Position numbers and translations under genes: made by a program. The notes under the pieces were generated by a model that worked only from the letters and a program-made list of their open reading frames with translations, had not been told where the DNA came from and did no database searches. Below, piece by piece: positions 1 to 64,000 of a stretch of DNA of 64,000 bases. Source of the DNA: a virus; the IMG/VR virus record IMGVR_UViG_3300034062_008235, positions 27,058 through 91,057 of that record; one strand, 5' to 3'. Within the stretch, counting starts at the first letter, position 1. Each line of letters starts with the position of its first letter.

Positions 1-791
1 GCCATGCCGGGGACATTTTGTTCAATCTTCTTTTGAGTTTGACTACGCATTCTTAACGAAGCGTAAAATGGCAATCCTTGTCCCCCTCCAGCAGTAGTTT
101 CGGGATTACCGTAAAGAACACCAATTTTATCACGGATCTGATTGAGGACCACAACTGTAACATCATTCTGCTCCATTTCAGTGTTAAGTTTTCTCAGTTC
201 TTTAGAACAAATCTTTGCTCGTTCACCGGGCTGTTCATTACCACCAACAATACGCTTGAAATCAGCCTTGCTATATCCTTCAGGAAGCTTTGTTTCTCTA
301 AATTCTCTAGCACTAGGCGATACTGAAATTGAATCATAAACAATACAAATCGGCACTTCAATTTTCTTTGTTTTGCGGATATAATTAATAACACGATACA
401 TTGTGCTAAAACAGTCTTCTAATGTTTCAGGAGTGTATCTTACAAGCTTAGTAATATCGCATTTAGTAGCATTTTGTATAAATTCGCCATTAATAGCATT
501 CTCTGTATCGAGAATAACTCCAATGCCGCCCATGCGCTGAACACCAGCAAGAATGTTTGCGCCAATAAGACTTTTACTTGATGCCGATGGACCATAAATT
601 TCGCTTAAACGTCCACCGGGAATGCCTCCACCATAAAACTTGCCAGAGCAACAATAATTAATGGCAAAATTGCCTGTATCTATAAAATATCTTGCTTGAT
701 CAAGTTCTGATACTAACTCTGCGCCAGTTGCGCTTGCAATATCGGTGAATAAATTATCAAGGGAAGCTGAATCTTTCTTTTGACGAGCCAT
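1..791 (-). CDS. uvsX: UvsX/RecA-like recombinase (3' end runs off window)
   Basis: Not in ORF track. Manual translation from ATG 791: MARQKKDSASLDNLF...IDTGNFAINYCCSGKFYGGGIPGGRLSEIYGPSASSKS...LDTENA...VYDSI...VVVLNQIRDKIGVLYGNPETTAGG. Walker A GPSASSKS is of the non-canonical UvsX type (T4 GPSKSFKS). Confidence 0.93.
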   Translation of the reverse strand, partial: MARQKKDSASLDNLFTDIASATGAELVSELDQARYFIDTGNFAINYCCSGKFYGGGIPGGRLSEIYGPSASSKSLIGANILAGVQRMGGIGVILDTENAINGEFIQNATKCDITKLVRYTPETLEDCFSTMYRVINYIRKTKKIEVPICIVYDSISVSPSAREFRETKLPEGYSKADFKRIVGGNEQPGERAKICSKELRKLNTEMEQNDVTVVVLNQIRDKIGVLYGNPETTAGGGQGLPFYASLRMRSQTQKKIEQNVPGM

Positions 792-846
792 GCCAAACTC
801 CATGCAGAACAATGTGACTCAAACTAATAGAGTATTAAAACAAAAA

Positions 847-874
847 AACAGGAAGCTTTTTTAAGCTTCCTGTT
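847..874 (-). terminator. Rho-independent terminator after SSB gene
   Basis: AACAGGAAGCTT-tttt-AAGCTTCCTGTT inverted repeat followed by a T-run on the minus strand. Confidence 0.75.
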
Positions 875-898
875 AGATATTTCAAGTCTACTTAAGTA

Positions 899-1843
899 TT
901 ATCGTTTACCAAAACCAATGTTGCCTAACTGAGCTTCTATGTCCTCGTCAATCATATCATCAACACCATCCAAAGAACTTTCTTCAATCTTTGATGTTGA
1001 AGGCTTTGATGATGTCATCTTTGATGATGTCACTTGAGGTTTTGGTTGTAATTCACCTTCACCAATAAAACTTTTCAAAGCTTCTTCTATCTGATCGATA
1101 GTAAGATAATTAGGAATTGCTTCCAAATCGTGGTACTTAGTCAACCAAGATTTAATCTGATCACCACTACCAAGAACAGAAGGATCTTCAAAGAAAGATT
1201 GATCGTAATTCGGATAACCATTAGGTCCACGAACAACTTTCACAATCTTGAAGTCTCGACCATTCTGATAATGCGAAACATCTCCTAAACCTTTCTTGCC
1301 AGTAGTTTCATTACCTGACATAGAAACCCAAATAAGATTATGAACGGTCTTCCCAATACTAAGAATCTTGGGACCAACATTAGTTTCAATCTGGTTGGTC
1401 TTAGGATTTAACTGAGAACGAACAATGCAGTTGTAGTAATACCTTTCAATTGGCTTAATAGAACGAGCATCATCTTGAAGCTTCTTAGCACGATCAGCAG
1501 GCATCTTCTTGGACTTCTCCCACATTGCATTATATTCTTTGCAAATAGGGCACTCAGTTTCAGGACTAACTGTCCGCCACTGTTCTCCTCTAGGAGTCTG
1601 CACTAATTTTTTAGTACAAAAAATTGTTTTGGAATTAGGGTATTCGCCAAGCCGATGTATGCGAACCGCATGAAAGAATGGCTTGTTTTTAAGCTTAGGA
1701 AGAAGCCTGAGTAAAACAAATCCATCCTTCTCTGGCATGCGAACATAATCATCATTCGCACTACCACCAGCTTCTTTATTAAGCCTGCTAGCCTCTTTGC
1801 GAATATCGTTCATATCTAACGTATCAAATTCATAGTCTGCCAT
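899..1843 (-). CDS. T4 gp32-like single-stranded DNA-binding protein
   Basis: LRLLP, CPIC Zn site, RYYYNCIVR, GRDFKI, YPNYDQSFF, acidic C-terminal tail; adjacent to uvsX. Confidence 0.88.
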   Translation of the reverse strand: MADYEFDTLDMNDIRKEASRLNKEAGGSANDDYVRMPEKDGFVLLRLLPKLKNKPFFHAVRIHRLGEYPNSKTIFCTKKLVQTPRGEQWRTVSPETECPICKEYNAMWEKSKKMPADRAKKLQDDARSIKPIERYYYNCIVRSQLNPKTNQIETNVGPKILSIGKTVHNLIWVSMSGNETTGKKGLGDVSHYQNGRDFKIVKVVRGPNGYPNYDQSFFEDPSVLGSGDQIKSWLTKYHDLEAIPNYLTIDQIEEALKSFIGEGELQPKPQVTSSKMTSSKPSTSKIEESSLDGVDDMIDEDIEAQLGNIGFGKR

Positions 1844-1908
1844 TGCAACTGCCTTTCTGGGTGTATCTCACACCACACTGCTATAAAGCTCTACCTGCTT
1901 TACTAAGG

Positions 1909-2199
1909 TTACACCATTGGTGTTCCGCTATTATCGCCTAAAGGAGTGTTGTTGTCAACATTTTTGTCCTGTTCAGCCAATAATTTTTCCATCTGCTCGA
2001 TTATTTTAAGATTATGCTCCAATCGTTGCGTAATCTCTTCTCTGCTTAAATATTTAGATTCTCTACTCTCAAATTCTTTCTCTAACATTTTTTCTTCTTT
2101 TTTAGCTTTCCTGAATTCTTCCCTGCGAACGAGGACTCTTTTTCGAGCTTCGACTTTCTTTGCTTTCTTCTTTTGATCACTTTTTCTTTGACTGCTCAT
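1909..2199 (-). CDS. hypothetical basic coiled-coil protein
   Basis: 96 aa ORF translationally coupled within the operon. Confidence 0.7.
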   Translation of the reverse strand: MSSQRKSDQKKKAKKVEARKRVLVRREEFRKAKKEEKMLEKEFESRESKYLSREEITQRLEHNLKIIEQMEKLLAEQDKNVDNNTPLGDNSGTPMV

Positions 2200-2924
2200 T
2201 ACTTTCCTCTCAGGTTTATCATAGCCTCATTGCCCCCCATGCCCTTCCAGTTCAAAAGATCATTATTACCAATTTTGCTAGCATTCATCTCATTGTCGAA
2301 AACAAGCGTAGGGGCAGGGACGAAATATTCATCTGTAACTTCTAAAACATTATTATTATCATCATTTGTTACAATCAACATTCCAATTCCATTTGTGTTG
2401 TATTTTTCTGAATAAACTGGATATATTTTTGCTTTTGTAAACTTATAAGGAAATTGAGTCTTATCCATCCTTAACGGTGGATCAAAAATTACTTTTCTTT
2501 TAATCTTGTTCTTATCAACACTGGCAAATTGATTATCGATTCTATTCGCCAACTTTTGAAAAGTTGTTGGCTTAGACAATACTTTTTCTTCATCTATCCT
2601 CGGAATATCCTGTGGATCATCAGGAATATTGTTTTCCAAATCACAATTTTCTGCCAAACTAGAATTGTTAAACTTGCTTCCAGCTACAGAAAAACCATTT
2701 TTACCAAGCTTGAAACTAACCTTTTTCTTTGTATACTCGTAAATATCAACATCGTATATAAATATATCTCTACGAGCAAGTTGTGTGAGGATATATTTAG
2801 CCAAATTTTCTACTGGATAATTTTCATCCACTTTGCCAAACTTATTTTTAAAAATAAGCGGCTCATCCTTGTTATAATCAAGGTCTTCTTTTTGTTTATA
2901 ATACTTAAATTCTATTTCAAACAT
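2199..2924 (-). CDS. hypothetical protein
   Basis: 241 aa ORF in operon. Confidence 0.75.
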   Translation of the reverse strand: MFEIEFKYYKQKEDLDYNKDEPLIFKNKFGKVDENYPVENLAKYILTQLARRDIFIYDVDIYEYTKKKVSFKLGKNGFSVAGSKFNNSSLAENCDLENNIPDDPQDIPRIDEEKVLSKPTTFQKLANRIDNQFASVDKNKIKRKVIFDPPLRMDKTQFPYKFTKAKIYPVYSEKYNTNGIGMLIVTNDDNNNVLEVTDEYFVPAPTLVFDNEMNASKIGNNDLLNWKGMGGNEAMINLRGK

Positions 2925-2932
2925 ATTTTAAC

Positions 2933-3517
2933 CTAGTGTTCCATTATTAATTTTTCATCAAGTTCCACTATATCGACACCACATTTGTCAAAAAGAAATC
3001 TGCTGCCGACAGAATAGTCCTTATCTTTATTTGATAAACAAAACAATTTTTTAATTCCAGAATTTATAATTAATTTTGTACATTCAACGCATGGTAAAGT
3101 ACACCATGCGAACATATGCGCTCCATTTAAATCAGCAGATGCATTAACTATGGCATTTGCTTCAGCATGAGCACAAGAACATAACTCAAGTCTCTCCCCA
3201 GATTTACATCCAAGAATTTTTCTTGGGCATTGTTTTGCATAAGCATGATTCTTAATAAATTCTTTTTCATCAAAATTAGGATCTATTTTGTATTTATCTT
3301 CTTCTGTAAGCTGAGGAAGAAAAATTGTTTTAAGATGTTCTGGGCTGTCACAATGAGGGGCATTTCTTGGTGGACCATTATATCCCATGCTAACAACTTT
3401 AGTTAACAAATTGTTAACAATCACAACACCAATTTTTCTTGAATAACATGGATTTTTAAGCTCACCAAAAAGCTTAGCAGTAAGCATATACTTCTGAACA
3501 AACTCAATGTTAAACAT
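2933..3517 (-). CDS. dCMP deaminase
   Basis: GYNGPP, HAEANAI and PCVEC Zn-deaminase motifs. Confidence 0.93.
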   Translation of the reverse strand: MFNIEFVQKYMLTAKLFGELKNPCYSRKIGVVIVNNLLTKVVSMGYNGPPRNAPHCDSPEHLKTIFLPQLTEEDKYKIDPNFDEKEFIKNHAYAKQCPRKILGCKSGERLELCSCAHAEANAIVNASADLNGAHMFAWCTLPCVECTKLIINSGIKKLFCLSNKDKDYSVGSRFLFDKCGVDIVELDEKLIMEH

Positions 3518-3556
3518 CGTATTCTCTCATGTTATAACAATACGACAAACCTAAAT

Positions 3557-3979
3557 TTATTCATTTATTTGGAAGTTTAACTTGTCCATTTCTTTACGCA
3601 ACATATGACCTCGATTGTGAGCATCTTCTCTTGAAGCGTTCAAAGCTTGCAAATGTGCGTAAATTCTATCTTTGCAATATCTGTTTTGAATGCATTCTCT
3701 TTTCAAAGCAACACATTCGTCATCACCTTCAGCTGCTAATTCTGCTGTTTTATCTGATTTGCCAAGATCTTTTTGTTCTTTGAATTTTTGAATAAATTTT
3801 CTTTTGTATTCAAGTTCTGCTACAGAAAAACATTTCATAGCCAATGCATGACCAGCTCCAACATAATCAATAATTCCGCCTACTTTTTCAAAAAATATAT
3901 TAAGAGTTGCATCCGTGAAATTTAAATCACGAGAATCAATTGTCCATTCCTGATCATCTAACGCAATCTTTTCAATCAT
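3557..3979 (-). CDS. UvsY-like recombination mediator (putative)
   Basis: 140 aa helical protein of UvsY size and pattern in the uvsX/gp32/helicase cluster. Confidence 0.5.
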   Translation of the reverse strand: MIEKIALDDQEWTIDSRDLNFTDATLNIFFEKVGGIIDYVGAGHALAMKCFSVAELEYKRKFIQKFKEQKDLGKSDKTAELAAEGDDECVALKRECIQNRYCKDRIYAHLQALNASREDAHNRGHMLRKEMDKLNFQINE

Positions 3980-4048
3980 GGCTCATACTACTTTCTGAGA
4001 AAAAGGGAAAACCGTGCTATCAATTCAAATTAGTAAGGTTTGCAGTCA

Positions 4049-4111
4049 TTAATTGTTGCCACCCCACTGTTGCGCCATTGCATCGGCAATTCCTTTATAA
4101 GTCCTACTCCT
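4049..4111 (-). pseudogene. C-terminal relic of a phage DNA methylase-like gene
   Basis: Intergenic DNA reads RSRTYKGIADAMAQQWGGNN*, with an in-frame TAA shortly upstream and no start; resembles the RSxT(F/Y)xGIAxAMAxQWG C-terminus of a common phage methylase-like family. Confidence 0.6.
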
Positions 4112-4139
4112 GATAATTTATTTTTTGATAAAAATAGAA

Positions 4140-5678
4140 TCAATCAATTGGGTTAGATGGATCTTGTTGTTTTTTCTTACCTACCTTTTTAGGAGGATGG
4201 TTATTTGATGATATATTTGATGAATCAGATGTAACGCTATAAGTGTTAGCATCTTGCTGGGCTTTATTGTGCATTTTTGTCTTATATTTATCAAAATCTA
4301 TTTCTGATATGGTTAACATTTCGTGATTATATTCTATTGGGAAATGGTATCTTGATTTACCATTTCTACTTTTGATAATGAATATTCTGCCAACTTGAGC
4401 ATTAGCTTCATCGGTAGTTCTATTGATAGACCATAAACCATCAAGAGGCTTAAACATGTCAAAAGACGCACCGATGTTGCCTTCTTCAATAAATTCCGAT
4501 GAAGACAATTCAGATGCTGACTTATTCGGTTGCATTGCAGTAAATACAAGCATTTTCTTTTCACAAGCAAGTCCTCTTAGGTCACGAATGATTCTATACT
4601 TAGATTCCCAAACAGCAACTCCCGGTGTATCTTTCATTTCTCCGGGATAATCAACAACCAAAAGGTCTGGAACAAATCCATATAACTCCAATTGGTTTAA
4701 ATAAGCTCGAATATCATTAACATCAATACTACCAGCAGGAAATTGCTTAACTACCAATCTGTTCTTGTCTTCGTATTCAAGTGTTTTATATTCAAGGATG
4801 TTTTTTACTTCATCTTTTTGACTAGCAAGCTTATTATATGGCATTCCGACATAAGCTGATGTGAATCTTTTAGAAATAGAAACCCAATCCATTTCTACAG
4901 AAATAAACGCTACTTTAAACCCTTTGTTTACATTTTCAACAGCTGCTTTAACCAAAGCCAAAGATTTACCAACACCGGGTAGTGCTATAAAAGCATAAAT
5001 TTCACCACGTCTTGGTCCACCACCAGATATCTCAAAATCAATTGACAAAAATCCTGATGTAAACTTATCAACTCTTTCTTCATCTTTAGATAATTCTGTG
5101 AAGAATTGTTCTATTTGATTAAAATATTGGAAACCTGCATCAAATGTCTTTGACACTAACATGCAATTACGAAATCTCTCATAAACCTTAGCCCAGATTT
5201 CTTCTGAATCTGGATTCTTCTTAAGATCTCTTTGGCTTTCTTCCATTGCTATTCTAAGACTTTGTATCTTGGAAAAATTAAGCAATTTATTAAACAAAAT
5301 ATCTCTTGATGCTTGGTTAGGTATAAAGAAATCATAAAGCGATTGAAGTTCTGATCTATAATAAACTTTAATTGCATCTGATTTTTCTCTTACTTTCTCA
5401 AGCAAATCGTTTTCCATAATCATCCTGTCAGGTATTCCTGTAGGATGATCATCAAATAATTTAAATAAAATGCGACATGTTTCTACATGAACTTCATTAG
5501 AAAAATATTCAGGAGAAATAAGAGCTTTTCCCTGAAGAAGAAAATTCCTATCTGTTAAAAGAATACCTAAAATTCTTCTTTGGAAATTTTCATCCCAACG
5601 AAATTTAGTCTGAGTATTCTGTTGTTGAAGCATAGTCTCCAACAACTTTTGTTGATCTTCGGTAAGTTTAGCTTCCAT
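4140..5678 (-). CDS. gp41/DnaB-like replicative helicase
   Basis: Walker A ALPGVGKS, SVEM, LVVDY, TAMQPN, KSRNGK; start placed at ATG 5678 with GAGGA RBS. Confidence 0.93.
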   Translation of the reverse strand: MEAKLTEDQQKLLETMLQQQNTQTKFRWDENFQRRILGILLTDRNFLLQGKALISPEYFSNEVHVETCRILFKLFDDHPTGIPDRMIMENDLLEKVREKSDAIKVYYRSELQSLYDFFIPNQASRDILFNKLLNFSKIQSLRIAMEESQRDLKKNPDSEEIWAKVYERFRNCMLVSKTFDAGFQYFNQIEQFFTELSKDEERVDKFTSGFLSIDFEISGGGPRRGEIYAFIALPGVGKSLALVKAAVENVNKGFKVAFISVEMDWVSISKRFTSAYVGMPYNKLASQKDEVKNILEYKTLEYEDKNRLVVKQFPAGSIDVNDIRAYLNQLELYGFVPDLLVVDYPGEMKDTPGVAVWESKYRIIRDLRGLACEKKMLVFTAMQPNKSASELSSSEFIEEGNIGASFDMFKPLDGLWSINRTTDEANAQVGRIFIIKSRNGKSRYHFPIEYNHEMLTISEIDFDKYKTKMHNKAQQDANTYSVTSDSSNISSNNHPPKKVGKKKQQDPSNPID

Positions 5679-5689
5679 ACTAAAAATCC

Positions 5690-6244
5690 TCAAATATACA
5701 AGTGTTCGTGTTCACTAAGTGAAACTTGACCTACTCGAATATGTTTTTCTTTAGTAATTCTCTTGCCGACATGCCTAGTAGCATTCCATATGATCTGCTT
5801 TGTGTAAATAACAAACTTGGCATTAATCATAAGTTTTAAACCAATGTCAGGTCTTTCTTGTGATGGAACAAATTTTTTAACTAATTTCTCCAGAATTTCC
5901 TCTTGAGGATCACCAAATTTGCGACGATATGCTCCATGATGTGTCTTATTTTTCCATAGATCTTTTAAAGAATCAAAAATTTTTCTAAATATCCCATCTT
6001 GCGGAACATGTTTTTCAACTGTATCAAATGATGATTCAATATAAGTTTGTCTTTTATAATAACTACCTGCCCTTATAACAGACATAAGAAGCTCTTGTTT
6101 GATATCTTCTACATCTAACTGATGATTATTACGAGAATTATTAGACATTAATTGCCAACTGGCATAAAGACACAACTGACCAAACTTTTCCTCAAGTTCT
6201 TTAAATTCCTCTGAGTTAATCTTAAACATCTGAAATATCTTCAT
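5690..6244 (-). CDS. sigma70 region-2-like protein lacking region 4
   Basis: DVEDIKQELLMSVIRA (2.1/2.2-like) and KFVIYTKQIIWN (2.3/2.4-like) separated by an insertion. Confidence 0.45.
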   Translation of the reverse strand: MKIFQMFKINSEEFKELEEKFGQLCLYASWQLMSNNSRNNHQLDVEDIKQELLMSVIRAGSYYKRQTYIESSFDTVEKHVPQDGIFRKIFDSLKDLWKNKTHHGAYRRKFGDPQEEILEKLVKKFVPSQERPDIGLKLMINAKFVIYTKQIIWNATRHVGKRITKEKHIRVGQVSLSEHEHLYI

Positions 6245-6298
6245 TTCAATTACCTCCTTGAAACGTAAGGTGTAGTATCAACCTTTAATGTAATTGAG

Positions 6299-7609
6299 TC
6301 AAACTTCAGAATAATTTTTCAAAAATGCTAAATTTTCGCCAAACTTAGTATCAACAATAAATCTTAAGGGCTTATAGTCAGAAAATTCTTTCTGCAAAGT
6401 ATCTTTAATTTGCAATACAGATAATTTTAATTTTTCCTTTTTAACAGCAAAAACAAAACAATCGTGAATTGAAAACAATAATCTAAAATCTTTAGTTTCA
6501 ATTGATTTTATTTCATTCATCTTCATAAAACAAAATACTGCTGCTGGTGAATGTACAGAAAAATTCATGGCTTTATATCCCTCATCTGCAATAAAATTTT
6601 TCTTTCTTTTGAAGTAATCAAGACAATAGCCAAAATTTATTGCTTGAGCAGACTGCTGTGAAACATAATCAAACGCTTTGCTAAATAAAGTCTTTATTTT
6701 ATTCAAATAAGTCTTGGCTTCCAAAATAGAACAACCTAAAGATTCTGATAACTTAGCTGGAGAAATACCATAAATACTTGGTAAAAATATCTTCTTACCT
6801 AAATCTTTATAGTTTTTATTTTCAAAATTATTTAAATCAAGAACATATTGAGCAATTTGTTCATACGGATGACATGTGTTATACAATAATGTATTTAAGT
6901 TAGCATCATTACTCAAAAATGCCAAAACATATAACTCCAATGCCTTAAAGTCAAACGATACAAATATTTCATCTTCTGATAAAACAAAATTTTTCTTAAT
7001 TTCATAAGTCAAAGTATGTGGATTAAAATTTCTATTAGAAAAAACTTTAGAATTCAATCTTCCATTTTCTTGCAATCTTGATGAATAATAAGGATAAACA
7101 AATGTAGCTTCACTATCCAATATGATAGCTTGATTTTCCATGTGTGGAATTGTTTCACATATTAATTTTTGAAAAACATTTTTATATATTTCAAAACTAT
7201 CATGCTTAATAAATTTCAAAAATATAGAAACTATGTCAGTCATTTTTTCAAAAGAACAACTTATATCATTGTAATCACAATACCAATTTAAATCAAAAAA
7301 TACTTTAAAATCAATTTGTTTAGTACAATTTTGTTTCAAACAAAAAGAATGAAATAACTTAGAATCTAAACAAATTATCGGTCGATTATATTCTCTTAAA
7401 CAATTATTCACATGGTGTACAAACGAACATGTATTGTTTTGATGTAATTTTATTTCAAATTTAGATCCTCTTGGTCCTTCAAGTTTTATATGAAGTAAAA
7501 GATTTTGTTTATCAGTTAAATCGGGTTGATTTAAAATTTGCAAATAAATAAATGGCTCGACACAAAATGTGTCGAAAATGTTTTCAAAAGTGGTTTTGTC
7601 AATACTCAC
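6299..7609 (-). CDS. divergent family A DNA polymerase (polymerase domain, no clear exonuclease)
   Basis: GRLNS, motif A DFKALELYVLAFLS, motif B KDLGKKIFLPSIYG, motif C IHDC; GTG start. Confidence 0.85.
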   Translation of the reverse strand: MSIDKTTFENIFDTFCVEPFIYLQILNQPDLTDKQNLLLHIKLEGPRGSKFEIKLHQNNTCSFVHHVNNCLREYNRPIICLDSKLFHSFCLKQNCTKQIDFKVFFDLNWYCDYNDISCSFEKMTDIVSIFLKFIKHDSFEIYKNVFQKLICETIPHMENQAIILDSEATFVYPYYSSRLQENGRLNSKVFSNRNFNPHTLTYEIKKNFVLSEDEIFVSFDFKALELYVLAFLSNDANLNTLLYNTCHPYEQIAQYVLDLNNFENKNYKDLGKKIFLPSIYGISPAKLSESLGCSILEAKTYLNKIKTLFSKAFDYVSQQSAQAINFGYCLDYFKRKKNFIADEGYKAMNFSVHSPAAVFCFMKMNEIKSIETKDFRLLFSIHDCFVFAVKKEKLKLSVLQIKDTLQKEFSDYKPLRFIVDTKFGENLAFLKNYSEV

Positions 7610-7615
7610 ACCAAA

Positions 7616-7644
7616 AATCTACGATTACTAAAAACTTAAGTCAA
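7616..7644 (-). promoter_or_regulatory. sigma70-type promoter for polA-like/replication operon
   Basis: TTGACT-N17-TAGATT; GTG start 6 nt after the -10, so probably leaderless. Confidence 0.65.
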
Positions 7645-7661
7645 ACATAATTTTTATTTTT

Positions 7662-7897
7662 TTTGGCACACTTTTTGCTTCGCGCGTTTATACTAAGTAT
7701 TTATATTCATCTTCAATTACTTCGTAATTGAAGATGCTTTAGTTTAAGTGGTACTAATTTACTCTTCGCTTCGCTCAGAGTAAATTAGCACCACTTAATA
7801 AAATATGATTTATTAAATAATCAAAATTAGAACTAATACTTATTAAGTTAATTATATTAATACTTAGTATTAATTAATACGCAAAAATCGTGCCAAA
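7662..7897. repeat. nested inverted-repeat element with two facing sigma54-consensus motifs (candidate origin or ncRNA)
   Basis: TGGCACACTTTTTGCT (+, 7664-7679) and TGGCACGATTTTTGCG (-, 7895-7880); inner IR TACTAAGTATT 7691-7701/7859-7869; 13-bp hairpin 7708-7736; 22-bp hairpin 7744-7798; AT-rich tract. Confidence 0.8.
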
Positions 7898-8069
7898 TGA
7901 CAAACAAAACAAGAAATATTTTTAGCTCGTAAAATCGCTTTAAACGCATTTAGTGTTAAAAATCGACCTGAGTCTCACTTGGATGTAGAAACGAATTCCT
8001 AGCCATGTTTATTAACGAATAAACGGCATATGTGACTGGAATGATCCCCATATAATTTCAAACTCAAGT

Positions 8070-8098
8070 TTGACTTTTAAGATTGAATGGATTAGAGT
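8070..8098 (+). promoter_or_regulatory. sigma70-type promoter
   Basis: TTGACT-N17-TAGAGT, ATG 6 nt downstream with no RBS. Confidence 0.65.
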
Positions 8099-8104
8099 AA
8101 AAAC

Positions 8105-8809
8105 ATGCGACAGATTTTTAAAACATCTACAGAACAACTGCTTAGTCTATCTGATGATTCAGATATGGTTTTTGCTTATCATTTGTTGATATATTATCTT
8201 AATTCTGAGTATCATTATTTTCCTGACTATAACCACACAAAATTTAATGATTTAAAACCTATAAGAAAACAATCAGCGTTTAAGTATCTTTTGAAATTTG
8301 TGAAAGATAAAAAAGAAATTTTCAAAGCGCCAGCTGAGTATTTTATTTTTATAAAAGCTCAAATGGAGATTATTAAAATCTTAGAAAACAAAAATCCAAT
8401 TATAAATCCAAGCCTATTGATTGGCGAAAAAGCTGAAAAAAGATATTTTGTTTGGATTAAGAAAATGCGAGAAAATAAGATGATGACAAAAACTGTCACG
8501 AGAAAACTTGAAGATAGATTTATATCATCTGCTTTTGAAAATACTATTGTATCTTTGAAAGATACATTAGGAGATAATTTTACATATGAAAATTTTTACA
8601 AAAATATTAGAAGAATATTATTGCAGATAAGAGCTAAACAAATTGATCCTATTTGGTGTTTTGTTAGCGAATGGGTTAATAAGTTACCAGACGACATAAA
8701 AAATGAAATTATTAGTTTAACAGAATGTGAAAAATATAAAGACTATAATGTTGATGATATAAAAAAAATTTACAATGAAAAGTTTAACAATTTATCTCAA
8801 GAGACATAA
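8105..8809 (+). CDS. hypothetical protein next to candidate origin
   Basis: 234 aa ORF with its own promoter. Confidence 0.75.
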   Translation: MRQIFKTSTEQLLSLSDDSDMVFAYHLLIYYLNSEYHYFPDYNHTKFNDLKPIRKQSAFKYLLKFVKDKKEIFKAPAEYFIFIKAQMEIIKILENKNPIINPSLLIGEKAEKRYFVWIKKMRENKMMTKTVTRKLEDRFISSAFENTIVSLKDTLGDNFTYENFYKNIRRILLQIRAKQIDPIWCFVSEWVNKLPDDIKNEIISLTECEKYKDYNVDDIKKIYNEKFNNLSQET

Positions 8810-8817
8810 ATAATTTT

Positions 8818-9147
8818 ATGAAACAACAATCTGATGATCCTTTGGAATTTTTAAAGAATAGGCGTAAAGGGGCGCAAAATAATGCTGCTGATGCTAAAGC
8901 AAAAGGCGGTGATGCTATTCTTTCCTATTATCATTTTGAAGCAAAGGATAAACCTTATGCAGAAGTGATGAAAGCCCTTAAAAACGATGGATTGAAAACA
9001 GCTATCAAATTTAGTAAAGACCAAACTAAATCAATTATGAAAGAATTAGATTTTATTAATGATACTCAAAAAGATTTTCAAGCTTTAATGGGGAAAATTG
9101 AAGTTTATGGAGAATGTTATATTAAACTTTCATCTATTGATCAATAA
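8818..9147 (+). CDS. hypothetical protein
   Basis: 109 aa; TAAATA 5 nt upstream of ATG. Confidence 0.7.
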   Translation: MKQQSDDPLEFLKNRRKGAQNNAADAKAKGGDAILSYYHFEAKDKPYAEVMKALKNDGLKTAIKFSKDQTKSIMKELDFINDTQKDFQALMGKIEVYGECYIKLSSIDQ

Positions 9148-9950
9148 GTTTTAAATATATTTTCAATAATTGTTGTAATCTCATTTTTATTCTGATCTAC
9201 GCTAAAATATTCGTCCCATTCAGGGGTCTGAGGTTCATAATTATAGAGCAAGTGAGGAGCAGAATATTCGGCACCCCAACATCGAATTAACCCTTTGTGT
9301 TTGATAAATTCTACATAAATATTAAATTGATTCACTTTTCTTTGACCGGGAGCTTCAAGACCTAAACCATGATACGAAAAATATATGATATATGTATTAA
9401 TGTTTTCTTTTATCACACCTTGGTAACTCATTACTTTTGGATGCTTTAATTTCATATTCATAGCAAGCATAATTACTAATTCTTCAAGCGAATCATATTT
9501 TTGTTTGGGCGTTTCCAAAGCCGTTTTATCAATATATTCAGCCAATTCAAAAATCCTAGTAGCTAACATTTTTTCAACAGCAATGTCTTCTACAGTCATA
9601 TGTTCGTAATCATTAACAACAGGAATAGAATAACGAGTAACCCAAGTTAATTCACCTTCCAAATCACTAATTCTTCTCATTATCGTTACACGACAAGAAC
9701 CAAGAGGACTAAATTTAAGACGAATTGACCCGACTTGATTACTGTCTCCATAATTAATCATAGATCCAAAATCTTTAACAGGTTCTTTTATTCCTATTTT
9801 ACCTAAATTGATTATTTCATCTAAAACAGTTTCGATTTTTAAAGGTTCTACTGGTTCTTCGTTATAACGAAGCTGACCTTTAGTAGAAACAACTTTGTCA
9901 AAACCGAAAACAACATCAGGTGATTTACCAACCCATTCAGTAAACTTCAT
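9141..9950 (-). CDS. hypothetical protein with CTS-like N-terminus
   Basis: 269 aa, starts MKFTEW, GGAG RBS. Confidence 0.75.
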   Translation of the reverse strand: MKFTEWVGKSPDVVFGFDKVVSTKGQLRYNEEPVEPLKIETVLDEIINLGKIGIKEPVKDFGSMINYGDSNQVGSIRLKFSPLGSCRVTIMRRISDLEGELTWVTRYSIPVVNDYEHMTVEDIAVEKMLATRIFELAEYIDKTALETPKQKYDSLEELVIMLAMNMKLKHPKVMSYQGVIKENINTYIIYFSYHGLGLEAPGQRKVNQFNIYVEFIKHKGLIRCWGAEYSAPHLLYNYEPQTPEWDEYFSVDQNKNEITTIIENIFKTY

Positions 9951-9979
9951 AAAAATTCTCCATAAATCTATATAGTCAT

Positions 9980-10297
9980 ATGATTACTTTCATACAATTT
10001 TTAGAAGCTACAGAAAATGAAAAAGAAGTTAAAAAAAATGCTTTTAAAAATCAATTACAATTAAATATTGATAATGATCAAGGATTTACTATCAACCTAT
10101 CCAAGCTTGATATTGAAAAGATAAAGACTCGATTGAAAAGTTGGAGTAAATATGATCAAATGAGCAAGGAAGACAAGGCAATGATAAAAAGTATTATTGG
10201 TAAACCATCATCTACGTTAAATGATTTATTTAATGCTTTTTACAATGTTGTCAATCGAAAAACTGAAGAGAGTGACCTTCCTTCTCCAAAATTCTAA
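9980..10297 (+). CDS. hypothetical protein with CTS-like N-terminus
   Basis: MITFIQFLE; TATATA 5 nt upstream. Confidence 0.7.
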   Translation: MITFIQFLEATENEKEVKKNAFKNQLQLNIDNDQGFTINLSKLDIEKIKTRLKSWSKYDQMSKEDKAMIKSIIGKPSSTLNDLFNAFYNVVNRKTEESDLPSPKF

Positions 10298-11669
10298 CTC
10301 TTTTTGCAGAATGCTTTTTCAAGTAAGGATTGTTTTCAAACATAAAATCAATGTAAGTAACTTCTTTTTTGTCATCAGCTGTTCTTAATCCACGACCCAT
10401 TCTTTGAATAATTAAATGATCAGCTTGCCCACCAGCAGCATTAATTAAATTGTGAATTTTAACATTGATACCAGTGTTGAATATTTGTTGAGTAGCAATT
10501 GCTATACAACTAGTTTTAGAACTTTGTAACATATTAATTACTTCTTTTCTAGAATCATTATCGTCTTTTCCTGTGATCCAATAAGCGGTTGGGATCATTT
10601 TTTTCAATTGATCACCATGCGCAATTCTGTCTACTAAAATTAATGTTCTGCCAGAAAACGCATTTGTCAATTCAACAACTTTATTATGTAAAGTTAAATT
10701 GTTGACAATACCAAGATCTATAGCTTCACTATAGATTGATAAGGAAAGATCAGGTTCACATATTTTGTAAAACAAGCATTTTGACTGAGATAATCTGCCT
10801 TTTTGTTGTAAGTCTGCTGTCGTTACTCTTCCTGTGGAAGTTGTAGTCGTCTTGATTATTGGACCGAAGAATCCTTTGACAAGATATTTGTGTACCTTGT
10901 CTGTTTCACCATGCTTAAACGGTGTTGCCGACAAACCTATCCTTATGACTGTATTTTTCATCTTTTTGTATATTTCTTTAGCTGTATCAGATACCATATC
11001 ATGAACTTCATCTACAATAAGAACTCTTATGCTATCAAGCTTGTCTTCCAAATGATGAATTGATTGCGCAGTAGCAACAGTTATTTTATTTGGATTATTG
11101 TTTCCACCCCAACAAGAACCAATATTTTTAAATCCCCATCTAGAAATTTCATCAAAATTCTGAGAAGCTAAAGACTTTCTGTTTTGCAAAACTAAAGTCG
11201 GTTCATGTTCTCCTAAAGCCTTTAAGAGAGCAGACATAAGGAATGTTTTCCCAGAAGCGGTAGGAGCAACAATAATTCCACGTTTGTGTTTGATCGCTTG
11301 GTTTACTAGGTCAACTTGATAATCTGTTAATTCGATTTTAGTGTTCATATCTTCGTTGTAATATTGTAAAAAATGTTCATCAATTTTATCGAATTTAAAT
11401 TTAATTGGTATTCTTAAATCACTAAGATCATATGATTCATTGAACTTTTTTACAATCATACAAATTTCTGGTAATATTCCGGTAAGAAATTTTCCTGTTT
11501 TTGCTGAAAAAAAGTTAACAAATCCATCCCACTTCTTAGATTTATAAAGAGGTGTGAATTGATAACCTTTTTGTCTAAATTTTAAATTAAGAATAATGTA
11601 TTTTAACATTTCTTGATTATCAGTTTGCAATTGACAGAAATCATTGTTAATTGTAATTGTAGTCGCCAT
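10251..11669 (-). CDS. uvsW: UvsW-like SF2 DNA helicase
   Basis: WDG, YQ, APTASGKT, DEVH, GLSAT, QRMGRGLR. Confidence 0.92.
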   Translation of the reverse strand: MATTITINNDFCQLQTDNQEMLKYIILNLKFRQKGYQFTPLYKSKKWDGFVNFFSAKTGKFLTGILPEICMIVKKFNESYDLSDLRIPIKFKFDKIDEHFLQYYNEDMNTKIELTDYQVDLVNQAIKHKRGIIVAPTASGKTFLMSALLKALGEHEPTLVLQNRKSLASQNFDEISRWGFKNIGSCWGGNNNPNKITVATAQSIHHLEDKLDSIRVLIVDEVHDMVSDTAKEIYKKMKNTVIRIGLSATPFKHGETDKVHKYLVKGFFGPIIKTTTTSTGRVTTADLQQKGRLSQSKCLFYKICEPDLSLSIYSEAIDLGIVNNLTLHNKVVELTNAFSGRTLILVDRIAHGDQLKKMIPTAYWITGKDDNDSRKEVINMLQSSKTSCIAIATQQIFNTGINVKIHNLINAAGGQADHLIIQRMGRGLRTADDKKEVTYIDFMFENNPYLKKHSAKRVRILEKEGHSLQFFD

Positions 11670-11784
11670 TTTTACCTCTTAAAAACTATTATCAAGTCAT
11701 AACCTTCATGCTAAATTATATTATTTTTTGAATATTTCGTCAAGATCTTTTATACATAGAAATGTTCTTTTTGGAGATTTTATT

Positions 11785-11949
11785 ATGATTGATAGCATGA
11801 TTGATGAAACATTATTCGTTGTTAAAAATCTTGATAAAAATCTTAAAGAAGTTGCTGAAAAACAAAAAAAATTAGATGAAAAAATGGATTTTTTAGAATT
11901 TAATAAAACTAAAATAAGAAAAAAATTATTTCCTCTTGCGGACATTTAA
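11785..11949 (+). CDS. small coiled-coil hypothetical protein
   Basis: GGAG RBS before ATG 11785. Confidence 0.5.
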   Translation: MIDSMIDETLFVVKNLDKNLKEVAEKQKKLDEKMDFLEFNKTKIRKKLFPLADI

Positions 11950-12405
11950 GTAAAATAAATAACTATTTTTTTCTCCCGGTTTTAGGCTTTTAGCATTTTG
12001 TCTATAATCTAAAACTAATTTTGTTTCTGGATTTTCATAAATCACAAAATCTTTCAATCTAGACAGTACAGTTGTAATAAATTCTTTGCTTCCTGTGAGC
12101 CTAAATGTATCTTGTTGTAAAGTACTACCTTTATGAATTTGCTCAATAGGCTGCAATTGTAAAGGTATATTAGGAGCTAAAGCTTTCCAAAAAGTCATAA
12201 TTTGACTTTTCTTCGCTTTCCAAGGTTTTACTTTTGATCTGAATCCGGTTTCTGCTGGCTGCGGAACAGCTACAGTGTGATTTACAGGGTCTGCATTCGC
12301 ATTAATTGCAACTGGCGCAACTGCTTGCGGTTGTGGAACAGGACGCTCAGTTATTCGTAGAGCATCCGGTTGATCATTATTTAAATATTCCCAAAATGTT
12401 TTCAT
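11926..12405 (-). CDS. hypothetical protein with CTS-like N-terminus
   Basis: Start revised to MKTFWEYL at 12405; TATATA 6 nt upstream. Confidence 0.7.
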   Translation of the reverse strand: MKTFWEYLNNDQPDALRITERPVPQPQAVAPVAINANADPVNHTVAVPQPAETGFRSKVKPWKAKKSQIMTFWKALAPNIPLQLQPIEQIHKGSTLQQDTFRLTGSKEFITTVLSRLKDFVIYENPETKLVLDYRQNAKSLKPGEKNSYLFYLNVRKRK

Positions 12406-12423
12406 CGTACATATATATTTTGT

Positions 12424-12798
12424 ATGATCACAATTCATCAATTTAGAAGAAAAAAATTTTTAACTGAAGCAGATGCTCCAGCTGGTGGAGCATCCTCTAG
12501 TGGAGGTGCGGCACCACCGGGAGGAGCTTTAGGAGGAGCAACACCACCACCCGGAGGAGCACCACCATCTGACTTAGGTGGTCTAGGTGGTAGCCTTGGC
12601 GGGTCATTAGGTGGAGCAACTCCTCCCCCACCTTCAAGTTTGGGTGCAGATCTTGGTGGTGGAATTGGTGTTGGAGCAACAGGTGGTGCTCCAACAGCCG
12701 TCATTACAGACATTAACAAACTAAATGCTTGGGATCTTCTCGAAAAATATTTTGAAGGCAAAATTAAGCGAAAAGATAAGCTTGAACCTTACACATAA
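12424..12798 (+). CDS. Gly/Pro-rich low-complexity protein
   Basis: MITIHQFRRKKFLTE then a GGA/PP tract; TATATA 6 nt upstream. Confidence 0.7.
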   Translation: MITIHQFRRKKFLTEADAPAGGASSSGGAAPPGGALGGATPPPGGAPPSDLGGLGGSLGGSLGGATPPPPSSLGADLGGGIGVGATGGAPTAVITDINKLNAWDLLEKYFEGKIKRKDKLEPYT

Positions 12799-12836
12799 AC
12801 TTGATATTATCATTTTGCGCCAAATCGAGGTAAAAA

Positions 12837-13916
12837 ATGATCAAGTTTTTGCTTTTTAGTGACATTCATATTCATCCGCACAAAAAAAGCGAAGATAGGC
12901 TTAATGATTGTTTACTTTGTTTGGTATGGGTTTTTGAAACAGCTAAGAAGCATAATATAAAAAATATAATTTTTGGTGGTGATTTTTTTCATGATCGCAC
13001 AAAAATTGAATCAATTGTATTACACGAAACATTTTCTATTCTTAAAAAATATCTTGATGGCAGCATAAATTTCTATGTTCTTTTGGGAAATCACGATCTT
13101 TGGTATTTTGAAAAGACATCTATCAGCTCTGTTACTGCTGTATCAGCATTGCCTAATGTTTATATTATAGATAAACCAAAACAAATCATCATAGAAGGTA
13201 TTAGCTGGCATTTTGTTCCTTTTACACATAATCCAATAGAAGACATTGATTTATTATCAGTTTTGAATCCACAAGATTCGTTTTTCTTAGGACATTTAGC
13301 AGTTGATGGCGCAAAATTAAATTCCAAAGGGTCAACTGCCGATGTAGAGATTGAACATGATGGAGAAATGACTAAAGTTAGTCCAAATATTTTCTCAAAA
13401 TACAAACATGCATTTCTTGGACATTATCATAACGCTCAAACAATATCAGAAAATACTGAATATATTGGCAGTCCATTGCAATTATCTTTCGGAGAATTAG
13501 AAGATAAAAAGAATATAATTATTTTAGAATTTATAGAAAATGATTATATTGTCAACTACGTTGCAAATGATTTTAGTCCACAACATTTTGAAGGAGATCT
13601 TGAAACTATAATGAAAATTGATCCGCAATTGTTGAAAAAATCTTTTGTATCAGTAATTGTCGAGGATGAAGATAAAGAAGAAATCAATAAAAAAATAAAG
13701 TTGTTAGAGAGTCAAGGTGTAAGTTCAGTCAAAATAAAGAAAAACATTATTGATAAAAATCAAAACAACGAATTAAAACAAATAGAAATTGCAAAAGAAA
13801 TTTTAAGTCAATCAGACAAAATGGTTAAAAAGTTTGTTGAGATAACGATGACTGAGTTAAACAAGGATTTGCTTATCAGTTGTGGGTTGGATATCATCAA
13901 CCAGTCTCAGGAGTAG
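12837..13916 (+). CDS. gp47/SbcD/Mre11-like nuclease
   Basis: SDIH, GGDFFH, GNHD, GHYH metallophosphoesterase motifs. Confidence 0.93.
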   Translation: MIKFLLFSDIHIHPHKKSEDRLNDCLLCLVWVFETAKKHNIKNIIFGGDFFHDRTKIESIVLHETFSILKKYLDGSINFYVLLGNHDLWYFEKTSISSVTAVSALPNVYIIDKPKQIIIEGISWHFVPFTHNPIEDIDLLSVLNPQDSFFLGHLAVDGAKLNSKGSTADVEIEHDGEMTKVSPNIFSKYKHAFLGHYHNAQTISENTEYIGSPLQLSFGELEDKKNIIILEFIENDYIVNYVANDFSPQHFEGDLETIMKIDPQLLKKSFVSVIVEDEDKEEINKKIKLLESQGVSSVKIKKNIIDKNQNNELKQIEIAKEILSQSDKMVKKFVEITMTELNKDLLISCGLDIINQSQE

Positions 13917-13920
13917 TTCA

Positions 13921-15924
13921 ATGCGGAATATCAACTTTAAGAAAATAAAAGCTCAAAACTTTTTGTGCTTTGGCGATCAAGGCATAGAAATTGATTTTCA
14001 AAACTATGATTCAATTGTTATCATTACAGGGAAAAATCTTGATATCAAAGATAGTGAATTTAATTCCAGCAATGGTAGCGGTAAAAGTAGCATCTTAGAT
14101 GTGCTCCTTTATGGGCTTTTTGGAAAAACATTGAAAAATCCCAAGAAAATTGGAGTTAAAGATGTGATTAACAACAAAACTAATAAAAAAATGTCAATTG
14201 AAATATATTTTGATGACGTTAAGATTTTACGTTCAAGAAAACCTGATGGATTAAAACTTTGGAGATCAAAAGACGAAAAATTTGATGAAGCTACAGAATT
14301 GACTAGAGGAGAAATTAAACAAACACAAGATATGATTGAATCTATTCTTGGCTTTAATTATGAAACATTTAAATCTATTTGTGCCTTTACAGATTCAAAC
14401 ACAGATAGTTATTTAGAATCAAGTTCTACAGAAAGAAGAATAATTGTAGAAAACCTTTTAGGTTTAGAGAAATACAGAATTTATAACGAAAAAACAAAAG
14501 AAATAGTAAAAGAAACAAAAATTGAAATAACTTTGGCAGAAAAAGATAACATCGCTAATCAATCTATGATCGACAATATGACTTTGCAATTAAATCAAAT
14601 TATCGATAAAGAAAATTTATGGAAAGATAACATCAAACAAGAAATCATAAACTTAAAAAATGAACAAGAAATTTTAAACAAACAAATCAAAGATTTAAAA
14701 TCTTTTGACCCTCAAATTGAAAAATACGATAACGCACAAGAAAAAATTAAAACCAATAATATTGAAATTGAAAATTTAAACAAAAAAATATCAAAATTAG
14801 ATAGCTCAAAAGATCAAATTGAAACCAAAATAGAAGAAGGGAAAAACTTGCTCATTGATAATAATAACAAATTAGGAAAAATAAACAATAACATACATTC
14901 GTCAGAAATCAAAATTAAAGAAAATAAGATTAAAATTGATAAAATAACTAAACTTGAAGATGGTGTTACATGCGATCATTGTTTGTCAATTATCGATAAA
15001 AATGGCTATTTTCACATTGAACAAGATTGTAAAAACAATTTAGATATCCTTTTAACTAACAAAAATGAATTAGAAAATAATCATAAAGAATTAATTGATA
15101 AGATATTGTCTATTAAGACGGATATACAAAAAGTAATTGATTTAAAAAATAAGATAAGTGCGTCTTTAACAGAAACCAAAAACAACATTCAAAAGATTCA
15201 AGATGAAATTAGAGAATTGAACAAAGTACAAAAGCCAGAAACGATTAATATGATTGATAAGATTGAAAATAAAATTTCCATTAATAGTGTTACTATTATG
15301 GAAAAAGAGAATGCAATTAAAAACAAATCTCCTTTGGCTGATATAAAAGATAATGTTGAAAAAAACATACAAGATATTAAAAGCAATAAAGAGAAGAGCC
15401 AAACAAAACTTGACAACCTTGTTGCTAAAATTCCATATTTGAATTTCTGGCTTGATGCTTTTGGAGATAAAGGTGTACGAAAATTTGTTGTTGATCAGAT
15501 ACTACCATTGTTAAATAATTCAGTGGAAAATATGCTTTCCATTTTGATTGATGGAAATTTGTCGCTAAAATTTGATAACGAATTTAATGAAGAGATAAAA
15601 AAATCCACAGATGATGTTCCAATAATATATGATTTGCTTTCAAATGGGCAAAAAAGAAGAATTAATTTAGCTGTTTCTCAAGCTTTTGCACATGTTCGAG
15701 AACTTAATAGCGGATCAACACCTAATATTATATTCTTGGACGAAATATCTATTAACATGGATTCTCAAGGAAACAATGCCATATACAGACTTATTAGGAA
15801 TATAGCAAAAAACAAAAAAGTTTTTATAACGACACATGATCAAGAATTATTGCAATTGTTGTCTGGTGCAAGTGAGTTGAAATTACGAATGGAAAACGGT
15901 ATTTCATGTATACATAATGAGTGA
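13921..15924 (+). CDS. gp46/SbcC/Rad50-like ATPase
   Basis: NGSGKSS, coiled coil with CDHC hook, LSNGQ signature, FLDE, ITTH. Confidence 0.93.
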   Translation: MRNINFKKIKAQNFLCFGDQGIEIDFQNYDSIVIITGKNLDIKDSEFNSSNGSGKSSILDVLLYGLFGKTLKNPKKIGVKDVINNKTNKKMSIEIYFDDVKILRSRKPDGLKLWRSKDEKFDEATELTRGEIKQTQDMIESILGFNYETFKSICAFTDSNTDSYLESSSTERRIIVENLLGLEKYRIYNEKTKEIVKETKIEITLAEKDNIANQSMIDNMTLQLNQIIDKENLWKDNIKQEIINLKNEQEILNKQIKDLKSFDPQIEKYDNAQEKIKTNNIEIENLNKKISKLDSSKDQIETKIEEGKNLLIDNNNKLGKINNNIHSSEIKIKENKIKIDKITKLEDGVTCDHCLSIIDKNGYFHIEQDCKNNLDILLTNKNELENNHKELIDKILSIKTDIQKVIDLKNKISASLTETKNNIQKIQDEIRELNKVQKPETINMIDKIENKISINSVTIMEKENAIKNKSPLADIKDNVEKNIQDIKSNKEKSQTKLDNLVAKIPYLNFWLDAFGDKGVRKFVVDQILPLLNNSVENMLSILIDGNLSLKFDNEFNEEIKKSTDDVPIIYDLLSNGQKRRINLAVSQAFAHVRELNSGSTPNIIFLDEISINMDSQGNNAIYRLIRNIAKNKKVFITTHDQELLQLLSGASELKLRMENGISCIHNE

Positions 15925-16042
15925 ATTTTAAAAATACGGAAAATTTGCTATTGCATGTTGAAAATTAATGAAATTTTTATTGCTTAGTAATTCACAATCA
16001 GTATTATTAATCTTATTGGTGTTTCTAAATTGAGGGGTTATA

Positions 16043-18490
16043 ATGTATCAGTACACTACAGCTTTTGACAAATGCGTATCTTACTTCGAGGGAGATGAAC
16101 TAGCCGCTAAAGTATTTTTGGACAAATACGCTCTTAAAGACAACAATTCTAATTTACTCGAAGAAACACCAGTTGATATGCATCACCGTCTTGCCAAAGA
16201 ATTTGCAAGAATTGAAGCAGAAAAGTATACAGAACCTCTTTCAGAAGAACAAATTTTTTCTTTATTCGATAAATTCAAATACATTGTACCTCAAGGAAGT
16301 CCCATGTTTGGTATCGGAAATGATCATCAAATCATTTCTCTATCGAATTGTTATGTAGTCGAAAGTCCAAAAGACAGTTATGGTGGCATCCTTAAGGTTG
16401 ATGAACATTTAGCTCAAATCTCTAAAAGAAGAGGCGGCGTTGGCGTAGACATATCAACTCTACGTCCTGCTGGCGAACCTGTTAAGAACGCTGCTAGGAC
16501 CAGCACGGGCATTGGTTCATGGATGGAGAGATATAGCAATACGATCAGAGAAGTCGGGCAGGCGGGGCGCAGAGGCGCTCTAATGCTTAGTATCCATGTC
16601 GCACACAAAGACATTGAATCATTTATTACGATTAAGAACGACAGTTCAAAAGTTACAGGAGCAAATATTTCTGTTTTGCTTAGCAATGAATTCTTGGAAG
16701 CTGTAGAAAAGGGTGAAAAGTTCCGTTTACGATTCCCCGTAGATGCTCCTCCTAGTGATAGTGACATCTATGTTGATGCTAAGGAATTGTGGAAAAAGAT
16801 CATCCACAATGCATGGCTAAGAGCGGAACCCGGTCTTTTGTTCTGGGATCAAATCACTAAGTACAATGCTGTTGATTGTTATGCAGAAGATGGATATAAA
16901 ACTATATCAACAAACCCTTGTGCAGAATTGCCAATTTGCGCTTTTGACAGTTGCCGCTTAATGGTTCTCAATTTGTTCTCTTATGTTGTCAATCCTTTTA
17001 CCAAAAATGCATATTTTGATTTTGCTTTGTTTGAAGAGCATGCAATAATTTGTCAGAGATTGATGGATGACATGATTGATCTTGAACTTGAAAAAGTAAG
17101 TGAAATTATTAAGAAAATTAAGAAAGACCCAGAATCCAGTACTATTAAAGCTAATGAGCTTGAACTATGGGGAGAGATTTATAAAAAGTGTGAGAATGGC
17201 AGAAGAACTGGAACTGGGTTAACTGCTTTAGGCGATGCGATGGCTGCTTTAAGTATTGCTTATGGCAGCAGACAAAGCATTGACGTAACTGGTAAAATTT
17301 GTAAAGCTTTATGTTTATCGTCATTTAGATCTAGTGTTGATATGGCTAAGAAAACAGGCGCATTCCCTGTGTGGGATTGGAATAAGGAAAAAGATTCTGA
17401 ATTCCTTTTGATGTTAAGAGATCTGGATGCAACTCTTTATGAAAACATGCAAAAGCATGGTAGAAGGAACATTGCCAATCTGACAATCGCTCCAACGGGA
17501 TCAGTGTCTATTATGACACAGACAACATCTGGAATTGAACCTCTGTTCATGCTTTTCCCATATACTAGAAGAAAGAAAATTAATCCAAACGATAAGAATG
17601 CAAGAGTAGACTTCGTCGATCCTAATGGTGATCATTGGCAAGAATTTGAGGTATATCATCCTAAAGTCAAAATGTGGATGGATGTTACAGGTGAAAAGGA
17701 TCTCAAAAAGTCTCCTTGGTTTGGTTGCTGCGCTGAAGATATTGACTGGGTTTCAGCTGTAGAATTGCAAGCAGAAGCACAGAAATATGTTGATCATGCA
17801 ATTTCCAAGACTGTTAACTTGCCAGAAGATGTGACGGAAGAACAAGTTGCCAAGATTTATGAAGCTGCATGGAAATATAAATGCAAGGGTATGACAGTCT
17901 ATCGTAAAAATTGCCGTACAGGAGTTTTGATAGAAAAGCCTGCTAAGAAAGAAGTAGAAGAAAAAATTATAAAGAATGATGCTCCAAAACGTCCTTCCGA
18001 CATTGAAGCAGAATTATATTTGCCAATCGTAAAAAGTGAACCTTATTACGTTGTTGTTGGTCTTCTTGGTGGTGAACCATATGAAGTATTTGCTGGTCTG
18101 AATACAGAAGATGGTAAACCAGTGATCAAATGTAAAGAATCTAAAGGATTGCTTAAGAAGTTAAATAGGGGCAAGTATGTTTTCCAAGCTGGCAATGAAT
18201 CATTTAACTTAATTAATATCAGCAATCACGAAAATGGAGATGCTTTGTGTCGAATGGTAAGCACTTCACTGCGTCATGGTGCGGATATTAGTTTTGTTGT
18301 ACATCAACTTGAAAAGACTAAGGGCGATCTTGTCAGTCTAAGTAAGGTTCTTGCCAGAACGCTCAAGAAGTATATTAAAGATGGAACTAAGGTGCATGGT
18401 GAAGAATGTCCTTCTTGTCAGGGAAGTCAAGTTGAAAGAAATGATGGTTGTGTTCTGTGTAAATCATGTGGTTGGTCTAAATGTGGTTAA
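16043..18490 (+). CDS. nrdJ: class II (B12-dependent) ribonucleotide reductase
   Basis: SNCYV, TNPCAE, TIAPTGS, SGIEP, C-terminal CPSC...CKSCGWSKC; no beta subunit nearby. Confidence 0.9.
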   Translation: MYQYTTAFDKCVSYFEGDELAAKVFLDKYALKDNNSNLLEETPVDMHHRLAKEFARIEAEKYTEPLSEEQIFSLFDKFKYIVPQGSPMFGIGNDHQIISLSNCYVVESPKDSYGGILKVDEHLAQISKRRGGVGVDISTLRPAGEPVKNAARTSTGIGSWMERYSNTIREVGQAGRRGALMLSIHVAHKDIESFITIKNDSSKVTGANISVLLSNEFLEAVEKGEKFRLRFPVDAPPSDSDIYVDAKELWKKIIHNAWLRAEPGLLFWDQITKYNAVDCYAEDGYKTISTNPCAELPICAFDSCRLMVLNLFSYVVNPFTKNAYFDFALFEEHAIICQRLMDDMIDLELEKVSEIIKKIKKDPESSTIKANELELWGEIYKKCENGRRTGTGLTALGDAMAALSIAYGSRQSIDVTGKICKALCLSSFRSSVDMAKKTGAFPVWDWNKEKDSEFLLMLRDLDATLYENMQKHGRRNIANLTIAPTGSVSIMTQTTSGIEPLFMLFPYTRRKKINPNDKNARVDFVDPNGDHWQEFEVYHPKVKMWMDVTGEKDLKKSPWFGCCAEDIDWVSAVELQAEAQKYVDHAISKTVNLPEDVTEEQVAKIYEAAWKYKCKGMTVYRKNCRTGVLIEKPAKKEVEEKIIKNDAPKRPSDIEAELYLPIVKSEPYYVVVGLLGGEPYEVFAGLNTEDGKPVIKCKESKGLLKKLNRGKYVFQAGNESFNLINISNHENGDALCRMVSTSLRHGADISFVVHQLEKTKGDLVSLSKVLARTLKKYIKDGTKVHGEECPSCQGSQVERNDGCVLCKSCGWSKCG

Positions 18491-18511
18491 ATAAAAATGT
18501 CAATTGCTAAA

Positions 18512-18561
18512 TATTAAAACCTTTTTATTACATGAATTTCTGTAATAAAAAGGTTTTAATA
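18512..18561. terminator. 21-bp perfect inverted repeat after nrdJ
   Basis: TATTAAAACCTTTTTATTACA / TGTAATAAAAAGGTTTTAATA. Confidence 0.7.
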
Positions 18562-18595
18562 AAAAACATTTGATACTTTATTAATAAATAGAAAT

Positions 18596-19078
18596 ATGAC
18601 AGACTTTAATTTTAGAGAATTCGTTTTAAACGAAAACAAAGTTTACTTAGCCAAAGAAATTGGTGATGTCCTTAATTCTTCACAAGAACTTTCGGACGAA
18701 GTAAATAAAATTGGTACAAGAAACTTAGTTCGTTATGCACAAATTATTGTAAACAAATCTAGAGGCATTCTTCAAGGTCACTGGGGCAATGAAAATAGAA
18801 AATTTCTTAAAGGATTACAAAAATGTGCTGTTTCTCTCGCAAAGTCTATAGATGAAAATGATAATATAGAAGAAGTCTTAAAAAGTACAATTGACACTTT
18901 GCAGAAAGTCGTTAATAAAATGGGAGTTCCTATTAACGCTTTCCAAATTACAGAAAAACCAAAAGAAATGGAAACTCCTAAAGATGTATCAGGTCAGGAT
19001 ATAGCACCAGATAATCCTCCAGCAAGTGGTTTTGATACCTCTGCTGCTGCTCCTACAGCACAATATCCACAAAAATAA
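18596..19078 (+). CDS. hypothetical protein with CTS-like N-terminus
   Basis: MTDFNFREFVLNE; TAAATA 5 nt upstream. Confidence 0.75.
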   Translation: MTDFNFREFVLNENKVYLAKEIGDVLNSSQELSDEVNKIGTRNLVRYAQIIVNKSRGILQGHWGNENRKFLKGLQKCAVSLAKSIDENDNIEEVLKSTIDTLQKVVNKMGVPINAFQITEKPKEMETPKDVSGQDIAPDNPPASGFDTSAAAPTAQYPQK

Positions 19079-19097
19079 TATAAAAGGAAGGTGTATT

Positions 19098-19889
19098 ATT
19101 TGTGGAATTGCTGGTTTCATAGGTAAGTCTGTTAATCCAAAATTTACTTATAATCTCTCTAAAAGAATATTTAAACTTCTTGAATATCGTGGAGTACACG
19201 CTGCTGGAATCTACGCTATTGATGAAGACAATAATACTTATTTTAAAAAAGAACCAATTCCATCTTCTGAATTTGTTAAAACGGATTACTTTAACAGCAT
19301 TAAAAATATCAATATGAAATTATGTCTGCTTCATACAAGAAACGCAACAGCAGGTTGTGGTGATCCACATGACAATACTAACAATCACCCATTTATAAGT
19401 AAAGATAATAGCAAAATTCTTATACACAACGGAGTCGTTGAAAAAACAGAATACAATATATTAAAAGAATTTTTTCCAACAGAATCAAATTGTGACTCAG
19501 AAATACTTCTTCGCTTTCTTGAAAATAGCCAAGAATCAACTGTTAAATCTTTTTCAAAACTAACAGGTCTTATTCCAAAAAGTCAATTTGCTATATCATT
19601 GTGCGAAGTAGAAAAAAATAAAATAAAATTATATCTTTATAGAAACCACGCAAGACCATTATATTTCTTTGATTTAACTCAAACTATAGGACAAATATTT
19701 TTTTGTTCCACAGTTGAAATATTTCTTCATGCTCTTTCGTATTATAGCAAATCAGATCAAATTATGGAAGAATGCAGTTTTTATAAAGTAAGCCCTTACA
19801 AATTATGCGAATTTTCACTCAGTGATAATATCATAAACAAAAAGTTTTACTCAATAAAACTGCATAAAGAGGTGTCACTTGAATACTGA
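19098..19889 (+). CDS. class II glutamine amidotransferase (Ntn hydrolase)
   Basis: CGIAG, RG-AAG, HTRNAT, NNHPF, HNG, CDSE; codon before the Cys is ATT. Confidence 0.88.
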   Translation: MCGIAGFIGKSVNPKFTYNLSKRIFKLLEYRGVHAAGIYAIDEDNNTYFKKEPIPSSEFVKTDYFNSIKNINMKLCLLHTRNATAGCGDPHDNTNNHPFISKDNSKILIHNGVVEKTEYNILKEFFPTESNCDSEILLRFLENSQESTVKSFSKLTGLIPKSQFAISLCEVEKNKIKLYLYRNHARPLYFFDLTQTIGQIFFCSTVEIFLHALSYYSKSDQIMEECSFYKVSPYKLCEFSLSDNIINKKFYSIKLHKEVSLEY

Positions 19890-20415
19890 TAATTTCTCTG
19901 GTCTTGATGTAGATGAGATACAACCAAAAAAATCGAAAAAAGTAAATGGTAAGAAAAAAGGAAATCGTACAGAATTAGAATTAACTAAAATATTATCTAA
20001 TCGTTTTAATATGCCCTTCACCCGTTCTGTTGGAAGCGGCAATAGATGGGGACAAGTTGAAAAAATGACTGAAGAAGCCACACAAGTCTTTAGCGGTGAC
20101 CTTGTTGTTCCTAAAGGTTTTAAGTTTGTTATTGAAAGCAAAGGCGGCTACGATAGCATTGATATGAGTGCCGTTTTTATCAAGGGTAATAGTGAACTAG
20201 ATAGTTTTATGCAACAAGTAACTGATGATAGCAGACGTTGCGGTAGAAATCCTATGGTTTGCTGGAAGAAGACACGCAAACCTTGGCTTGTTTTTGTGCT
20301 TACAAGAGATCTTGTTGGTTATGAGTTCGAATATGCAATGAAATACAAAGAATGGACAGGAGTGGCTTTAGATCACATTCTAAAGCTCAACGACGACTTC
20401 TTCTATCAATCCTAG
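19879..20415 (+). CDS. Holliday junction resolvase-like PD-(D/E)XK nuclease
   Basis: KKKGNRTE, RSVGSG, GDL, IESK. Confidence 0.8.
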   Translation: MNTDNFSGLDVDEIQPKKSKKVNGKKKGNRTELELTKILSNRFNMPFTRSVGSGNRWGQVEKMTEEATQVFSGDLVVPKGFKFVIESKGGYDSIDMSAVFIKGNSELDSFMQQVTDDSRRCGRNPMVCWKKTRKPWLVFVLTRDLVGYEFEYAMKYKEWTGVALDHILKLNDDFFYQS

Positions 20416-20423
20416 CCTATCAA

Positions 20424-21671
20424 TTATTCAAAATCATCAAGATTATAAATAAATGATTGTTTAGGAATATGTCTTTTATTATCTTTGGATAAAAACCAAT
20501 GCCATCTTGTTGGATGTTCTGGAGTTACTTTGGTGCCCATTCCATCAGTAATAATAAATACTGCTGATGGATATTTTTTGTGTTTTAATTTTTCTTTTTG
20601 AATACAATCCTCTATAATGCTAAAACAAGTACCTCCACCACCATAAATTTTACCAGAAGACAAATCAGTTTCTTCAACTTTTGTATCGAAGCAAAATAAT
20701 CTGATATTAAACTTTTCTTTTGGCAAACTATTAGCAGCTGTGAAAAATCGTTCTGCCAAATTTATACAACTTCCTGACGTATCTAAAAAGAAATAAACAT
20801 CTGTTTTATTTTTACTAAGATGGAAACATTCTATTTCAGCGTTTGAAGGCAAGATAAGACCGTTGTAAAACCCACTCATTCTTCTAGATTTTCTAATCCA
20901 TTGTTCTTTTTCAATGCTGGAAAAGCGTAATGTCTCAAATTGCCACTTCTTTATGATTGATTCCCATTTTTTCTTTCTCGATTTTTTAACTTTATTAATT
21001 GTCATCCAAGAGCCTTTATCAACTCCTGCATTCTTAATATTATTGATAGCATCGCTTAATTGCTGTTTTTCAGAAGCATCCAATTGATCAATAGTTTGTT
21101 TGACAGCTTCTTCAAGCTGTTCATCTGTTAACCCTGAATGGTCATCAACAAGTTTGCCATTACTGTCTCCATTGCCATTGCCACCTCCATTGTTTTCTTT
21201 TTGTTTTTCAATTTCATTGTAGTAAAATTCAGTGGATTCATCATCTGGATAAGGAAACCCTAAATACTTTTTATCTTTAAAAACAGTATCAACCCAACAA
21301 TACTCATTGTTTGAGTCAACATCTTCTTTGATAAAACCAAAATCTCTCACAAGAGAATGATTTACGACAACATCCATGGCTATATTGGATATCTTATTGT
21401 CAACTCCTTCAAGAAATCTTGACCCATGTTGAAGCACAATATGCAGTGCTTCGTGGCATATAACAAACATTTTTTTATAATCATCACATTTTTCCCAAAA
21501 CTTTTCATTGAAAAGAAAGTTAATAAACTTTCCTTCTTTATCAAATTGAACTGCTGCTGTAGGAATCTTATCAGTGAAAAAGGGCTTGCCCATTTCTACA
21601 ATTTTGTAGAAAAGACTATGATGGCAAGCAAGCTTGTTTTTAAGCCTTTCCCAATCAGAATTAATATCCAT
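20424..21671 (-). CDS. metallopeptidase (HExxH) + vWA domain protein
   Basis: HEALH, NIAMD, DTSGS MIDAS, GGGT, ITDG. Confidence 0.88.
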   Translation of the reverse strand: MDINSDWERLKNKLACHHSLFYKIVEMGKPFFTDKIPTAAVQFDKEGKFINFLFNEKFWEKCDDYKKMFVICHEALHIVLQHGSRFLEGVDNKISNIAMDVVVNHSLVRDFGFIKEDVDSNNEYCWVDTVFKDKKYLGFPYPDDESTEFYYNEIEKQKENNGGGNGNGDSNGKLVDDHSGLTDEQLEEAVKQTIDQLDASEKQQLSDAINNIKNAGVDKGSWMTINKVKKSRKKKWESIIKKWQFETLRFSSIEKEQWIRKSRRMSGFYNGLILPSNAEIECFHLSKNKTDVYFFLDTSGSCINLAERFFTAANSLPKEKFNIRLFCFDTKVEETDLSSGKIYGGGGTCFSIIEDCIQKEKLKHKKYPSAVFIITDGMGTKVTPEHPTRWHWFLSKDNKRHIPKQSFIYNLDDFE

Positions 21672-23061
21672 TTTGAATTCCTTTCATTACGTTGATGATC
21701 CCCAAATTTTCACATTTATTTTTGAAAACTAAGTTCTGAGTAACCTTGACAGCAAACATTTCATCCAGTTTTACATAACATTTATTCCATACTTTTACCA
21801 ATGAATCCAAATTATGCTGCTTTATAGTTGCTTCCCATTTTTCAATCACAAAGTCCACAATAAATGCTATCGTCTTTTTACAAACAACAATATCTGGATC
21901 ATCTGGTAAATTTTGCAAAATAATTTTAATTCTATCGTTTTTGTTACAATTTTCTATTTGATTTATGTAATCAGCGTTTGACAAAGATTCAGCAATATCA
22001 TTAGTAGCAGTTTTGCTTATACTTAAATCTTCTACACTATTATTAGCGTAGTACGATCTTATTTTCATCAATGCCTTGGGATTAGAACCAGCAGTTAATA
22101 TTTGTGTGATTACATTCTTAAACTCTTGATTACTATCTTTATTTTTTAAGATATAATCAGATATATTCAATTTTTCATCTGCAATTAATAAAGATAATTT
22201 TTCTCTTTTCAAAAGAGGAATAAAAAATTCCATGTAATTTTCATTAAGATTAATTATTTTTATTGCTGAAGCATAATTGTTCTCAATATTTAAAAACAAT
22301 TTTGCTTCTTTTATATTTTTCGTTTCGTATAATTTAGATAATTTCTTATCAATTGGTCCATTACTAATATCTTGTCTAAGTTTACCAATGTTACTATCTT
22401 TTGGTAGAATATCTTCTAGAGGAATACCTTTACTCATAAATTGCAAAGCATAATCAAGTCTTCTAGGAGATATCTGTTTTTTAATATTTTCTGGTAAATC
22501 ATTCCACCAATTAATACTAGCAGCAGCTATATCGTTTCCATACTTATTGCTAAAGTATTCTGTATCACAAGTATATGGAACAACAATTTGATTGGCATGA
22601 AAACGATCCTTATGTGCTGGATCTAACCTTTCAACATCATAAGTTCCTTGTTCATCTTCTGGATTGATAGCTGCCCAAACTACTTTCAGGTTAGGAAACT
22701 TTCTGCCATTGATTGATTTGAATTGACATAATTCAAGCAAAGCATTTCTAATCTTACTGGGAGATCTGTTGAATTCATCAACAAAAATAGCTTGTATTTT
22801 ACCTTCATCAACAAATGCTTTTGGAGGTATAATTTCAATACATTTTTTGCCGTTATATTCAACTTCTTTGGGAATTCCGATAAAATCAACCCATGGATCA
22901 AGCGTACTTCCAGAAAAGTAAAGCCATGATTCATTTAAAACTAAGCCTTTTTCTTCAAAAGCTTGTTTTACAATAGATGTTTTACCAACACCATGTTCTC
23001 CAGTAAGAAGAACATTCATTTCACAGTCGTAGTACTTCTTTAACCTTTCAACCAAATTCAT
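21661..23061 (-). CDS. MoxR-like AAA+ ATPase
   Basis: GEHGVGKT, FVDEFNR, AAIN, LDPA.KDRF; coupled to the vWA gene. Confidence 0.88.
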   Translation of the reverse strand: MNLVERLKKYYDCEMNVLLTGEHGVGKTSIVKQAFEEKGLVLNESWLYFSGSTLDPWVDFIGIPKEVEYNGKKCIEIIPPKAFVDEGKIQAIFVDEFNRSPSKIRNALLELCQFKSINGRKFPNLKVVWAAINPEDEQGTYDVERLDPAHKDRFHANQIVVPYTCDTEYFSNKYGNDIAAASINWWNDLPENIKKQISPRRLDYALQFMSKGIPLEDILPKDSNIGKLRQDISNGPIDKKLSKLYETKNIKEAKLFLNIENNYASAIKIINLNENYMEFFIPLLKREKLSLLIADEKLNISDYILKNKDSNQEFKNVITQILTAGSNPKALMKIRSYYANNSVEDLSISKTATNDIAESLSNADYINQIENCNKNDRIKIILQNLPDDPDIVVCKKTIAFIVDFVIEKWEATIKQHNLDSLVKVWNKCYVKLDEMFAVKVTQNLVFKNKCENLGIINVMKGIQNGY

Positions 23062-23112
23062 AGCATCCTCCTTGTTTGGATGATGCTATAATAAAAAAAA
23101 TTTACACGGCTG

Positions 23113-23850
23113 TCAAGTGAAGATTTGCAAATTCATACGATCAGAAATAAACACATTTTCGCCCATTTCCATGGTAAACCAAACATTGTAAATCCCAACA
23201 TCTAAATCAGTTGTATCAAGCATATAGTAAGCGTAATTTTTTTCTCTATAATCAGTTGGAACATTATCAAGCACTAATCTTAAGTCTTGTTCGACAGGCA
23301 CACAGTCTCCACAACTTAGTTCCATACTAATTTTTACATTTGAATTAATAATCAAATTTTCATAATATCGACCAAGGTCGGTTCCTCTTGGAACATTAGG
23401 AGTGATCTGGCAAATAACATACTGTTTTGAACCTTTTCTGAAACGATTAGGTCTGAAAGCAAAACTGAAATCATACACAACCGGAATTGGAGTTGTGTAC
23501 CAAAGTTCTGGATAAAGATTGAATGTATTGATAATTTGGCTAACACCTTCATTTGTTTTGAAAGTGATGTTCCATACATCTACATATTTGCCAACAGTAA
23601 ACAAAGGATATTCTGCAATTAGTTCTATGTAATATTTGCCTGTTTCATCTTGATTTATATCAACAGAATTTACAGTTCTAACAAGCGTACCATTAGATAT
23701 ATTTTCAATTGAATCATTATCTGGAATTTTATAAATTTGAACATTTTCAATTGACTGAACATTTGAAAATGAATTTTGATTATAAACAAATAATCTTAGA
23801 ATTACTGTGTCGTCTGGAACTGGGTTCTGATATCTTTCTTTAATAGCCAT
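23113..23850 (-). CDS. putative virion structural protein (beta-rich)
   Basis: 245 aa downstream of hub genes; Ig-like GKY/GIY-W patterns. Confidence 0.55.
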   Translation of the reverse strand: MAIKERYQNPVPDDTVILRLFVYNQNSFSNVQSIENVQIYKIPDNDSIENISNGTLVRTVNSVDINQDETGKYYIELIAEYPLFTVGKYVDVWNITFKTNEGVSQIINTFNLYPELWYTTPIPVVYDFSFAFRPNRFRKGSKQYVICQITPNVPRGTDLGRYYENLIINSNVKISMELSCGDCVPVEQDLRLVLDNVPTDYREKNYAYYMLDTTDLDVGIYNVWFTMEMGENVFISDRMNLQIFT

Positions 23851-23860
23851 TTTCTATCTC

Positions 23861-24088
23861 CTACTTAGACCTTGCTGATCTAAACGCCTTTTCTTGTTCT
23901 TCTCTTTCTTTTGTCTTTTGATCAATAAACTTGTCAATAAAATATTTTCTTTCTGCAATTGTTAATTGCATAAAGTCTTGTTTTTTGACATGCAAGTGAT
24001 AAAGAAAGAAGAACATTTCATCCATCAATGCTTGCCACAACTTCAGGCTTGGACTTAGTTCGCCTTCTTGTTCCGGGGGAAGAAAAAA
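23861..24088 (-). CDS. gp51-like/tail chaperone extension, -1 frame of upstream gene
   Basis: Not in ORF track. Open frame FFLPPEQEGELSPSLKLWQALMDEMFFFLYHLHVKKQDFMQLTIAERKYFIDKF...SK*; internal ATG 24025 has no RBS. Confidence 0.7.
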   Translation of the reverse strand, partial: FFLPPEQEGELSPSLKLWQALMDEMFFFLYHLHVKKQDFMQLTIAERKYFIDKFIDQKTKEREEQEKAFRSARSK

Positions 24089-25098
24089 CCTGAATCCAAT
24101 GGTAAATCGATTTCAAATTCTTCATTAGAATATGGAGATAAAATTGACACGTTTGTCTCCATCCCAAAAGGAGGATTGTTAATTACATTCCTAATATAAT
24201 TAACATCTTGAATAGGAAGACTCCTGATTAAAACTTTAAGTTCTTCTTTGTCTGAAATATTTTCAATATGATTAACAAGTTGAGCAATTCTAAAAGTCAA
24301 AGTGTCATCTGAAGCCATTTCTCCAAGTGACTTTAATTTTGAATCTTTGTATTGCTGCATTTCAGTTTCATCTCTACCTCTGCCAAACCTATAACTAAAT
24401 TTCAAGTTACTTTTTGGTAAAACACCTGTAAGATTGGAAATGCCAAAATTATCTGGGCACCTAGTAATCTCCAAGGTGTCTAAATCAACAGTAGTTGAAA
24501 ATTGTCTATCTGTCTCTGGACAGCGCATCTGTACTTCATAATCAGTACCATAGCTAATACCACGAAGATATATAAGAATAAATGTTCTGTCTTGAGAAAG
24601 AAAATTTTCTGTTTTAAAGTTTTCTCTAATACATTTGGAAAATATCATATTTATAGCAATACCCTTTTTCACAAATCTCGGCGTAGCAAGAATTTGCTCC
24701 TCTTCACCAGTCATAGGACGGATATTAATAACACCATTAGCAGGTCCATCTGTGCCATCATAGAATTTACCTTTGCTTGGCAACACAATCTCTTCATAGT
24801 GAGTGCTATGCTGCTTCAGTGTATTTAAGATTGCATTTAGCTCTGGGTTATTATTCATCATAACCATGGCTGTTGCAAGATCTACTTTGTTAGGTTGATT
24901 AACATGTCCGGTGTCGCCAGACATTTGCGCTCTAAATTGTGGAGGAATATTGCCAGCAATAACACCGGGAGGCAAATTATTAAATTCTGATGCTTGTTGT
25001 CTCAAAGGATGGTTTTCAGGCAAATCAATTGACTGTTCTCTTTGTGGATTATTGTTAGGCATTGATGGTCTTTGTGGTCTAAAAATTTCATCAGACAT
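24055..25098 (-). CDS. gp26-like baseplate hub/tail assembly chaperone
   Basis: LPSKG, IRPMTGEEEQIL, DR.FILIYLRGISYG, CP, ends ..GFFFP. Confidence 0.8.
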   Translation of the reverse strand: MSDEIFRPQRPSMPNNNPQREQSIDLPENHPLRQQASEFNNLPPGVIAGNIPPQFRAQMSGDTGHVNQPNKVDLATAMVMMNNNPELNAILNTLKQHSTHYEEIVLPSKGKFYDGTDGPANGVINIRPMTGEEEQILATPRFVKKGIAINMIFSKCIRENFKTENFLSQDRTFILIYLRGISYGTDYEVQMRCPETDRQFSTTVDLDTLEITRCPDNFGISNLTGVLPKSNLKFSYRFGRGRDETEMQQYKDSKLKSLGEMASDDTLTFRIAQLVNHIENISDKEELKVLIRSLPIQDVNYIRNVINNPPFGMETNVSILSPYSNEEFEIDLPLDSGFFFPRNKKAN

Positions 25099-25180
25099 TA
25101 TTTCCCCTTTTTTTATTACATGGACTTGAATTTAATTTAGTGTTATTTGTTTAAAACTATATTGTATTAGGAGATTTTTT

Positions 25181-25549
25181 ATGATACAAATCGGTTTCCA
25201 TAATGTTGCTGAATTAATTTTTCAAAATAATTTAGTAAAAAGTTCATTGCCAAAATATAAACATCTTTTTGATTCATGGGAATTAGCACAAAAAATTCCT
25301 CAAATGCGCAGTTTAGGAATACGATCTATTTTGGATTTCATTAATACGATTACAGACAAGGATATAGAAGCAATATCAGAGATATTTAAATTTCCAATTG
25401 AAATTATGAAAATGGAACTTGGATCTTACAAAAATGTTATTGGAAATATTGAAGATTTTGAATTACAACTACCTCTTAATATTAATGTGAATGATATGTG
25501 CCTTTATAGAAAAGGCGACAAGATATCTGTTCTAATAACAACGGGGTGA
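25181..25549 (+). CDS. hypothetical protein
   Basis: 122 aa, AGGAG RBS. Confidence 0.7.
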   Translation: MIQIGFHNVAELIFQNNLVKSSLPKYKHLFDSWELAQKIPQMRSLGIRSILDFINTITDKDIEAISEIFKFPIEIMKMELGSYKNVIGNIEDFELQLPLNINVNDMCLYRKGDKISVLITTG

Positions 25550-25866
25550 TTATGTTTGACATCGTTCTTTGGGTCTTTGGTTCTATTGGCATGACCAACA
25601 TTATTGTTGAGTCAGATATTGGCAGAGCTTTTAAAGACTTGATTAAGCCCTACATCTGGACGTTCCTGATGAAAGGTCTTAATTGCTATCAATGTACAGG
25701 TTTCTGGGCAGGAATGTTCACAACAACACTTATGTACGTTTTCAATGAATGGGATTGGCATAAGCTTCCTTTGATATTCCTTGGTGGATGTGCAACTAGT
25801 TTCTTCGCAACTTTCTGCGCATTTTATCAAACTTACTTAGAAGCTAACAGTATGATTTCGGATTAA
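25546..25866 (+). CDS. small membrane protein (DUF1360-like)
   Basis: hydrophobic helices, CYQCTGFWAG. Confidence 0.6.
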   Translation: MIMFDIVLWVFGSIGMTNIIVESDIGRAFKDLIKPYIWTFLMKGLNCYQCTGFWAGMFTTTLMYVFNEWDWHKLPLIFLGGCATSFFATFCAFYQTYLEANSMISD

Positions 25867-25868
25867 CA

Positions 25869-26084
25869 ATGCATACAATTTGTGATAACTGTGGTAAAAA
25901 ATATCTTGAAAAAGATCTTGAGAAATTAGTAAAAATTTCAAGATCAGAAATTCAAAATATTGTTATGGAAAAAGAAACAGATAAAGAGAAATTTGTTAAA
26001 CAAAACACTCTTTATAGATGTGTAAGCTGTGGTCATGCTTTAAGGGGAAAGAAAAATGAGCGATCAAGATCAGAAACAATCTAA
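25869..26084 (+). CDS. small Zn-ribbon protein
   Basis: CDNC...CVSC. Confidence 0.65.
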   Translation: MHTICDNCGKKYLEKDLEKLVKISRSEIQNIVMEKETDKEKFVKQNTLYRCVSCGHALRGKKNERSRSETI

Positions 26085-26460
26085 AGCATATGTTAGCTTG
26101 ATGGATATCAAAGCTGCTATGAAAGATGAAAACTTTCGTAGCAAGTTACCAGAATCATTGAATCCAGAAATTGAAAAATTTATCAACAATCCTAGTTGTT
26201 CTTGTAATGTGCCATTATACAAGAAGATTATAAAAGAAGCAAAAGATCAAGTTCTTGCTTACTTTCCGGGCAAAGAAGTCATGTCCCAAGAAGAAGAAAT
26301 TGAACGCCTTTCTAAAAACAATTGGCGTGTTATCAATTGCTCAATTGGTGACCTTGAAAAAGAAATGAAAAAACTTCCTCACGGTCGTAAACAAATAGCT
26401 ATTACAAGATACGAAGATCAAGTAACAATTGTTATCAATGAACTTGATAATTTGTATTGA
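26056..26460 (+). CDS. hypothetical protein
   Basis: 134 aa, PSCSC motif. Confidence 0.7.
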   Translation: MSDQDQKQSKAYVSLMDIKAAMKDENFRSKLPESLNPEIEKFINNPSCSCNVPLYKKIIKEAKDQVLAYFPGKEVMSQEEEIERLSKNNWRVINCSIGDLEKEMKKLPHGRKQIAITRYEDQVTIVINELDNLY

Positions 26461-27228
26461 TTATATCATCGTATCATACTTTAATATTAATGTTTTTATG
26501 TTAGATAGCATTTTATTAGGATGATTTTTATGCATGCTTGGAATCATTGGCATAAAGTCATAAATATCTCTATGAAATGCCATTTCTAAAGCTTTTTCAT
26601 AATATATTTTTGCATCCATAAAAAGATTCATTTCATATAAGTAATCTCCCCACAAGTTGATCAATTCTATAAAAGAAGGATATTTTTCAATTATAGAATT
26701 GATCAAGTCTATAAGCTCTTGATTATGATGGCTTGCTTTTAATTTTTCAAATACATATTGATAGATTATAAATAATTCGTTTAATTCAATGTCATTAGAG
26801 AAAATATATTCTTGTAATTTTACTAACAAGTTTCCTTTGGGCAAATATAAATTACACCATTCTTCATCAAACCTTTTCACATTGGTAAAAGAACTCTTTA
26901 TAAATATTTTAGAAACTTCTGGAATTTTAGCGTTGCTTCTTTTCGTCTTAACTATCCATTTATCCACAATTAGATTGTGATGAGATTTAAATATCTCTTC
27001 TTCATCCCAAAAAAGAATTTCTTCATCTGGATACAATAAGAAAAAGAATTCACCTTCATAGAACAATTCTAATTCAGGAAAAATATTTCTTTTGCTTTTT
27101 AATAAGTTCAAAGATTTAATTGTTTTGTCAAAAGTAAAAAAAGATTTATTTGCTATATGTGAGAATTTATTCACACATATTTCTTTTTCTTCTAAAGAAT
27201 CAACTATGATTGCACAATTTATTTTCAT
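26461..27228 (-). CDS. TPR-containing protein, possibly degenerate GT2-TPR
   Basis: C-terminal TPR (WGDYLYEM..AKIYYEKAL); N-terminal LYPDE. Confidence 0.5.
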   Translation of the reverse strand: MKINCAIIVDSLEEKEICVNKFSHIANKSFFTFDKTIKSLNLLKSKRNIFPELELFYEGEFFFLLYPDEEILFWDEEEIFKSHHNLIVDKWIVKTKRSNAKIPEVSKIFIKSSFTNVKRFDEEWCNLYLPKGNLLVKLQEYIFSNDIELNELFIIYQYVFEKLKASHHNQELIDLINSIIEKYPSFIELINLWGDYLYEMNLFMDAKIYYEKALEMAFHRDIYDFMPMIPSMHKNHPNKMLSNIKTLILKYDTMI

Positions 27229-27250
27229 AGATTCACACTATATTTCTAAT

Positions 27251-27739
27251 ATGAGTAACCATTATCTTGATAACAAATACCTTGAAAAAAACATTATAGA
27301 TTTCCAACAAGCTAAAAAGAATAAAAGAAAATATGAATTGTTTCGTCAAGATTACGAAATCCATAAAAAGAATACTGATAAAATTACCCTACAACTAGAT
27401 GAGGATAAAATTATTCAAAATGAAAAAATATTAAAACAAAGTCAAGATAATTTGGCAAAAGAATTTTTCACTTTAGCAGAAAATATCGTTCGATTTAGAA
27501 ATTTTCAAAAAATTGATTACGATGACGCTGTGCAAGAAGGCGTATTTATATGTTTTTCTAAAATCGAACGGTTTGATCCACATCGTGGAAGTAAAGCATT
27601 TAATTTTTTAACCACATGCCTAATACATCACTTAAGACAAATTTACAGATCAAACAAAAATTTCGAAGAACTTAAGAAAAGATATCAAGAATTTTACTTT
27701 GCAAAGATAAGTAGAGAAATTCCTATTAAAAGAATTTGA
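27251..27739 (+). CDS. gp55-like late sigma factor
   Basis: NHYLDNK, DDAVQEG, RFDP.RGSKAFNFLT; start revised to ATG 27251. Confidence 0.82.
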   Translation: MSNHYLDNKYLEKNIIDFQQAKKNKRKYELFRQDYEIHKKNTDKITLQLDEDKIIQNEKILKQSQDNLAKEFFTLAENIVRFRNFQKIDYDDAVQEGVFICFSKIERFDPHRGSKAFNFLTTCLIHHLRQIYRSNKNFEELKKRYQEFYFAKISREIPIKRI

Positions 27740-27807
27740 TTTTAATTCAATTTGATGTATATTTAAATTTAGCTTACTAAGCTAACTTTGATTTTTAGGA
27801 GATTTAT

Positions 27808-28083
27808 ATGAAGAATAGGTTTTTAGAAAGTATCGAAAACGGAGAACTTCTTACCATTCTTGAAAAAAGTTATCTTAAAGAAAAAATTGGTTTGTTGCTT
27901 TCAAACGAGAACCTAGTTTATACTAAAAAAGGCAGACTTAATAAGTCTGGCGCTTGTCGAATTCTTAGTATGAAAAATAAAGAATTAGAAACATTTCTTG
28001 AAGAATGTCGTAAGGTTCTTGAAGTAGATCAATTTCTCGAACCAGATGAATATAAAAAATTACAAGAAGATAATGGCGAATAA
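27808..28083 (+). CDS. hypothetical protein (possible HTH)
   Basis: YTKKGRLNKSGACRIL; AGGAG RBS. Confidence 0.65.
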   Translation: MKNRFLESIENGELLTILEKSYLKEKIGLLLSNENLVYTKKGRLNKSGACRILSMKNKELETFLEECRKVLEVDQFLEPDEYKKLQEDNGE

Positions 28084-28665
28084 CTAAGGCATCATATATG
28101 ATGATGCTAAATTTATTAATCTCCTGCTGCATGGTTCCCAATATGCTCTATCATATCTGATATCCATTACCACTCTCATAGGCTGATCAGATGTCATATC
28201 AGTGCCACCAAAGTCAACAGAAGATGGATATGCATTTACATAATTCCATGCCTCTAAAGCAAAACCGCAACCATCTAACATAAATATTTGTATGTCTCTT
28301 TTAAAATTGTTAGCGATGGCACCAAAATAACTCGCACCCGTTTGACCTCTAAAAGCATTTCTTTGTACCGAGTAAATCGAATTAATCCAATTCAAAGCAG
28401 GATTAGTTGCAGCTACATCATACAATGTTACTTGAATAGGCTTCCACTCAGGCTTAGCAGCATAAAACACAGTTTCCATTAAATGTGGGACATCAAATTC
28501 TTTAAAAGACACACTAGGTCTAGCAGCTTTTTCTTCTATTAAAACTTTATTGTAAACACGGGTTGAACTATTTCCAACATGCGTGACATTAGGAATATGT
28601 AACACAAAACGGTTTTGCTTCTTAAATGTAGTATAAGAAGCAAAACCTACACCCATCTTAGGCAT
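28084..28665 (-). CDS. tail tube-like protein (gp19 family paralog)
   Basis: NRF, RPS, W.PI.VTLYD, W..NAYP..VDFG..D, YDRA. Confidence 0.8.
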   Translation of the reverse strand: MPKMGVGFASYTTFKKQNRFVLHIPNVTHVGNSSTRVYNKVLIEEKAARPSVSFKEFDVPHLMETVFYAAKPEWKPIQVTLYDVAATNPALNWINSIYSVQRNAFRGQTGASYFGAIANNFKRDIQIFMLDGCGFALEAWNYVNAYPSSVDFGGTDMTSDQPMRVVMDIRYDRAYWEPCSRRLINLASSYMMP

Positions 28666-28680
28666 AATCGATTTTATCCT

Positions 28681-29340
28681 TTATAAATTAGCACCCAAAC
28701 CAGTACCGCAAACAGGAGTGTTGCACAATTCAGGAGCAGCTGTTGCACAATTGTTTTCATACTTAGCATATGAATATCTAAGAGTCATAACAATATTACA
28801 TTCAGCAGATTCACTATAATCAAGGTCACCAAAGTCGATACTCTTGGGCCAACAGTTTACTAAAGTCCACGTTTCTAAAACATAGCCACAACCATCAAGA
28901 AGAATAAGCTTGCCTGTTCCACCATAGCCAAAACCAGCACCAGTTGGATCTGTAGCGTAGCTTCTTTGAGTTGCAGATATTTCTGTCGAATTAGCAACGC
29001 CGTTCGCTGGAGCAGCAAAGTTATAAACTCTATTGACCCATCTTAAAAGATTTGAAATAGTTGGATCACCGGGAACAGCAACATCATAGTAAGTGAATTC
29101 TAGTTCACTAAATGTTGCTTTTCCGGGAAGCCAAGTCTTACCATTTAGAAAATTGATTTCAGCACTATCATCGATTTCTATTGATGGTCTTTTTGCTGAT
29201 TTTACATATTTACCAGAAACACCAAAACTGTTAGGACCACCACCACCGATATTTTCAACAGAAAACACCCAACGGTATTTTCGTTTAAAAGCTACGTTGT
29301 TTAGCGCCCCAATGCCCATATTATTGATTGTATTAGCCAT
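28681..29340 (-). CDS. tail tube protein (gp19-like)
   Basis: KRKYRW, RPS, WLPGK, W.L.NCWP.SIDFGDLDYS; follows the sheath gene. Confidence 0.85.
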   Translation of the reverse strand: MANTINNMGIGALNNVAFKRKYRWVFSVENIGGGGPNSFGVSGKYVKSAKRPSIEIDDSAEINFLNGKTWLPGKATFSELEFTYYDVAVPGDPTISNLLRWVNRVYNFAAPANGVANSTEISATQRSYATDPTGAGFGYGGTGKLILLDGCGYVLETWTLVNCWPKSIDFGDLDYSESAECNIVMTLRYSYAKYENNCATAAPELCNTPVCGTGLGANL

Positions 29341-29364
29341 TAATCCTCCCTTGTTTTTCTTTAA

Positions 29365-31752
29365 TTATGCTAATGTTCTTACTAAATTAAATTCGATAAA
29401 TATGAATTCGATAGCATAGACTGGCACAATACCTATTCTTGCTCTTAATTCATTTCTTGCGATTACATCTGATGTATTTAATTCATCATCACATTTAACT
29501 ACGAAATCTTGTGCCCCAGAATTTGCTACAAGCCTAGTAAGTATTTGAGAACAAGCGTTTATAAATGCAGACCTAGTTGCAGCATTATTTGGTTCAAACA
29601 AATAATTCTTTGAAATGCTCTTGATGCTTTTTTCAACATAGAACAACATTCTGCGGACATTGATTCTATCAAGAGCGGTTGGCGTTCTTTGAAGAGTCTT
29701 TTGTCCCCAAATTACAAATCCACCAACATCAGGATAACTAATAATTGGATTGATAGCGTTGTTATTGCCATACATTAAGTCACGTTCAGCTAATGAAGGT
29801 CTGCTGAACACATTATTGATATTTGGAACAACACCTCTAGTTAATCCAGCAGGAGCATACCAAGGACCAGAGATTGAATCGCTTTGACAAATTGCTGCTA
29901 GAACAGAGCCAGATGGTGGCACCCAAACACTGATATTATTGAAAGTATCAGTTATGTCCACCCAAGGGTAATACAAAGCAGCGAAATCAGTATCAAGTCT
30001 GGTATTGTTCAAAGGATGAACACCATTTTGCCAATTAACGATTTCATTAACTGTAAGACCAAATGGAGGGTCAATAATTGCAAGAGCGTCTTGACGATAA
30101 GATTCACAAATATCAATTAGTACTCTTACAACTGCTGTTGAGCTTCTTCCCGGTGTTGCTATCAAGTCGATATCAACTTGTTCTGGTTCAGAGAAAGAAT
30201 AAAGACCAGTGCCTGCGGTTGGATTACCGATGATTAAATCATCTTGTGTGTCAGGATCAACTGGAATGCCATCAGTACCACCAGTTAATAATAAACCAGT
30301 TGTAGACGTATTAGCAGGAGGTGCAGTAACAGCAGTGTTATCTGAAACTCTGATAAAGTTACTAACTGTATTAAGATAAGACTCAACGTAGAAAGAAGAA
30401 AGTTGGTTCTTGGTTAGATTTCCCCAAGATTCAACTTGTTGTCCATTATTGTAGACCTGCATCTGGAATGTGCCATCATAAGGATTAGTTGTAATAATTA
30501 CTCTTGTCTGATTGCCTTCAATACCGGGACTATCAGCGAAAATAGTAAAACTCTTTGATCCACTGCTGTTTGCACCACCAGTTACTTTGCCAGCTTGTGC
30601 AGTTAAACCACTTCCAGTAGCTTTTACAGGAGAATCACCAGTAGCAGTAATATTGCTTATGCCAAAAATGCTATCCATTGAGCTTTCTGATTTAACAAGT
30701 ATTTTACTACCTGAACCATAAGCTAAAGTTGTAAGAACAATATGATCAGAACCATCATCGGAAGCTACAAAGCCACCAGTAAGAGAATCAATCTGGGTGT
30801 TGATTTCATCAACAACTTCGGCTGTTGTATAAGGACCATTGTTTAGAACTGATAGATCGATAATTTGAACAACATCATCGATATTAACATTTCCTGTTCC
30901 TGTTACAACTACTTGCAAAGCGTTAGCCAAATCAGTTGGATCTAATGTATCAAAATCCCAGCTGCCAGCAGAACCTGAAGATGGATAACGATTTGTAGAG
31001 CCAGTTAATTCTGCTTGGGTCATGCTAGTGCCAAGACCAACAATACTGTTTATTCCACCGTATATCGAATTCTGGTGGGAGACTAATTCAATAGAAGCTC
31101 CTACGCCGTAAGCCCAAGTAGACTTAACTCCTAAAGTTTCGCTTGTTGTTGCTACAAATTGAATTCCATCAATCGATGGATTAAGCTGAGAGTTTAGATA
31201 ATCCACAAGTTCTTCAAGTGTATAATCTGTTGGATAATCTGGATTTGTTGTTGGATCATTCTTAGGAACAATAAGAATTTTGCTTGCAAGAATATTATTT
31301 AGTTTCCAACTAAAATAACCATCTTCGACAAACTCAAAAGTTCCTCCAGCAACTGGTGTGATACTAGGAGTTCCAGTGCTTGAACCGATAATATCAACAA
31401 GTCCACCAGTAGATGGAACTAAAACTGAAGCAGAATTTGCTTGAGTATTACTAGTTGGATCTGTGTCCGCTACTCTGGTAATTACAACCTCACTCGAAAC
31501 CCTAAGAACTTGCTGTGCAGCATAGATCAAATAAGGATCACTTGTGTCAGGATGTGGATTACCAAATTTGGTAACAAGATCAGTCAAAGTTCTTACACTT
31601 GTTGGTGTGTTGATCGGACCCTTGCTAGCAAACCCAATTAAACCGACCTTATGAAAGCTTGTGGTTGGGCTAACAAAAGTGAAGTCGTTTTCTGTGATTC
31701 TCACAGAAGGGCTAATTGTGTTGCTTGCAGGAAAGCCTCGTAAAGTTGCCAT
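29365..31752 (-). CDS. contractile tail sheath protein (gp18-like)
   Basis: SPSVRITE, GFASKGP, YYPW, VPPSG, WYAPAG..RG, WGQKTL, RINVRR, FEPN. Confidence 0.95.
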   Translation of the reverse strand: MATLRGFPASNTISPSVRITENDFTFVSPTTSFHKVGLIGFASKGPINTPTSVRTLTDLVTKFGNPHPDTSDPYLIYAAQQVLRVSSEVVITRVADTDPTSNTQANSASVLVPSTGGLVDIIGSSTGTPSITPVAGGTFEFVEDGYFSWKLNNILASKILIVPKNDPTTNPDYPTDYTLEELVDYLNSQLNPSIDGIQFVATTSETLGVKSTWAYGVGASIELVSHQNSIYGGINSIVGLGTSMTQAELTGSTNRYPSSGSAGSWDFDTLDPTDLANALQVVVTGTGNVNIDDVVQIIDLSVLNNGPYTTAEVVDEINTQIDSLTGGFVASDDGSDHIVLTTLAYGSGSKILVKSESSMDSIFGISNITATGDSPVKATGSGLTAQAGKVTGGANSSGSKSFTIFADSPGIEGNQTRVIITTNPYDGTFQMQVYNNGQQVESWGNLTKNQLSSFYVESYLNTVSNFIRVSDNTAVTAPPANTSTTGLLLTGGTDGIPVDPDTQDDLIIGNPTAGTGLYSFSEPEQVDIDLIATPGRSSTAVVRVLIDICESYRQDALAIIDPPFGLTVNEIVNWQNGVHPLNNTRLDTDFAALYYPWVDITDTFNNISVWVPPSGSVLAAICQSDSISGPWYAPAGLTRGVVPNINNVFSRPSLAERDLMYGNNNAINPIISYPDVGGFVIWGQKTLQRTPTALDRINVRRMLFYVEKSIKSISKNYLFEPNNAATRSAFINACSQILTRLVANSGAQDFVVKCDDELNTSDVIARNELRARIGIVPVYAIEFIFIEFNLVRTLA

Positions 31753-31753
31753 T

Positions 31754-31981
31754 TTACTTTTCTCCCTCAGTCAAAATATTATTTGGTACATATCTAGTCT
31801 TGATAAGACCCATTTTTTCTACTCTTTCTATATATGCAGTAGACCTTTCATCTTCTAAATTATAAATATTTTTTTTACATCCGATACCCGGAATATTTAA
31901 AGTTGTAAAAGAATTTATTTTTTTCTTGCTCTTTATAACAAGTTGAACTGGATGCTTGCAAATGTTTGTTATTTCTATCAT
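31754..31981 (-). CDS. small hypothetical protein upstream of sheath
   Basis: 75 aa coupled ORF. Confidence 0.65.
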   Translation of the reverse strand: MIEITNICKHPVQLVIKSKKKINSFTTLNIPGIGCKKNIYNLEDERSTAYIERVEKMGLIKTRYVPNNILTEGEK

Positions 31982-32976
31982 AATCGTGGTGCCATTTCCT
32001 CAATTTTAGCTATTACTTTGGTAATTTTATCTTCATCTACAGAATTTACCAAATCTGTTTTTACAACTTTGATCAAAGAATCATATATTTTTGCTGGCAT
32101 AGGAACGAATGTTTCTGCTGTTAAGCCAAATTGGAACTTTATTACTCTTTGAGCCGCATCGCCCGGTTCAGTATTAAGGTTACTAGCAATAGAATCCAAT
32201 TTAACAATCACTTCCTGCAAAACTCCTCTTACTTTTATGTACGCTACTAAACTGAATTTTGTAACTATTTGTTCAAATATTTGATTCATATCTTCTAATT
32301 GCATTGTCCAAACATACATTGTATAAGAAATATTAATAGGTATCCCTCTGCCAATCCCAAACAATGTAGACCTGTTCGAAAATTTTTCTGATTTATCAGG
32401 CTCTCTGCCTGTATAAGCATCCACATAACTCATTGCTTGATGATAAGTATATCTCTTAGTATCAAATTCATAACCAGTTGAGCTAATTGCCATCATGGGC
32501 AATATAATTCTGTCAACAACAAGTGTTTCATCTTTGCGAACATTTTTTTGCAGAATTGCAGCAACAGCTCTTTCTTGTGTTGCCCAAATTATTGGAACTT
32601 GAACTGCTTTTCCATCTTCATCAATTACAACAATATTTCTAAAAAGATCCATGACACCTTCGTCGGTGCCTCTTAATGCCTTTGAATATCGATAAATTGT
32701 ATTTTCGTTTAACTGACTAGCTGGCTCATTAACTATTTTTCCGGCTTGCATTGGATCACAGTTATTGGCTGATCCATTGCCAAGATTGTTGATAAAATTA
32801 TCTTGTAACCAGTCAGAAGCACCATTATTATTAACATTATTTTGATTATCAGGTTCCATGTGGCAATTCATGCCCGGAGGTGGATCAATATTATTGGAAA
32901 TATTTAATAAACTTGAATCTGGACAAGGATTAATTTGTTTTTCTTGGTGATTCATATTTTGCGCTGTGTTTGGCAT
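31978..32976 (-). CDS. gp15-like tail terminator/sheath stabilizer
   Basis: VPIIWA.QE, LPMMAIS, P.NISY.M..W....DMNQI.EQI. Confidence 0.75.
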   Translation of the reverse strand: MPNTAQNMNHQEKQINPCPDSSLLNISNNIDPPPGMNCHMEPDNQNNVNNNGASDWLQDNFINNLGNGSANNCDPMQAGKIVNEPASQLNENTIYRYSKALRGTDEGVMDLFRNIVVIDEDGKAVQVPIIWATQERAVAAILQKNVRKDETLVVDRIILPMMAISSTGYEFDTKRYTYHQAMSYVDAYTGREPDKSEKFSNRSTLFGIGRGIPINISYTMYVWTMQLEDMNQIFEQIVTKFSLVAYIKVRGVLQEVIVKLDSIASNLNTEPGDAAQRVIKFQFGLTAETFVPMPAKIYDSLIKVVKTDLVNSVDEDKITKVIAKIEEMAPRL

Positions 32977-33021
32977 AGAATTATTTAGTCTTATTTGTTT
33001 TAATTTTCACTGTAATAAGTT

Positions 33022-33858
33022 ATGGAAAATAAAACCAAAGTTATGTATCGCACTTACGGGACTAGTATTGCTCCTCGTAAAATCAAGATTGAAATCCCCG
33101 GTTTTGCTGGGGAAACAAACGATCATACCAATGGAAGTAAAGCTCAACCATTTCATTGCTTGCCATTTATAGATGGAAGTACCTATGGTCTAGAATTAGT
33201 ATATCACTTCAACACAACAACAATTGTTAAAAATGTAAAAGGAAAATTAATATTTGAAGGTGATTGGTCTAAAGAAAAATTAAATGTAAAATATTCAACC
33301 ATTCCACCTTTTGGTACATTTGCTGAAGGACATTACGGCTTTACGTCAAGTCTTGACATCATGCCTCCACCGGGACATATCGTCAGAATAGAACCACATC
33401 CAAGTTTTTATACAGACCCAACTTGGCAAACACCATGCGCTGTTCCCGGTCATATCCAAGGGGAATTTTGGAGTAGTATTTTCTTTGTAGTATTTAAAGC
33501 ACCTCTTGAAGGTCAACAGCAAATTTTTCAAAAAGGAAAACCTTATGCACAAATTTTCATTTTACCCAAAAAAGTAAATTATGAAATTGACGAAATGCCT
33601 GCTGAAATTAAAAAATCAAGAGAAAAAAGGAATGATATTATATTCAACAATAGAAGAAAAGTTGCTAAACATGTGTGGAAAGATAGTTTGAATCAAGAGT
33701 TTGATGACAAATATAAGCAATTAAAAACTATTTTTGAGAAAAAAGGAATTGCAGGTGTTGATGAATTTCTAGAAAAACTTGTAGCTTGCCCCGTGGTTAA
33801 AGGCAAGCTACGATATAAATTGGTAAATTATAATAAATTAAATAAACGCAAACCTTAG
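33022..33858 (+). CDS. hypothetical protein (DUF6065-like)
   Basis: CLPF.DG.TYGLEL, PG.I..EFW, G.PYAQI. Confidence 0.6.
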   Translation: MENKTKVMYRTYGTSIAPRKIKIEIPGFAGETNDHTNGSKAQPFHCLPFIDGSTYGLELVYHFNTTTIVKNVKGKLIFEGDWSKEKLNVKYSTIPPFGTFAEGHYGFTSSLDIMPPPGHIVRIEPHPSFYTDPTWQTPCAVPGHIQGEFWSSIFFVVFKAPLEGQQQIFQKGKPYAQIFILPKKVNYEIDEMPAEIKKSREKRNDIIFNNRRKVAKHVWKDSLNQEFDDKYKQLKTIFEKKGIAGVDEFLEKLVACPVVKGKLRYKLVNYNKLNKRKP

Positions 33859-34649
33859 TAGCCGCCTCCCATGCCACTACCTCCCATGCCACCACCCTGA
33901 CCGCTGCCGCCCATGCCGCCGCCCATGCCACCGCCACCCATGCCGCCGCCAAAGCCACCACCCATGTCTCCACCGCTCTGATTACCGCCGCCTTGGTCCC
34001 CACTCATGTTTTCCATGCCTCCCATAGGTGGACCACCCATTTCTCCTGCATTTGACGATTTTTCTTTACCTTTATTTCCTTCTCCCTTTTCATCTTCCTC
34101 TTCTTTATCCTCATCCTCGTCTTCATTCTCATCTTCATCATTACCCATAACGCTGTTTATCAAGTCTTCAAGTTGCTTTATCAAGTCCTCAATTTGCTGA
34201 CCTTTGTCTTCATCTGCGGATTTAAAATTTTCAACTTGATCTTTAAGAGTTTGCAAACATTTTTTAATTGTTTCTTCATCTGCTCCACCTTCGCTTGGAG
34301 CAACATTTGATTCATCTGTATCGGCAGGATTAGAACCATCGCCCATTTGAGCATCAAAATTCCCCATCTGATCTTGAGGAATTTGAGAATTAGCATTAAA
34401 ATTGCCACCACCCATGTTGCCGCCACCCATATTGCCGCCACCCATGTTGCCGCCACCCATGTTGCCGCCACCCATGTTGCCGCCCATGTTACCACCGCCC
34501 ATGCCTCCACCCATGTTGCCGCCCATGCCGCCGCCCATGCCGCCACCCATGTTGCCGCCCATGCCACCGCCACCCATGTTGCCTTGTTCTTGCATAATCT
34601 TATTTCTCTTCATCTTCATAATGTCGTACATTTCGAAAAAAGTCTTCAT
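33855..34649 (-). CDS. Gly/Met-rich disordered protein with central helical hairpin
   Basis: GG(G/N)M repeats at both ends, acidic tract, starts MKTFFEM. Confidence 0.8.
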   Translation of the reverse strand: MKTFFEMYDIMKMKRNKIMQEQGNMGGGGMGGNMGGGMGGGMGGNMGGGMGGGNMGGNMGGGNMGGGNMGGGNMGGGNMGGGNFNANSQIPQDQMGNFDAQMGDGSNPADTDESNVAPSEGGADEETIKKCLQTLKDQVENFKSADEDKGQQIEDLIKQLEDLINSVMGNDEDENEDEDEDKEEEDEKGEGNKGKEKSSNAGEMGGPPMGGMENMSGDQGGGNQSGGDMGGGFGGGMGGGGMGGGMGGSGQGGGMGGSGMGGGY

Positions 34650-34675
34650 TTTTGCTCCTATATCAATATGAAATC

Positions 34676-35212
34676 TTAAACAATTTTAAAATCAGCATCT
34701 TCAGTTTTGCCAACAGAACTTCCACTAACAGTATCTTCTTGGAATCTTTGGCAAACTAATTGTATTCTCAATGCATTATATAGTTTAAACTCGCCTAATT
34801 TTCGTTCAATAATGATCCAATCTTCATTAAGAAATGGAGTTTTAACTCTACTTCCAATCTTAGGTGGATGTCCAATTTCTTTCAAAACTGCACGATAATT
34901 TAATTCAAATGTCATTTCATCTGGAGAATCAATACCAAATGCAGTTTGCATATTTTGTGATGGAACTGGTTCGTAAACGCACCATAATTGTATTGGATTT
35001 TGACTGTAAATCTTTGCTCTTGACTCAAGATACAAAGGATCTACGTTGTTTATGTCAATAAATAATTCAAAGTAAAATAAAGGAGAGCCACCAAGTCTAA
35101 TCGTTTCTTCATCGTAAATATTAAATAAATCTCTTGCAGGATTCTGGTCATCAAATTGCTGCAAGCTTCCTGTCGGACAAAACGGTTTACCATCAGGTTT
35201 GTATATTGTCAT
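34676..35212 (-). CDS. gp14-like neck/head-completion protein
   Basis: DEETIRLGG, DPLYLE, FGIDSPDE, PKIG. Confidence 0.65.
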   Translation of the reverse strand: MTIYKPDGKPFCPTGSLQQFDDQNPARDLFNIYDEETIRLGGSPLFYFELFIDINNVDPLYLESRAKIYSQNPIQLWCVYEPVPSQNMQTAFGIDSPDEMTFELNYRAVLKEIGHPPKIGSRVKTPFLNEDWIIIERKLGEFKLYNALRIQLVCQRFQEDTVSGSSVGKTEDADFKIV

Positions 35213-35223
35213 AATATAATCCT

Positions 35224-35631
35224 TTAAGCACAACTGTTAAGAGAAATTTGAGATGTGATAAGAACTTGACCGCCACTACTGGGTAGTTGGAAAGGAGCAG
35301 CAGTAAATCTTTCTAACCAAAGCAATCCACCAGCTATGTTTGTTACATAATATCCATAAATTGTAGCACTTGTTGACATATTGAATGTTTGTTCAGGATA
35401 ACTAGCTGTAGTAATTCCGCCAACTGATGTTGAAACGCTCCAACTTGAAGAAGTAAGAGTTATGGCAGAATAGCCTGTTGATGTCACTTCAGTAATATCT
35501 CCAACTGTAGTATTGGAACTTGGTGTTAAATTATTTGAATAAAGATGTAAAATTGTATTTGTGGGAGTAGCTATATTAAGCATGTTATTCAAAATGGTAA
35601 CTTCGCTAACATTTGGTATTACGAGAGCCAT
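35224..35631 (-). CDS. putative virion structural protein
   Basis: LHLYSN..TP, GY..ITL...W, IYGYYV; Ser/Thr-rich. Confidence 0.6.
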   Translation of the reverse strand: MALVIPNVSEVTILNNMLNIATPTNTILHLYSNNLTPSSNTTVGDITEVTSTGYSAITLTSSSWSVSTSVGGITTASYPEQTFNMSTSATIYGYYVTNIAGGLLWLERFTAAPFQLPSSGGQVLITSQISLNSCA

Positions 35632-35666
35632 AAAATTCTCCTTCTATTTACTAATAATATATAGTC

Positions 35667-36266
35667 ATGGCAGTGTACAAAAAAGATGGAAGTGTTTATA
35701 AATTGACTGGACCAAACATTTTAATGTTTACCCAAGACAATTGGGGCGCATTTACGACTCATAATTTGAAAAATTTATCCAACTTTAAAATAGAATCTAA
35801 TATTCCGCATGTTGTATTAGGATCTAGGAAAGAATCAAAACCTCCTGAACAGCCAAAAATCATTGAAGAAAAGCCAGAAATTAAACTTTCAGAAAAAAAC
35901 AATCAAAAAAAACTTGTTATTCCTGAAAATTCAAAATTTATTCAAAAAACAAAAAATGAATATGAAGATTTTGAAAAAACAATTATACATTGTGCTTTAG
36001 CAAAAATGGAAGAAAAAAAAGATAGTCTTTATGGTGACGTAGCTGTTAAAACGAAATTTGTTGAAAAATTTACATTTGAATCAATTGTTTTGTCTTTAAA
36101 TGATTTTACGTTTATTTTTTGGACAATGCTAGACAAACTAACAGTTGGTTCTGTTCTTTATCCACAAGATGACTCAAAAAGATGGTGGGAAATAAAAGAA
36201 ATTGAAAGTGTTCCCGGTGGTTACAAAGTTGTTTGTGTAATCGCTAGAAACACTCCTTCTTTTTAA
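35667..36266 (+). CDS. hypothetical protein
   Basis: 199 aa; N-terminus (YKKDG) resembles that of the gp14-like gene. Confidence 0.7.
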   Translation: MAVYKKDGSVYKLTGPNILMFTQDNWGAFTTHNLKNLSNFKIESNIPHVVLGSRKESKPPEQPKIIEEKPEIKLSEKNNQKKLVIPENSKFIQKTKNEYEDFEKTIIHCALAKMEEKKDSLYGDVAVKTKFVEKFTFESIVLSLNDFTFIFWTMLDKLTVGSVLYPQDDSKRWWEIKEIESVPGGYKVVCVIARNTPSF

Positions 36267-38257
36267 CCTCTCATTGTATCGTTTATTGCTTCTTGCATTC
36301 TTTGCATGACAGCATTTACATTTGATGCCTGACCAATTCTTGTTTTTTTTGTACCTGATGAACCCAAATTTTTCTCTGAAAGCCTATCACATATATCCAT
36401 AATCAAAAATCTTAAAGTTCTTTCTATTATGTTATAAGTTTCTGCTTCATTTGCTTCTTCTATATCAAATTTTCCTATATTTCTTAATGCTTTGTCTCTA
36501 ATAAGTTTTTTGAATAATTCATATGCTTGAGGATGTGTTACTACTTGATTATTATTGACAAATGTTTTAAATATTATGTTATATGGTCCTCTATAATTAC
36601 CTTTTATATAACTTTTTACAAATGCATCAAAATGATTTTGTCGATTATTTAAATAACTCATTAATTGGTTTAAACTGTTATTCAAGTTAGTTAACCTTGC
36701 ACCAACATCTAATTGAAAGTTACTATTAGGATGAACACCGCCAGCAATGGTTAAACCTCTTTTGTCTAATTCTTCTGGAATAGATTCTCTATTTGAAAAT
36801 TGATAAAATATTTTTTTCCTTTTTTTGCCTTTTTTACCTTTTTCTGCAATTTCTCTAACATTATAATGATGTCCAACTGCGTTTTCTCTGTCTAGCCTTG
36901 CAATAAGGTCTCTTAAAGTTCTAACCATTTGTGGGTTATTTTCTTTTTTTGCAGCATCAATTTTTTCTCTTAATTTGGCTTTAGCAACATCAATATTAAA
37001 TAAAATTTTTCCACTATGAAGTTCTGGAATAACATCCCCTTCTATGTCAATATTTGGCTCACTTGGATGTGTTAATTCTGTTCCTTTTTCTGGATCAATT
37101 ACGTTACCATGATATCCTTCAATTTTATAACTAAGAAGATCTATGTCGGCTAATGATGTAGACAATTCTCTTTCAAGAGGATTATGAACATTTGAACATA
37201 TAGTTATTAATTGTTCTAATTGGTCATCAGTAAAATTATGAGCATCTTCATTTCCTATTACTCTTTGTAAAGCATCAGGAAATCTGCCTGACATTGCGAA
37301 TCGGTAAGCATAGGCAGTTCCTGTTGGAGTTTCAATCATTAAATTAAATTTATTTCTTAAAAAATTAAAACTTGCTTGATCAATACCTTCTTCTGTTTCT
37401 AGCATTTTTTCTAGACGGTTGATATAAGCTTTGTAATAATTTGTTAAAGCTGGTTTATAAATTACTTTGTCTGCTAAGTCAACAGCCTCCCTACCAGCCA
37501 AATAACGTGTTCTTGGTCTTATTCTATGTGCTTCTTGATCTGCAATAGATCTTGGTTCGTTTAATAGTGATTGTGCTGAAAAACCAACCCATTTTTGCAA
37601 ATTTTCTATAATTTGATCTTTTTCAGGACAAGTAAAACCATTTGTATACCAACTACCATCTTGTTGATCATCTGGAATACTAGGATCAAAATTACTAATT
37701 GAGCTTAAGTCAAATCCTCTGTCACTTGATCCTTTTGGTCCTTCAATTCTTGTAACTAATTCTGCAATATAATTATTTCTTATTGTATGACTGTCTTCAT
37801 TAGTGCTATGTCTATGCCTTCTTGCAAAAGTATACAGAGTCCTTCCGTATGTTATATTCATCCATGCACCACCACCATCTGGTCTTTCGGATAAAAACAT
37901 ATCGACAGCATTTTTTGCATTATCATAAGCACTATCTTGAATTCTCACTGTTTCTTCTTCCGTATCACCTGTAGGATGGTCAAGATTGCCTAATATGATA
38001 TCTTGTCTGAATCTTATTAGGTCATAATAATTTAATTGGACAGGATTACCTTTTGGGTTTTTTAGTCCTTCTAAAGGTCTGCTTCTTGCTTCTTCTCTTT
38101 TTAACAAAGCGGTTGGTAAATCAACGCAATAACGCTGAGCAATAGCCTTTTCCCATAGTCTTGCTGGGAATTGTTTAAGGAATTTCATATCATCATCGCC
38201 AAATAAATGAAAGTCATGATTAATATGTCCAGCAAAGTATTCACTAAAAAGTTTCAT
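36263..38257 (-). CDS. large hypothetical protein with CTS-like N-terminus
   Basis: 664 aa, starts MKLFSEYF. Confidence 0.8.
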   Translation of the reverse strand: MKLFSEYFAGHINHDFHLFGDDDMKFLKQFPARLWEKAIAQRYCVDLPTALLKREEARSRPLEGLKNPKGNPVQLNYYDLIRFRQDIILGNLDHPTGDTEEETVRIQDSAYDNAKNAVDMFLSERPDGGGAWMNITYGRTLYTFARRHRHSTNEDSHTIRNNYIAELVTRIEGPKGSSDRGFDLSSISNFDPSIPDDQQDGSWYTNGFTCPEKDQIIENLQKWVGFSAQSLLNEPRSIADQEAHRIRPRTRYLAGREAVDLADKVIYKPALTNYYKAYINRLEKMLETEEGIDQASFNFLRNKFNLMIETPTGTAYAYRFAMSGRFPDALQRVIGNEDAHNFTDDQLEQLITICSNVHNPLERELSTSLADIDLLSYKIEGYHGNVIDPEKGTELTHPSEPNIDIEGDVIPELHSGKILFNIDVAKAKLREKIDAAKKENNPQMVRTLRDLIARLDRENAVGHHYNVREIAEKGKKGKKRKKIFYQFSNRESIPEELDKRGLTIAGGVHPNSNFQLDVGARLTNLNNSLNQLMSYLNNRQNHFDAFVKSYIKGNYRGPYNIIFKTFVNNNQVVTHPQAYELFKKLIRDKALRNIGKFDIEEANEAETYNIIERTLRFLIMDICDRLSEKNLGSSGTKKTRIGQASNVNAVMQRMQEAINDTMRG

Positions 38258-38297
38258 ACATTTTCCTCAATTTTATTCTTTCTTTATATATATCAAC

Positions 38298-39185
38298 ATG
38301 GGAAATTCTTGTGCTTCAAATACGATGTACTTTAAGCGACCAACTGCTGAGTCGCAAAATTGTAGTACAAATAATTTTAATCTTGGCGTTTCTGATCCTT
38401 TAGATATTGGAGAATTGAGTCCTAGACCAAATAGGACAAAAGTTAAGTCACAATTAAGAGATTATATCCTTTTAATGTTGGGTGCGCCTGTTGTTACTAT
38501 TGAACTTGATAGTCAGCAATTAGATGCAGCTGTTGATTTATCCATGCAAATTTACGAAGATTATGCACCAAGAGAATTTTTTCAATATCATGTGTTTAAT
38601 TCTGTTCCCGGTAAAAGTATTTATACATTACCACCTGATGTTGGTTTTGTTAGAAATGTATTTTACAAACAAATGGCAACATTTAGTTTTAGTTCGTCTG
38701 ATCTTGGTGGGGCAATACCTATTGAATATTTTTATCCCGGTGGCGCATACGCATCAATTACAGGTGGCATGATTGACTCTGTGACACCTATTTGGGGTCG
38801 TGTTGGGGAATGGAGTCTTTATAAAGAATACGAAAGAACTTATGCTCGAAGTGCTAGTAATTTAGGTGGTTGGGAATGGTTAGGCGATTATCAAAATATC
38901 AAACTTTATCCAATTCCAAGAAGTCCAGTTGCGGTTATTGTTCATTATATACAAAAGAACAAGGATTGGCAGCGTGTGAACCAAGCAATGCAAGAAGGCG
39001 CTTTAGCTCACGCAAAGATTATGCTTGGTCGAATCAGAAGCAAGTATACTACTTTACCCGGTGCTCAAGGTGGTGTGCAACTTGATGGTAAGGATTTGAT
39101 AACTGAAGGAATCCAAGAGAAAAAAGATTGGGAAGAAAGATTGATTAACAGGTATGGAGATATTCCTTATATTTCTATGGGATAA
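38298..39185 (+). CDS. gp13-like neck protein
   Basis: LGAPVVTIELD..QLD.AVD, AK.MLGR.RSKY..LPG..GGV.LDG. Confidence 0.85.
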   Translation: MGNSCASNTMYFKRPTAESQNCSTNNFNLGVSDPLDIGELSPRPNRTKVKSQLRDYILLMLGAPVVTIELDSQQLDAAVDLSMQIYEDYAPREFFQYHVFNSVPGKSIYTLPPDVGFVRNVFYKQMATFSFSSSDLGGAIPIEYFYPGGAYASITGGMIDSVTPIWGRVGEWSLYKEYERTYARSASNLGGWEWLGDYQNIKLYPIPRSPVAVIVHYIQKNKDWQRVNQAMQEGALAHAKIMLGRIRSKYTTLPGAQGGVQLDGKDLITEGIQEKKDWEERLINRYGDIPYISMG

Positions 39186-39189
39186 AAAA

Positions 39190-39639
39190 ATGAATAATAA
39201 AAATCAAAAATTTGATGAAGGATCACAGAATTCAAGATATTCTGTTGAAGTCAATTTTGATACGACTAAAGATGATTGTTTAATTTCTTACGCAAAGATT
39301 ATGCTTGGTTATATTAGCGCCGCTATGAAGAAAATGAATTATCATGTAAAATTAGTGTTTTCAGAAAATCCGTTAAGATTAATTGTTGCTTCTAGAAATT
39401 GGGATGATGGTGAATGGGTGGGGATGATTTCTTATAACGAAGGAAAAGACCATTTCACTATTTCAAAAGGTTTTTACAATAAACTTAATAAAACTGTTTC
39501 TGTTGAAGAAACAAATGTTCTTGAAAATCCTATAAATGCAAAAATTTTGTCCCACAAATTGCGGGACATAATGAAAAATTTGGAAGACAAAAAAGATCGT
39601 TTCGTGCCTAGTTTCAAAAAATTAAGAATTAATCAGTAA
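39190..39639 (+). CDS. hypothetical protein
   Basis: ATG 39190 after the neck gene. Confidence 0.7.
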   Translation: MNNKNQKFDEGSQNSRYSVEVNFDTTKDDCLISYAKIMLGYISAAMKKMNYHVKLVFSENPLRLIVASRNWDDGEWVGMISYNEGKDHFTISKGFYNKLNKTVSVEETNVLENPINAKILSHKLRDIMKNLEDKKDRFVPSFKKLRINQ

Positions 39640-39988
39640 CAATTTTAATTCCAGAAGCTGGACTTTCGACAAGGAGGATTGGTTCTGCACCTTCACCCTC
39701 ATTTTCGTTTAGAAGCTTCTTCTTACCAACAGTAACATGTTCCACTTTACCTTCATTTGTAATAACAGGTGGTTGATCAAGAATTAATTTACTTTCCACA
39801 ATAACCTCTTTTCTTACATGAGGACCAATATACCTAAGCATTCCAACCTTGACATATTCTTGAAAACTTTTGTCAGCAGCAAATTTTGCTCTTGGCTTTA
39901 TAATTGTTAAGCCTTTGTGAGCAGGCTTGGGAAGCATCAAATCATAGTCATGATGATTTTCAAAAATATGCAGTTCTGGATTGTTCAT
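39629..39988 (-). CDS. hypothetical protein
   Basis: Start revised to MNNPELH at 39988. Confidence 0.65.
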   Translation of the reverse strand: MNNPELHIFENHHDYDLMLPKPAHKGLTIIKPRAKFAADKSFQEYVKVGMLRYIGPHVRKEVIVESKLILDQPPVITNEGKVEHVTVGKKKLLNENEGEGAEPILLVESPASGIKIVTD

Positions 39989-40003
39989 AACTATATAATA
40001 GTC

Positions 40004-40348
40004 ATGAATAGCAAAAATAAAATGCCTGAATGGTACGAAATTTATCCGCAAGGAACTTTAGAAGGCGAAGAAGAGAAGAAATTTTTCATTAGCTTAACAA
40101 GAAATAAGAAATATAAAAATTGGCGCAGTGTTTCCGCAATATCTAAAGAAACAAATATTCCAGACAAAAAAATAGAAGAATTAATTTTTAAATACAACAA
40201 AACAGGATTAGTTATCCAAAATCCATCAAATAGTGAATTTTGGGGATATTATCACAACAATCTTGACATTATTCCAAAAAAACAAGGATCGGTTATTGAA
40301 GAAGAAAGAAAAAAGCTTTTAAATAAAAAATTAAATCCTTCACCTTAA
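40004..40348 (+). CDS. winged-HTH-like protein
   Basis: WRSVSAISKETNIP...KTGLV; start revised to 40004. Confidence 0.6.
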   Translation: MNSKNKMPEWYEIYPQGTLEGEEEKKFFISLTRNKKYKNWRSVSAISKETNIPDKKIEELIFKYNKTGLVIQNPSNSEFWGYYHNNLDIIPKKQGSVIEEERKKLLNKKLNPSP

Positions 40349-40351
40349 ATT

Positions 40352-40582
40352 TTAAGCCATTCTTTCATGATGAGTGTATTTGAATTGACCATGATCTACT
40401 TTTCTATCATCAACTTTTGGACCCATCTTAAATAAAGCGTCAGCAGCTGTAGGCATAAAATAACCAGCAGGATAATGAGAACGAATATAGGCATCGGGAT
40501 AAGCCCAATGGGCTATCCCTGTTCTTCTTATTGATTCAAAAAGATCTGAATCTCTCTTTTCTATATATTCAATAAATTTCAT
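40352..40582 (-). CDS. small protein, paralog A
   Basis: MKFIEY...IAHWAYPDAYIRSHYPAGYFMPTAADA. Confidence 0.75.
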   Translation of the reverse strand: MKFIEYIEKRDSDLFESIRRTGIAHWAYPDAYIRSHYPAGYFMPTAADALFKMGPKVDDRKVDHGQFKYTHHERMA

Positions 40583-40584
40583 TA

Positions 40585-40803
40585 TTATGCCCCTAGTTCT
40601 TTAGGACCACCTCTCGCAATCTTGGTAGCTTGTAGTTTAAATGCTGCGTCAGCGGCAGTTGGGTAGAAGTAACCGTCTGTGTACTGACCTCGTGCATAAA
40701 GGCTTGGATAAGCATAAGGAGCGATACCACCACGCTTAGCATTTTCGTTAACAGTTGGAATCCTGAGATTGTTGTCACTAGCCCAATTTGTAAATGTTTT
40801 CAT
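40585..40803 (-). CDS. small protein, paralog B
   Basis: MKTFTNW...IAPYAYPSLYARGQYTDGYFYPTAADA. Confidence 0.75.
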   Translation of the reverse strand: MKTFTNWASDNNLRIPTVNENAKRGGIAPYAYPSLYARGQYTDGYFYPTAADAAFKLQATKIARGGPKELGA

Positions 40804-40869
40804 TTATTTGCTCCAAAAAAAAATTCCCTTATTCTTATTTAGATAGATCGCTTCATTTTTATATAAAAC

Positions 40870-41430
40870 ATGCTTAAAAAAACACTACAATTGACATGTA
40901 CAACTATTCAAGAAGTTGAAGAAAACTTAGGTGTTGAAAAGATAACAATATGCCCAATATGTAAAACATTTTGTAATATGGACGAAATTAACAATCAGAA
41001 TAATTTTTGTATTTATTGCTCAAAAAAAATAGATCAATTTAAGCAAATAAAAGTGTTTACTTTTAAACCATGTTTTTATTTTTTTTACAAAATAGGAATT
41101 TCTAAAAATGATTTAGAGTCATTGGAATATGAGCAAATGAAATTTGGAATAAGAAATAATTTCTTAGAATATAATTACAACAACATGATATGGTATGTGT
41201 ATAACGATATAGAAACAAGTATTTTGTATAATAAAGTTTTAGAACTTTTTGATTTTTATAAAAAAATAGAATTTAGTAATAAGATGTGCATAAAGAACAG
41301 TATCGATAAATATAAACACATGTTTGTAAACAAAAAAAAATATATTTCTGTTAACATGGTTGTTTCTGACTTTTCCAATGATGCATTAAATTTTTCAAGT
41401 TTCTTATCAAGAGAACGAATTTTTATTTGA
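40870..41430 (+). CDS. Zn-finger hypothetical protein
   Basis: CPIC...CIYC. Confidence 0.65.
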   Translation: MLKKTLQLTCTTIQEVEENLGVEKITICPICKTFCNMDEINNQNNFCIYCSKKIDQFKQIKVFTFKPCFYFFYKIGISKNDLESLEYEQMKFGIRNNFLEYNYNNMIWYVYNDIETSILYNKVLELFDFYKKIEFSNKMCIKNSIDKYKHMFVNKKKYISVNMVVSDFSNDALNFSSFLSRERIFI

Positions 41431-41511
41431 CATAATTAGCGAATAATACTAATTTAATGGTGTTACTATTGCGTCCTAATTGGACGCTAGGTGCATGTGA
41501 AGGAGAGAATA

Positions 41512-41892
41512 ATGACCACGGTAAATAAGAAGATTGTTAAGTCTATTGCTAAGGCTTCTGTTAAGACTGCTGTTAAGAGTAAGACAACTCTACCCGCTAA
41601 CAGCATTCGCTACAAGATTATCACTAAGCTTGATGGCGCAAACGAAGTCTATGAAGCAACAGCAGAAATTTCGGGATTTAAGGCTACTAAGGTTCTTCGC
41701 AGTGATGGTGGAACTGTTTTCACTACTCGTTCTGCTCTTACTAAGGCATGTCGAGATCGAGCAAACGCTTTAAAGCGTTTGCCTATTTTTGATCTTGGCA
41801 CACTTTCTTCGGCTAAGAGTCCTAAGTCTAAGAAAGTTTCAACTTTTATGCCAACAAGTGGTGTTTGTCCGGTTACGGGCGTGTCAGCCTGA
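41512..41892 (+). CDS. basic Lys/Ala-rich protein, probable early gene
   Basis: AGGAG RBS, upstream TTGACA at 41427, downstream hairpin 41910-41955. Confidence 0.7.
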   Translation: MTTVNKKIVKSIAKASVKTAVKSKTTLPANSIRYKIITKLDGANEVYEATAEISGFKATKVLRSDGGTVFTTRSALTKACRDRANALKRLPIFDLGTLSSAKSPKSKKVSTFMPTSGVCPVTGVSA

Positions 41893-43347
41893 AATTGCCT
41901 TTAAATCAGAAAGACAAGACTCGATCACATTTTTAAATGATCGAGTTTTGTCTTTTCTACATATCTTAATATTGGGATACCATTCTGAACAAGATTCTGT
42001 CTTACCCCAACGCCAATCAGGTTTATCGCTTACAATTACAGTGCTGGGTATGCCTACAGATCCTGCGATATGAATTGGTAAACTATCTATTCCAATAAAA
42101 TAATCCATTTTTTCTAGCCATCCAACTGTATCTTCAATTGATTCCAGTTTATCTGACAAATCAATAATTTTGTATTTTTCTAAATTATTTGAATAGTCAA
42201 CAATATTGTCTGAATAAGAATATTTTCTTGGTCGTTTATCTTTTTGAAAAGAATAAACTTCATATTTGTCTAAATCTATTTGACTTAAGAAATCTTCTGC
42301 ATAACAACTTCTTTGATAATCCATTGGGTGTGACGCATTTCCTGCCCAAACAATTCCAATTCTTTTTATTGTTTTTTTATATGAGTAATTGCCAAGTTTG
42401 TAAGGTTTTGGAATTTCTTTTATTCCCATGTGATAAGGTAAGCTTAAAAGTGATATTCCATACTTTGTTGTTGGTTTTATTTCTTTTTCTACTCTCAAAT
42501 TTTTACAAATCAATTGAAAATTTTCATTGGCAACAAAATAAGAATTTTTATATTCGTTTTGAAATTCCTGAACAAATCTTAAAAACATTAAATTATCACC
42601 GATCCCTTGTTCCATGAAAACACAAAAATCCATATCCTTATTTAATTTTTCTGGTTTTTGAAGCTTGTTAATCTCCATGTATTTTATCAAATTAGAATAA
42701 CACTTGTATCTTGCTTCATAGTGACTCCATGCTAAATCATATTTTTTTTGAAAAGCTAAAGAATAAAAATAATCTACCTCTACATCTTTATGACATTCTT
42801 CATGCTTTAAAGCTAATTTAAAACTTATTTCTGACTCCTGATATCTTCCAATATCAGCTAAACAACAAGCTTTGTTTGCATGGTAATACCATTGATTCGG
42901 ATCAAGTTCTATGGCTTTATTAAGTTTTTTAATAGCTATATCATGTTTATTGATTTGAGTTAATGGTAATGCTTGATTGCAGTAATAAGCTGCTTTTTTA
43001 TCATTAATAATAATAGCTTTTTGAGCTGCTATTATAGCTTCAACAAATTTTCTTTTATCTTTCAAATGAATTGAATAATTGTTCCAATCATCAGGATTGT
43101 TGTATCTTTCACAAATTTCAGGGAATAACTTGTCATTTTCTGCTATTTTGCCTAGTTTTTGTTTTATTATTGTAAGCAATTGGTGATATTTATGTTCATC
43201 AAAAACTTTAACAGCTTGTTCTAATATCGTATCGGCAATTATGAAATTTTTATATTTCAATAATTCTTTCAACTTATCATCAAGGTTTTTTTTTGTTTCT
43301 TCTAAATTAATTTCTGTATTTTGTTCCATAAAAATATTCACTTTCAT
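41884..43347 (-). CDS. TPR + glycosyltransferase family 9-like protein
   Basis: TPR repeats, EQGIGD, IGIVWAG, IDSLPIHIAGSVG.P, DWRWG, WYP. Confidence 0.88.
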   Translation of the reverse strand: MKVNIFMEQNTEINLEETKKNLDDKLKELLKYKNFIIADTILEQAVKVFDEHKYHQLLTIIKQKLGKIAENDKLFPEICERYNNPDDWNNYSIHLKDKRKFVEAIIAAQKAIIINDKKAAYYCNQALPLTQINKHDIAIKKLNKAIELDPNQWYYHANKACCLADIGRYQESEISFKLALKHEECHKDVEVDYFYSLAFQKKYDLAWSHYEARYKCYSNLIKYMEINKLQKPEKLNKDMDFCVFMEQGIGDNLMFLRFVQEFQNEYKNSYFVANENFQLICKNLRVEKEIKPTTKYGISLLSLPYHMGIKEIPKPYKLGNYSYKKTIKRIGIVWAGNASHPMDYQRSCYAEDFLSQIDLDKYEVYSFQKDKRPRKYSYSDNIVDYSNNLEKYKIIDLSDKLESIEDTVGWLEKMDYFIGIDSLPIHIAGSVGIPSTVIVSDKPDWRWGKTESCSEWYPNIKICRKDKTRSFKNVIESCLSDLKAISG

Positions 43348-43372
43348 ATATATAATAGTTAAATGAGGTGTA

Positions 43373-43462
43373 ATGAAATTTGATCAATTTCTAAAATCGA
43401 GGAATAAATTAATAAATATTTTGAATGAAACAAGAAACGAGTCTCCAGAGAAATTGTATTAA
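43373..43462 (+). CDS. 29-aa micro-ORF with CTS-like sequence
   Basis: GAGGTG 2 nt upstream; MKFDQFLKSRNKLINILNETRNESPEKLY*. Confidence 0.4.
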   Translation: MKFDQFLKSRNKLINILNETRNESPEKLY

Positions 43463-43522
43463 AAAATATGATAGAGAGGTTGAGAAAATCATTTAAATTA
43501 CACTGGTTTTTCAGGAGGACTT

Positions 43523-43738
43523 ATGGCTTGCGGATGCGGAAAAAAAGGTAATTTACCTCAAAGAAACGTGAACGGTGCTAAGCCAGCTATTAGACAAAAT
43601 ATAGTTCGATCTGCTGGCAATAATCAACCACAAATACAAACTGAACAAACTACTCCTGTCGGGATGGATAGAAATCGTCTTGAAATTGAGAAGAAAAGAA
43701 GAGAATCTATAAGAAAATCTTTAGGAAAAATGATTTGA
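43523..43738 (+). CDS. small basic protein with N-terminal CGCG
   Basis: MACGCGKK; AGGAGG RBS. Confidence 0.75.
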   Translation: MACGCGKKGNLPQRNVNGAKPAIRQNIVRSAGNNQPQIQTEQTTPVGMDRNRLEIEKKRRESIRKSLGKMI

Positions 43739-43778
43739 ATAAGTATATACACAAAATCAAGTTTTTTGGAGAATAAAC

Positions 43779-44648
43779 ATGCTAAATTATGAAAAATGGA
43801 AAAAGCTCAATGAAAGCTTTATGATGTCTAACCCAATGAGAGTAACATCTCCAAAAGGACTTTTGGCTTACACTCCTCTTCATGAGAAGATGGAAGATGA
43901 AGACATGGAAGATGAAGATGAAGAAGATATGGAAGATGAAGAAGATATGGAAGAAGAAGATGAAGACGAAGATGAAGACGTAGATGTAGACATGGAAGAT
44001 GAAGACGAAGACGAAGATGAAGAAGACATGGAAGATGAAGAAGACATGGAAGATGAAGACGAAGATGAAGAAGACATGGAAGATGAAGAAGATGATCATG
44101 AAGGTCATCATCACCACGAAGAAGATGACGAAGAAGATGAAGAAGATGAAGATGACATGGAAGATGAAGTAGACATGCAAGATGAGACTGGCGAAGTAGA
44201 AGTTGTTGAAGATGGAGACGAAGACAGTCCTCACGATCATGGCAAAATGGTTGTTGCTAAAAAATGTGGTTATTGTGGCTCATACATGAAGGCAGAAAGT
44301 ACTAGCACTTTTGATAGCACTCCCGATTTTCAGGAATGGCTTGAAAGCGTTAACTCAATCATTAATCCTCGTATTAACAGCAGATTGAATGGCGATATTC
44401 TTAACGAAGGTGCTATTCCGCCACAGTTTGTTAAGTACATAAAAGCAAAGAAAAAGGGTAAAAAAGTTTTAGATAAAACTCCAAGCAAGAAGGGCAAGAA
44501 GGTTCCTGTAAAGAAAAAAGGCAAAAAGACCGTAAGTAAAAAGCCAGCGAAGAAATGTAACTGCAATTCTACAGAAATGAAGGTAATGCCTAAGAAATCA
44601 AGATGCATGACTAGCAAAAAGTCTTGGAAAAATTCACCTAAGAAGTGA
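43779..44648 (+). CDS. acidic/basic bipolar disordered protein (possible prohead core or internal protein)
   Basis: About 110 aa D/E/M tract, then IPPQF and a Lys-rich tail; starts MLNYEKWKKLNE. Confidence 0.8.
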   Translation: MLNYEKWKKLNESFMMSNPMRVTSPKGLLAYTPLHEKMEDEDMEDEDEEDMEDEEDMEEEDEDEDEDVDVDMEDEDEDEDEEDMEDEEDMEDEDEDEEDMEDEEDDHEGHHHHEEDDEEDEEDEDDMEDEVDMQDETGEVEVVEDGDEDSPHDHGKMVVAKKCGYCGSYMKAESTSTFDSTPDFQEWLESVNSIINPRINSRLNGDILNEGAIPPQFVKYIKAKKKGKKVLDKTPSKKGKKVPVKKKGKKTVSKKPAKKCNCNSTEMKVMPKKSRCMTSKKSWKNSPKK

Positions 44649-44663
44649 ATGAAATAAAAATTC

Positions 44664-44702
44664 AATTAAACCCCTGATGCAGTTAGTATCAGGGGTTTAA
44701 TT
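44664..44702. terminator. bidirectional terminator
   Basis: AATTAAACCCCTGAT/ATCAGGGGTTTAATT between convergent genes. Confidence 0.8.
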
Positions 44703-44711
44703 ATTTTATGA

Positions 44712-45644
44712 TTAGATGTTTATTATGTCAACAATTTGTTTGACTAGTTCGTTTGGCATAAAATTATAAATAAAATTTAATAGTTTAGAAGCTTTTGCCC
44801 TGTCACAATTATTTATGGTATTTCTGATTACCATATCATCGTATCCAAAACAATTGTATGAAATTTTTTCATCCACTTCATTTATAGACCAAAACTTTTC
44901 CCATATTTTATCTTGCATTGCATAATAGACAAATTCGACAATATTGTATATTAAAGCAATATACTCAGGTTTAGTAACCCACCAAGAACTTAATACTCGA
45001 TATTCAATCCCATAAATTTTAGAACGATATGCTCCAGCTTTCCCAAATGCTTGTCTTCTGTTGGCTTGCGTCATATCTTTGTCTAAAACTACGCTTGGTA
45101 TTCCTAAGAATAAATCAAGCATATAAACAAACAAAGGCTTTACAACGGGATCTTGTAAGTTTTTATCGTTAACATCTATTCCGATGTGAATATGACCGCC
45201 ACATGTTCTAAATCTACTATTCTTTATAAAATTTTCAATATCTTTGTTAAATTCTAAAGTATAAGCATTTGTTTCATCGTTACATCCGTTTTCACTAGCA
45301 TTTTCATCTTTTGTTATTGATAAGTCAATAATTGACGCAGCAGTGAAATTTAATTTACAAGGAGCAGCCAACTTTTCTAGAAGATACAATCCATTTGTAA
45401 TGTTTGCTACAAAATCTTTGCCATTATCACATGGAGGAATATTAAATTCTGCCAAAATGTTATCATAATAAATTTTTATTTTTTGCTTTTTGTAAGGATC
45501 GTGCTTTGATTGTTTAATATGCTTTGCAGCATTAACAATCTGATTAGATGAATCACGCAGAAAGCATTCGACATCTGATCCGATTTGCACTGGATGCTCC
45601 TTGGTGTGACAAATTAAATTAGAATTGTTAAACAAATTATTCAA
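44712..45644 (-). CDS. phiEco32-like COOH.NH2 ligase (amidoligase type 2)
   Basis: IGSDVE, DN.LAEFNIPP, GGHIHIG, RR..FGKAG.YR, YGIEYRVLS.WW. Confidence 0.88.
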   Translation of the reverse strand: MNNLFNNSNLICHTKEHPVQIGSDVECFLRDSSNQIVNAAKHIKQSKHDPYKKQKIKIYYDNILAEFNIPPCDNGKDFVANITNGLYLLEKLAAPCKLNFTAASIIDLSITKDENASENGCNDETNAYTLEFNKDIENFIKNSRFRTCGGHIHIGIDVNDKNLQDPVVKPLFVYMLDLFLGIPSVVLDKDMTQANRRQAFGKAGAYRSKIYGIEYRVLSSWWVTKPEYIALIYNIVEFVYYAMQDKIWEKFWSINEVDEKISYNCFGYDDMVIRNTINNCDRAKASKLLNFIYNFMPNELVKQIVDIINI

Positions 45645-45692
45645 GTTAAAAGCTTAATTTACTATATATTAAATATAAACGGTGATAATTCA

Positions 45693-46496
45693 ATGCTTAC
45701 AACAAGTGATATAGTTTTTGTTTTTAGTGGTGGTCAAGGTAACTATGATCCATTTCAAAGTATTGGTGGAAATCCTTCAGTTATTGAAATTGGTGAAATA
45801 TCTCAAGGTCTTTTCAATTCGTTAACAGATGAACAATTGAAGTCAGGCATAACTGATTATAGATGTTTCTATATCTTCAATCAAAGTGACACTGAATCAT
45901 TGTATGATTTTTCTGTTTACAATCAAAATTCCAGTTCAGCTGTTTGTTATATAGGATTAGATAAAAAGAACGATATTCAAAAAATAACATTAAGCGGTTC
46001 TCCAATAAGCGGCAACTTGGTTCTCAATTATGATGGTGATGATTTTACAGTAGAATTTTCTTCTAATACACAACAATTAGCTTTGAATTTTCAACAACAG
46101 TTGATTGACTTGGGATTGCTTGGTGTAATTGTAACAACTGAAGCTAAAACAGGTTACTATAATATTCTTATAAATTTTGAATCAGATTCTGGATTTAAAT
46201 ATCATCCTTTAATTTCACTTGTTTCAAACAATCTGTCTCCGTCTACTGAATTCTTTATTAACAAAATTCAAGATGGATCACCAATAAATATTATTGTACC
46301 AAAAACACAAAGTATTTTATCAGAACCAGAAAATATTACTTTTGATCTTATTACCCCTATTAATCCAATATATTTAGCAAGTTTAAAACCTAATGAAGGT
46401 ATCCCGATTTGGCTCAAAAGAGTAGTTCCGGCAGGAACATCTAAAAGTGGAGCACTAAACTTTCAATTTAAAATAAAAGGGAGAATCATATCTTGA
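45693..46496 (+). CDS. putative virion structural protein
   Basis: SGG..N.DP..SIGG, DYRCFYIFN, PIWLKRVVP. Confidence 0.6.
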   Translation: MLTTSDIVFVFSGGQGNYDPFQSIGGNPSVIEIGEISQGLFNSLTDEQLKSGITDYRCFYIFNQSDTESLYDFSVYNQNSSSAVCYIGLDKKNDIQKITLSGSPISGNLVLNYDGDDFTVEFSSNTQQLALNFQQQLIDLGLLGVIVTTEAKTGYYNILINFESDSGFKYHPLISLVSNNLSPSTEFFINKIQDGSPINIIVPKTQSILSEPENITFDLITPINPIYLASLKPNEGIPIWLKRVVPAGTSKSGALNFQFKIKGRIIS

Positions 46497-46774
46497 CAAA
46501 AGTATGTCCTATCTGTAAATCAGATTATAAGCATATTGCAAACAAGCATAGGCTAGGATGTTCTTTTTGCTATTTTACCTTCAAAACAGAAATGTATTAT
46601 GTATTCAAAGTAAAACAAGATAATAGTTATACTCACAAAGGTAAAATACCAACAAATTATATTGACCCCATGAGCATGTTTATAAATAATCAAATTGACA
46701 ACAAAATAACTAACGATGTAATCAGAAAAGATTTGAAAGAAAAAATTAATTTAAGTCATTTCCATGGAGATTAA
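46493..46774 (+). CDS. McsA-like Zn-binding protein
   Basis: CPIC..DY......RLGCSFCY.TF...HKGKIP matches the McsA central domain. Confidence 0.7.
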   Translation: MTKVCPICKSDYKHIANKHRLGCSFCYFTFKTEMYYVFKVKQDNSYTHKGKIPTNYIDPMSMFINNQIDNKITNDVIRKDLKEKINLSHFHGD

Positions 46775-47294
46775 AATGAAAAATTGGCAAGGAATCATGA
46801 AAATTGATGAAATCATTCAAAAAGATCATGATGGAAAAGTAATCTATAAAGAAGAAAATATCTATAACATTCTTCACGCCCAAGGTGAAGAAAGAATCTT
46901 ATCAGCGGTGTTTTTAGGTGGTCCTACGAACAACACATATATACCTTCTAATTATTATCTTGGGCTTGATAATAGAGCTACAATCTCATCTAATCAGACA
47001 TTGGCAAACTTGTCAGGAGAACCATCCGGGAACGGTTATAGCCGACAACCAGCTAGTTCTGTTACAGGATTCTCTATTGTAAACAATGGTGGTGTTTATC
47101 AGGCAAGAAGCAATGTAATTATATTTGCTGCTGTAGTTGGATCTTGGGGTCCAGTAATCAATCTGTTTCTGACAGATGCAAGTTCTGGAACATCAGGAAA
47201 TCTTTATAGCACAGCTGTATTGGCTTCTCCTATTATTATCTCTGCCGGAGAAACAATTAGCGTTAGATTTTCTTTGGCTCTAAAAAATTGCTAA
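46764..47294 (+). CDS. putative virion structural protein
   Basis: YLGLD, EPSGNGY.RQ, F.A..GSWGPV. Confidence 0.6.
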   Translation: MEIKMKNWQGIMKIDEIIQKDHDGKVIYKEENIYNILHAQGEERILSAVFLGGPTNNTYIPSNYYLGLDNRATISSNQTLANLSGEPSGNGYSRQPASSVTGFSIVNNGGVYQARSNVIIFAAVVGSWGPVINLFLTDASSGTSGNLYSTAVLASPIIISAGETISVRFSLALKNC

Positions 47295-47706
47295 TCTCAT
47301 CCATAAAAACATAATTATTCATTAATAAGCTTATATCAGCAATGCATATGTAATGCGAATTACTTTTATCAAGTATGAAAAATGTTAATTTTTCTTTTCC
47401 ATCATTGTCAGTATTCAGAATATCTTCAATGTCTATTTTAAGTTTTTGTGGATTAAAATTAATTGTAATATAACTGTCTTTTATCGAATTTTCAAACTGT
47501 TTGTTTTTAACAATAACTTCGCTTTTTCTTGAATTGGAGTTTACTCTGTATCTTGTTGCTAATTCCTGAACAAAAGAAAAATCTAAGTTTTTTTTGTTTT
47601 GATTTATAATTGTAGTAAAACCTTCACCTTCAACTTCCCTGCCTTCATGTAGATCATTTCGAGCATCTTCAGATAAGAAAATCATGTGATTGTAAATGTC
47701 GTTCAT
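47263..47706 (-). CDS. hypothetical protein
   Basis: ORF downstream of nuclease; likely start MNDIY. Confidence 0.6.
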   Translation of the reverse strand: MNDIYNHMIFLSEDARNDLHEGREVEGEGFTTIINQNKKNLDFSFVQELATRYRVNSNSRKSEVIVKNKQFENSIKDSYITINFNPQKLKIDIEDILNTDNDGKEKLTFFILDKSNSHYICIADISLLMNNYVFMDEISNFLEPKKI

Positions 47707-47714
47707 AGTGTTTA

Positions 47715-48470
47715 CTATACACTCCTTCCATAAGGGCACACATCATGGTAGTCGCATCTTTTACAATGATTGCCCACATTGGGTTTAGCCGAGCTTTCAT
47801 CAATTGATTCAATTAGATTATAATCTTTTGTTAAAAAATCAATAGCATCTTGCATTTGAGCTTCAGTATAATTTGTGCAAACTAATTTTTTATTTTCAAG
47901 GTAATATAAACAACAAAAAACTTTGCTAGGATCTAGTTTGAATTCTTTGCACACATAATAAGCATATGTTCTTAGTTGTAAATCTTGCTTAATTGTGTTG
48001 TTGTCTTTCTGGTAGAAACCAGCTTTTGTTGTTTTATAATCAAGTATCATTGTTTTATCTTCATTGAATACTATTCTATCGACATATCCAAGAAGAAGCT
48101 TTTCATTAGGTGGCAATAAGTCTAACTTTATTTCTTGCTCAAGCAAACCTTCAAATCCAATCTTTGACGTAATCTTTTCAATATTGTCTAAGTGAACTGG
48201 TAGTTTTCTTTTATACTCTTGATTTAACTTTAAATTTTTAAATTCCTCATTAATGTTTCCACTAAGCAATCCAGAAGCAATTTCATGAATATTTTTTATG
48301 CCTTTTTCTTTTACATAAATCTCTGCTGCTTTATGCACAAGCTTTCCATAAGCAAAATATGGAGGTTCTGGTTTATTTGATATCACTTCCAAATGATATT
48401 TATAACGATATTTTACTTGGCATTCATGCCAAACACCTGACCGAGAAATTGAAATATGTTTGATTTTCAA
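47715..48470 (-). CDS. PD-(D/E)XK RecB/Cas4-like exonuclease
   Basis: C..KY.Y.Y, G.LVH, GYVDRI, LDYKT, QL.TYA, C..CDY...C. Confidence 0.87.
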   Translation of the reverse strand: MKIKHISISRSGVWHECQVKYRYKYHLEVISNKPEPPYFAYGKLVHKAAEIYVKEKGIKNIHEIASGLLSGNINEEFKNLKLNQEYKRKLPVHLDNIEKITSKIGFEGLLEQEIKLDLLPPNEKLLLGYVDRIVFNEDKTMILDYKTTKAGFYQKDNNTIKQDLQLRTYAYYVCKEFKLDPSKVFCCLYYLENKKLVCTNYTEAQMQDAIDFLTKDYNLIESIDESSAKPNVGNHCKRCDYHDVCPYGRSV

Positions 48471-48526
48471 TGAACACCTTGACTTAAAAGCTCACTTAAC
48501 TAATATAGCATAAAAGGTTTAAATCC

Positions 48527-49480
48527 ATGATTGATCACGAAATTTTTATTAAATGGGCTAACCAAAAAATAGGTCAGCCTGTTATCAACGGTGATCAGAT
48601 AAGATTTAACTCCCCTTTTTGTGAAGATACAAAACATCATCTTTATTGCAATATAAAAAAATTTTGGAAAGGTCTCTACAACTGTTTTAAAAGTAATAAC
48701 AAAGGAACTGTGCTAGCATTAGTAATGAAAATAGATAATTGCAGTTACGAGGATGCATTACAAACACTTGGTATTAAACAAAATAAATTTTTTGAAAAAT
48801 TTGAACTGGAAGATCATAGTATTGATGTTAACTCATTGATCAAAGAAGAATTCAAAGTAATACAAAAGCCTAATGGCGTTGTTCCATTGAACGAAGCTCC
48901 ACCTTGGCTTTACAAAAAAGCAAAAGATTACTTATTATCAAGAAAAATTGATTTAAATGCTTTCTATGTTGGCATTGAAGGAAGAATGAAAAACAGATTG
49001 GTAATTCCTTATTACGACAGAAATAACAATTGGATTTATTACAATGGCAGAGCTTTGTTTGAAAGCAATTTAAGATATTTGGGTCCATTAAAAGATGAAA
49101 ACGATGTTGGGAAAGCTGATGTAATGTTTTTCCCAACATGGTTTCAGAAGAATCAAAAAATTTACATATGTGAAGGGGAATTCGACTGTATGTCAATTCA
49201 AGAGCAAGATTTAATTTCATGCGCTGTAGGAGGAAAGCAAATATCAACAAAACATGCATCCGTTGTTGCCAACAAACAAGTTTGTCTTGCCTTTGATAAT
49301 GATTCAGCAGGACAAATGGCTATTGAAAATTCAGCAAAACTATTAAAGTCATTTGGATGTGAAGTTTCATCTGTTCATCCACCATTAGACATAAAGGATT
49401 GGAATGAATTTCTTGTTAGATTTGACAAAAACATGTTGTCTCAGTATATTAGATTAGCTGAAAAACAAATGGATGGTTAA
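48527..49480 (+). CDS. DNA primase (DnaG/gp61-like)
   Basis: Zn region, IPYY, YNGR, TOPRIM CEGEFD, AFDND.AG, KDWNE. Confidence 0.9.
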   Translation: MIDHEIFIKWANQKIGQPVINGDQIRFNSPFCEDTKHHLYCNIKKFWKGLYNCFKSNNKGTVLALVMKIDNCSYEDALQTLGIKQNKFFEKFELEDHSIDVNSLIKEEFKVIQKPNGVVPLNEAPPWLYKKAKDYLLSRKIDLNAFYVGIEGRMKNRLVIPYYDRNNNWIYYNGRALFESNLRYLGPLKDENDVGKADVMFFPTWFQKNQKIYICEGEFDCMSIQEQDLISCAVGGKQISTKHASVVANKQVCLAFDNDSAGQMAIENSAKLLKSFGCEVSSVHPPLDIKDWNEFLVRFDKNMLSQYIRLAEKQMDG

Positions 49481-49481
49481 C

Positions 49482-49778
49482 ATGGATAATAGAACTACAG
49501 TTACAAAATTACAACAACATTTTATTGGAAAGCCTTGCAGTTTTTTCACTTCTGTTCACCAAAGGAACATGCAAGAGGATAAACAGCTTATTTATTTTGT
49601 TGGATTTCCTACAGAAATAAATGAAGATGGAATTTTCTACAAATCTTATCAAGGAGAAAAAATGAATTTTATAAATATTTCTCACTTGGTGGCTATTTGT
49701 GAAGAAGAAGTTGTAGTTTCAAAAAAGCAAAAACCACCTGAAAATCTTAACGATCTAGAAAAAATGATGTCTAAATAA
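49482..49778 (+). CDS. hypothetical protein (possible Sm/SH3-like barrel)
   Basis: about 98 aa after primase. Confidence 0.6.
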   Translation: MDNRTTVTKLQQHFIGKPCSFFTSVHQRNMQEDKQLIYFVGFPTEINEDGIFYKSYQGEKMNFINISHLVAICEEEVVVSKKQKPPENLNDLEKMMSK

Positions 49779-50196
49779 TCTTTTTCAAAGACATTAGTTT
49801 ACTGTCAAAACTGTGGAAATCACTTCCGCTATATTGAATCATTATTTCTCTAAATTGAATTTCTTCTTCTCTCGATATCTCGAAATAAAAATATCTGTTC
49901 TTTTTACCAAGAAGCTTGAATTTATGCATCAAAAGATAAGCAGCACAACCTAAATCATTGATAAAAAACTCACTATCTAAATTAAAATTATATTCTTCAA
50001 GTTTCTTTAAACTCATAATACATGAATCAAAATGATGAAACTCACTAGAAAGATAACTGATCTTGAGATCTTCAAACTTTTTACTGTTTATAGGTTCTAT
50101 CGAAAATATAAAATTCTTTTCTTTCTTGTCATGCAGTTTGAAGTCATGCATGACAAGATAAGCAGCAATTCCAATGTCTCTAATTTCTTTGTTCAT
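49771..50196 (-). CDS. two-repeat protein (DUF5659-like)
   Basis: duplicated unit D(I/L)G.AAYL.MH.FKL..K....F.F.I...FH.FDS..MSLKK. Confidence 0.75.
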   Translation of the reverse strand: MNKEIRDIGIAAYLVMHDFKLHDKKEKNFIFSIEPINSKKFEDLKISYLSSEFHHFDSCIMSLKKLEEYNFNLDSEFFINDLGCAAYLLMHKFKLLGKKNRYFYFEISREEEIQFREIMIQYSGSDFHSFDSKLMSLKKII

Positions 50197-51198
50197 TTAA
50201 TTTGAATTCTCCGCAGCAATTAGGCAACCTTTAGCAATTGTATAAGTTGCATTATCTGCTCTTGTAATTTCTCCAAGCTCAATATTCAAACCAGCACTCT
50301 TCATCGCATCTCTAAATATGATGTCAAACCCAGCGATACATGATGTCCCACCAGCGACAACAACGTCAACTGCCCCAGCAGACCTAACATTTGTTTTTGC
50401 GCTTGCAAGCCCGTTTTTGATGCCTTGGACGGTCTTTTCAATCATGATCCTATATTGGGTGCCAATTGCCCTTTCAATCATGTTCTTAGGCTCTTTAGAC
50501 AAATCTACACTAAGCTTTTCTTTATTGATAACTGTAGTACTCTCACCAGTTGCTTTAGCCGATTGTTTGTCAATCCAATCACCTGAATTCACAATAGCAA
50601 ACTGAAACACTGGATTGCCATACATTGCGTAACAAACATTTACCATTCCGCCGCCGCAAGATATTCCAATCCCTGTATAAGCCTTTTTCTCCATTTCAGC
50701 ATAAATGATTGCTAATGCTTCATTAATTGGATGAGGATTCAATTTATATCCATTTTCGCTTCTGTAACTCTTGAATATACTATGAAGGATTTTCTGATGG
50801 TAATCTGCATCAGTTTCTGTGTTAACTGCATTTGCTGGAACACAATAATAAAGCTTTTGTTCATCCTTATCAATTTCGCCAATCAAAGAATGAATCATAA
50901 TCTGAAGGATTTCAAATGCGCTCTTTTCTTTTGGATTAACGCATCCTTCTGACATTGGACGCTTTAATTCCAGAGAAGCTAACGTATAAGCCATGTTTAC
51001 AGCAGAATCACCAAGGATATAACCCATGTTGTCCTTTTCAATCAAAGGAACACCAGAGTTTTTCATCATATTAAATAAAAACCGATTTTCTAAAGGGATT
51101 TCTACAAATGCATTAATTCCTTTATTAAATTCAATTTCCTTCTTATTTCTTTTGGCACAAATCAAAGAAAACGTACCGACATCAAATCCAAGACTCAT
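50197..51198 (-). CDS. actin-fold ATPase, volactin-like
   Basis: phosphate-1 FDVGT, connect PINEA, phosphate-2 SCGGG, GDWID, adenosine AGGTS, AKG; AGGAG RBS before ATG 51198. Confidence 0.85.
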   Translation of the reverse strand: MSLGFDVGTFSLICAKRNKKEIEFNKGINAFVEIPLENRFLFNMMKNSGVPLIEKDNMGYILGDSAVNMAYTLASLELKRPMSEGCVNPKEKSAFEILQIMIHSLIGEIDKDEQKLYYCVPANAVNTETDADYHQKILHSIFKSYRSENGYKLNPHPINEALAIIYAEMEKKAYTGIGISCGGGMVNVCYAMYGNPVFQFAIVNSGDWIDKQSAKATGESTTVINKEKLSVDLSKEPKNMIERAIGTQYRIMIEKTVQGIKNGLASAKTNVRSAGAVDVVVAGGTSCIAGFDIIFRDAMKSAGLNIELGEITRADNATYTIAKGCLIAAENSN

Positions 51199-51199
51199 T

Positions 51200-51439
51200 T
51201 TATTGCTCCTTACTTCCAAATTTTATTTTTGGGACACTAACGAAATCGGGTATTTCCCATAAAGATGGTTCTTCTTTTTTCTTTTCTTCTAATTTACTTT
51301 CAACCTTGTTTTCAGGTATAACATTAGGTATAACATTATTTTGAGTTAAATTAATATTAATATCTAGTTTTATGTTTAATAAAACTTCACCATTTACGGT
51401 TTTGACGCTGACTTCTGTTGGTTTTAATAACTGTGCCAC
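51200..51439 (-). CDS. small protein upstream of actin
   Basis: 79 aa coupled ORF, WEIPDF motif. Confidence 0.65.
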   Translation of the reverse strand: MAQLLKPTEVSVKTVNGEVLLNIKLDININLTQNNVIPNVIPENKVESKLEEKKKEEPSLWEIPDFVSVPKIKFGSKEQ

Positions 51440-51452
51440 AAGTTAATATAGT

Positions 51453-52412
51453 TTATACGCAAAATTTATTGAGAAACTCAATTGTCTTTGATTCTACTAT
51501 TTCATCAGGTAATTCTCTAAAACATTTCATCGTATGATTGATTACAGGATAAGGACACCTGCCAATATCGTTGCAAGGTCCACATTCCCATTTAGGATCA
51601 TTTTCTTTTGTTTTTTGGACAACAGTTAGATTTTTATAATGCTTTCCTACAATGTTACCATTCGTATAATTAAAAAATCCAAGAATTTTTTTATCATATC
51701 CACCAGCACAATGTAAATGACCAGTATCTGTTGTTATTACTAGATCAGAAAAATACACATAACTCATTGCTTCTGTTAAATTTTTTCCTTTTATACAAGA
51801 TAAACTCAAAGTATTTAAGACGGGAACATTATGTAAATAAAAACAAAACGCATCTGTTTTACTTAATAAATTTTCAATTATTCTTATATGTTCTGTAATA
51901 ATATGTCTTGCCGGTACTGCGCTAAATGGTGTAAAAGCAATTATTTTTTGTCCATCCTTATAGCCAAGTTTTTTAAATTGTTCCATAACATATTCTTTAT
52001 TTTCATCCATTTTTGGCAAATGCATATTATGGTTCTTTAGTTCTAAACCAAATGAATTTGCCCATATATCGCTTCTGTTTTTGCTGCAATCTTTTTTTTC
52101 AGCAGTCTCGTATGATAGACACTTATGTGTAATGTTAAATGTTTCTCTATATTCATTGTGATCTATTTTTTCGTGACTAATAACTTCATCAATATATGGA
52201 TGATCTTTTGCTGCTGGAAAAAATGTTTCAGGAATTGCATAAGTTACATGAAAATGAGGATATTTTTTTTTGATATCTTCAAATATCATTCGTGACACTA
52301 ATATATCACCATATCCACCACATGTTCTAAAAACACAAATTTTATTTTTTATTTTGTTGTAATGACTTAAATTAATTGGTTTTTCTTTGCGTATTTTTAT
52401 AATTCTTCCCAT
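51453..52412 (-). CDS. glycosyltransferase family 9-like
   Basis: GGYGDIL, HPYIDEV, TTDTGHLHCAG, CGPC. Confidence 0.85.
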   Translation of the reverse strand: MGRIIKIRKEKPINLSHYNKIKNKICVFRTCGGYGDILVSRMIFEDIKKKYPHFHVTYAIPETFFPAAKDHPYIDEVISHEKIDHNEYRETFNITHKCLSYETAEKKDCSKNRSDIWANSFGLELKNHNMHLPKMDENKEYVMEQFKKLGYKDGQKIIAFTPFSAVPARHIITEHIRIIENLLSKTDAFCFYLHNVPVLNTLSLSCIKGKNLTEAMSYVYFSDLVITTDTGHLHCAGGYDKKILGFFNYTNGNIVGKHYKNLTVVQKTKENDPKWECGPCNDIGRCPYPVINHTMKCFRELPDEIVESKTIEFLNKFCV

Positions 52413-52423
52413 GAAATAGAGGA

Positions 52424-52453
52424 GGGTGGTTGCAATCGAAATTACAACCACCC
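52424..52453 (-). terminator. hairpin after 52478-53086 gene
   Basis: GGGTGGTTG...CAACCACCC. Confidence 0.6.
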
Positions 52454-52477
52454 CAATTTCATTTTTTAAGAATTAAG

Positions 52478-53086
52478 TTAGCTGTTGCATTGAGAAACAA
52501 CAGAATAAAGAGCTTCAATGTTGAATGTGCCAAATACGCCTGTTGCACCAGACATCTGAGGCTGAATAGCAACCCTATTTATTGCTACATCGCCACCGTT
52601 GAACACTTGGGTGCTACCAGCTTCAAGGACAAAGATAGCGCCAGAATTACCATTAAGTTGAACAATTGCATTGTTACCAGAAGCAAGAGCGCCAGCATTG
52701 GTAAGCTGCATAAAGGAAGCAAAACTGCCAGTGGTGCCAGCAATGTCAATAATGTTGCCAGAAGAAACAAGAGTCTTACCAGAAGTAAGGGTGATGTTTG
52801 TTACTGCTGGATAGGTATTTTCGCTAGCAATGTCGCTGTAAACGCTACCATCATCAGTTAAAACTTCGATGAAAGCATCATCAGAAGATACAGCTGGAAC
52901 TGCAAAACGCTTCCAGTAGTTGCAATCGGTGAAGGTTGTACCGTCAGCGATTTCACGAATTTTACCATTTGGTCCAGCAACATACATGGTGCGCTGAACA
53001 GAAGTGGTGAATTCAAGACCAGTAGCTGGATTGATATCCAAAGTCCCTTGTGGTCCCTGATTTAATTTTACTTTAAATACACTCAT
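52478..53086 (-). CDS. probable abundant virion structural protein
   Basis: Gly/Ala/Thr-rich, AAGGAG RBS, TATATATA upstream, own terminator. Confidence 0.6.
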   Translation of the reverse strand: MSVFKVKLNQGPQGTLDINPATGLEFTTSVQRTMYVAGPNGKIREIADGTTFTDCNYWKRFAVPAVSSDDAFIEVLTDDGSVYSDIASENTYPAVTNITLTSGKTLVSSGNIIDIAGTTGSFASFMQLTNAGALASGNNAIVQLNGNSGAIFVLEAGSTQVFNGGDVAINRVAIQPQMSGATGVFGTFNIEALYSVVSQCNS

Positions 53087-53129
53087 TATTAAACTCCTTC
53101 GTATGAAGATTTTTCTAATCTATATATAT

Positions 53130-53741
53130 TCACAACTCTAATTTTTTATGTCTGGGAAACATTTTTAAAAATAAATCTACATAGTTTCCATTATTAGATA
53201 TTACACATGTTGATATTTTTCTAAAAGCAGATTGAAAAATTTGACAACATTCTGGTCCAATAACACTTCCAATGTCATCAAAGTTTTTAGGATTCATAAT
53301 TAAATTATTACCAAATATTTTTTTAATTTTTTCTAAGTCGTTGTTATTTAAGGATTTATGGTGATCATGAGATTGTGTGTAAACTGCTATTTTGTTTCCT
53401 AAAGAATTTGGATAATCATTATTAACGCATAATTCAATATTATTTTTTTTACAAAAATCTTCAATGGGGTTGCCACTTTGGTTTGCTTGAATTTTTTCAA
53501 TACAACCAAATTTGTTTTTATTTTCAGAGAAAAAATTTATATCAATAAAATTATCAGGTAGTTCAAGAGTTTCAATTATTTCTCTTGTGGTAATGAAGTA
53601 TAGATTGATTTCATTGTATTTTTCTTTAATATTTTTTATAAGTAAATTAAACTGCATGCAAAATTCTGGATTGTTGTCATGTAGATAAATGCAATAATTG
53701 TTTGTAGATTTGGAGATATTATCAATGAATGACCCAATCAA
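53130..53741 (-). CDS. hypothetical protein (possibly degenerate GT-B)
   Basis: 203 aa within the GT cluster. Confidence 0.55.
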   Translation of the reverse strand: MIGSFIDNISKSTNNYCIYLHDNNPEFCMQFNLLIKNIKEKYNEINLYFITTREIIETLELPDNFIDINFFSENKNKFGCIEKIQANQSGNPIEDFCKKNNIELCVNNDYPNSLGNKIAVYTQSHDHHKSLNNNDLEKIKKIFGNNLIMNPKNFDDIGSVIGPECCQIFQSAFRKISTCVISNNGNYVDLFLKMFPRHKKLEL

Positions 53742-53883
53742 AAGTGAACCTCCTCTTTCTGATCACGATAAAATTGTCGAATCATTTGAGAGTATAAATA
53801 AATTTTCAGAAAGTCTAGGACCATCTGACATTTATAAAGAAATTTTAATGGAAGAATTGTTAAAAATTTTTATGAAACACTAG
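53698..53883 (+). CDS. small hypothetical protein
   Basis: GGAG RBS precedes an internal ATG (MNDPIK), the likely true start. Confidence 0.4.
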   Translation: MFVDLEILSMNDPIKSEPPLSDHDKIVESFESINKFSESLGPSDIYKEILMEELLKIFMKH

Positions 53884-53957
53884 TTGACATGGAAATTTTT
53901 TCATGTTATCAATAAGTTCGCTCACATGGGTGACTTATCACAAGGAAGGGACCAACA

Positions 53958-54461
53958 ATGTCTATGTCGTATATTGGATTTGGTATTTTAGGTATTGCCA
54001 CTTTGAGTCTTGGTGGATTAAACGCTTATCAACACACTTACTCCAAGAGGATTGAGTTCCTTATGGAATGTGAAAGAGAGCGTTCTCGAATTAATGATGA
54101 TCAGATGCGTGACAATCTTGTCAAGATGATTACTGACATGCGTGAACAGAATATTGAAATTGCTAGAGGTCAAGGACGATTGGATGGAATTGTAAGTGCA
54201 ATTAATAACATTAAGATGTCTGATGAAAACGAATATAGCCGTATTTGGCATGATGGTTATTATCGTGGAACATCTCAGATTGAGCAACAAAGCGAATCAG
54301 CTTTTGAAGCTGGTTATCACAAGGCTACTGAGGATGGTCATTGTTCAGCAAAACCTGAAAATAAAGTCAAAGAAGCATCTGGTGCTTTTATAAAGGGACC
54401 AAATAAAGAAGATATTATTAAACTTGAACCTAAGAAAGACAAACTGACAACTGAAAAATAA
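53958..54461 (+). CDS. N-terminally membrane-anchored protein, probable early gene
   Basis: TM segment, coiled coil; TTGACA at 53885; terminator 54471-54502. Confidence 0.75.
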   Translation: MSMSYIGFGILGIATLSLGGLNAYQHTYSKRIEFLMECERERSRINDDQMRDNLVKMITDMREQNIEIARGQGRLDGIVSAINNIKMSDENEYSRIWHDGYYRGTSQIEQQSESAFEAGYHKATEDGHCSAKPENKVKEASGAFIKGPNKEDIIKLEPKKDKLTTEK

Positions 54462-54470
54462 TTTTAAAAG

Positions 54471-54502
54471 AAGCTAGGGCATTTTTGCTAATGCCCTAGC
54501 TT
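54471..54502. terminator. bidirectional terminator
   Basis: AAGCTAGGGCAT/ATGCCCTAGCTT between convergent genes. Confidence 0.75.
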
Positions 54503-54774
54503 TCTACTACATCGTTTATATTAATATAAAATTTATTCTTACCACATTTAATTAAAGTTTGGTTTTCTATAATTTGTTCTATGACACCACCATTTTTAAT
54601 AAAATTTTTGCCAACTTTAATTAAATTGCCGTCAAGAACATCTGCAACTTCACAAAAATGTTTTAAAGATAAATTTGTTGTAACAGTACAACCTACCATT
54701 TTATTATTTTCATTTAATTCATTTTGTGCTTTTAACCATTTTTTGAAATCGTAAATAATTTTATTGGTGTTCAT
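54496..54774 (-). CDS. hypothetical protein
   Basis: YDFKKWLK..NELNE. Confidence 0.65.
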   Translation of the reverse strand: MNTNKIIYDFKKWLKAQNELNENNKMVGCTVTTNLSLKHFCEVADVLDGNLIKVGKNFIKNGGVIEQIIENQTLIKCGKNKFYININDVVES

Positions 54775-55654
54775 AGAATTTTCTTATCATGTTAGGCTCA
54801 ATGTAGTTAGCAAACTTCAATGCATTTTTTATACCTGTAAAGCAAATATTTGCATTTGTCTTTCCTAATTTGTACCAAAATATATTTCCCTCAATTACAT
54901 TCATCGAAATTTTTTGTTGAGGATAGCAAAATAATTCAGTATCTTCTATTTTTTCAGTTGCTGGTCTTTGCTTTTCATAAGCATTAATTGGATAGGCAAT
55001 ACACAATTTTTCACAATTCATTTTAAAAGCTATGTTAATTGACGCTGCTATTGAACTTCTACACTCATCAATATGGACAGGATTACTGTGACTAACTGGA
55101 CTTTCATACTTCTCGTCTGGCGTAGGATAGTATTTTATTATTGTATTAGCATATCTTTTCACAAAATTGTTGTTTGTTCTTGAACTAGCAATCAAAATTG
55201 GGAAAATTCTTTCTGGTAAATAAACAAGAGCATCGTCAAACGGGTTTGTTATAACCATATAATCTGGTAAACGCTTTGCATTCCAAAATCTACATGCACC
55301 ATAATTAGTAATAATTTTCACGTCTGAAGGCAATTGATCTATCCATTGTGATGAATCCTTAAATCCATAACCATCTGATATAATTAATATTTTTTTACAC
55401 GTCTTTATCTCACTTGTAAAATCAAATGTTTCTACTTCGTGATTCTTCGTTTCATTAATCAGCAATAGTTGTATTTCTGATTCAGAATAAAAATTGTTAA
55501 TATCAACTGGTTTTACGTTGCTCTTAGCAAAATTTCTAATCCATATTTTGTCATCTGTTAAAAAATATTCATTTTTATTTTTGTGAATTTTAATAGTTAC
55601 ATTTTTATCTCTATTCTCAGACAAATTTACTTTAAATGTTTTGTAAAATTCCAT
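54761..55654 (-). CDS. Maf/MptE-like (sialyltransferase-fold) protein, putative
   Basis: ILIISDGYG, II.NY.A, PDYMV, SS..ASINIAFKM.C.K pattern. Confidence 0.45.
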   Translation of the reverse strand: MEFYKTFKVNLSENRDKNVTIKIHKNKNEYFLTDDKIWIRNFAKSNVKPVDINNFYSESEIQLLLINETKNHEVETFDFTSEIKTCKKILIISDGYGFKDSSQWIDQLPSDVKIITNYGACRFWNAKRLPDYMVITNPFDDALVYLPERIFPILIASSRTNNNFVKRYANTIIKYYPTPDEKYESPVSHSNPVHIDECRSSIAASINIAFKMNCEKLCIAYPINAYEKQRPATEKIEDTELFCYPQQKISMNVIEGNIFWYKLGKTNANICFTGIKNALKFANYIEPNMIRKFYEHQ

Positions 55655-55657
55655 AGT

Positions 55658-58600
55658 TTAACTTCTGTCCTTAAATTGAGTTGATTCTTTTTCATCTTCG
55701 TCAACGTCTTTAAACAAAGTCTTAGCTTTCAAAATATTAATTAAATTTACAGCATTATTGTCAATGGATTTTACGTCTTGCTCTTTTTCTTGAATATCGA
55801 TTTTATCAATTTTGATTTCTTCAACTACGACATCATTGCTTAAAATTTTTATTTCCTTAAATTCTGGCATAACTGGAGTGACAACATACTGATTTTTAGT
55901 TTGTGGTGTTACAGCCATAAATTGAATTTCTGGTATATTAATAGATTCTGAGTTTGGAGGTTTTTGCGCAGAAGGAACACTTCTTGTAATACTTAGTTGA
56001 CCTAATTCGTTTACAAAAGTATTGATCTCTTTTGTTGTGTTTGTGTTAATATATTCTGAAAGCTTTTGAACATATTCTTGATTGTATGTGTTAATTGAAA
56101 CTTCAATTTCTCTAAGCTTAGTTCTGTCCTTCAATAAATATGCATTTTCTTTATTAGAAAACTTAGAACATTCACTTAATGTACTAAAAATTCCTAAGTT
56201 TTCAAAATAAATACTTGCATCGTCAGCACTTAAATTTAAACATTCACATTTGTTATTTGTTAGAACAGGATCTTTGATTGCATAGTAAATATTGTCTTCA
56301 GCGTAATTATTAACACTAAAATTGAAAGCGGTTGGCGTGACTGGTGTGCAGGAGCAATTTTGATTTGGAGCTGGAGCTATGGGTGTTCCACAAGGTGCCC
56401 CTATATAAGGGCATGAACACTCGCCATTACAAAGTCCAGTTGGATTACCGTCAGGATGACATGCAATATTTTGAGCTACATCTATTTCCCAAATGTAACC
56501 AGTTGGATCGCCACCACCAACGGGAACACCGGGAACACATTTAACTGTCACTACACAGTTATCACAATTTCCTATATTAGGTGTTACATTAGGTGTTACA
56601 TTAGGTGTTACGGAGGGTGTTACTTGAGCAGAGCAACTAGTAACAATATCTGGAGTCACATTTGGAGTACAAGGGCTAGTTGGTGTTTCCCCGCAAGCAC
56701 AACCAACATCACCACCACAATCATTAAGACCTCTTTCTGTCCATGTGTTCACTGCGCTACAACGGTAATAGCAATTTCCAGTACAAACAGCACATCCCGG
56801 TTCAGATAAAGGCGTACAAGGCTCAAATACATAAAAGTCTTGAAGACTTTTTGGTGGAGTAGGATCGTCCAAACCAGCACATACTTCTTCGCAATTTCCA
56901 CAACATTGACAGAATGAATCTGCGGCTCCAGATACATTTCTACAAACACCATCTGATGTCCAAAATGCTGCCTCAGCATTCCAGTCGCATGTGCATTTAC
57001 AAGCTTTATTTGGCGAAATTTCTGCACATGCGTTTGTATCTCCATTAGTTTGACACGTTGTATATCTTTTTATATCCTCAAAACTTGTTGGAGGTTCCGA
57101 ACTTACTTCTTCACAATAACAATCTACACTGTCTTGACAATCAGTGGTTAAAAGCCAAGTATCATCTTCAATGCTCCATGTATAGATACAAGAAGTTGAA
57201 CAATTTGTTGGGTTTGTATAACAATGACTTGTTCCTGATTGACCGGGGTCTGTTCCGGGTGTAATAGGAGGCTCACAGCTGCAATCTCCGTTGCCGCAAT
57301 TCAATGTTGGCTCTCCCCAGCTTGTTCCATCCCATTGCCATGCGCAATCCACATTGCAATATGAACGACATGGTAAATACATTAAATCATCTAAAATGCC
57401 TCCTGTCATAGGAGGAACAGGACATTCACAATTATCGGAACATGGTTCTTCTGAATTATTAGATCTATTTCTACAAGTGTCTGTCACAGCCCAAGTATCA
57501 TCACTTAAATATGTATATTCACATGTACAATTGCTACAATCTTCTGGGGCAGGTGGTGAATATGACGGACTTGGTGTAACAGGAGTAGGAGGTACAGCAG
57601 GACCAGAGCTAGGAGTATTTGGGGTTAAAGCTGGATCTATAGGTGTTGAAGGAACAGAACTAGGACTTACAGCAGGTGAAGCTGGATTTATAGGGCTTGA
57701 AGGACCAGAACTAGGACTTACACTAGGACTTACACTAGGACTTACACTAGGACTTACACTAGGACTAGAACTAGGTGTAGGGCTAGGGCTAGGTGTAAAG
57801 CAAATATTATTTGCAATACATACATTTAAACTTGCATTTCCAATAACACCAACTTTTTGGCAAGTAGAATATCCTGCATCGTTATTAAACTTTTGAACAT
57901 ATAAAGTGTATGTTCCACCCGGAGCAGAATTAGAAAATGCTGATAAACTTGTATTGTAAGGACCAGCTGGAGCAGGTGCTGAAAAATTGACATTTTGTAA
58001 ACCATTTGAGGAACAATGATAAGTGCCACCATTTAATGGTGTTGGGGTAGAAACTGGAGTTATATAATTACCACTAGTGTCATCAAATGTTAAATTTATA
58101 AAATTTGCAACTGTGTAACTATTTGTTCCTAAAGCAAATAGTAATACAGCTGTGCCGCTCGGACCCACTAAAAGCATTCTGACATCACCAATTTTGCTAT
58201 CTGCTTTCAAGGATCTAAATTCTTGTATTGTTATTCTAACACTATTAACTGTCGGGGTTCCAGCACAAGATGTACCAGAATTTCCAAAAACTGCTGGATA
58301 AGGGTTTGCTGTACATAAAGATCTTATGTCAATTTGTCCTGTCTCAACATTAAAGCAATCATTGAAATTAAGTGTTCCAGTAACAGGGCTTAATGAAATA
58401 ACGCTAGGGATATTATCAACAACTATTATGCTTGGTATGTCGATAACAACAACAAGACTTGGTATTGGTCCGACAGATATCAAAGATGGTATGCTTATAT
58501 TGCCACCAAATGTAATAACAGAAGGGAAATCTCCAAATCTAGGAATAATGATTGGTGGTGGTGTAAATTCAAAAGGAACAATAGATGGCACTGGAATATT

Positions 58601-59416
58601 CAAGTCTGGAAATACAGGGATTACTGGGATTGGTGTAGAAGTAGCAATAGGTGCTGGAACTGGGATAAGGCTATTTGATTCTTTTGGTCTTGGAGTAGCT
58701 CTTTCAACACCAGAGACTACTTTACTGCAACCTTGGCTATTAACAGTTAAAACTGGGTCTACAACAAAGTTAGCAGGATAAACGTGTGTTCCGGTTAATG
58801 CATTTGTTTCTATTGCCCCATCCCCGAAATCTAATTGAAAATCTGTAATATTACCATTGATATTAATAACATATGATATTGTTGTTCCTGTAACAGGACT
58901 TTGACTTGAGATTAAATAATAAAAAACAACATCTGGACAATTAGAGTCATCTGTAATTTGATCTAAAGCGTTTAAATTTCTGATTCTCCAATCGAGTGTT
59001 GTTTGGTCTGGATTTTCAGAATAACCAATAAAGTTTTCCGTATTAACAATTGATCTTGCTAATTGATTGTGATGTTCAGCCATCACAAATCCACGAATAT
59101 CTGTTCCAGCTGGATTGAATTTAGATTTAACTCCTCCAATACTACGCAAACAGTTAAACAAAGCATTAACTTTGCCAGTATATTGTTCTACACCTACGTT
59201 CTCGTAATAAAGAACTTCTCCAGAAATAGTGGCATATCCATTGTCTGCCCATATTTCTGGTTTATCGGCATCAACTGGTTTGATATATAATGTTGTATCA
59301 AACTGTTCAGCAGATATTATTAGAACACTTTCTGTAGTGTTGTAAACCCTAAAAAGTGTTCGATCTGTATCGTACTTTTTGGGATATTGTGACGTTGGAG
59401 GTAAATTTTGACTCAA
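55658..59416 (-). CDS. large virion protein: PKD-like, P-domain, Pro/Ser linkers, Cys-rich repeats
   Basis: DFGDG..THVY (PKD); D..MLLVGPSGT..LLF..LTFDD..SLSAF..GTYTLYV (P-domain); repeated C-x-C-x-W...W...C modules. Confidence 0.8.
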   Translation of the reverse strand: MSQNLPPTSQYPKKYDTDRTLFRVYNTTESVLIISAEQFDTTLYIKPVDADKPEIWADNGYATISGEVLYYENVGVEQYTGKVNALFNCLRSIGGVKSKFNPAGTDIRGFVMAEHHNQLARSIVNTENFIGYSENPDQTTLDWRIRNLNALDQITDDSNCPDVVFYYLISSQSPVTGTTISYVININGNITDFQLDFGDGAIETNALTGTHVYPANFVVDPVLTVNSQGCSKVVSGVERATPRPKESNSLIPVPAPIATSTPIPVIPVFPDLNIPVPSIVPFEFTPPPIIIPRFGDFPSVITFGGNISIPSLISVGPIPSLVVVIDIPSIIVVDNIPSVISLSPVTGTLNFNDCFNVETGQIDIRSLCTANPYPAVFGNSGTSCAGTPTVNSVRITIQEFRSLKADSKIGDVRMLLVGPSGTAVLLFALGTNSYTVANFINLTFDDTSGNYITPVSTPTPLNGGTYHCSSNGLQNVNFSAPAPAGPYNTSLSAFSNSAPGGTYTLYVQKFNNDAGYSTCQKVGVIGNASLNVCIANNICFTPSPSPTPSSSPSVSPSVSPSVSPSVSPSSGPSSPINPASPAVSPSSVPSTPIDPALTPNTPSSGPAVPPTPVTPSPSYSPPAPEDCSNCTCEYTYLSDDTWAVTDTCRNRSNNSEEPCSDNCECPVPPMTGGILDDLMYLPCRSYCNVDCAWQWDGTSWGEPTLNCGNGDCSCEPPITPGTDPGQSGTSHCYTNPTNCSTSCIYTWSIEDDTWLLTTDCQDSVDCYCEEVSSEPPTSFEDIKRYTTCQTNGDTNACAEISPNKACKCTCDWNAEAAFWTSDGVCRNVSGAADSFCQCCGNCEEVCAGLDDPTPPKSLQDFYVFEPCTPLSEPGCAVCTGNCYYRCSAVNTWTERGLNDCGGDVGCACGETPTSPCTPNVTPDIVTSCSAQVTPSVTPNVTPNVTPNIGNCDNCVVTVKCVPGVPVGGGDPTGYIWEIDVAQNIACHPDGNPTGLCNGECSCPYIGAPCGTPIAPAPNQNCSCTPVTPTAFNFSVNNYAEDNIYYAIKDPVLTNNKCECLNLSADDASIYFENLGIFSTLSECSKFSNKENAYLLKDRTKLREIEVSINTYNQEYVQKLSEYINTNTTKEINTFVNELGQLSITRSVPSAQKPPNSESINIPEIQFMAVTPQTKNQYVVTPVMPEFKEIKILSNDVVVEEIKIDKIDIQEKEQDVKSIDNNAVNLINILKAKTLFKDVDEDEKESTQFKDRS

Positions 59417-59440
59417 CTTAGCACCTTTTGATTCCTATAA

Positions 59441-62400
59441 TTAAAATATATTGCAATTCCATTGAGAATTATCAACTCTTTCTGGTAATTTGTTAAATGT
59501 CAGCGTAATATCGTCAAATTTCACAAAAGAATTATTTGAGTAATCAAAACTTAAATAAACAGCGTGATCATTATCAGAACATGCTACTAAAGTATTATTA
59601 ACATTATTATAATCAGATTTTGTAGTATCTTGAAATTCTCTAAACGCTAAAGAATTCAAACCGGGACCACCAACTGACCAAATTGATGTATTTGGATTAT
59701 ATGCTGACACGCTACCAGTATTATTGAAGAAATATAACCCAGATACTAGATTAGTCAATTGACCTTCTGTCTTTTGTCCACCAACAATATCTGTTAATTT
59801 TTCAAAGTAATAAATAAAGTCAGCTCCATTTTCCTTTGTCCTGTAAAAACTTTGTAATTGGAAAAATTCACCCACACCGCTATTCCTAAGTATGTAACCA
59901 TTTCTTCCATTAATTGCAGTTCTATACACTGAGAAATAACCGTACAAGCTTACGTTGTCATCAAATTGTGAAGGATTTTGCCGAAGTTCTGTTGACCCAC
60001 CCAAATATTGATCGGCTACTGTTGAGATTGCAGAATAAACATTAGTTGTAAAATTATGTTCTGTAATTTGTTGATTAGTAAGAGATAATCCAGAAGTTTG
60101 ACTTAAAGGATTTCCTAACAAGAAATATTGACGGTTTTCAAAAGCATAAGCAATCCAGTTCCATGGTCTGTAATTAGTATTATAGTTGTTGTAAGTTTCA
60201 TTGAAAGCATTAAAGTTTATGGAAATAATTTCTTCAAGAGATGAAGCTTGTGTTGATTCTCTGCCGCTTGCATAGCTAATTGTTAAATTACCACCAATAC
60301 CACTTGAATAATAACCATTTATTGTTGAGAAATTATTTCTTGAAAATTCTCTAATAGCTTGGTTTTCATTTTCTGTGCCAATTAAGAAATCATTGTTTAT
60401 AGTAACTTCTTTACCTGTTATTTGTGTTTTTTTGAACACTTCGCTTAACAACCCCATTTCGTTAGCATAAATGTAATTTGTATTATCTGCATATGCAAAA
60501 AGATAATAGTTTTTACTTTCAACAACATTGATATAGTTTACTTTCTGAGTAATCCTATAAGATCCGTTAGAAGTTATACATTTTAAAGCAATTCCATAAA
60601 TTCCACCAATCCCATAATTAACATTTGTGCTATCCATATTTGGATGAGATAAAGAATCACTTAATATCCATTCGTAAGTAGTAATTGGATCTATTGCATA
60701 TTGACCATTACTTGTGACAGTAAAATACAAATTCATATTATTTGAAGTTTTAACTTGATTGTTAATCTCTATTTGGTATGCATTAAGTTCAGGCTCCAAT
60801 ACGGCAAAATCAGGAGCAATATATCTTGCATTGATATAACTTGGTAAAGAAGAAGTATTAGATCCAAATCGATTTGCAACTGTTAATTTTACATCATAAA
60901 CACCGGGATTTTGATAAGTGTGTGAAACATCTGCCGTAGAATTGACTAAAGAATAACTAATGACTTTTGTTGAACCATCACCAAAATCCCAAGTGTAAGT
61001 TATATCATTATTTTGCAACTCTTTTCCTGTGTTAAAACTCAAATCTGTGAAATTAACAGCAAATGGAACAATTCCAATTGTAGAATTAGCTGTAAACCAT
61101 GGTTTAGGATTGTAAGCAATTGTTCTTAAGTAATTTATTCTTTGTTCCATTGTTCCAAATAACGGCTTTGCTGTTGTTTGTCCGACAATTCCAGAGAACC
61201 CTTGAATTAATTTCAAAGCATCTTTGATAACATTGTGATGTTGAGCAACAACATTCATAGTAACATTTGTTACATTTTTCGGTTTATCAGAGTCTACAAA
61301 ACCCTCAATCAATTTGATATCATCAAATGTGGTGTCACTTTTAGATGTATAATAAAATGAAATTGCTCTGAACTCTGGATCACTGCAATTTTCTGTCAAA
61401 GTTATAATACCAGAATCTGGGAACAAAGACATAACAGATGGATTATTTTCTACAATTACACTTGTATCACCTATCATGTAATCTTGAGCCAAAGAAAGTC
61501 TTAAACTGTCTTTTACACCATAGAGATTTGCGTCTGTATCCAATAAAGATGGATAATTCAATCTTGGAAGCACTAAACTTGTTGAAGGAGGTGTTGGTGC
61601 AATTGGAACAACTGGAGGTATTGGCGTTACAGGCGCAATTGGTGATGGTATAATTGGAGTTACAGGAGCAACTGGTGCTGGAACTGGTGTAGGAGTTGGC
61701 GTAGGAGTTGGTGTGGGAGTCGGTGTCGGTGTAGGAGTTGGTGTAGGAAAACAATTTGTTATTAATGCTGCTTGACATTCTTCTTCTGTTGCGTAAACAC
61801 CAATTTCTGTGTATTGATTTTGAGCAAAAGGTCCAGAACCAGTGTAATAATATTCAATGTAATAGTCATCACCATAAACACAGATGCAATCACCAGCATC
61901 GATTCCTTTTAAAATGTCAAAACTGCTGAAATTTGCTCGTAATAAATGATATCCGCAATTTGTGATATATGTTGAGCATGTTTCGCATACTAATAACGCA
62001 GCATCACATTCTTCCTTTGTCTGATACACTCCTGTTTCAGTAAATTGATTTTGAGCAAAAGGTCCAGAACCAGTGTAATAATATTCTACATAATGGTCAT
62101 CACCATAAACACACAAACATTGCCCTATAAATAATTCTGGAGCAGCAATTGGATTATCGACATTTACTTTCAATAAGTGATAACCACAATTTTCCAAAAA
62201 ATATTCGCATTGTACTGATGGTGCTACAGGTGTTATTTCACATTCATTTTTTGCAAAATTGCAATCTTCAAGGCTGTTGTAAATGCCATATACTTCAAAC
62301 TGATTTTGTGCATATTCACCTGAACCAGTATAAAAATAATTTATATAAAATTCATCGCCATAGACACATATGCAATCGTTTTTCAATAATGATGTATTGG

Positions 62401-64000
62401 CAATAGGATAATCTACTTTTGCTTTCAATAAATAATAACCACAGTTTTTTATTAACACTGTGCATGGCGATCCCGGATCTGCACATCTAACAGTTTGTAT
62501 TAATACGCCATTTGGAATACAAGTGCTTACTATCAATTCGCCTAATGGCGTAAATATTTGTATCCATGCAATTCCTATGTGACAACCACCATCTATAGCG
62601 CATGCTAATTCAAAAGTAAAATGTCCGTTTTGATCTGCAACTATGTTATTCGGGAGCACAAACTGTGTTTGTCTATCACCACCTGTAGCACCATTATTAA
62701 GATCAACAGTTCCAATTTCCACATCATTTACAAGAAATTTAAATATTGCCCTATCGCAATAATGTCCACCCGGACATGGTCCTTCACTATCACTGTATCT
62801 TATCAATGCTGTATATCCAGACAAATCTATATCTGTTATACACAAAGGTAATGTGGGTGGTGGTAGTGGTTCACATGTAATAAACGCCGCTGTGTCATTT
62901 CCAGTAAGAGTTACATAAGTTCCATTGCCATATGCAACACTGTACCAGTCTTGCGATGATGGAAGAGGCAATTCTTCCCATTCTTCACCATCTGTTGAAA
63001 AGAATGATGTTGCTCCTATTTCAGTCCCATAAGCATCTTTTCTTCCTTGAATTACCATGAACCCTTCAAGAACACCACCTGCACCATAGGTAACACTGCC
63101 TAAATTGGAAACTCCGGGCTTTATTGCTGGCAATTCTCCAGTCCAATTTCGTCCATCTATTGATCTTGCTGTACGACCATCTCCAATTGCTAGAAAAAAT
63201 GAATTTCCATAAGCTAAAGTATTCCAACCAGAAACTATGGGGTCAGTGATTGTCCCCCACGGCATAGTATTTTCGTCCCAAGTAACTCCATCATATGTTG
63301 ATATTGATCTGCGTTTTATTCCAGTATATGTTATCGCTACTGTTATGTTACTTAAATTAATGTCTCCACTTGCGCATAAAGCTCCTCTGACATCTCCTTT
63401 GTTTGAAACTAAATTCCAAGTTAAACCAAGATCTGTTGAAGAAATAACTTTTTCATTTATAGATTCTGCTATTGTAAAAGTCCCACCATTAAAAGTAGAA
63501 TAAACAATTCTATTTGGTTTAAAATTACTATCTACAATGTTCTGTGGAGCTGTCCAGCTAGTTCCATTAGTTGAAGTCGATATTTTAGGTATATTTCCTG
63601 AAGTGCCATCTCCAAGACATACTGCTATAAAAGTATTGCTGCCATATGCTATATCAATCCATTTTGCACTTATTGGCAAATTAAATGAAATCCAAGTCAC
63701 ACCATCACTGCTATATGCTCCTTTGTTGCCTTCTCCAATCGCATAAAAAGCATTTTTATCTTCTACAAATATAACTCTGTTCCAATGCTGAGAAACAGGT
63801 AGTTTTGTTGGAACCCAAATAAGATTGCAACCGGGTTGTGGCGGCGGTGGTGGTGTAGGACTAGGTGATGGACTAGGACTAGGTGATGGACTAGGACTAG
63901 GTGATGGACTAGGACTAGGTGATGGACTAGGACTAGGTGATGGACTAGGACTAGGTGATGGACTAGGACTAGGTGATGGACTAGGACTAGGTGATGGACT
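59441..64000 (-). CDS. very large virion/tail-fibre protein (N-terminus beyond window)
   Basis: Frame stays open upstream of 63700 to the window edge; S.DG..W propeller-type repeats, three Cys/Tyr repeats, PT linker, PKD WDFGDG..HTY..PGVY. Confidence 0.85.
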   Translation of the reverse strand, partial: SPSPSPSPSPSPSPSPSPSPSPSPSPSPSPSPSPSPSPSPSPSPSPSPTPPPPPQPGCNLIWVPTKLPVSQHWNRVIFVEDKNAFYAIGEGNKGAYSSDGVTWISFNLPISAKWIDIAYGSNTFIAVCLGDGTSGNIPKISTSTNGTSWTAPQNIVDSNFKPNRIVYSTFNGGTFTIAESINEKVISSTDLGLTWNLVSNKGDVRGALCASGDINLSNITVAITYTGIKRRSISTYDGVTWDENTMPWGTITDPIVSGWNTLAYGNSFFLAIGDGRTARSIDGRNWTGELPAIKPGVSNLGSVTYGAGGVLEGFMVIQGRKDAYGTEIGATSFFSTDGEEWEELPLPSSQDWYSVAYGNGTYVTLTGNDTAAFITCEPLPPPTLPLCITDIDLSGYTALIRYSDSEGPCPGGHYCDRAIFKFLVNDVEIGTVDLNNGATGGDRQTQFVLPNNIVADQNGHFTFELACAIDGGCHIGIAWIQIFTPLGELIVSTCIPNGVLIQTVRCADPGSPCTVLIKNCGYYLLKAKVDYPIANTSLLKNDCICVYGDEFYINYFYTGSGEYAQNQFEVYGIYNSLEDCNFAKNECEITPVAPSVQCEYFLENCGYHLLKVNVDNPIAAPELFIGQCLCVYGDDHYVEYYYTGSGPFAQNQFTETGVYQTKEECDAALLVCETCSTYITNCGYHLLRANFSSFDILKGIDAGDCICVYGDDYYIEYYYTGSGPFAQNQYTEIGVYATEEECQAALITNCFPTPTPTPTPTPTPTPTPTPTPVPAPVAPVTPIIPSPIAPVTPIPPVVPIAPTPPSTSLVLPRLNYPSLLDTDANLYGVKDSLRLSLAQDYMIGDTSVIVENNPSVMSLFPDSGIITLTENCSDPEFRAISFYYTSKSDTTFDDIKLIEGFVDSDKPKNVTNVTMNVVAQHHNVIKDALKLIQGFSGIVGQTTAKPLFGTMEQRINYLRTIAYNPKPWFTANSTIGIVPFAVNFTDLSFNTGKELQNNDITYTWDFGDGSTKVISYSLVNSTADVSHTYQNPGVYDVKLTVANRFGSNTSSLPSYINARYIAPDFAVLEPELNAYQIEINNQVKTSNNMNLYFTVTSNGQYAIDPITTYEWILSDSLSHPNMDSTNVNYGIGGIYGIALKCITSNGSYRITQKVNYINVVESKNYYLFAYADNTNYIYANEMGLLSEVFKKTQITGKEVTINNDFLIGTENENQAIREFSRNNFSTINGYYSSGIGGNLTISYASGRESTQASSLEEIISINFNAFNETYNNYNTNYRPWNWIAYAFENRQYFLLGNPLSQTSGLSLTNQQITEHNFTTNVYSAISTVADQYLGGSTELRQNPSQFDDNVSLYGYFSVYRTAINGRNGYILRNSGVGEFFQLQSFYRTKENGADFIYYFEKLTDIVGGQKTEGQLTNLVSGLYFFNNTGSVSAYNPNTSIWSVGGPGLNSLAFREFQDTTKSDYNNVNNTLVACSDNDHAVYLSFDYSNNSFVKFDDITLTFNKLPERVDNSQWNCNIF
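63858..64000 (-). repeat. 18-nt tandem repeat encoding a (Ser-Pro)n linker
   Basis: GGACTAGGACTAGGTGAT units repeated to the window edge. Confidence 0.9.

Follow-up and report, generated by a model that had tools for sequence, protein, structure and literature searches.

Facing sigma-54-type promoters around conserved palindromes: a candidate replication origin in a clade of very large uncultured phages

In bacteriophage T4, oriF and oriG each combine an activator-dependent promoter with an AT-rich unwinding element, and the origins of this phage are situated where transcription diverges (PMC3016281). In the lambda layout, ori is located inside the initiator gene (PMC3349717), and mini-hairpins of the GNA type are present at the known priming sites of G4, St-1, alpha3, and RSF1010 ssiA (PMC13037366). 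Little is known of how very large phages initiate replication, and apart from one report of a sigma-54-type promoter in Pseudomonas phage YuA (PMC10914365), sigma-54 has scarcely been connected with phages.

The window analyzed here (the whole stretch of 64,000 nucleotides, part of a 91-kb viral contig) contains a non-coding element between a DNA polymerase-like gene and a gene that we call p234. The features of this locus, with positions in the window and strands where these apply, are as follows.

6299-7609, - strand: polA, family-A DNA polymerase-like gene, 436 aa, GTG start (PF00476, E 5.5e-26)
7557-7575: palindrome TCGACACA-AAA-TGTGTCGA in polA codons, centre ~123 bp upstream of the left sigma-54 start
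7616-7644, - strand: sigma70-like promoter of polA, TTGACT-N17-TAGATT, with the GTG 6-7 nt past the -10 box (leaderless-like geometry)
7664-7679, + strand: left (polA-proximal) sigma-54-type -24/-12 box, TGGCACACTTTTTGCT (TGGCAC-ACTTT-TTGC-T), rightward, predicted start ~7690
7691-7701: TACTAAGTATT, operator-like and nearly palindromic, located at the predicted start of the left box; the copy on this side is confined to this genome
7708-7736: hairpin 1, a perfect 13-bp palindrome with a TTC loop on the + strand (C-GAA-G on the - strand), followed by CTTTAGTTT on the + strand
7744-7798: hairpin 2, a 22-bp stem with a conserved mid-stem irregularity and the loop TCGCTTCGCTC
7762-7780: 19-nt tip of hairpin 2, CTCTTCGCTTCGCTCAGAG, invariant, a GCGAAGC mini-hairpin as read on the - strand
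7799-7880: A+T-rich tract, 82 bp, 89% A+T, a possible DNA unwinding element that follows the right promoter directly
7895-7880, - strand: right sigma-54-type box, TGGCACGATTTTTGCG (TGGCAC-GATTT-TTGC-G), leftward, predicted start ~7869
7963-7991, + strand: conserved sigma70-like promoter toward p234, TCGACC-N17-TAGAAA (TTGACT-N17-TAAATA in aligned relatives)
8007-8024: covarying palindrome GTTTATT-AACG-AATAAAC in the p234 leader, ~125-150 bp upstream of the right sigma-54 box
8070-8098, + strand: proximal sigma70-like promoter of p234, TTGACT-N17-TAGAGT, with the ATG 6 nt past the -10 box
8105-8809, + strand: p234, an all-helical 234-aa protein whose gene always adjoins the element (AF2 pLDDT 93.5)

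A preliminary description of this DNA had reported the two facing TGGCAC-N5-TTGC boxes, which direct reading confirmed, as well as the 13-bp and 22-bp hairpins, the AT tract, and outward sigma70-like promoters for both flanking genes (7644-7616 on the - strand and 8070-8098 on the + strand), all of which are present. Its statement that this is the only long non-coding stretch of the window does not hold, as other gaps of 431-579 bp appear in a crude ORF map. The gap between polA and p234 contains no small ORF of note, and tRNA scans were empty.

The window contains two exact matches to TGGCAC-N5-TTGC, where 0.08 are expected and 0 of 100 shuffles reach two, and the whole 91-kb contig still has just these two. 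Both boxes have GG at -24 and GC at -12, ten bases apart; the predicted starts (7690 on the + strand and 7869 on the - strand) were set by putting the C of the GC dinucleotide at -12. The boxes sit inside larger inverted arms (7651-7706 and 7854-7908), and inverted 20-nt arms at 7687-7706 and 7854-7873 are 90% complementary and contain TACTAAGTATT. This 11-mer had been described as lying at both predicted starts; the inverted pair is indeed there, but the identical pair is specific to this genome, and the right-hand copy alone is conserved in relatives. At the right start, AATACTAAGTATT is conserved in 7 of 9 close lineages. Immediately past the -12 element of the left box, where melting is expected, lies a G+C-rich run of alternating purines and pyrimidines. 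A reading of TTTGCTTCG as a T4 MotA box was ruled out, the distance to the -10-like TATACT being 6 nt instead of ~12.

From these features we infer that sigma-54 holoenzyme would bind both boxes. No rpoN gene and no gene for an enhancer-binding protein were found on any clade fragment; the search for an activator gave PF00158 matches at the Walker-A level only, from MoxR-like and PrkA ATPases. Judging by the Shine-Dalgarno sites and the TTGACA/TATAAT promoters, the host seems to use canonical machinery. Covarying palindromes are located at about -100 to -150 on both sides of the element, but they differ in sequence, and a matching pair of activator sites was not found upstream of the two boxes. 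The palindrome at 7557-7575 is conserved in relatives, with one lineage (L030) showing a compensatory G>A/C>T change at the cost of an Asp>Asn substitution, and might, speculatively, be an activator site. The palindrome at 8007-8024 reads CCGTTTA..TAAACGG, CCATTTA..TAAATGG, or TCGTTTA..TAAACGA in relatives.

Relatives of the locus were gathered by means of DNA patterns and a five-sequence alignment; a search of INPHARED phage DNA with 3.5 kb around the locus gave no match, and a search for the locus by polA protein alone gave nothing. The order dnaB-p184-polA, element, p234 is common to 13 lineages, including L181/L212 and L213, in which polA and p234 are 33-37% identical to those of the window and both boxes, their polarity, and the synteny are retained. 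In all 13 lineages the polA-proximal box matches the consensus exactly, while its spacer varies. The right box is present in 12 of 13 as TGGCAC or TGGCAT with a constant TTGC, and is absent from L208. The TGGCAT variant is known from functional promoters such as Pu. The alignment test that the preliminary description had named as a possible refutation thus came out in its favour, with the GG-N10-GC geometry kept (13/13 left, 12/13 right), and not merely the inverted repeat. In total, 25 of 26 sites are retained with at least eight different 5-nt spacers, and among nine close lineages 18 of 18 boxes are retained with six.

Neutral sites are near saturation. Identity at four-fold degenerate sites is 0.48-0.59, compared with 0.82-1.0 in the boxes. 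Within the boxes the ten consensus positions alone are invariant, whereas the spacer and flanks drift, a signature of -24/-12 recognition. Both boxes point inward in every lineage that has the pair. In a 111-kb relative the exact consensus occurs at the element only, and five further clade contigs have it almost nowhere else (reversed control, 0). The nearest named record, the 595-kb genome of huge phage LR756511, has neither the hairpin tip nor any convergent pair. At the sigma70-like promoter of polA, the AAGTCAA and CAC columns of the alignment are invariant. We read the core at 7650-7910 as a conserved cis-acting element of replication-origin type in a clade of very large, low-GC uncultured phages.

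The two hairpins have DNA fold z-scores of -11.5 and -12.5. The single mismatch of hairpin 2 is A.C on the + strand and G.T on the - strand. GCTTCGC occurs twice in 91 kb, both times in this element and on one strand. Alignment of nine sequences over 37 pairs showed pairing in 98% of cells and double changes at 12 pairs; in hairpin 1, 8 of 13 pairs have changed on both sides and pairing is 100%. There were no one-sided changes in either stem, and the covariation score was matched by 0 of 500 shuffles, which bears out the stem covariation that the preliminary description had put forward as a check. The stems covary through double Watson-Crick changes alone, with no G.U pair in 333 cells. The lack of G.U pairs, taken together with C-GAA-G loops fixed to one strand, indicates that these are DNA hairpins rather than RNA. 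Distant lineages have different yet again perfect palindromes (14-15 and 9-10 bp), in which the strand of the TTC/GAA loop is unchanged; the exception is the larger palindrome of L208, which has a TGC loop.

The A+T-rich tract is 86-91% A+T in eight lineages, while its sequence drifts at close to the neutral rate; AATACTTAGTATT (7857-7869), inside the tract, is conserved. In relative L213, ~11 tandem 9-bp iteron-like repeats take the place of the tract.

Transcription diverges at the element, which stands where the replication block begins. To its left, polA heads a leftward block with p184, a DnaB-like helicase, and a dCMP deaminase (PHROG matches: DNA polymerase, DnaB helicase). GC skew tracks gene strand in this contig, which is ~16% of the genome, and carries no information on such a fragment. 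To its right, p234 has 112 representative relatives, and sequence searches of Pfam, PHROG, and PDB with it gave no match. Foldseek returned 1c1k as the best PDB match with an E of only 0.59 (the T4 gp59 comparison) and matched BFVD entries named DNA helicase loader with probabilities of 0.95 and 0.77; the direct comparison with T4 gp59 is weak (VIA-align Z 3.4, rmsd 4.3 over 88 residues; hhalign probability 0.4). These weak structural matches make it possible that p234 is a replication accessory or helicase-loader-like protein.

The 19-nt tip was found exactly in 26 viral contigs (reversed control, 0). Among 14 ORFs with the tip in unrelated high-GC phages, 13 encode replication initiators (O-like, DnaT-domain, or DUF1376), and there the tip lies mid-gene at the inter-domain linker, in the orientation of the gene and after short tandem repeats. 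The same 19-mer is the arm core of an undescribed dispersed palindrome, TGTCAYTCTGAGCGAAGCGAAGARTC, present in more than 120 genomes of many bacterial phyla, so its copies in initiator genes might reflect selfish spread. The tip occurs once in the 91-kb contig and once in the 111-kb relative, and is absent from distant relatives. String searches for the 19-mer in the papers covered found nothing relevant. Exact convergent sigma-54-type pairs at 175-205 bp were found in 32 unrelated viral contigs, most of which have clusters of 4-12 sites within one non-coding block. One contig that matches the pattern of sigma-54 boxes plus TACTAAGTA (L004) was set aside, as its sites adjoin a terminase gene and not replication genes.

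Our preferred reading, with slightly less than an even chance, is that the element is a transcription-activated origin resembling T4 oriF/oriG in which the promoters are of the enhancer-dependent sigma-54 type, a kind not yet described. Under this model, host sigma-54 RNA polymerase would form closed complexes on both boxes, and an enhancer-binding ATPase would open them. In the manner of T4 oriF/oriG, transcription would then enter the AT tract and the palindromes, giving an R-loop or plain opening of the duplex, and the displaced strand could extrude the very stable hairpins and so keep the region open. The extruded hairpins may show the phage DnaB-type helicase and primase where to load or prime, and the same transcripts may continue into polA (leftward) and p234 (rightward). 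Activation, R-loop formation or priming, and origin function at the element are all inferred. The DNA-type covariation of the stems, the polarity of the GAA loops, the AT tract and the L213 repeats that replace it, and the tip in initiator genes lend the origin idea of the preliminary description independent but indirect support.

A bolder form of this model, which we consider doubtful, is that host sigma-54 polymerase poised on both flanks of a DNA mini-hairpin core acts as an ATP-gated switch for the firing of bidirectional replication. In that case the 19-nt GCGAAGC-tipped hairpin would be a widely shared origin or priming module, used also by lambda-O-type initiator genes and copied by the cross-phylum palindromic repeats.

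Because the boxes aim at genes, plain promoter function would account for their conservation too. Each inward-facing box points across the element at a conserved far-side gene, so a distal promoter role is possible for both. The locus could therefore be a region of transcriptional control only, with overlapping distal activator-dependent promoters (left box to p234, right box to the polA operon) and palindromes that serve as operators, attenuators, or terminators in shared leaders. Several observations fit this explanation: the box kept in 13 of 13 lineages is the polA-proximal one, aimed at p234; hairpin 1 followed by CTTTAGTTT passes an intrinsic-terminator scan on the + strand; and near-palindromes of the TACTAAGTA type at or near the starts resemble operators. 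Overlapping sigma70/sigma54 dual promoters are also known in bacteria, for example at glmY. However, polA and p234 already have conserved proximal sigma70-like promoters, and RNA leaders normally tolerate the G.U pairs that are missing here. Transcriptional control also leaves unexplained the fixed strand of the GAA loops, the iteron array of L213, and the tip in replication-initiator genes, and we judge it rather unlikely to be the whole function of the element.

It is less probable still that the boxes serve for docking without RNA synthesis. Closed sigma-54 complexes would then be bookends, roadblocks, or anchors that might shield the palindromes from the sigma70 promoters pointing outward or tether the DNA to a place in the cell. 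The 32 unrelated contigs with convergent pairs, mostly as clustered sites in one non-coding block, are in line with docking, as are the lack of any activator gene or shared activator site among our search results and the G+C-rich run at the melting position of the left box. Against it, the element has a single pair and no array, mere docking does not require the exact inward orientation seen in every lineage, and the literature searched contained no experimental precedent.

The preliminary description had also considered a pair of complementary structured RNAs, and this proposal is weakened by the lack of G.U pairs and of conserved 5' segments. It would involve two sigma-54-dependent sRNAs or an antisense pair, a left RNA of ~55 nt ending at hairpin 1 and a longer complementary right RNA. 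The geometry of a promoter plus a terminator-like hairpin fits such RNAs, as does the conserved AATACTAAGTATT at the right start, and sigma-54-dependent sRNAs such as Qrr, GlmY, and CrcZ are well known in bacteria. On the other hand, the putative left RNA lacks conservation in its 5' single-stranded part, neither strand of hairpin 2 ends in a U-tail, and Rfam gave no match at gathering thresholds (only junk hairpin matches at E-value thresholds), so that we regard this explanation as very improbable. Least probable of all, and only just behind the RNA pair, is that a phage protein binds the boxes or that the unit is a domesticated or selfish palindromic element with chance sigma-54-like terminal inverted repeats: the larger inverted arms around the boxes and the membership of the tip in a dispersed repeat family of many bacterial phyla would suit it, but the element is single-copy at the same syntenic place in 13 lineages, the bacterial repeats have no TGGCAC boxes, and the confinement of invariance to the ten consensus positions speaks for -24/-12 recognition.

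If the sigma-54-dependent origin model is correct, it would link phage DNA replication to a host signalling route dependent on an ATP-driven activator, and the clustering of sigma-54 sites in the non-coding DNA of many uncultured phages would be explained. It would also provide a compact, testable origin candidate of ~260 bp. The occurrence of one 19-nt mini-hairpin in the initiator genes of unrelated phages and in multi-phylum bacterial repeats points to a shared, still unnamed recognising factor.

Among described systems, REP, BIME, and MITE-like repeats share with this element the 19-mer, around which the arms of a dispersed palindrome are built. Here, in contrast, the 19-mer is a hairpin tip and not an arm, the phage clade has one copy at a fixed syntenic site, and TGTCA termini are absent. 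Single-strand initiation signals (the complementary-strand origins of G4, St-1, and alpha3, RSF1010 ssiA, and the N4 early promoters) likewise have hairpins capped by GCGAAGC or C-GAA-G on one strand at a presumed initiation site, but their templates are single-stranded and the primase or polymerase that acts on them is defined, whereas the element is in duplex DNA.

The ori-lambda type is approached most closely by the high-GC phages, whose O-like initiator genes have the 19-nt tip at their inter-domain linker, preceded by short tandem repeats, and lambda initiation likewise depends on transcription in cis. The element of the window differs in being intergenic; no O-like initiator was found nearby, and clear iterons are present only in relative L213. 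With bacterial sigma-54 promoters (glnAp2, nifH, pspA, and Pu) the boxes share the exact TGGCAC-N5-TTGC with GG and GC ten bases apart. Unlike those promoters, they stand face to face around non-coding palindromes, their melting region is G+C-rich, and no activator gene or clear upstream activator sites were found.

T4 oriF and oriG use one MotA/sigma70 middle promoter where this element has two convergent sigma-54-type promoters, and the two conserved perfect palindromes are without a counterpart in T4 origins. As in T4, the phage has a replisome with its own helicase and polymerase, and no common sequence motif is required. As in oriF (uvsY) and oriG (34), a promoter-type box, here the right one, is followed directly by an A+T-rich tract at a point of transcriptional divergence (PMC3016281).

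The window is the final 64 kb of a 91-kb IMG/VR virus contig, with a G+C content of 32.6% and the standard genetic code. The completeness of the contig is estimated by CheckV at ∼16%. The DnaB-type helicase that it encodes is closest, with 35.6% similarity, to the helicase of a 595-kb uncultured phage, so the source is probably a very large phage. When the sequence was re-read, every item listed in a preliminary description of the element (core, 7650-7910) was present at its coordinates. The layout of the region is as follows.

Features of the gap between polA and the p234 gene
Left of the gap, minus strand: polA-like gene (family A), at the head of a block with p184, a DnaB-like helicase, and dCMP deaminase
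7610-8104: intergenic gap (495 bp) between polA (left) and the p234 gene (right)
7644-7616, minus strand: outward sigma70-like promoter of polA
7664-7679, pointing right: left sigma-54 box
7708-7736: hairpin 1
7744-7798: hairpin 2
Between hairpin 2 and the right sigma-54 box: AT tract (82 bp, 89% A+T)
7895-7880, pointing left: right sigma-54 box
7963-7991, plus strand: conserved sigma70-like promoter for p234
8007-8024: covarying palindrome
8070-8098, plus strand: second sigma70-like promoter, toward p234
Right of the gap, plus strand: p234 gene (234 aa, no assigned family)

The sigma-54 boxes are face to face, yet each also points through the core toward the gene that lies beyond it. The start codons of polA (GTG, kept in all lineages; 7609-7644) and p234 (ATG; 8070-8107) each lie 6-7 nt past a sigma70-like −10 box, which implies that both mRNAs would be leaderless or nearly so. 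In two relatives (L007 and L016), p234 starts 9 codons earlier and the proximal promoter is absent. A perfect palindrome with 8-bp arms also lies within polA codons (7557-7575, FDTFCVE); relatives keep it, in one case (L030) by a paired change that converts Asp to Asn.

The exact pattern TGGCAC-N5-TTGC has only two matches in the window, where ∼0.08 are expected and two were reached in 0 of 100 shuffles; these are likewise the only two in the whole contig. Syntenic loci were found by DNA pattern (box plus motif) and by the hairpin 2 tip, with more added by polA alignment. Each of the nine close lineages (polA 70-81% identical to that of the window) retains both boxes, so that 18 of 18 sites are present. 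On the left the motif is TGGCAC throughout, on the right it is either TGGCAC or TGGCAT, and TTGC is invariant at all sites, with six different versions of the 5-nt spacer. Distant members, found by searches for exact convergent pairs and for an extended left box, share the order dnaB-p184-polA-element-p234, with polA and p234 just 33-37% identical to those of the window; both boxes are kept in L181/L212 and L213, and L208 keeps the polA-proximal box and lacks the facing right box. When the window is compared with its close relatives, identity is only 0.48-0.59 at four-fold degenerate polA sites, 0.82-1.0 in the boxes, 0.78-0.89 in the hairpin block, and 0.41-0.74 in the AT tract. Across ∼420 kb of contigs from the clade, exact consensus matches are nearly restricted to the element locus, and the reversed control pattern has no match. 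Relatives therefore retain the GG/GC spacing and not merely the inverted repeat, so the comparison by which the preliminary description had proposed to refute itself came out in its favor.

Directly after the −12 TTGC of the left box is an alternating purine-pyrimidine, G+C-rich run (7676-7688; TTCGCGCG in the window, TTCGTGCGTGTGCGTGCG in L181, L212, L213, and L208), an odd composition where polymerase must melt DNA. In L213, the stretch from the hairpins to the right box is occupied not by the AT-rich tract but by a 9-bp unit (AATTAAACC; L213:7932-8206) repeated head to tail ∼11 times, an array reminiscent of iterons.

In the nine-lineage alignment, 98% of the cells in the two stems are paired, and 12 of 37 stem pairs have double-sided changes, with one-sided changes in none. 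These values were matched by 0 of 500 shuffles, and pairing was lost when the partners were slid. Hairpin 1 has double changes in 8 of its 13 pairs, and all 13 stay paired across the alignment. Because the stems in this alignment contain no G.U-type intermediates at all and distant lineages have different but again perfect palindromes (14-15 and 9-10 bp), the hairpins appear to behave as DNA palindromes and not as typical RNA helices. Their loops are strand-specific: in nearly every lineage, both hairpins have TTC on the plus strand and C-GAA-G on the minus strand, the exception being a TGC loop on the larger hairpin of L208. Hairpin 2 contains a single mismatch, A.C on the plus strand and G.T on the minus strand, and its tip reads GCGAAGC on the minus strand; GCTTCGC occurs only twice in 91 kb, both times in the element and on the same strand. 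Mini-hairpins of the GCGAAGC type have exceptional stability in DNA and are found at the priming sites of G4, St-1, and alpha3, in RSF1010 ssiA, and in the N4 early promoters (PMC13037366).

The 19-nt tip of hairpin 2 (7762-7780, CTCTTCGCTTCGCTCAGAG) is present exactly in 26 viral contigs, and the same letters reversed are in none. Besides low-GC relatives, these include ∼20 contigs of 55-69% G+C, where 13 of 14 tip-containing ORFs tested are replication-initiation proteins (L008-L011, L015, L018, L019, L022, L024, L026-L028, and L031, from phage and prophage contigs) that span several PHROG families (O-like, "primosomal," DUF1376, and DnaT C-terminal domain). The tip lies at codons ∼150-180, in the linker between the N- and C-terminal domains, is always gene-oriented, and is in the same reading frame in 10 of 10 genes checked by coordinates (peptide SSLRSE), often with short tandem repeats directly upstream (e.g. 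3 × 12 bp in L026). This is the layout of ori-lambda, an origin inside the initiator gene O that requires transcription in cis (PMC3349717). The 19-mer is also in at least 120 GTDB genome records of many phyla (L033-L152); among the matches listed are Chloroflexota, Acidobacteriota, Planctomycetota, Caldisericota, Bacillota, Cyanobacteria-like lineages, Bacteroidales, and one archaeal MAG, and in these it is mostly an arm of REP/MITE-like palindromic repeats that follow the pattern TGTCAYTCTGAGCGAAGCGAAGARTC and occur several times in a genome (e.g. Caldilinea). Rfam has no family for these repeats, and the string was not found in the papers searched. From this distribution, the tip appears to be a promiscuous module that in phages is strikingly tied to replication-initiator genes. 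Distant clade members lack the 19-mer and have plain GAA-capped palindromes, so the conserved requirement in the clade would be a capped perfect hairpin, not the 19-mer.

Based on the exact, deeply conserved geometry of the boxes and one published phage precedent for sigma-54, YuA (PMC10914365), their putative reader is sigma-54 polymerase. Neither rpoN nor an enhancer-binding protein gene is on any clade contig, all of which are fragments. The contig has canonical ribosome-binding sites and promoters; these speak against a Bacteroidota host but would fit a host with or without rpoN. A full PrkA-type AAA+/kinase protein of the 111-kb relative (L154, G001:48305-50380; PF08298 plus PF06798) and a MoxR-like ATPase of the window (∼21661-23061) were considered, and neither is a sigma-54 activator.

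The neighboring p234 (gene at 8105-8809) belongs to a family of ∼112 representative clusters, all ∼220-245 aa, none of which has a sequence match in Pfam, PHROG, or the PDB. Its AlphaFold model from a deep alignment is all-helical and confident (pLDDT 93.5). Foldseek against the PDB placed T4 gp59 on top, weakly (E 0.59), several BFVD matches are annotated as helicase loaders, and direct comparison with gp59 was weak (VIA Z 3.4, hhalign probability 0.4). The possible resemblance of p234 to gp59 and helicase loaders is a lead only.

If the boxes were instead distal promoters for p234 and polA, the palindromes would be operators or attenuators, and a plus-strand terminator scan does pick up hairpin 1; we consider this unlikely, though the strongest of the alternatives. 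It is less probable still that the boxes are docking sites where closed complexes sit without making RNA, a reading supported by exact convergent consensus pairs 175-205 bp apart on 32 unrelated viral contigs (L174-L205), most of them in clusters of 4-12 sites within one noncoding block. In one family of these (L186, L188, L192, L197, L202, and L205), two tandem perfect DnaA boxes (TTATCCACA) lie mid-cluster and the cluster adjoins lysis and terminase genes; that of L192 has small genes on one side and endolysin, terminase, and portal genes on the other. In a GC-richer phage (L004:1780-1960), two sigma-54-like boxes in tandem alternate with two copies of GGTACTAAGTAGTAC upstream of a gene block ending in a terminase gene, and the element of L208 contains GTACTACTAAGTAGTAC (∼10860-10900); near-palindromes of the TACTAAGTA type may repeatedly accompany sigma-54 boxes in phages. 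Small RNAs fit less well, as the putative seed is unconserved and G.U pairs are missing, and a phage-protein site or selfish element is marginally less probable again, given a single-copy, syntenic element with invariance confined to consensus positions.

The papers searched describe neither a sigma-54-flanked origin nor this hairpin module, and the element, if read as an origin, is best called a so far undescribed variant of a promoter-plus-unwinding-element origin. In this reading, the palindromes would extrude as hairpins once the minus strand is displaced, and these would hold the region open and mark a loading or priming site. T4 oriF and oriG, whose kind tends toward points of transcriptional divergence, consist of an activator-dependent promoter followed downstream by an A+T-rich unwinding element, and their transcript enters an R-loop, from which the leading strand is primed (PMC3016281). 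The element has the same logic of promoter and AT-rich element, to which it adds a second promoter facing the first, promoters of the enhancer-dependent sigma-54 type, and capped palindromes between them. Because of this T4-like logic, these additions, and the L213 repeats, a transcription-activated origin is the reading that we tentatively favor, at somewhat short of even confidence.
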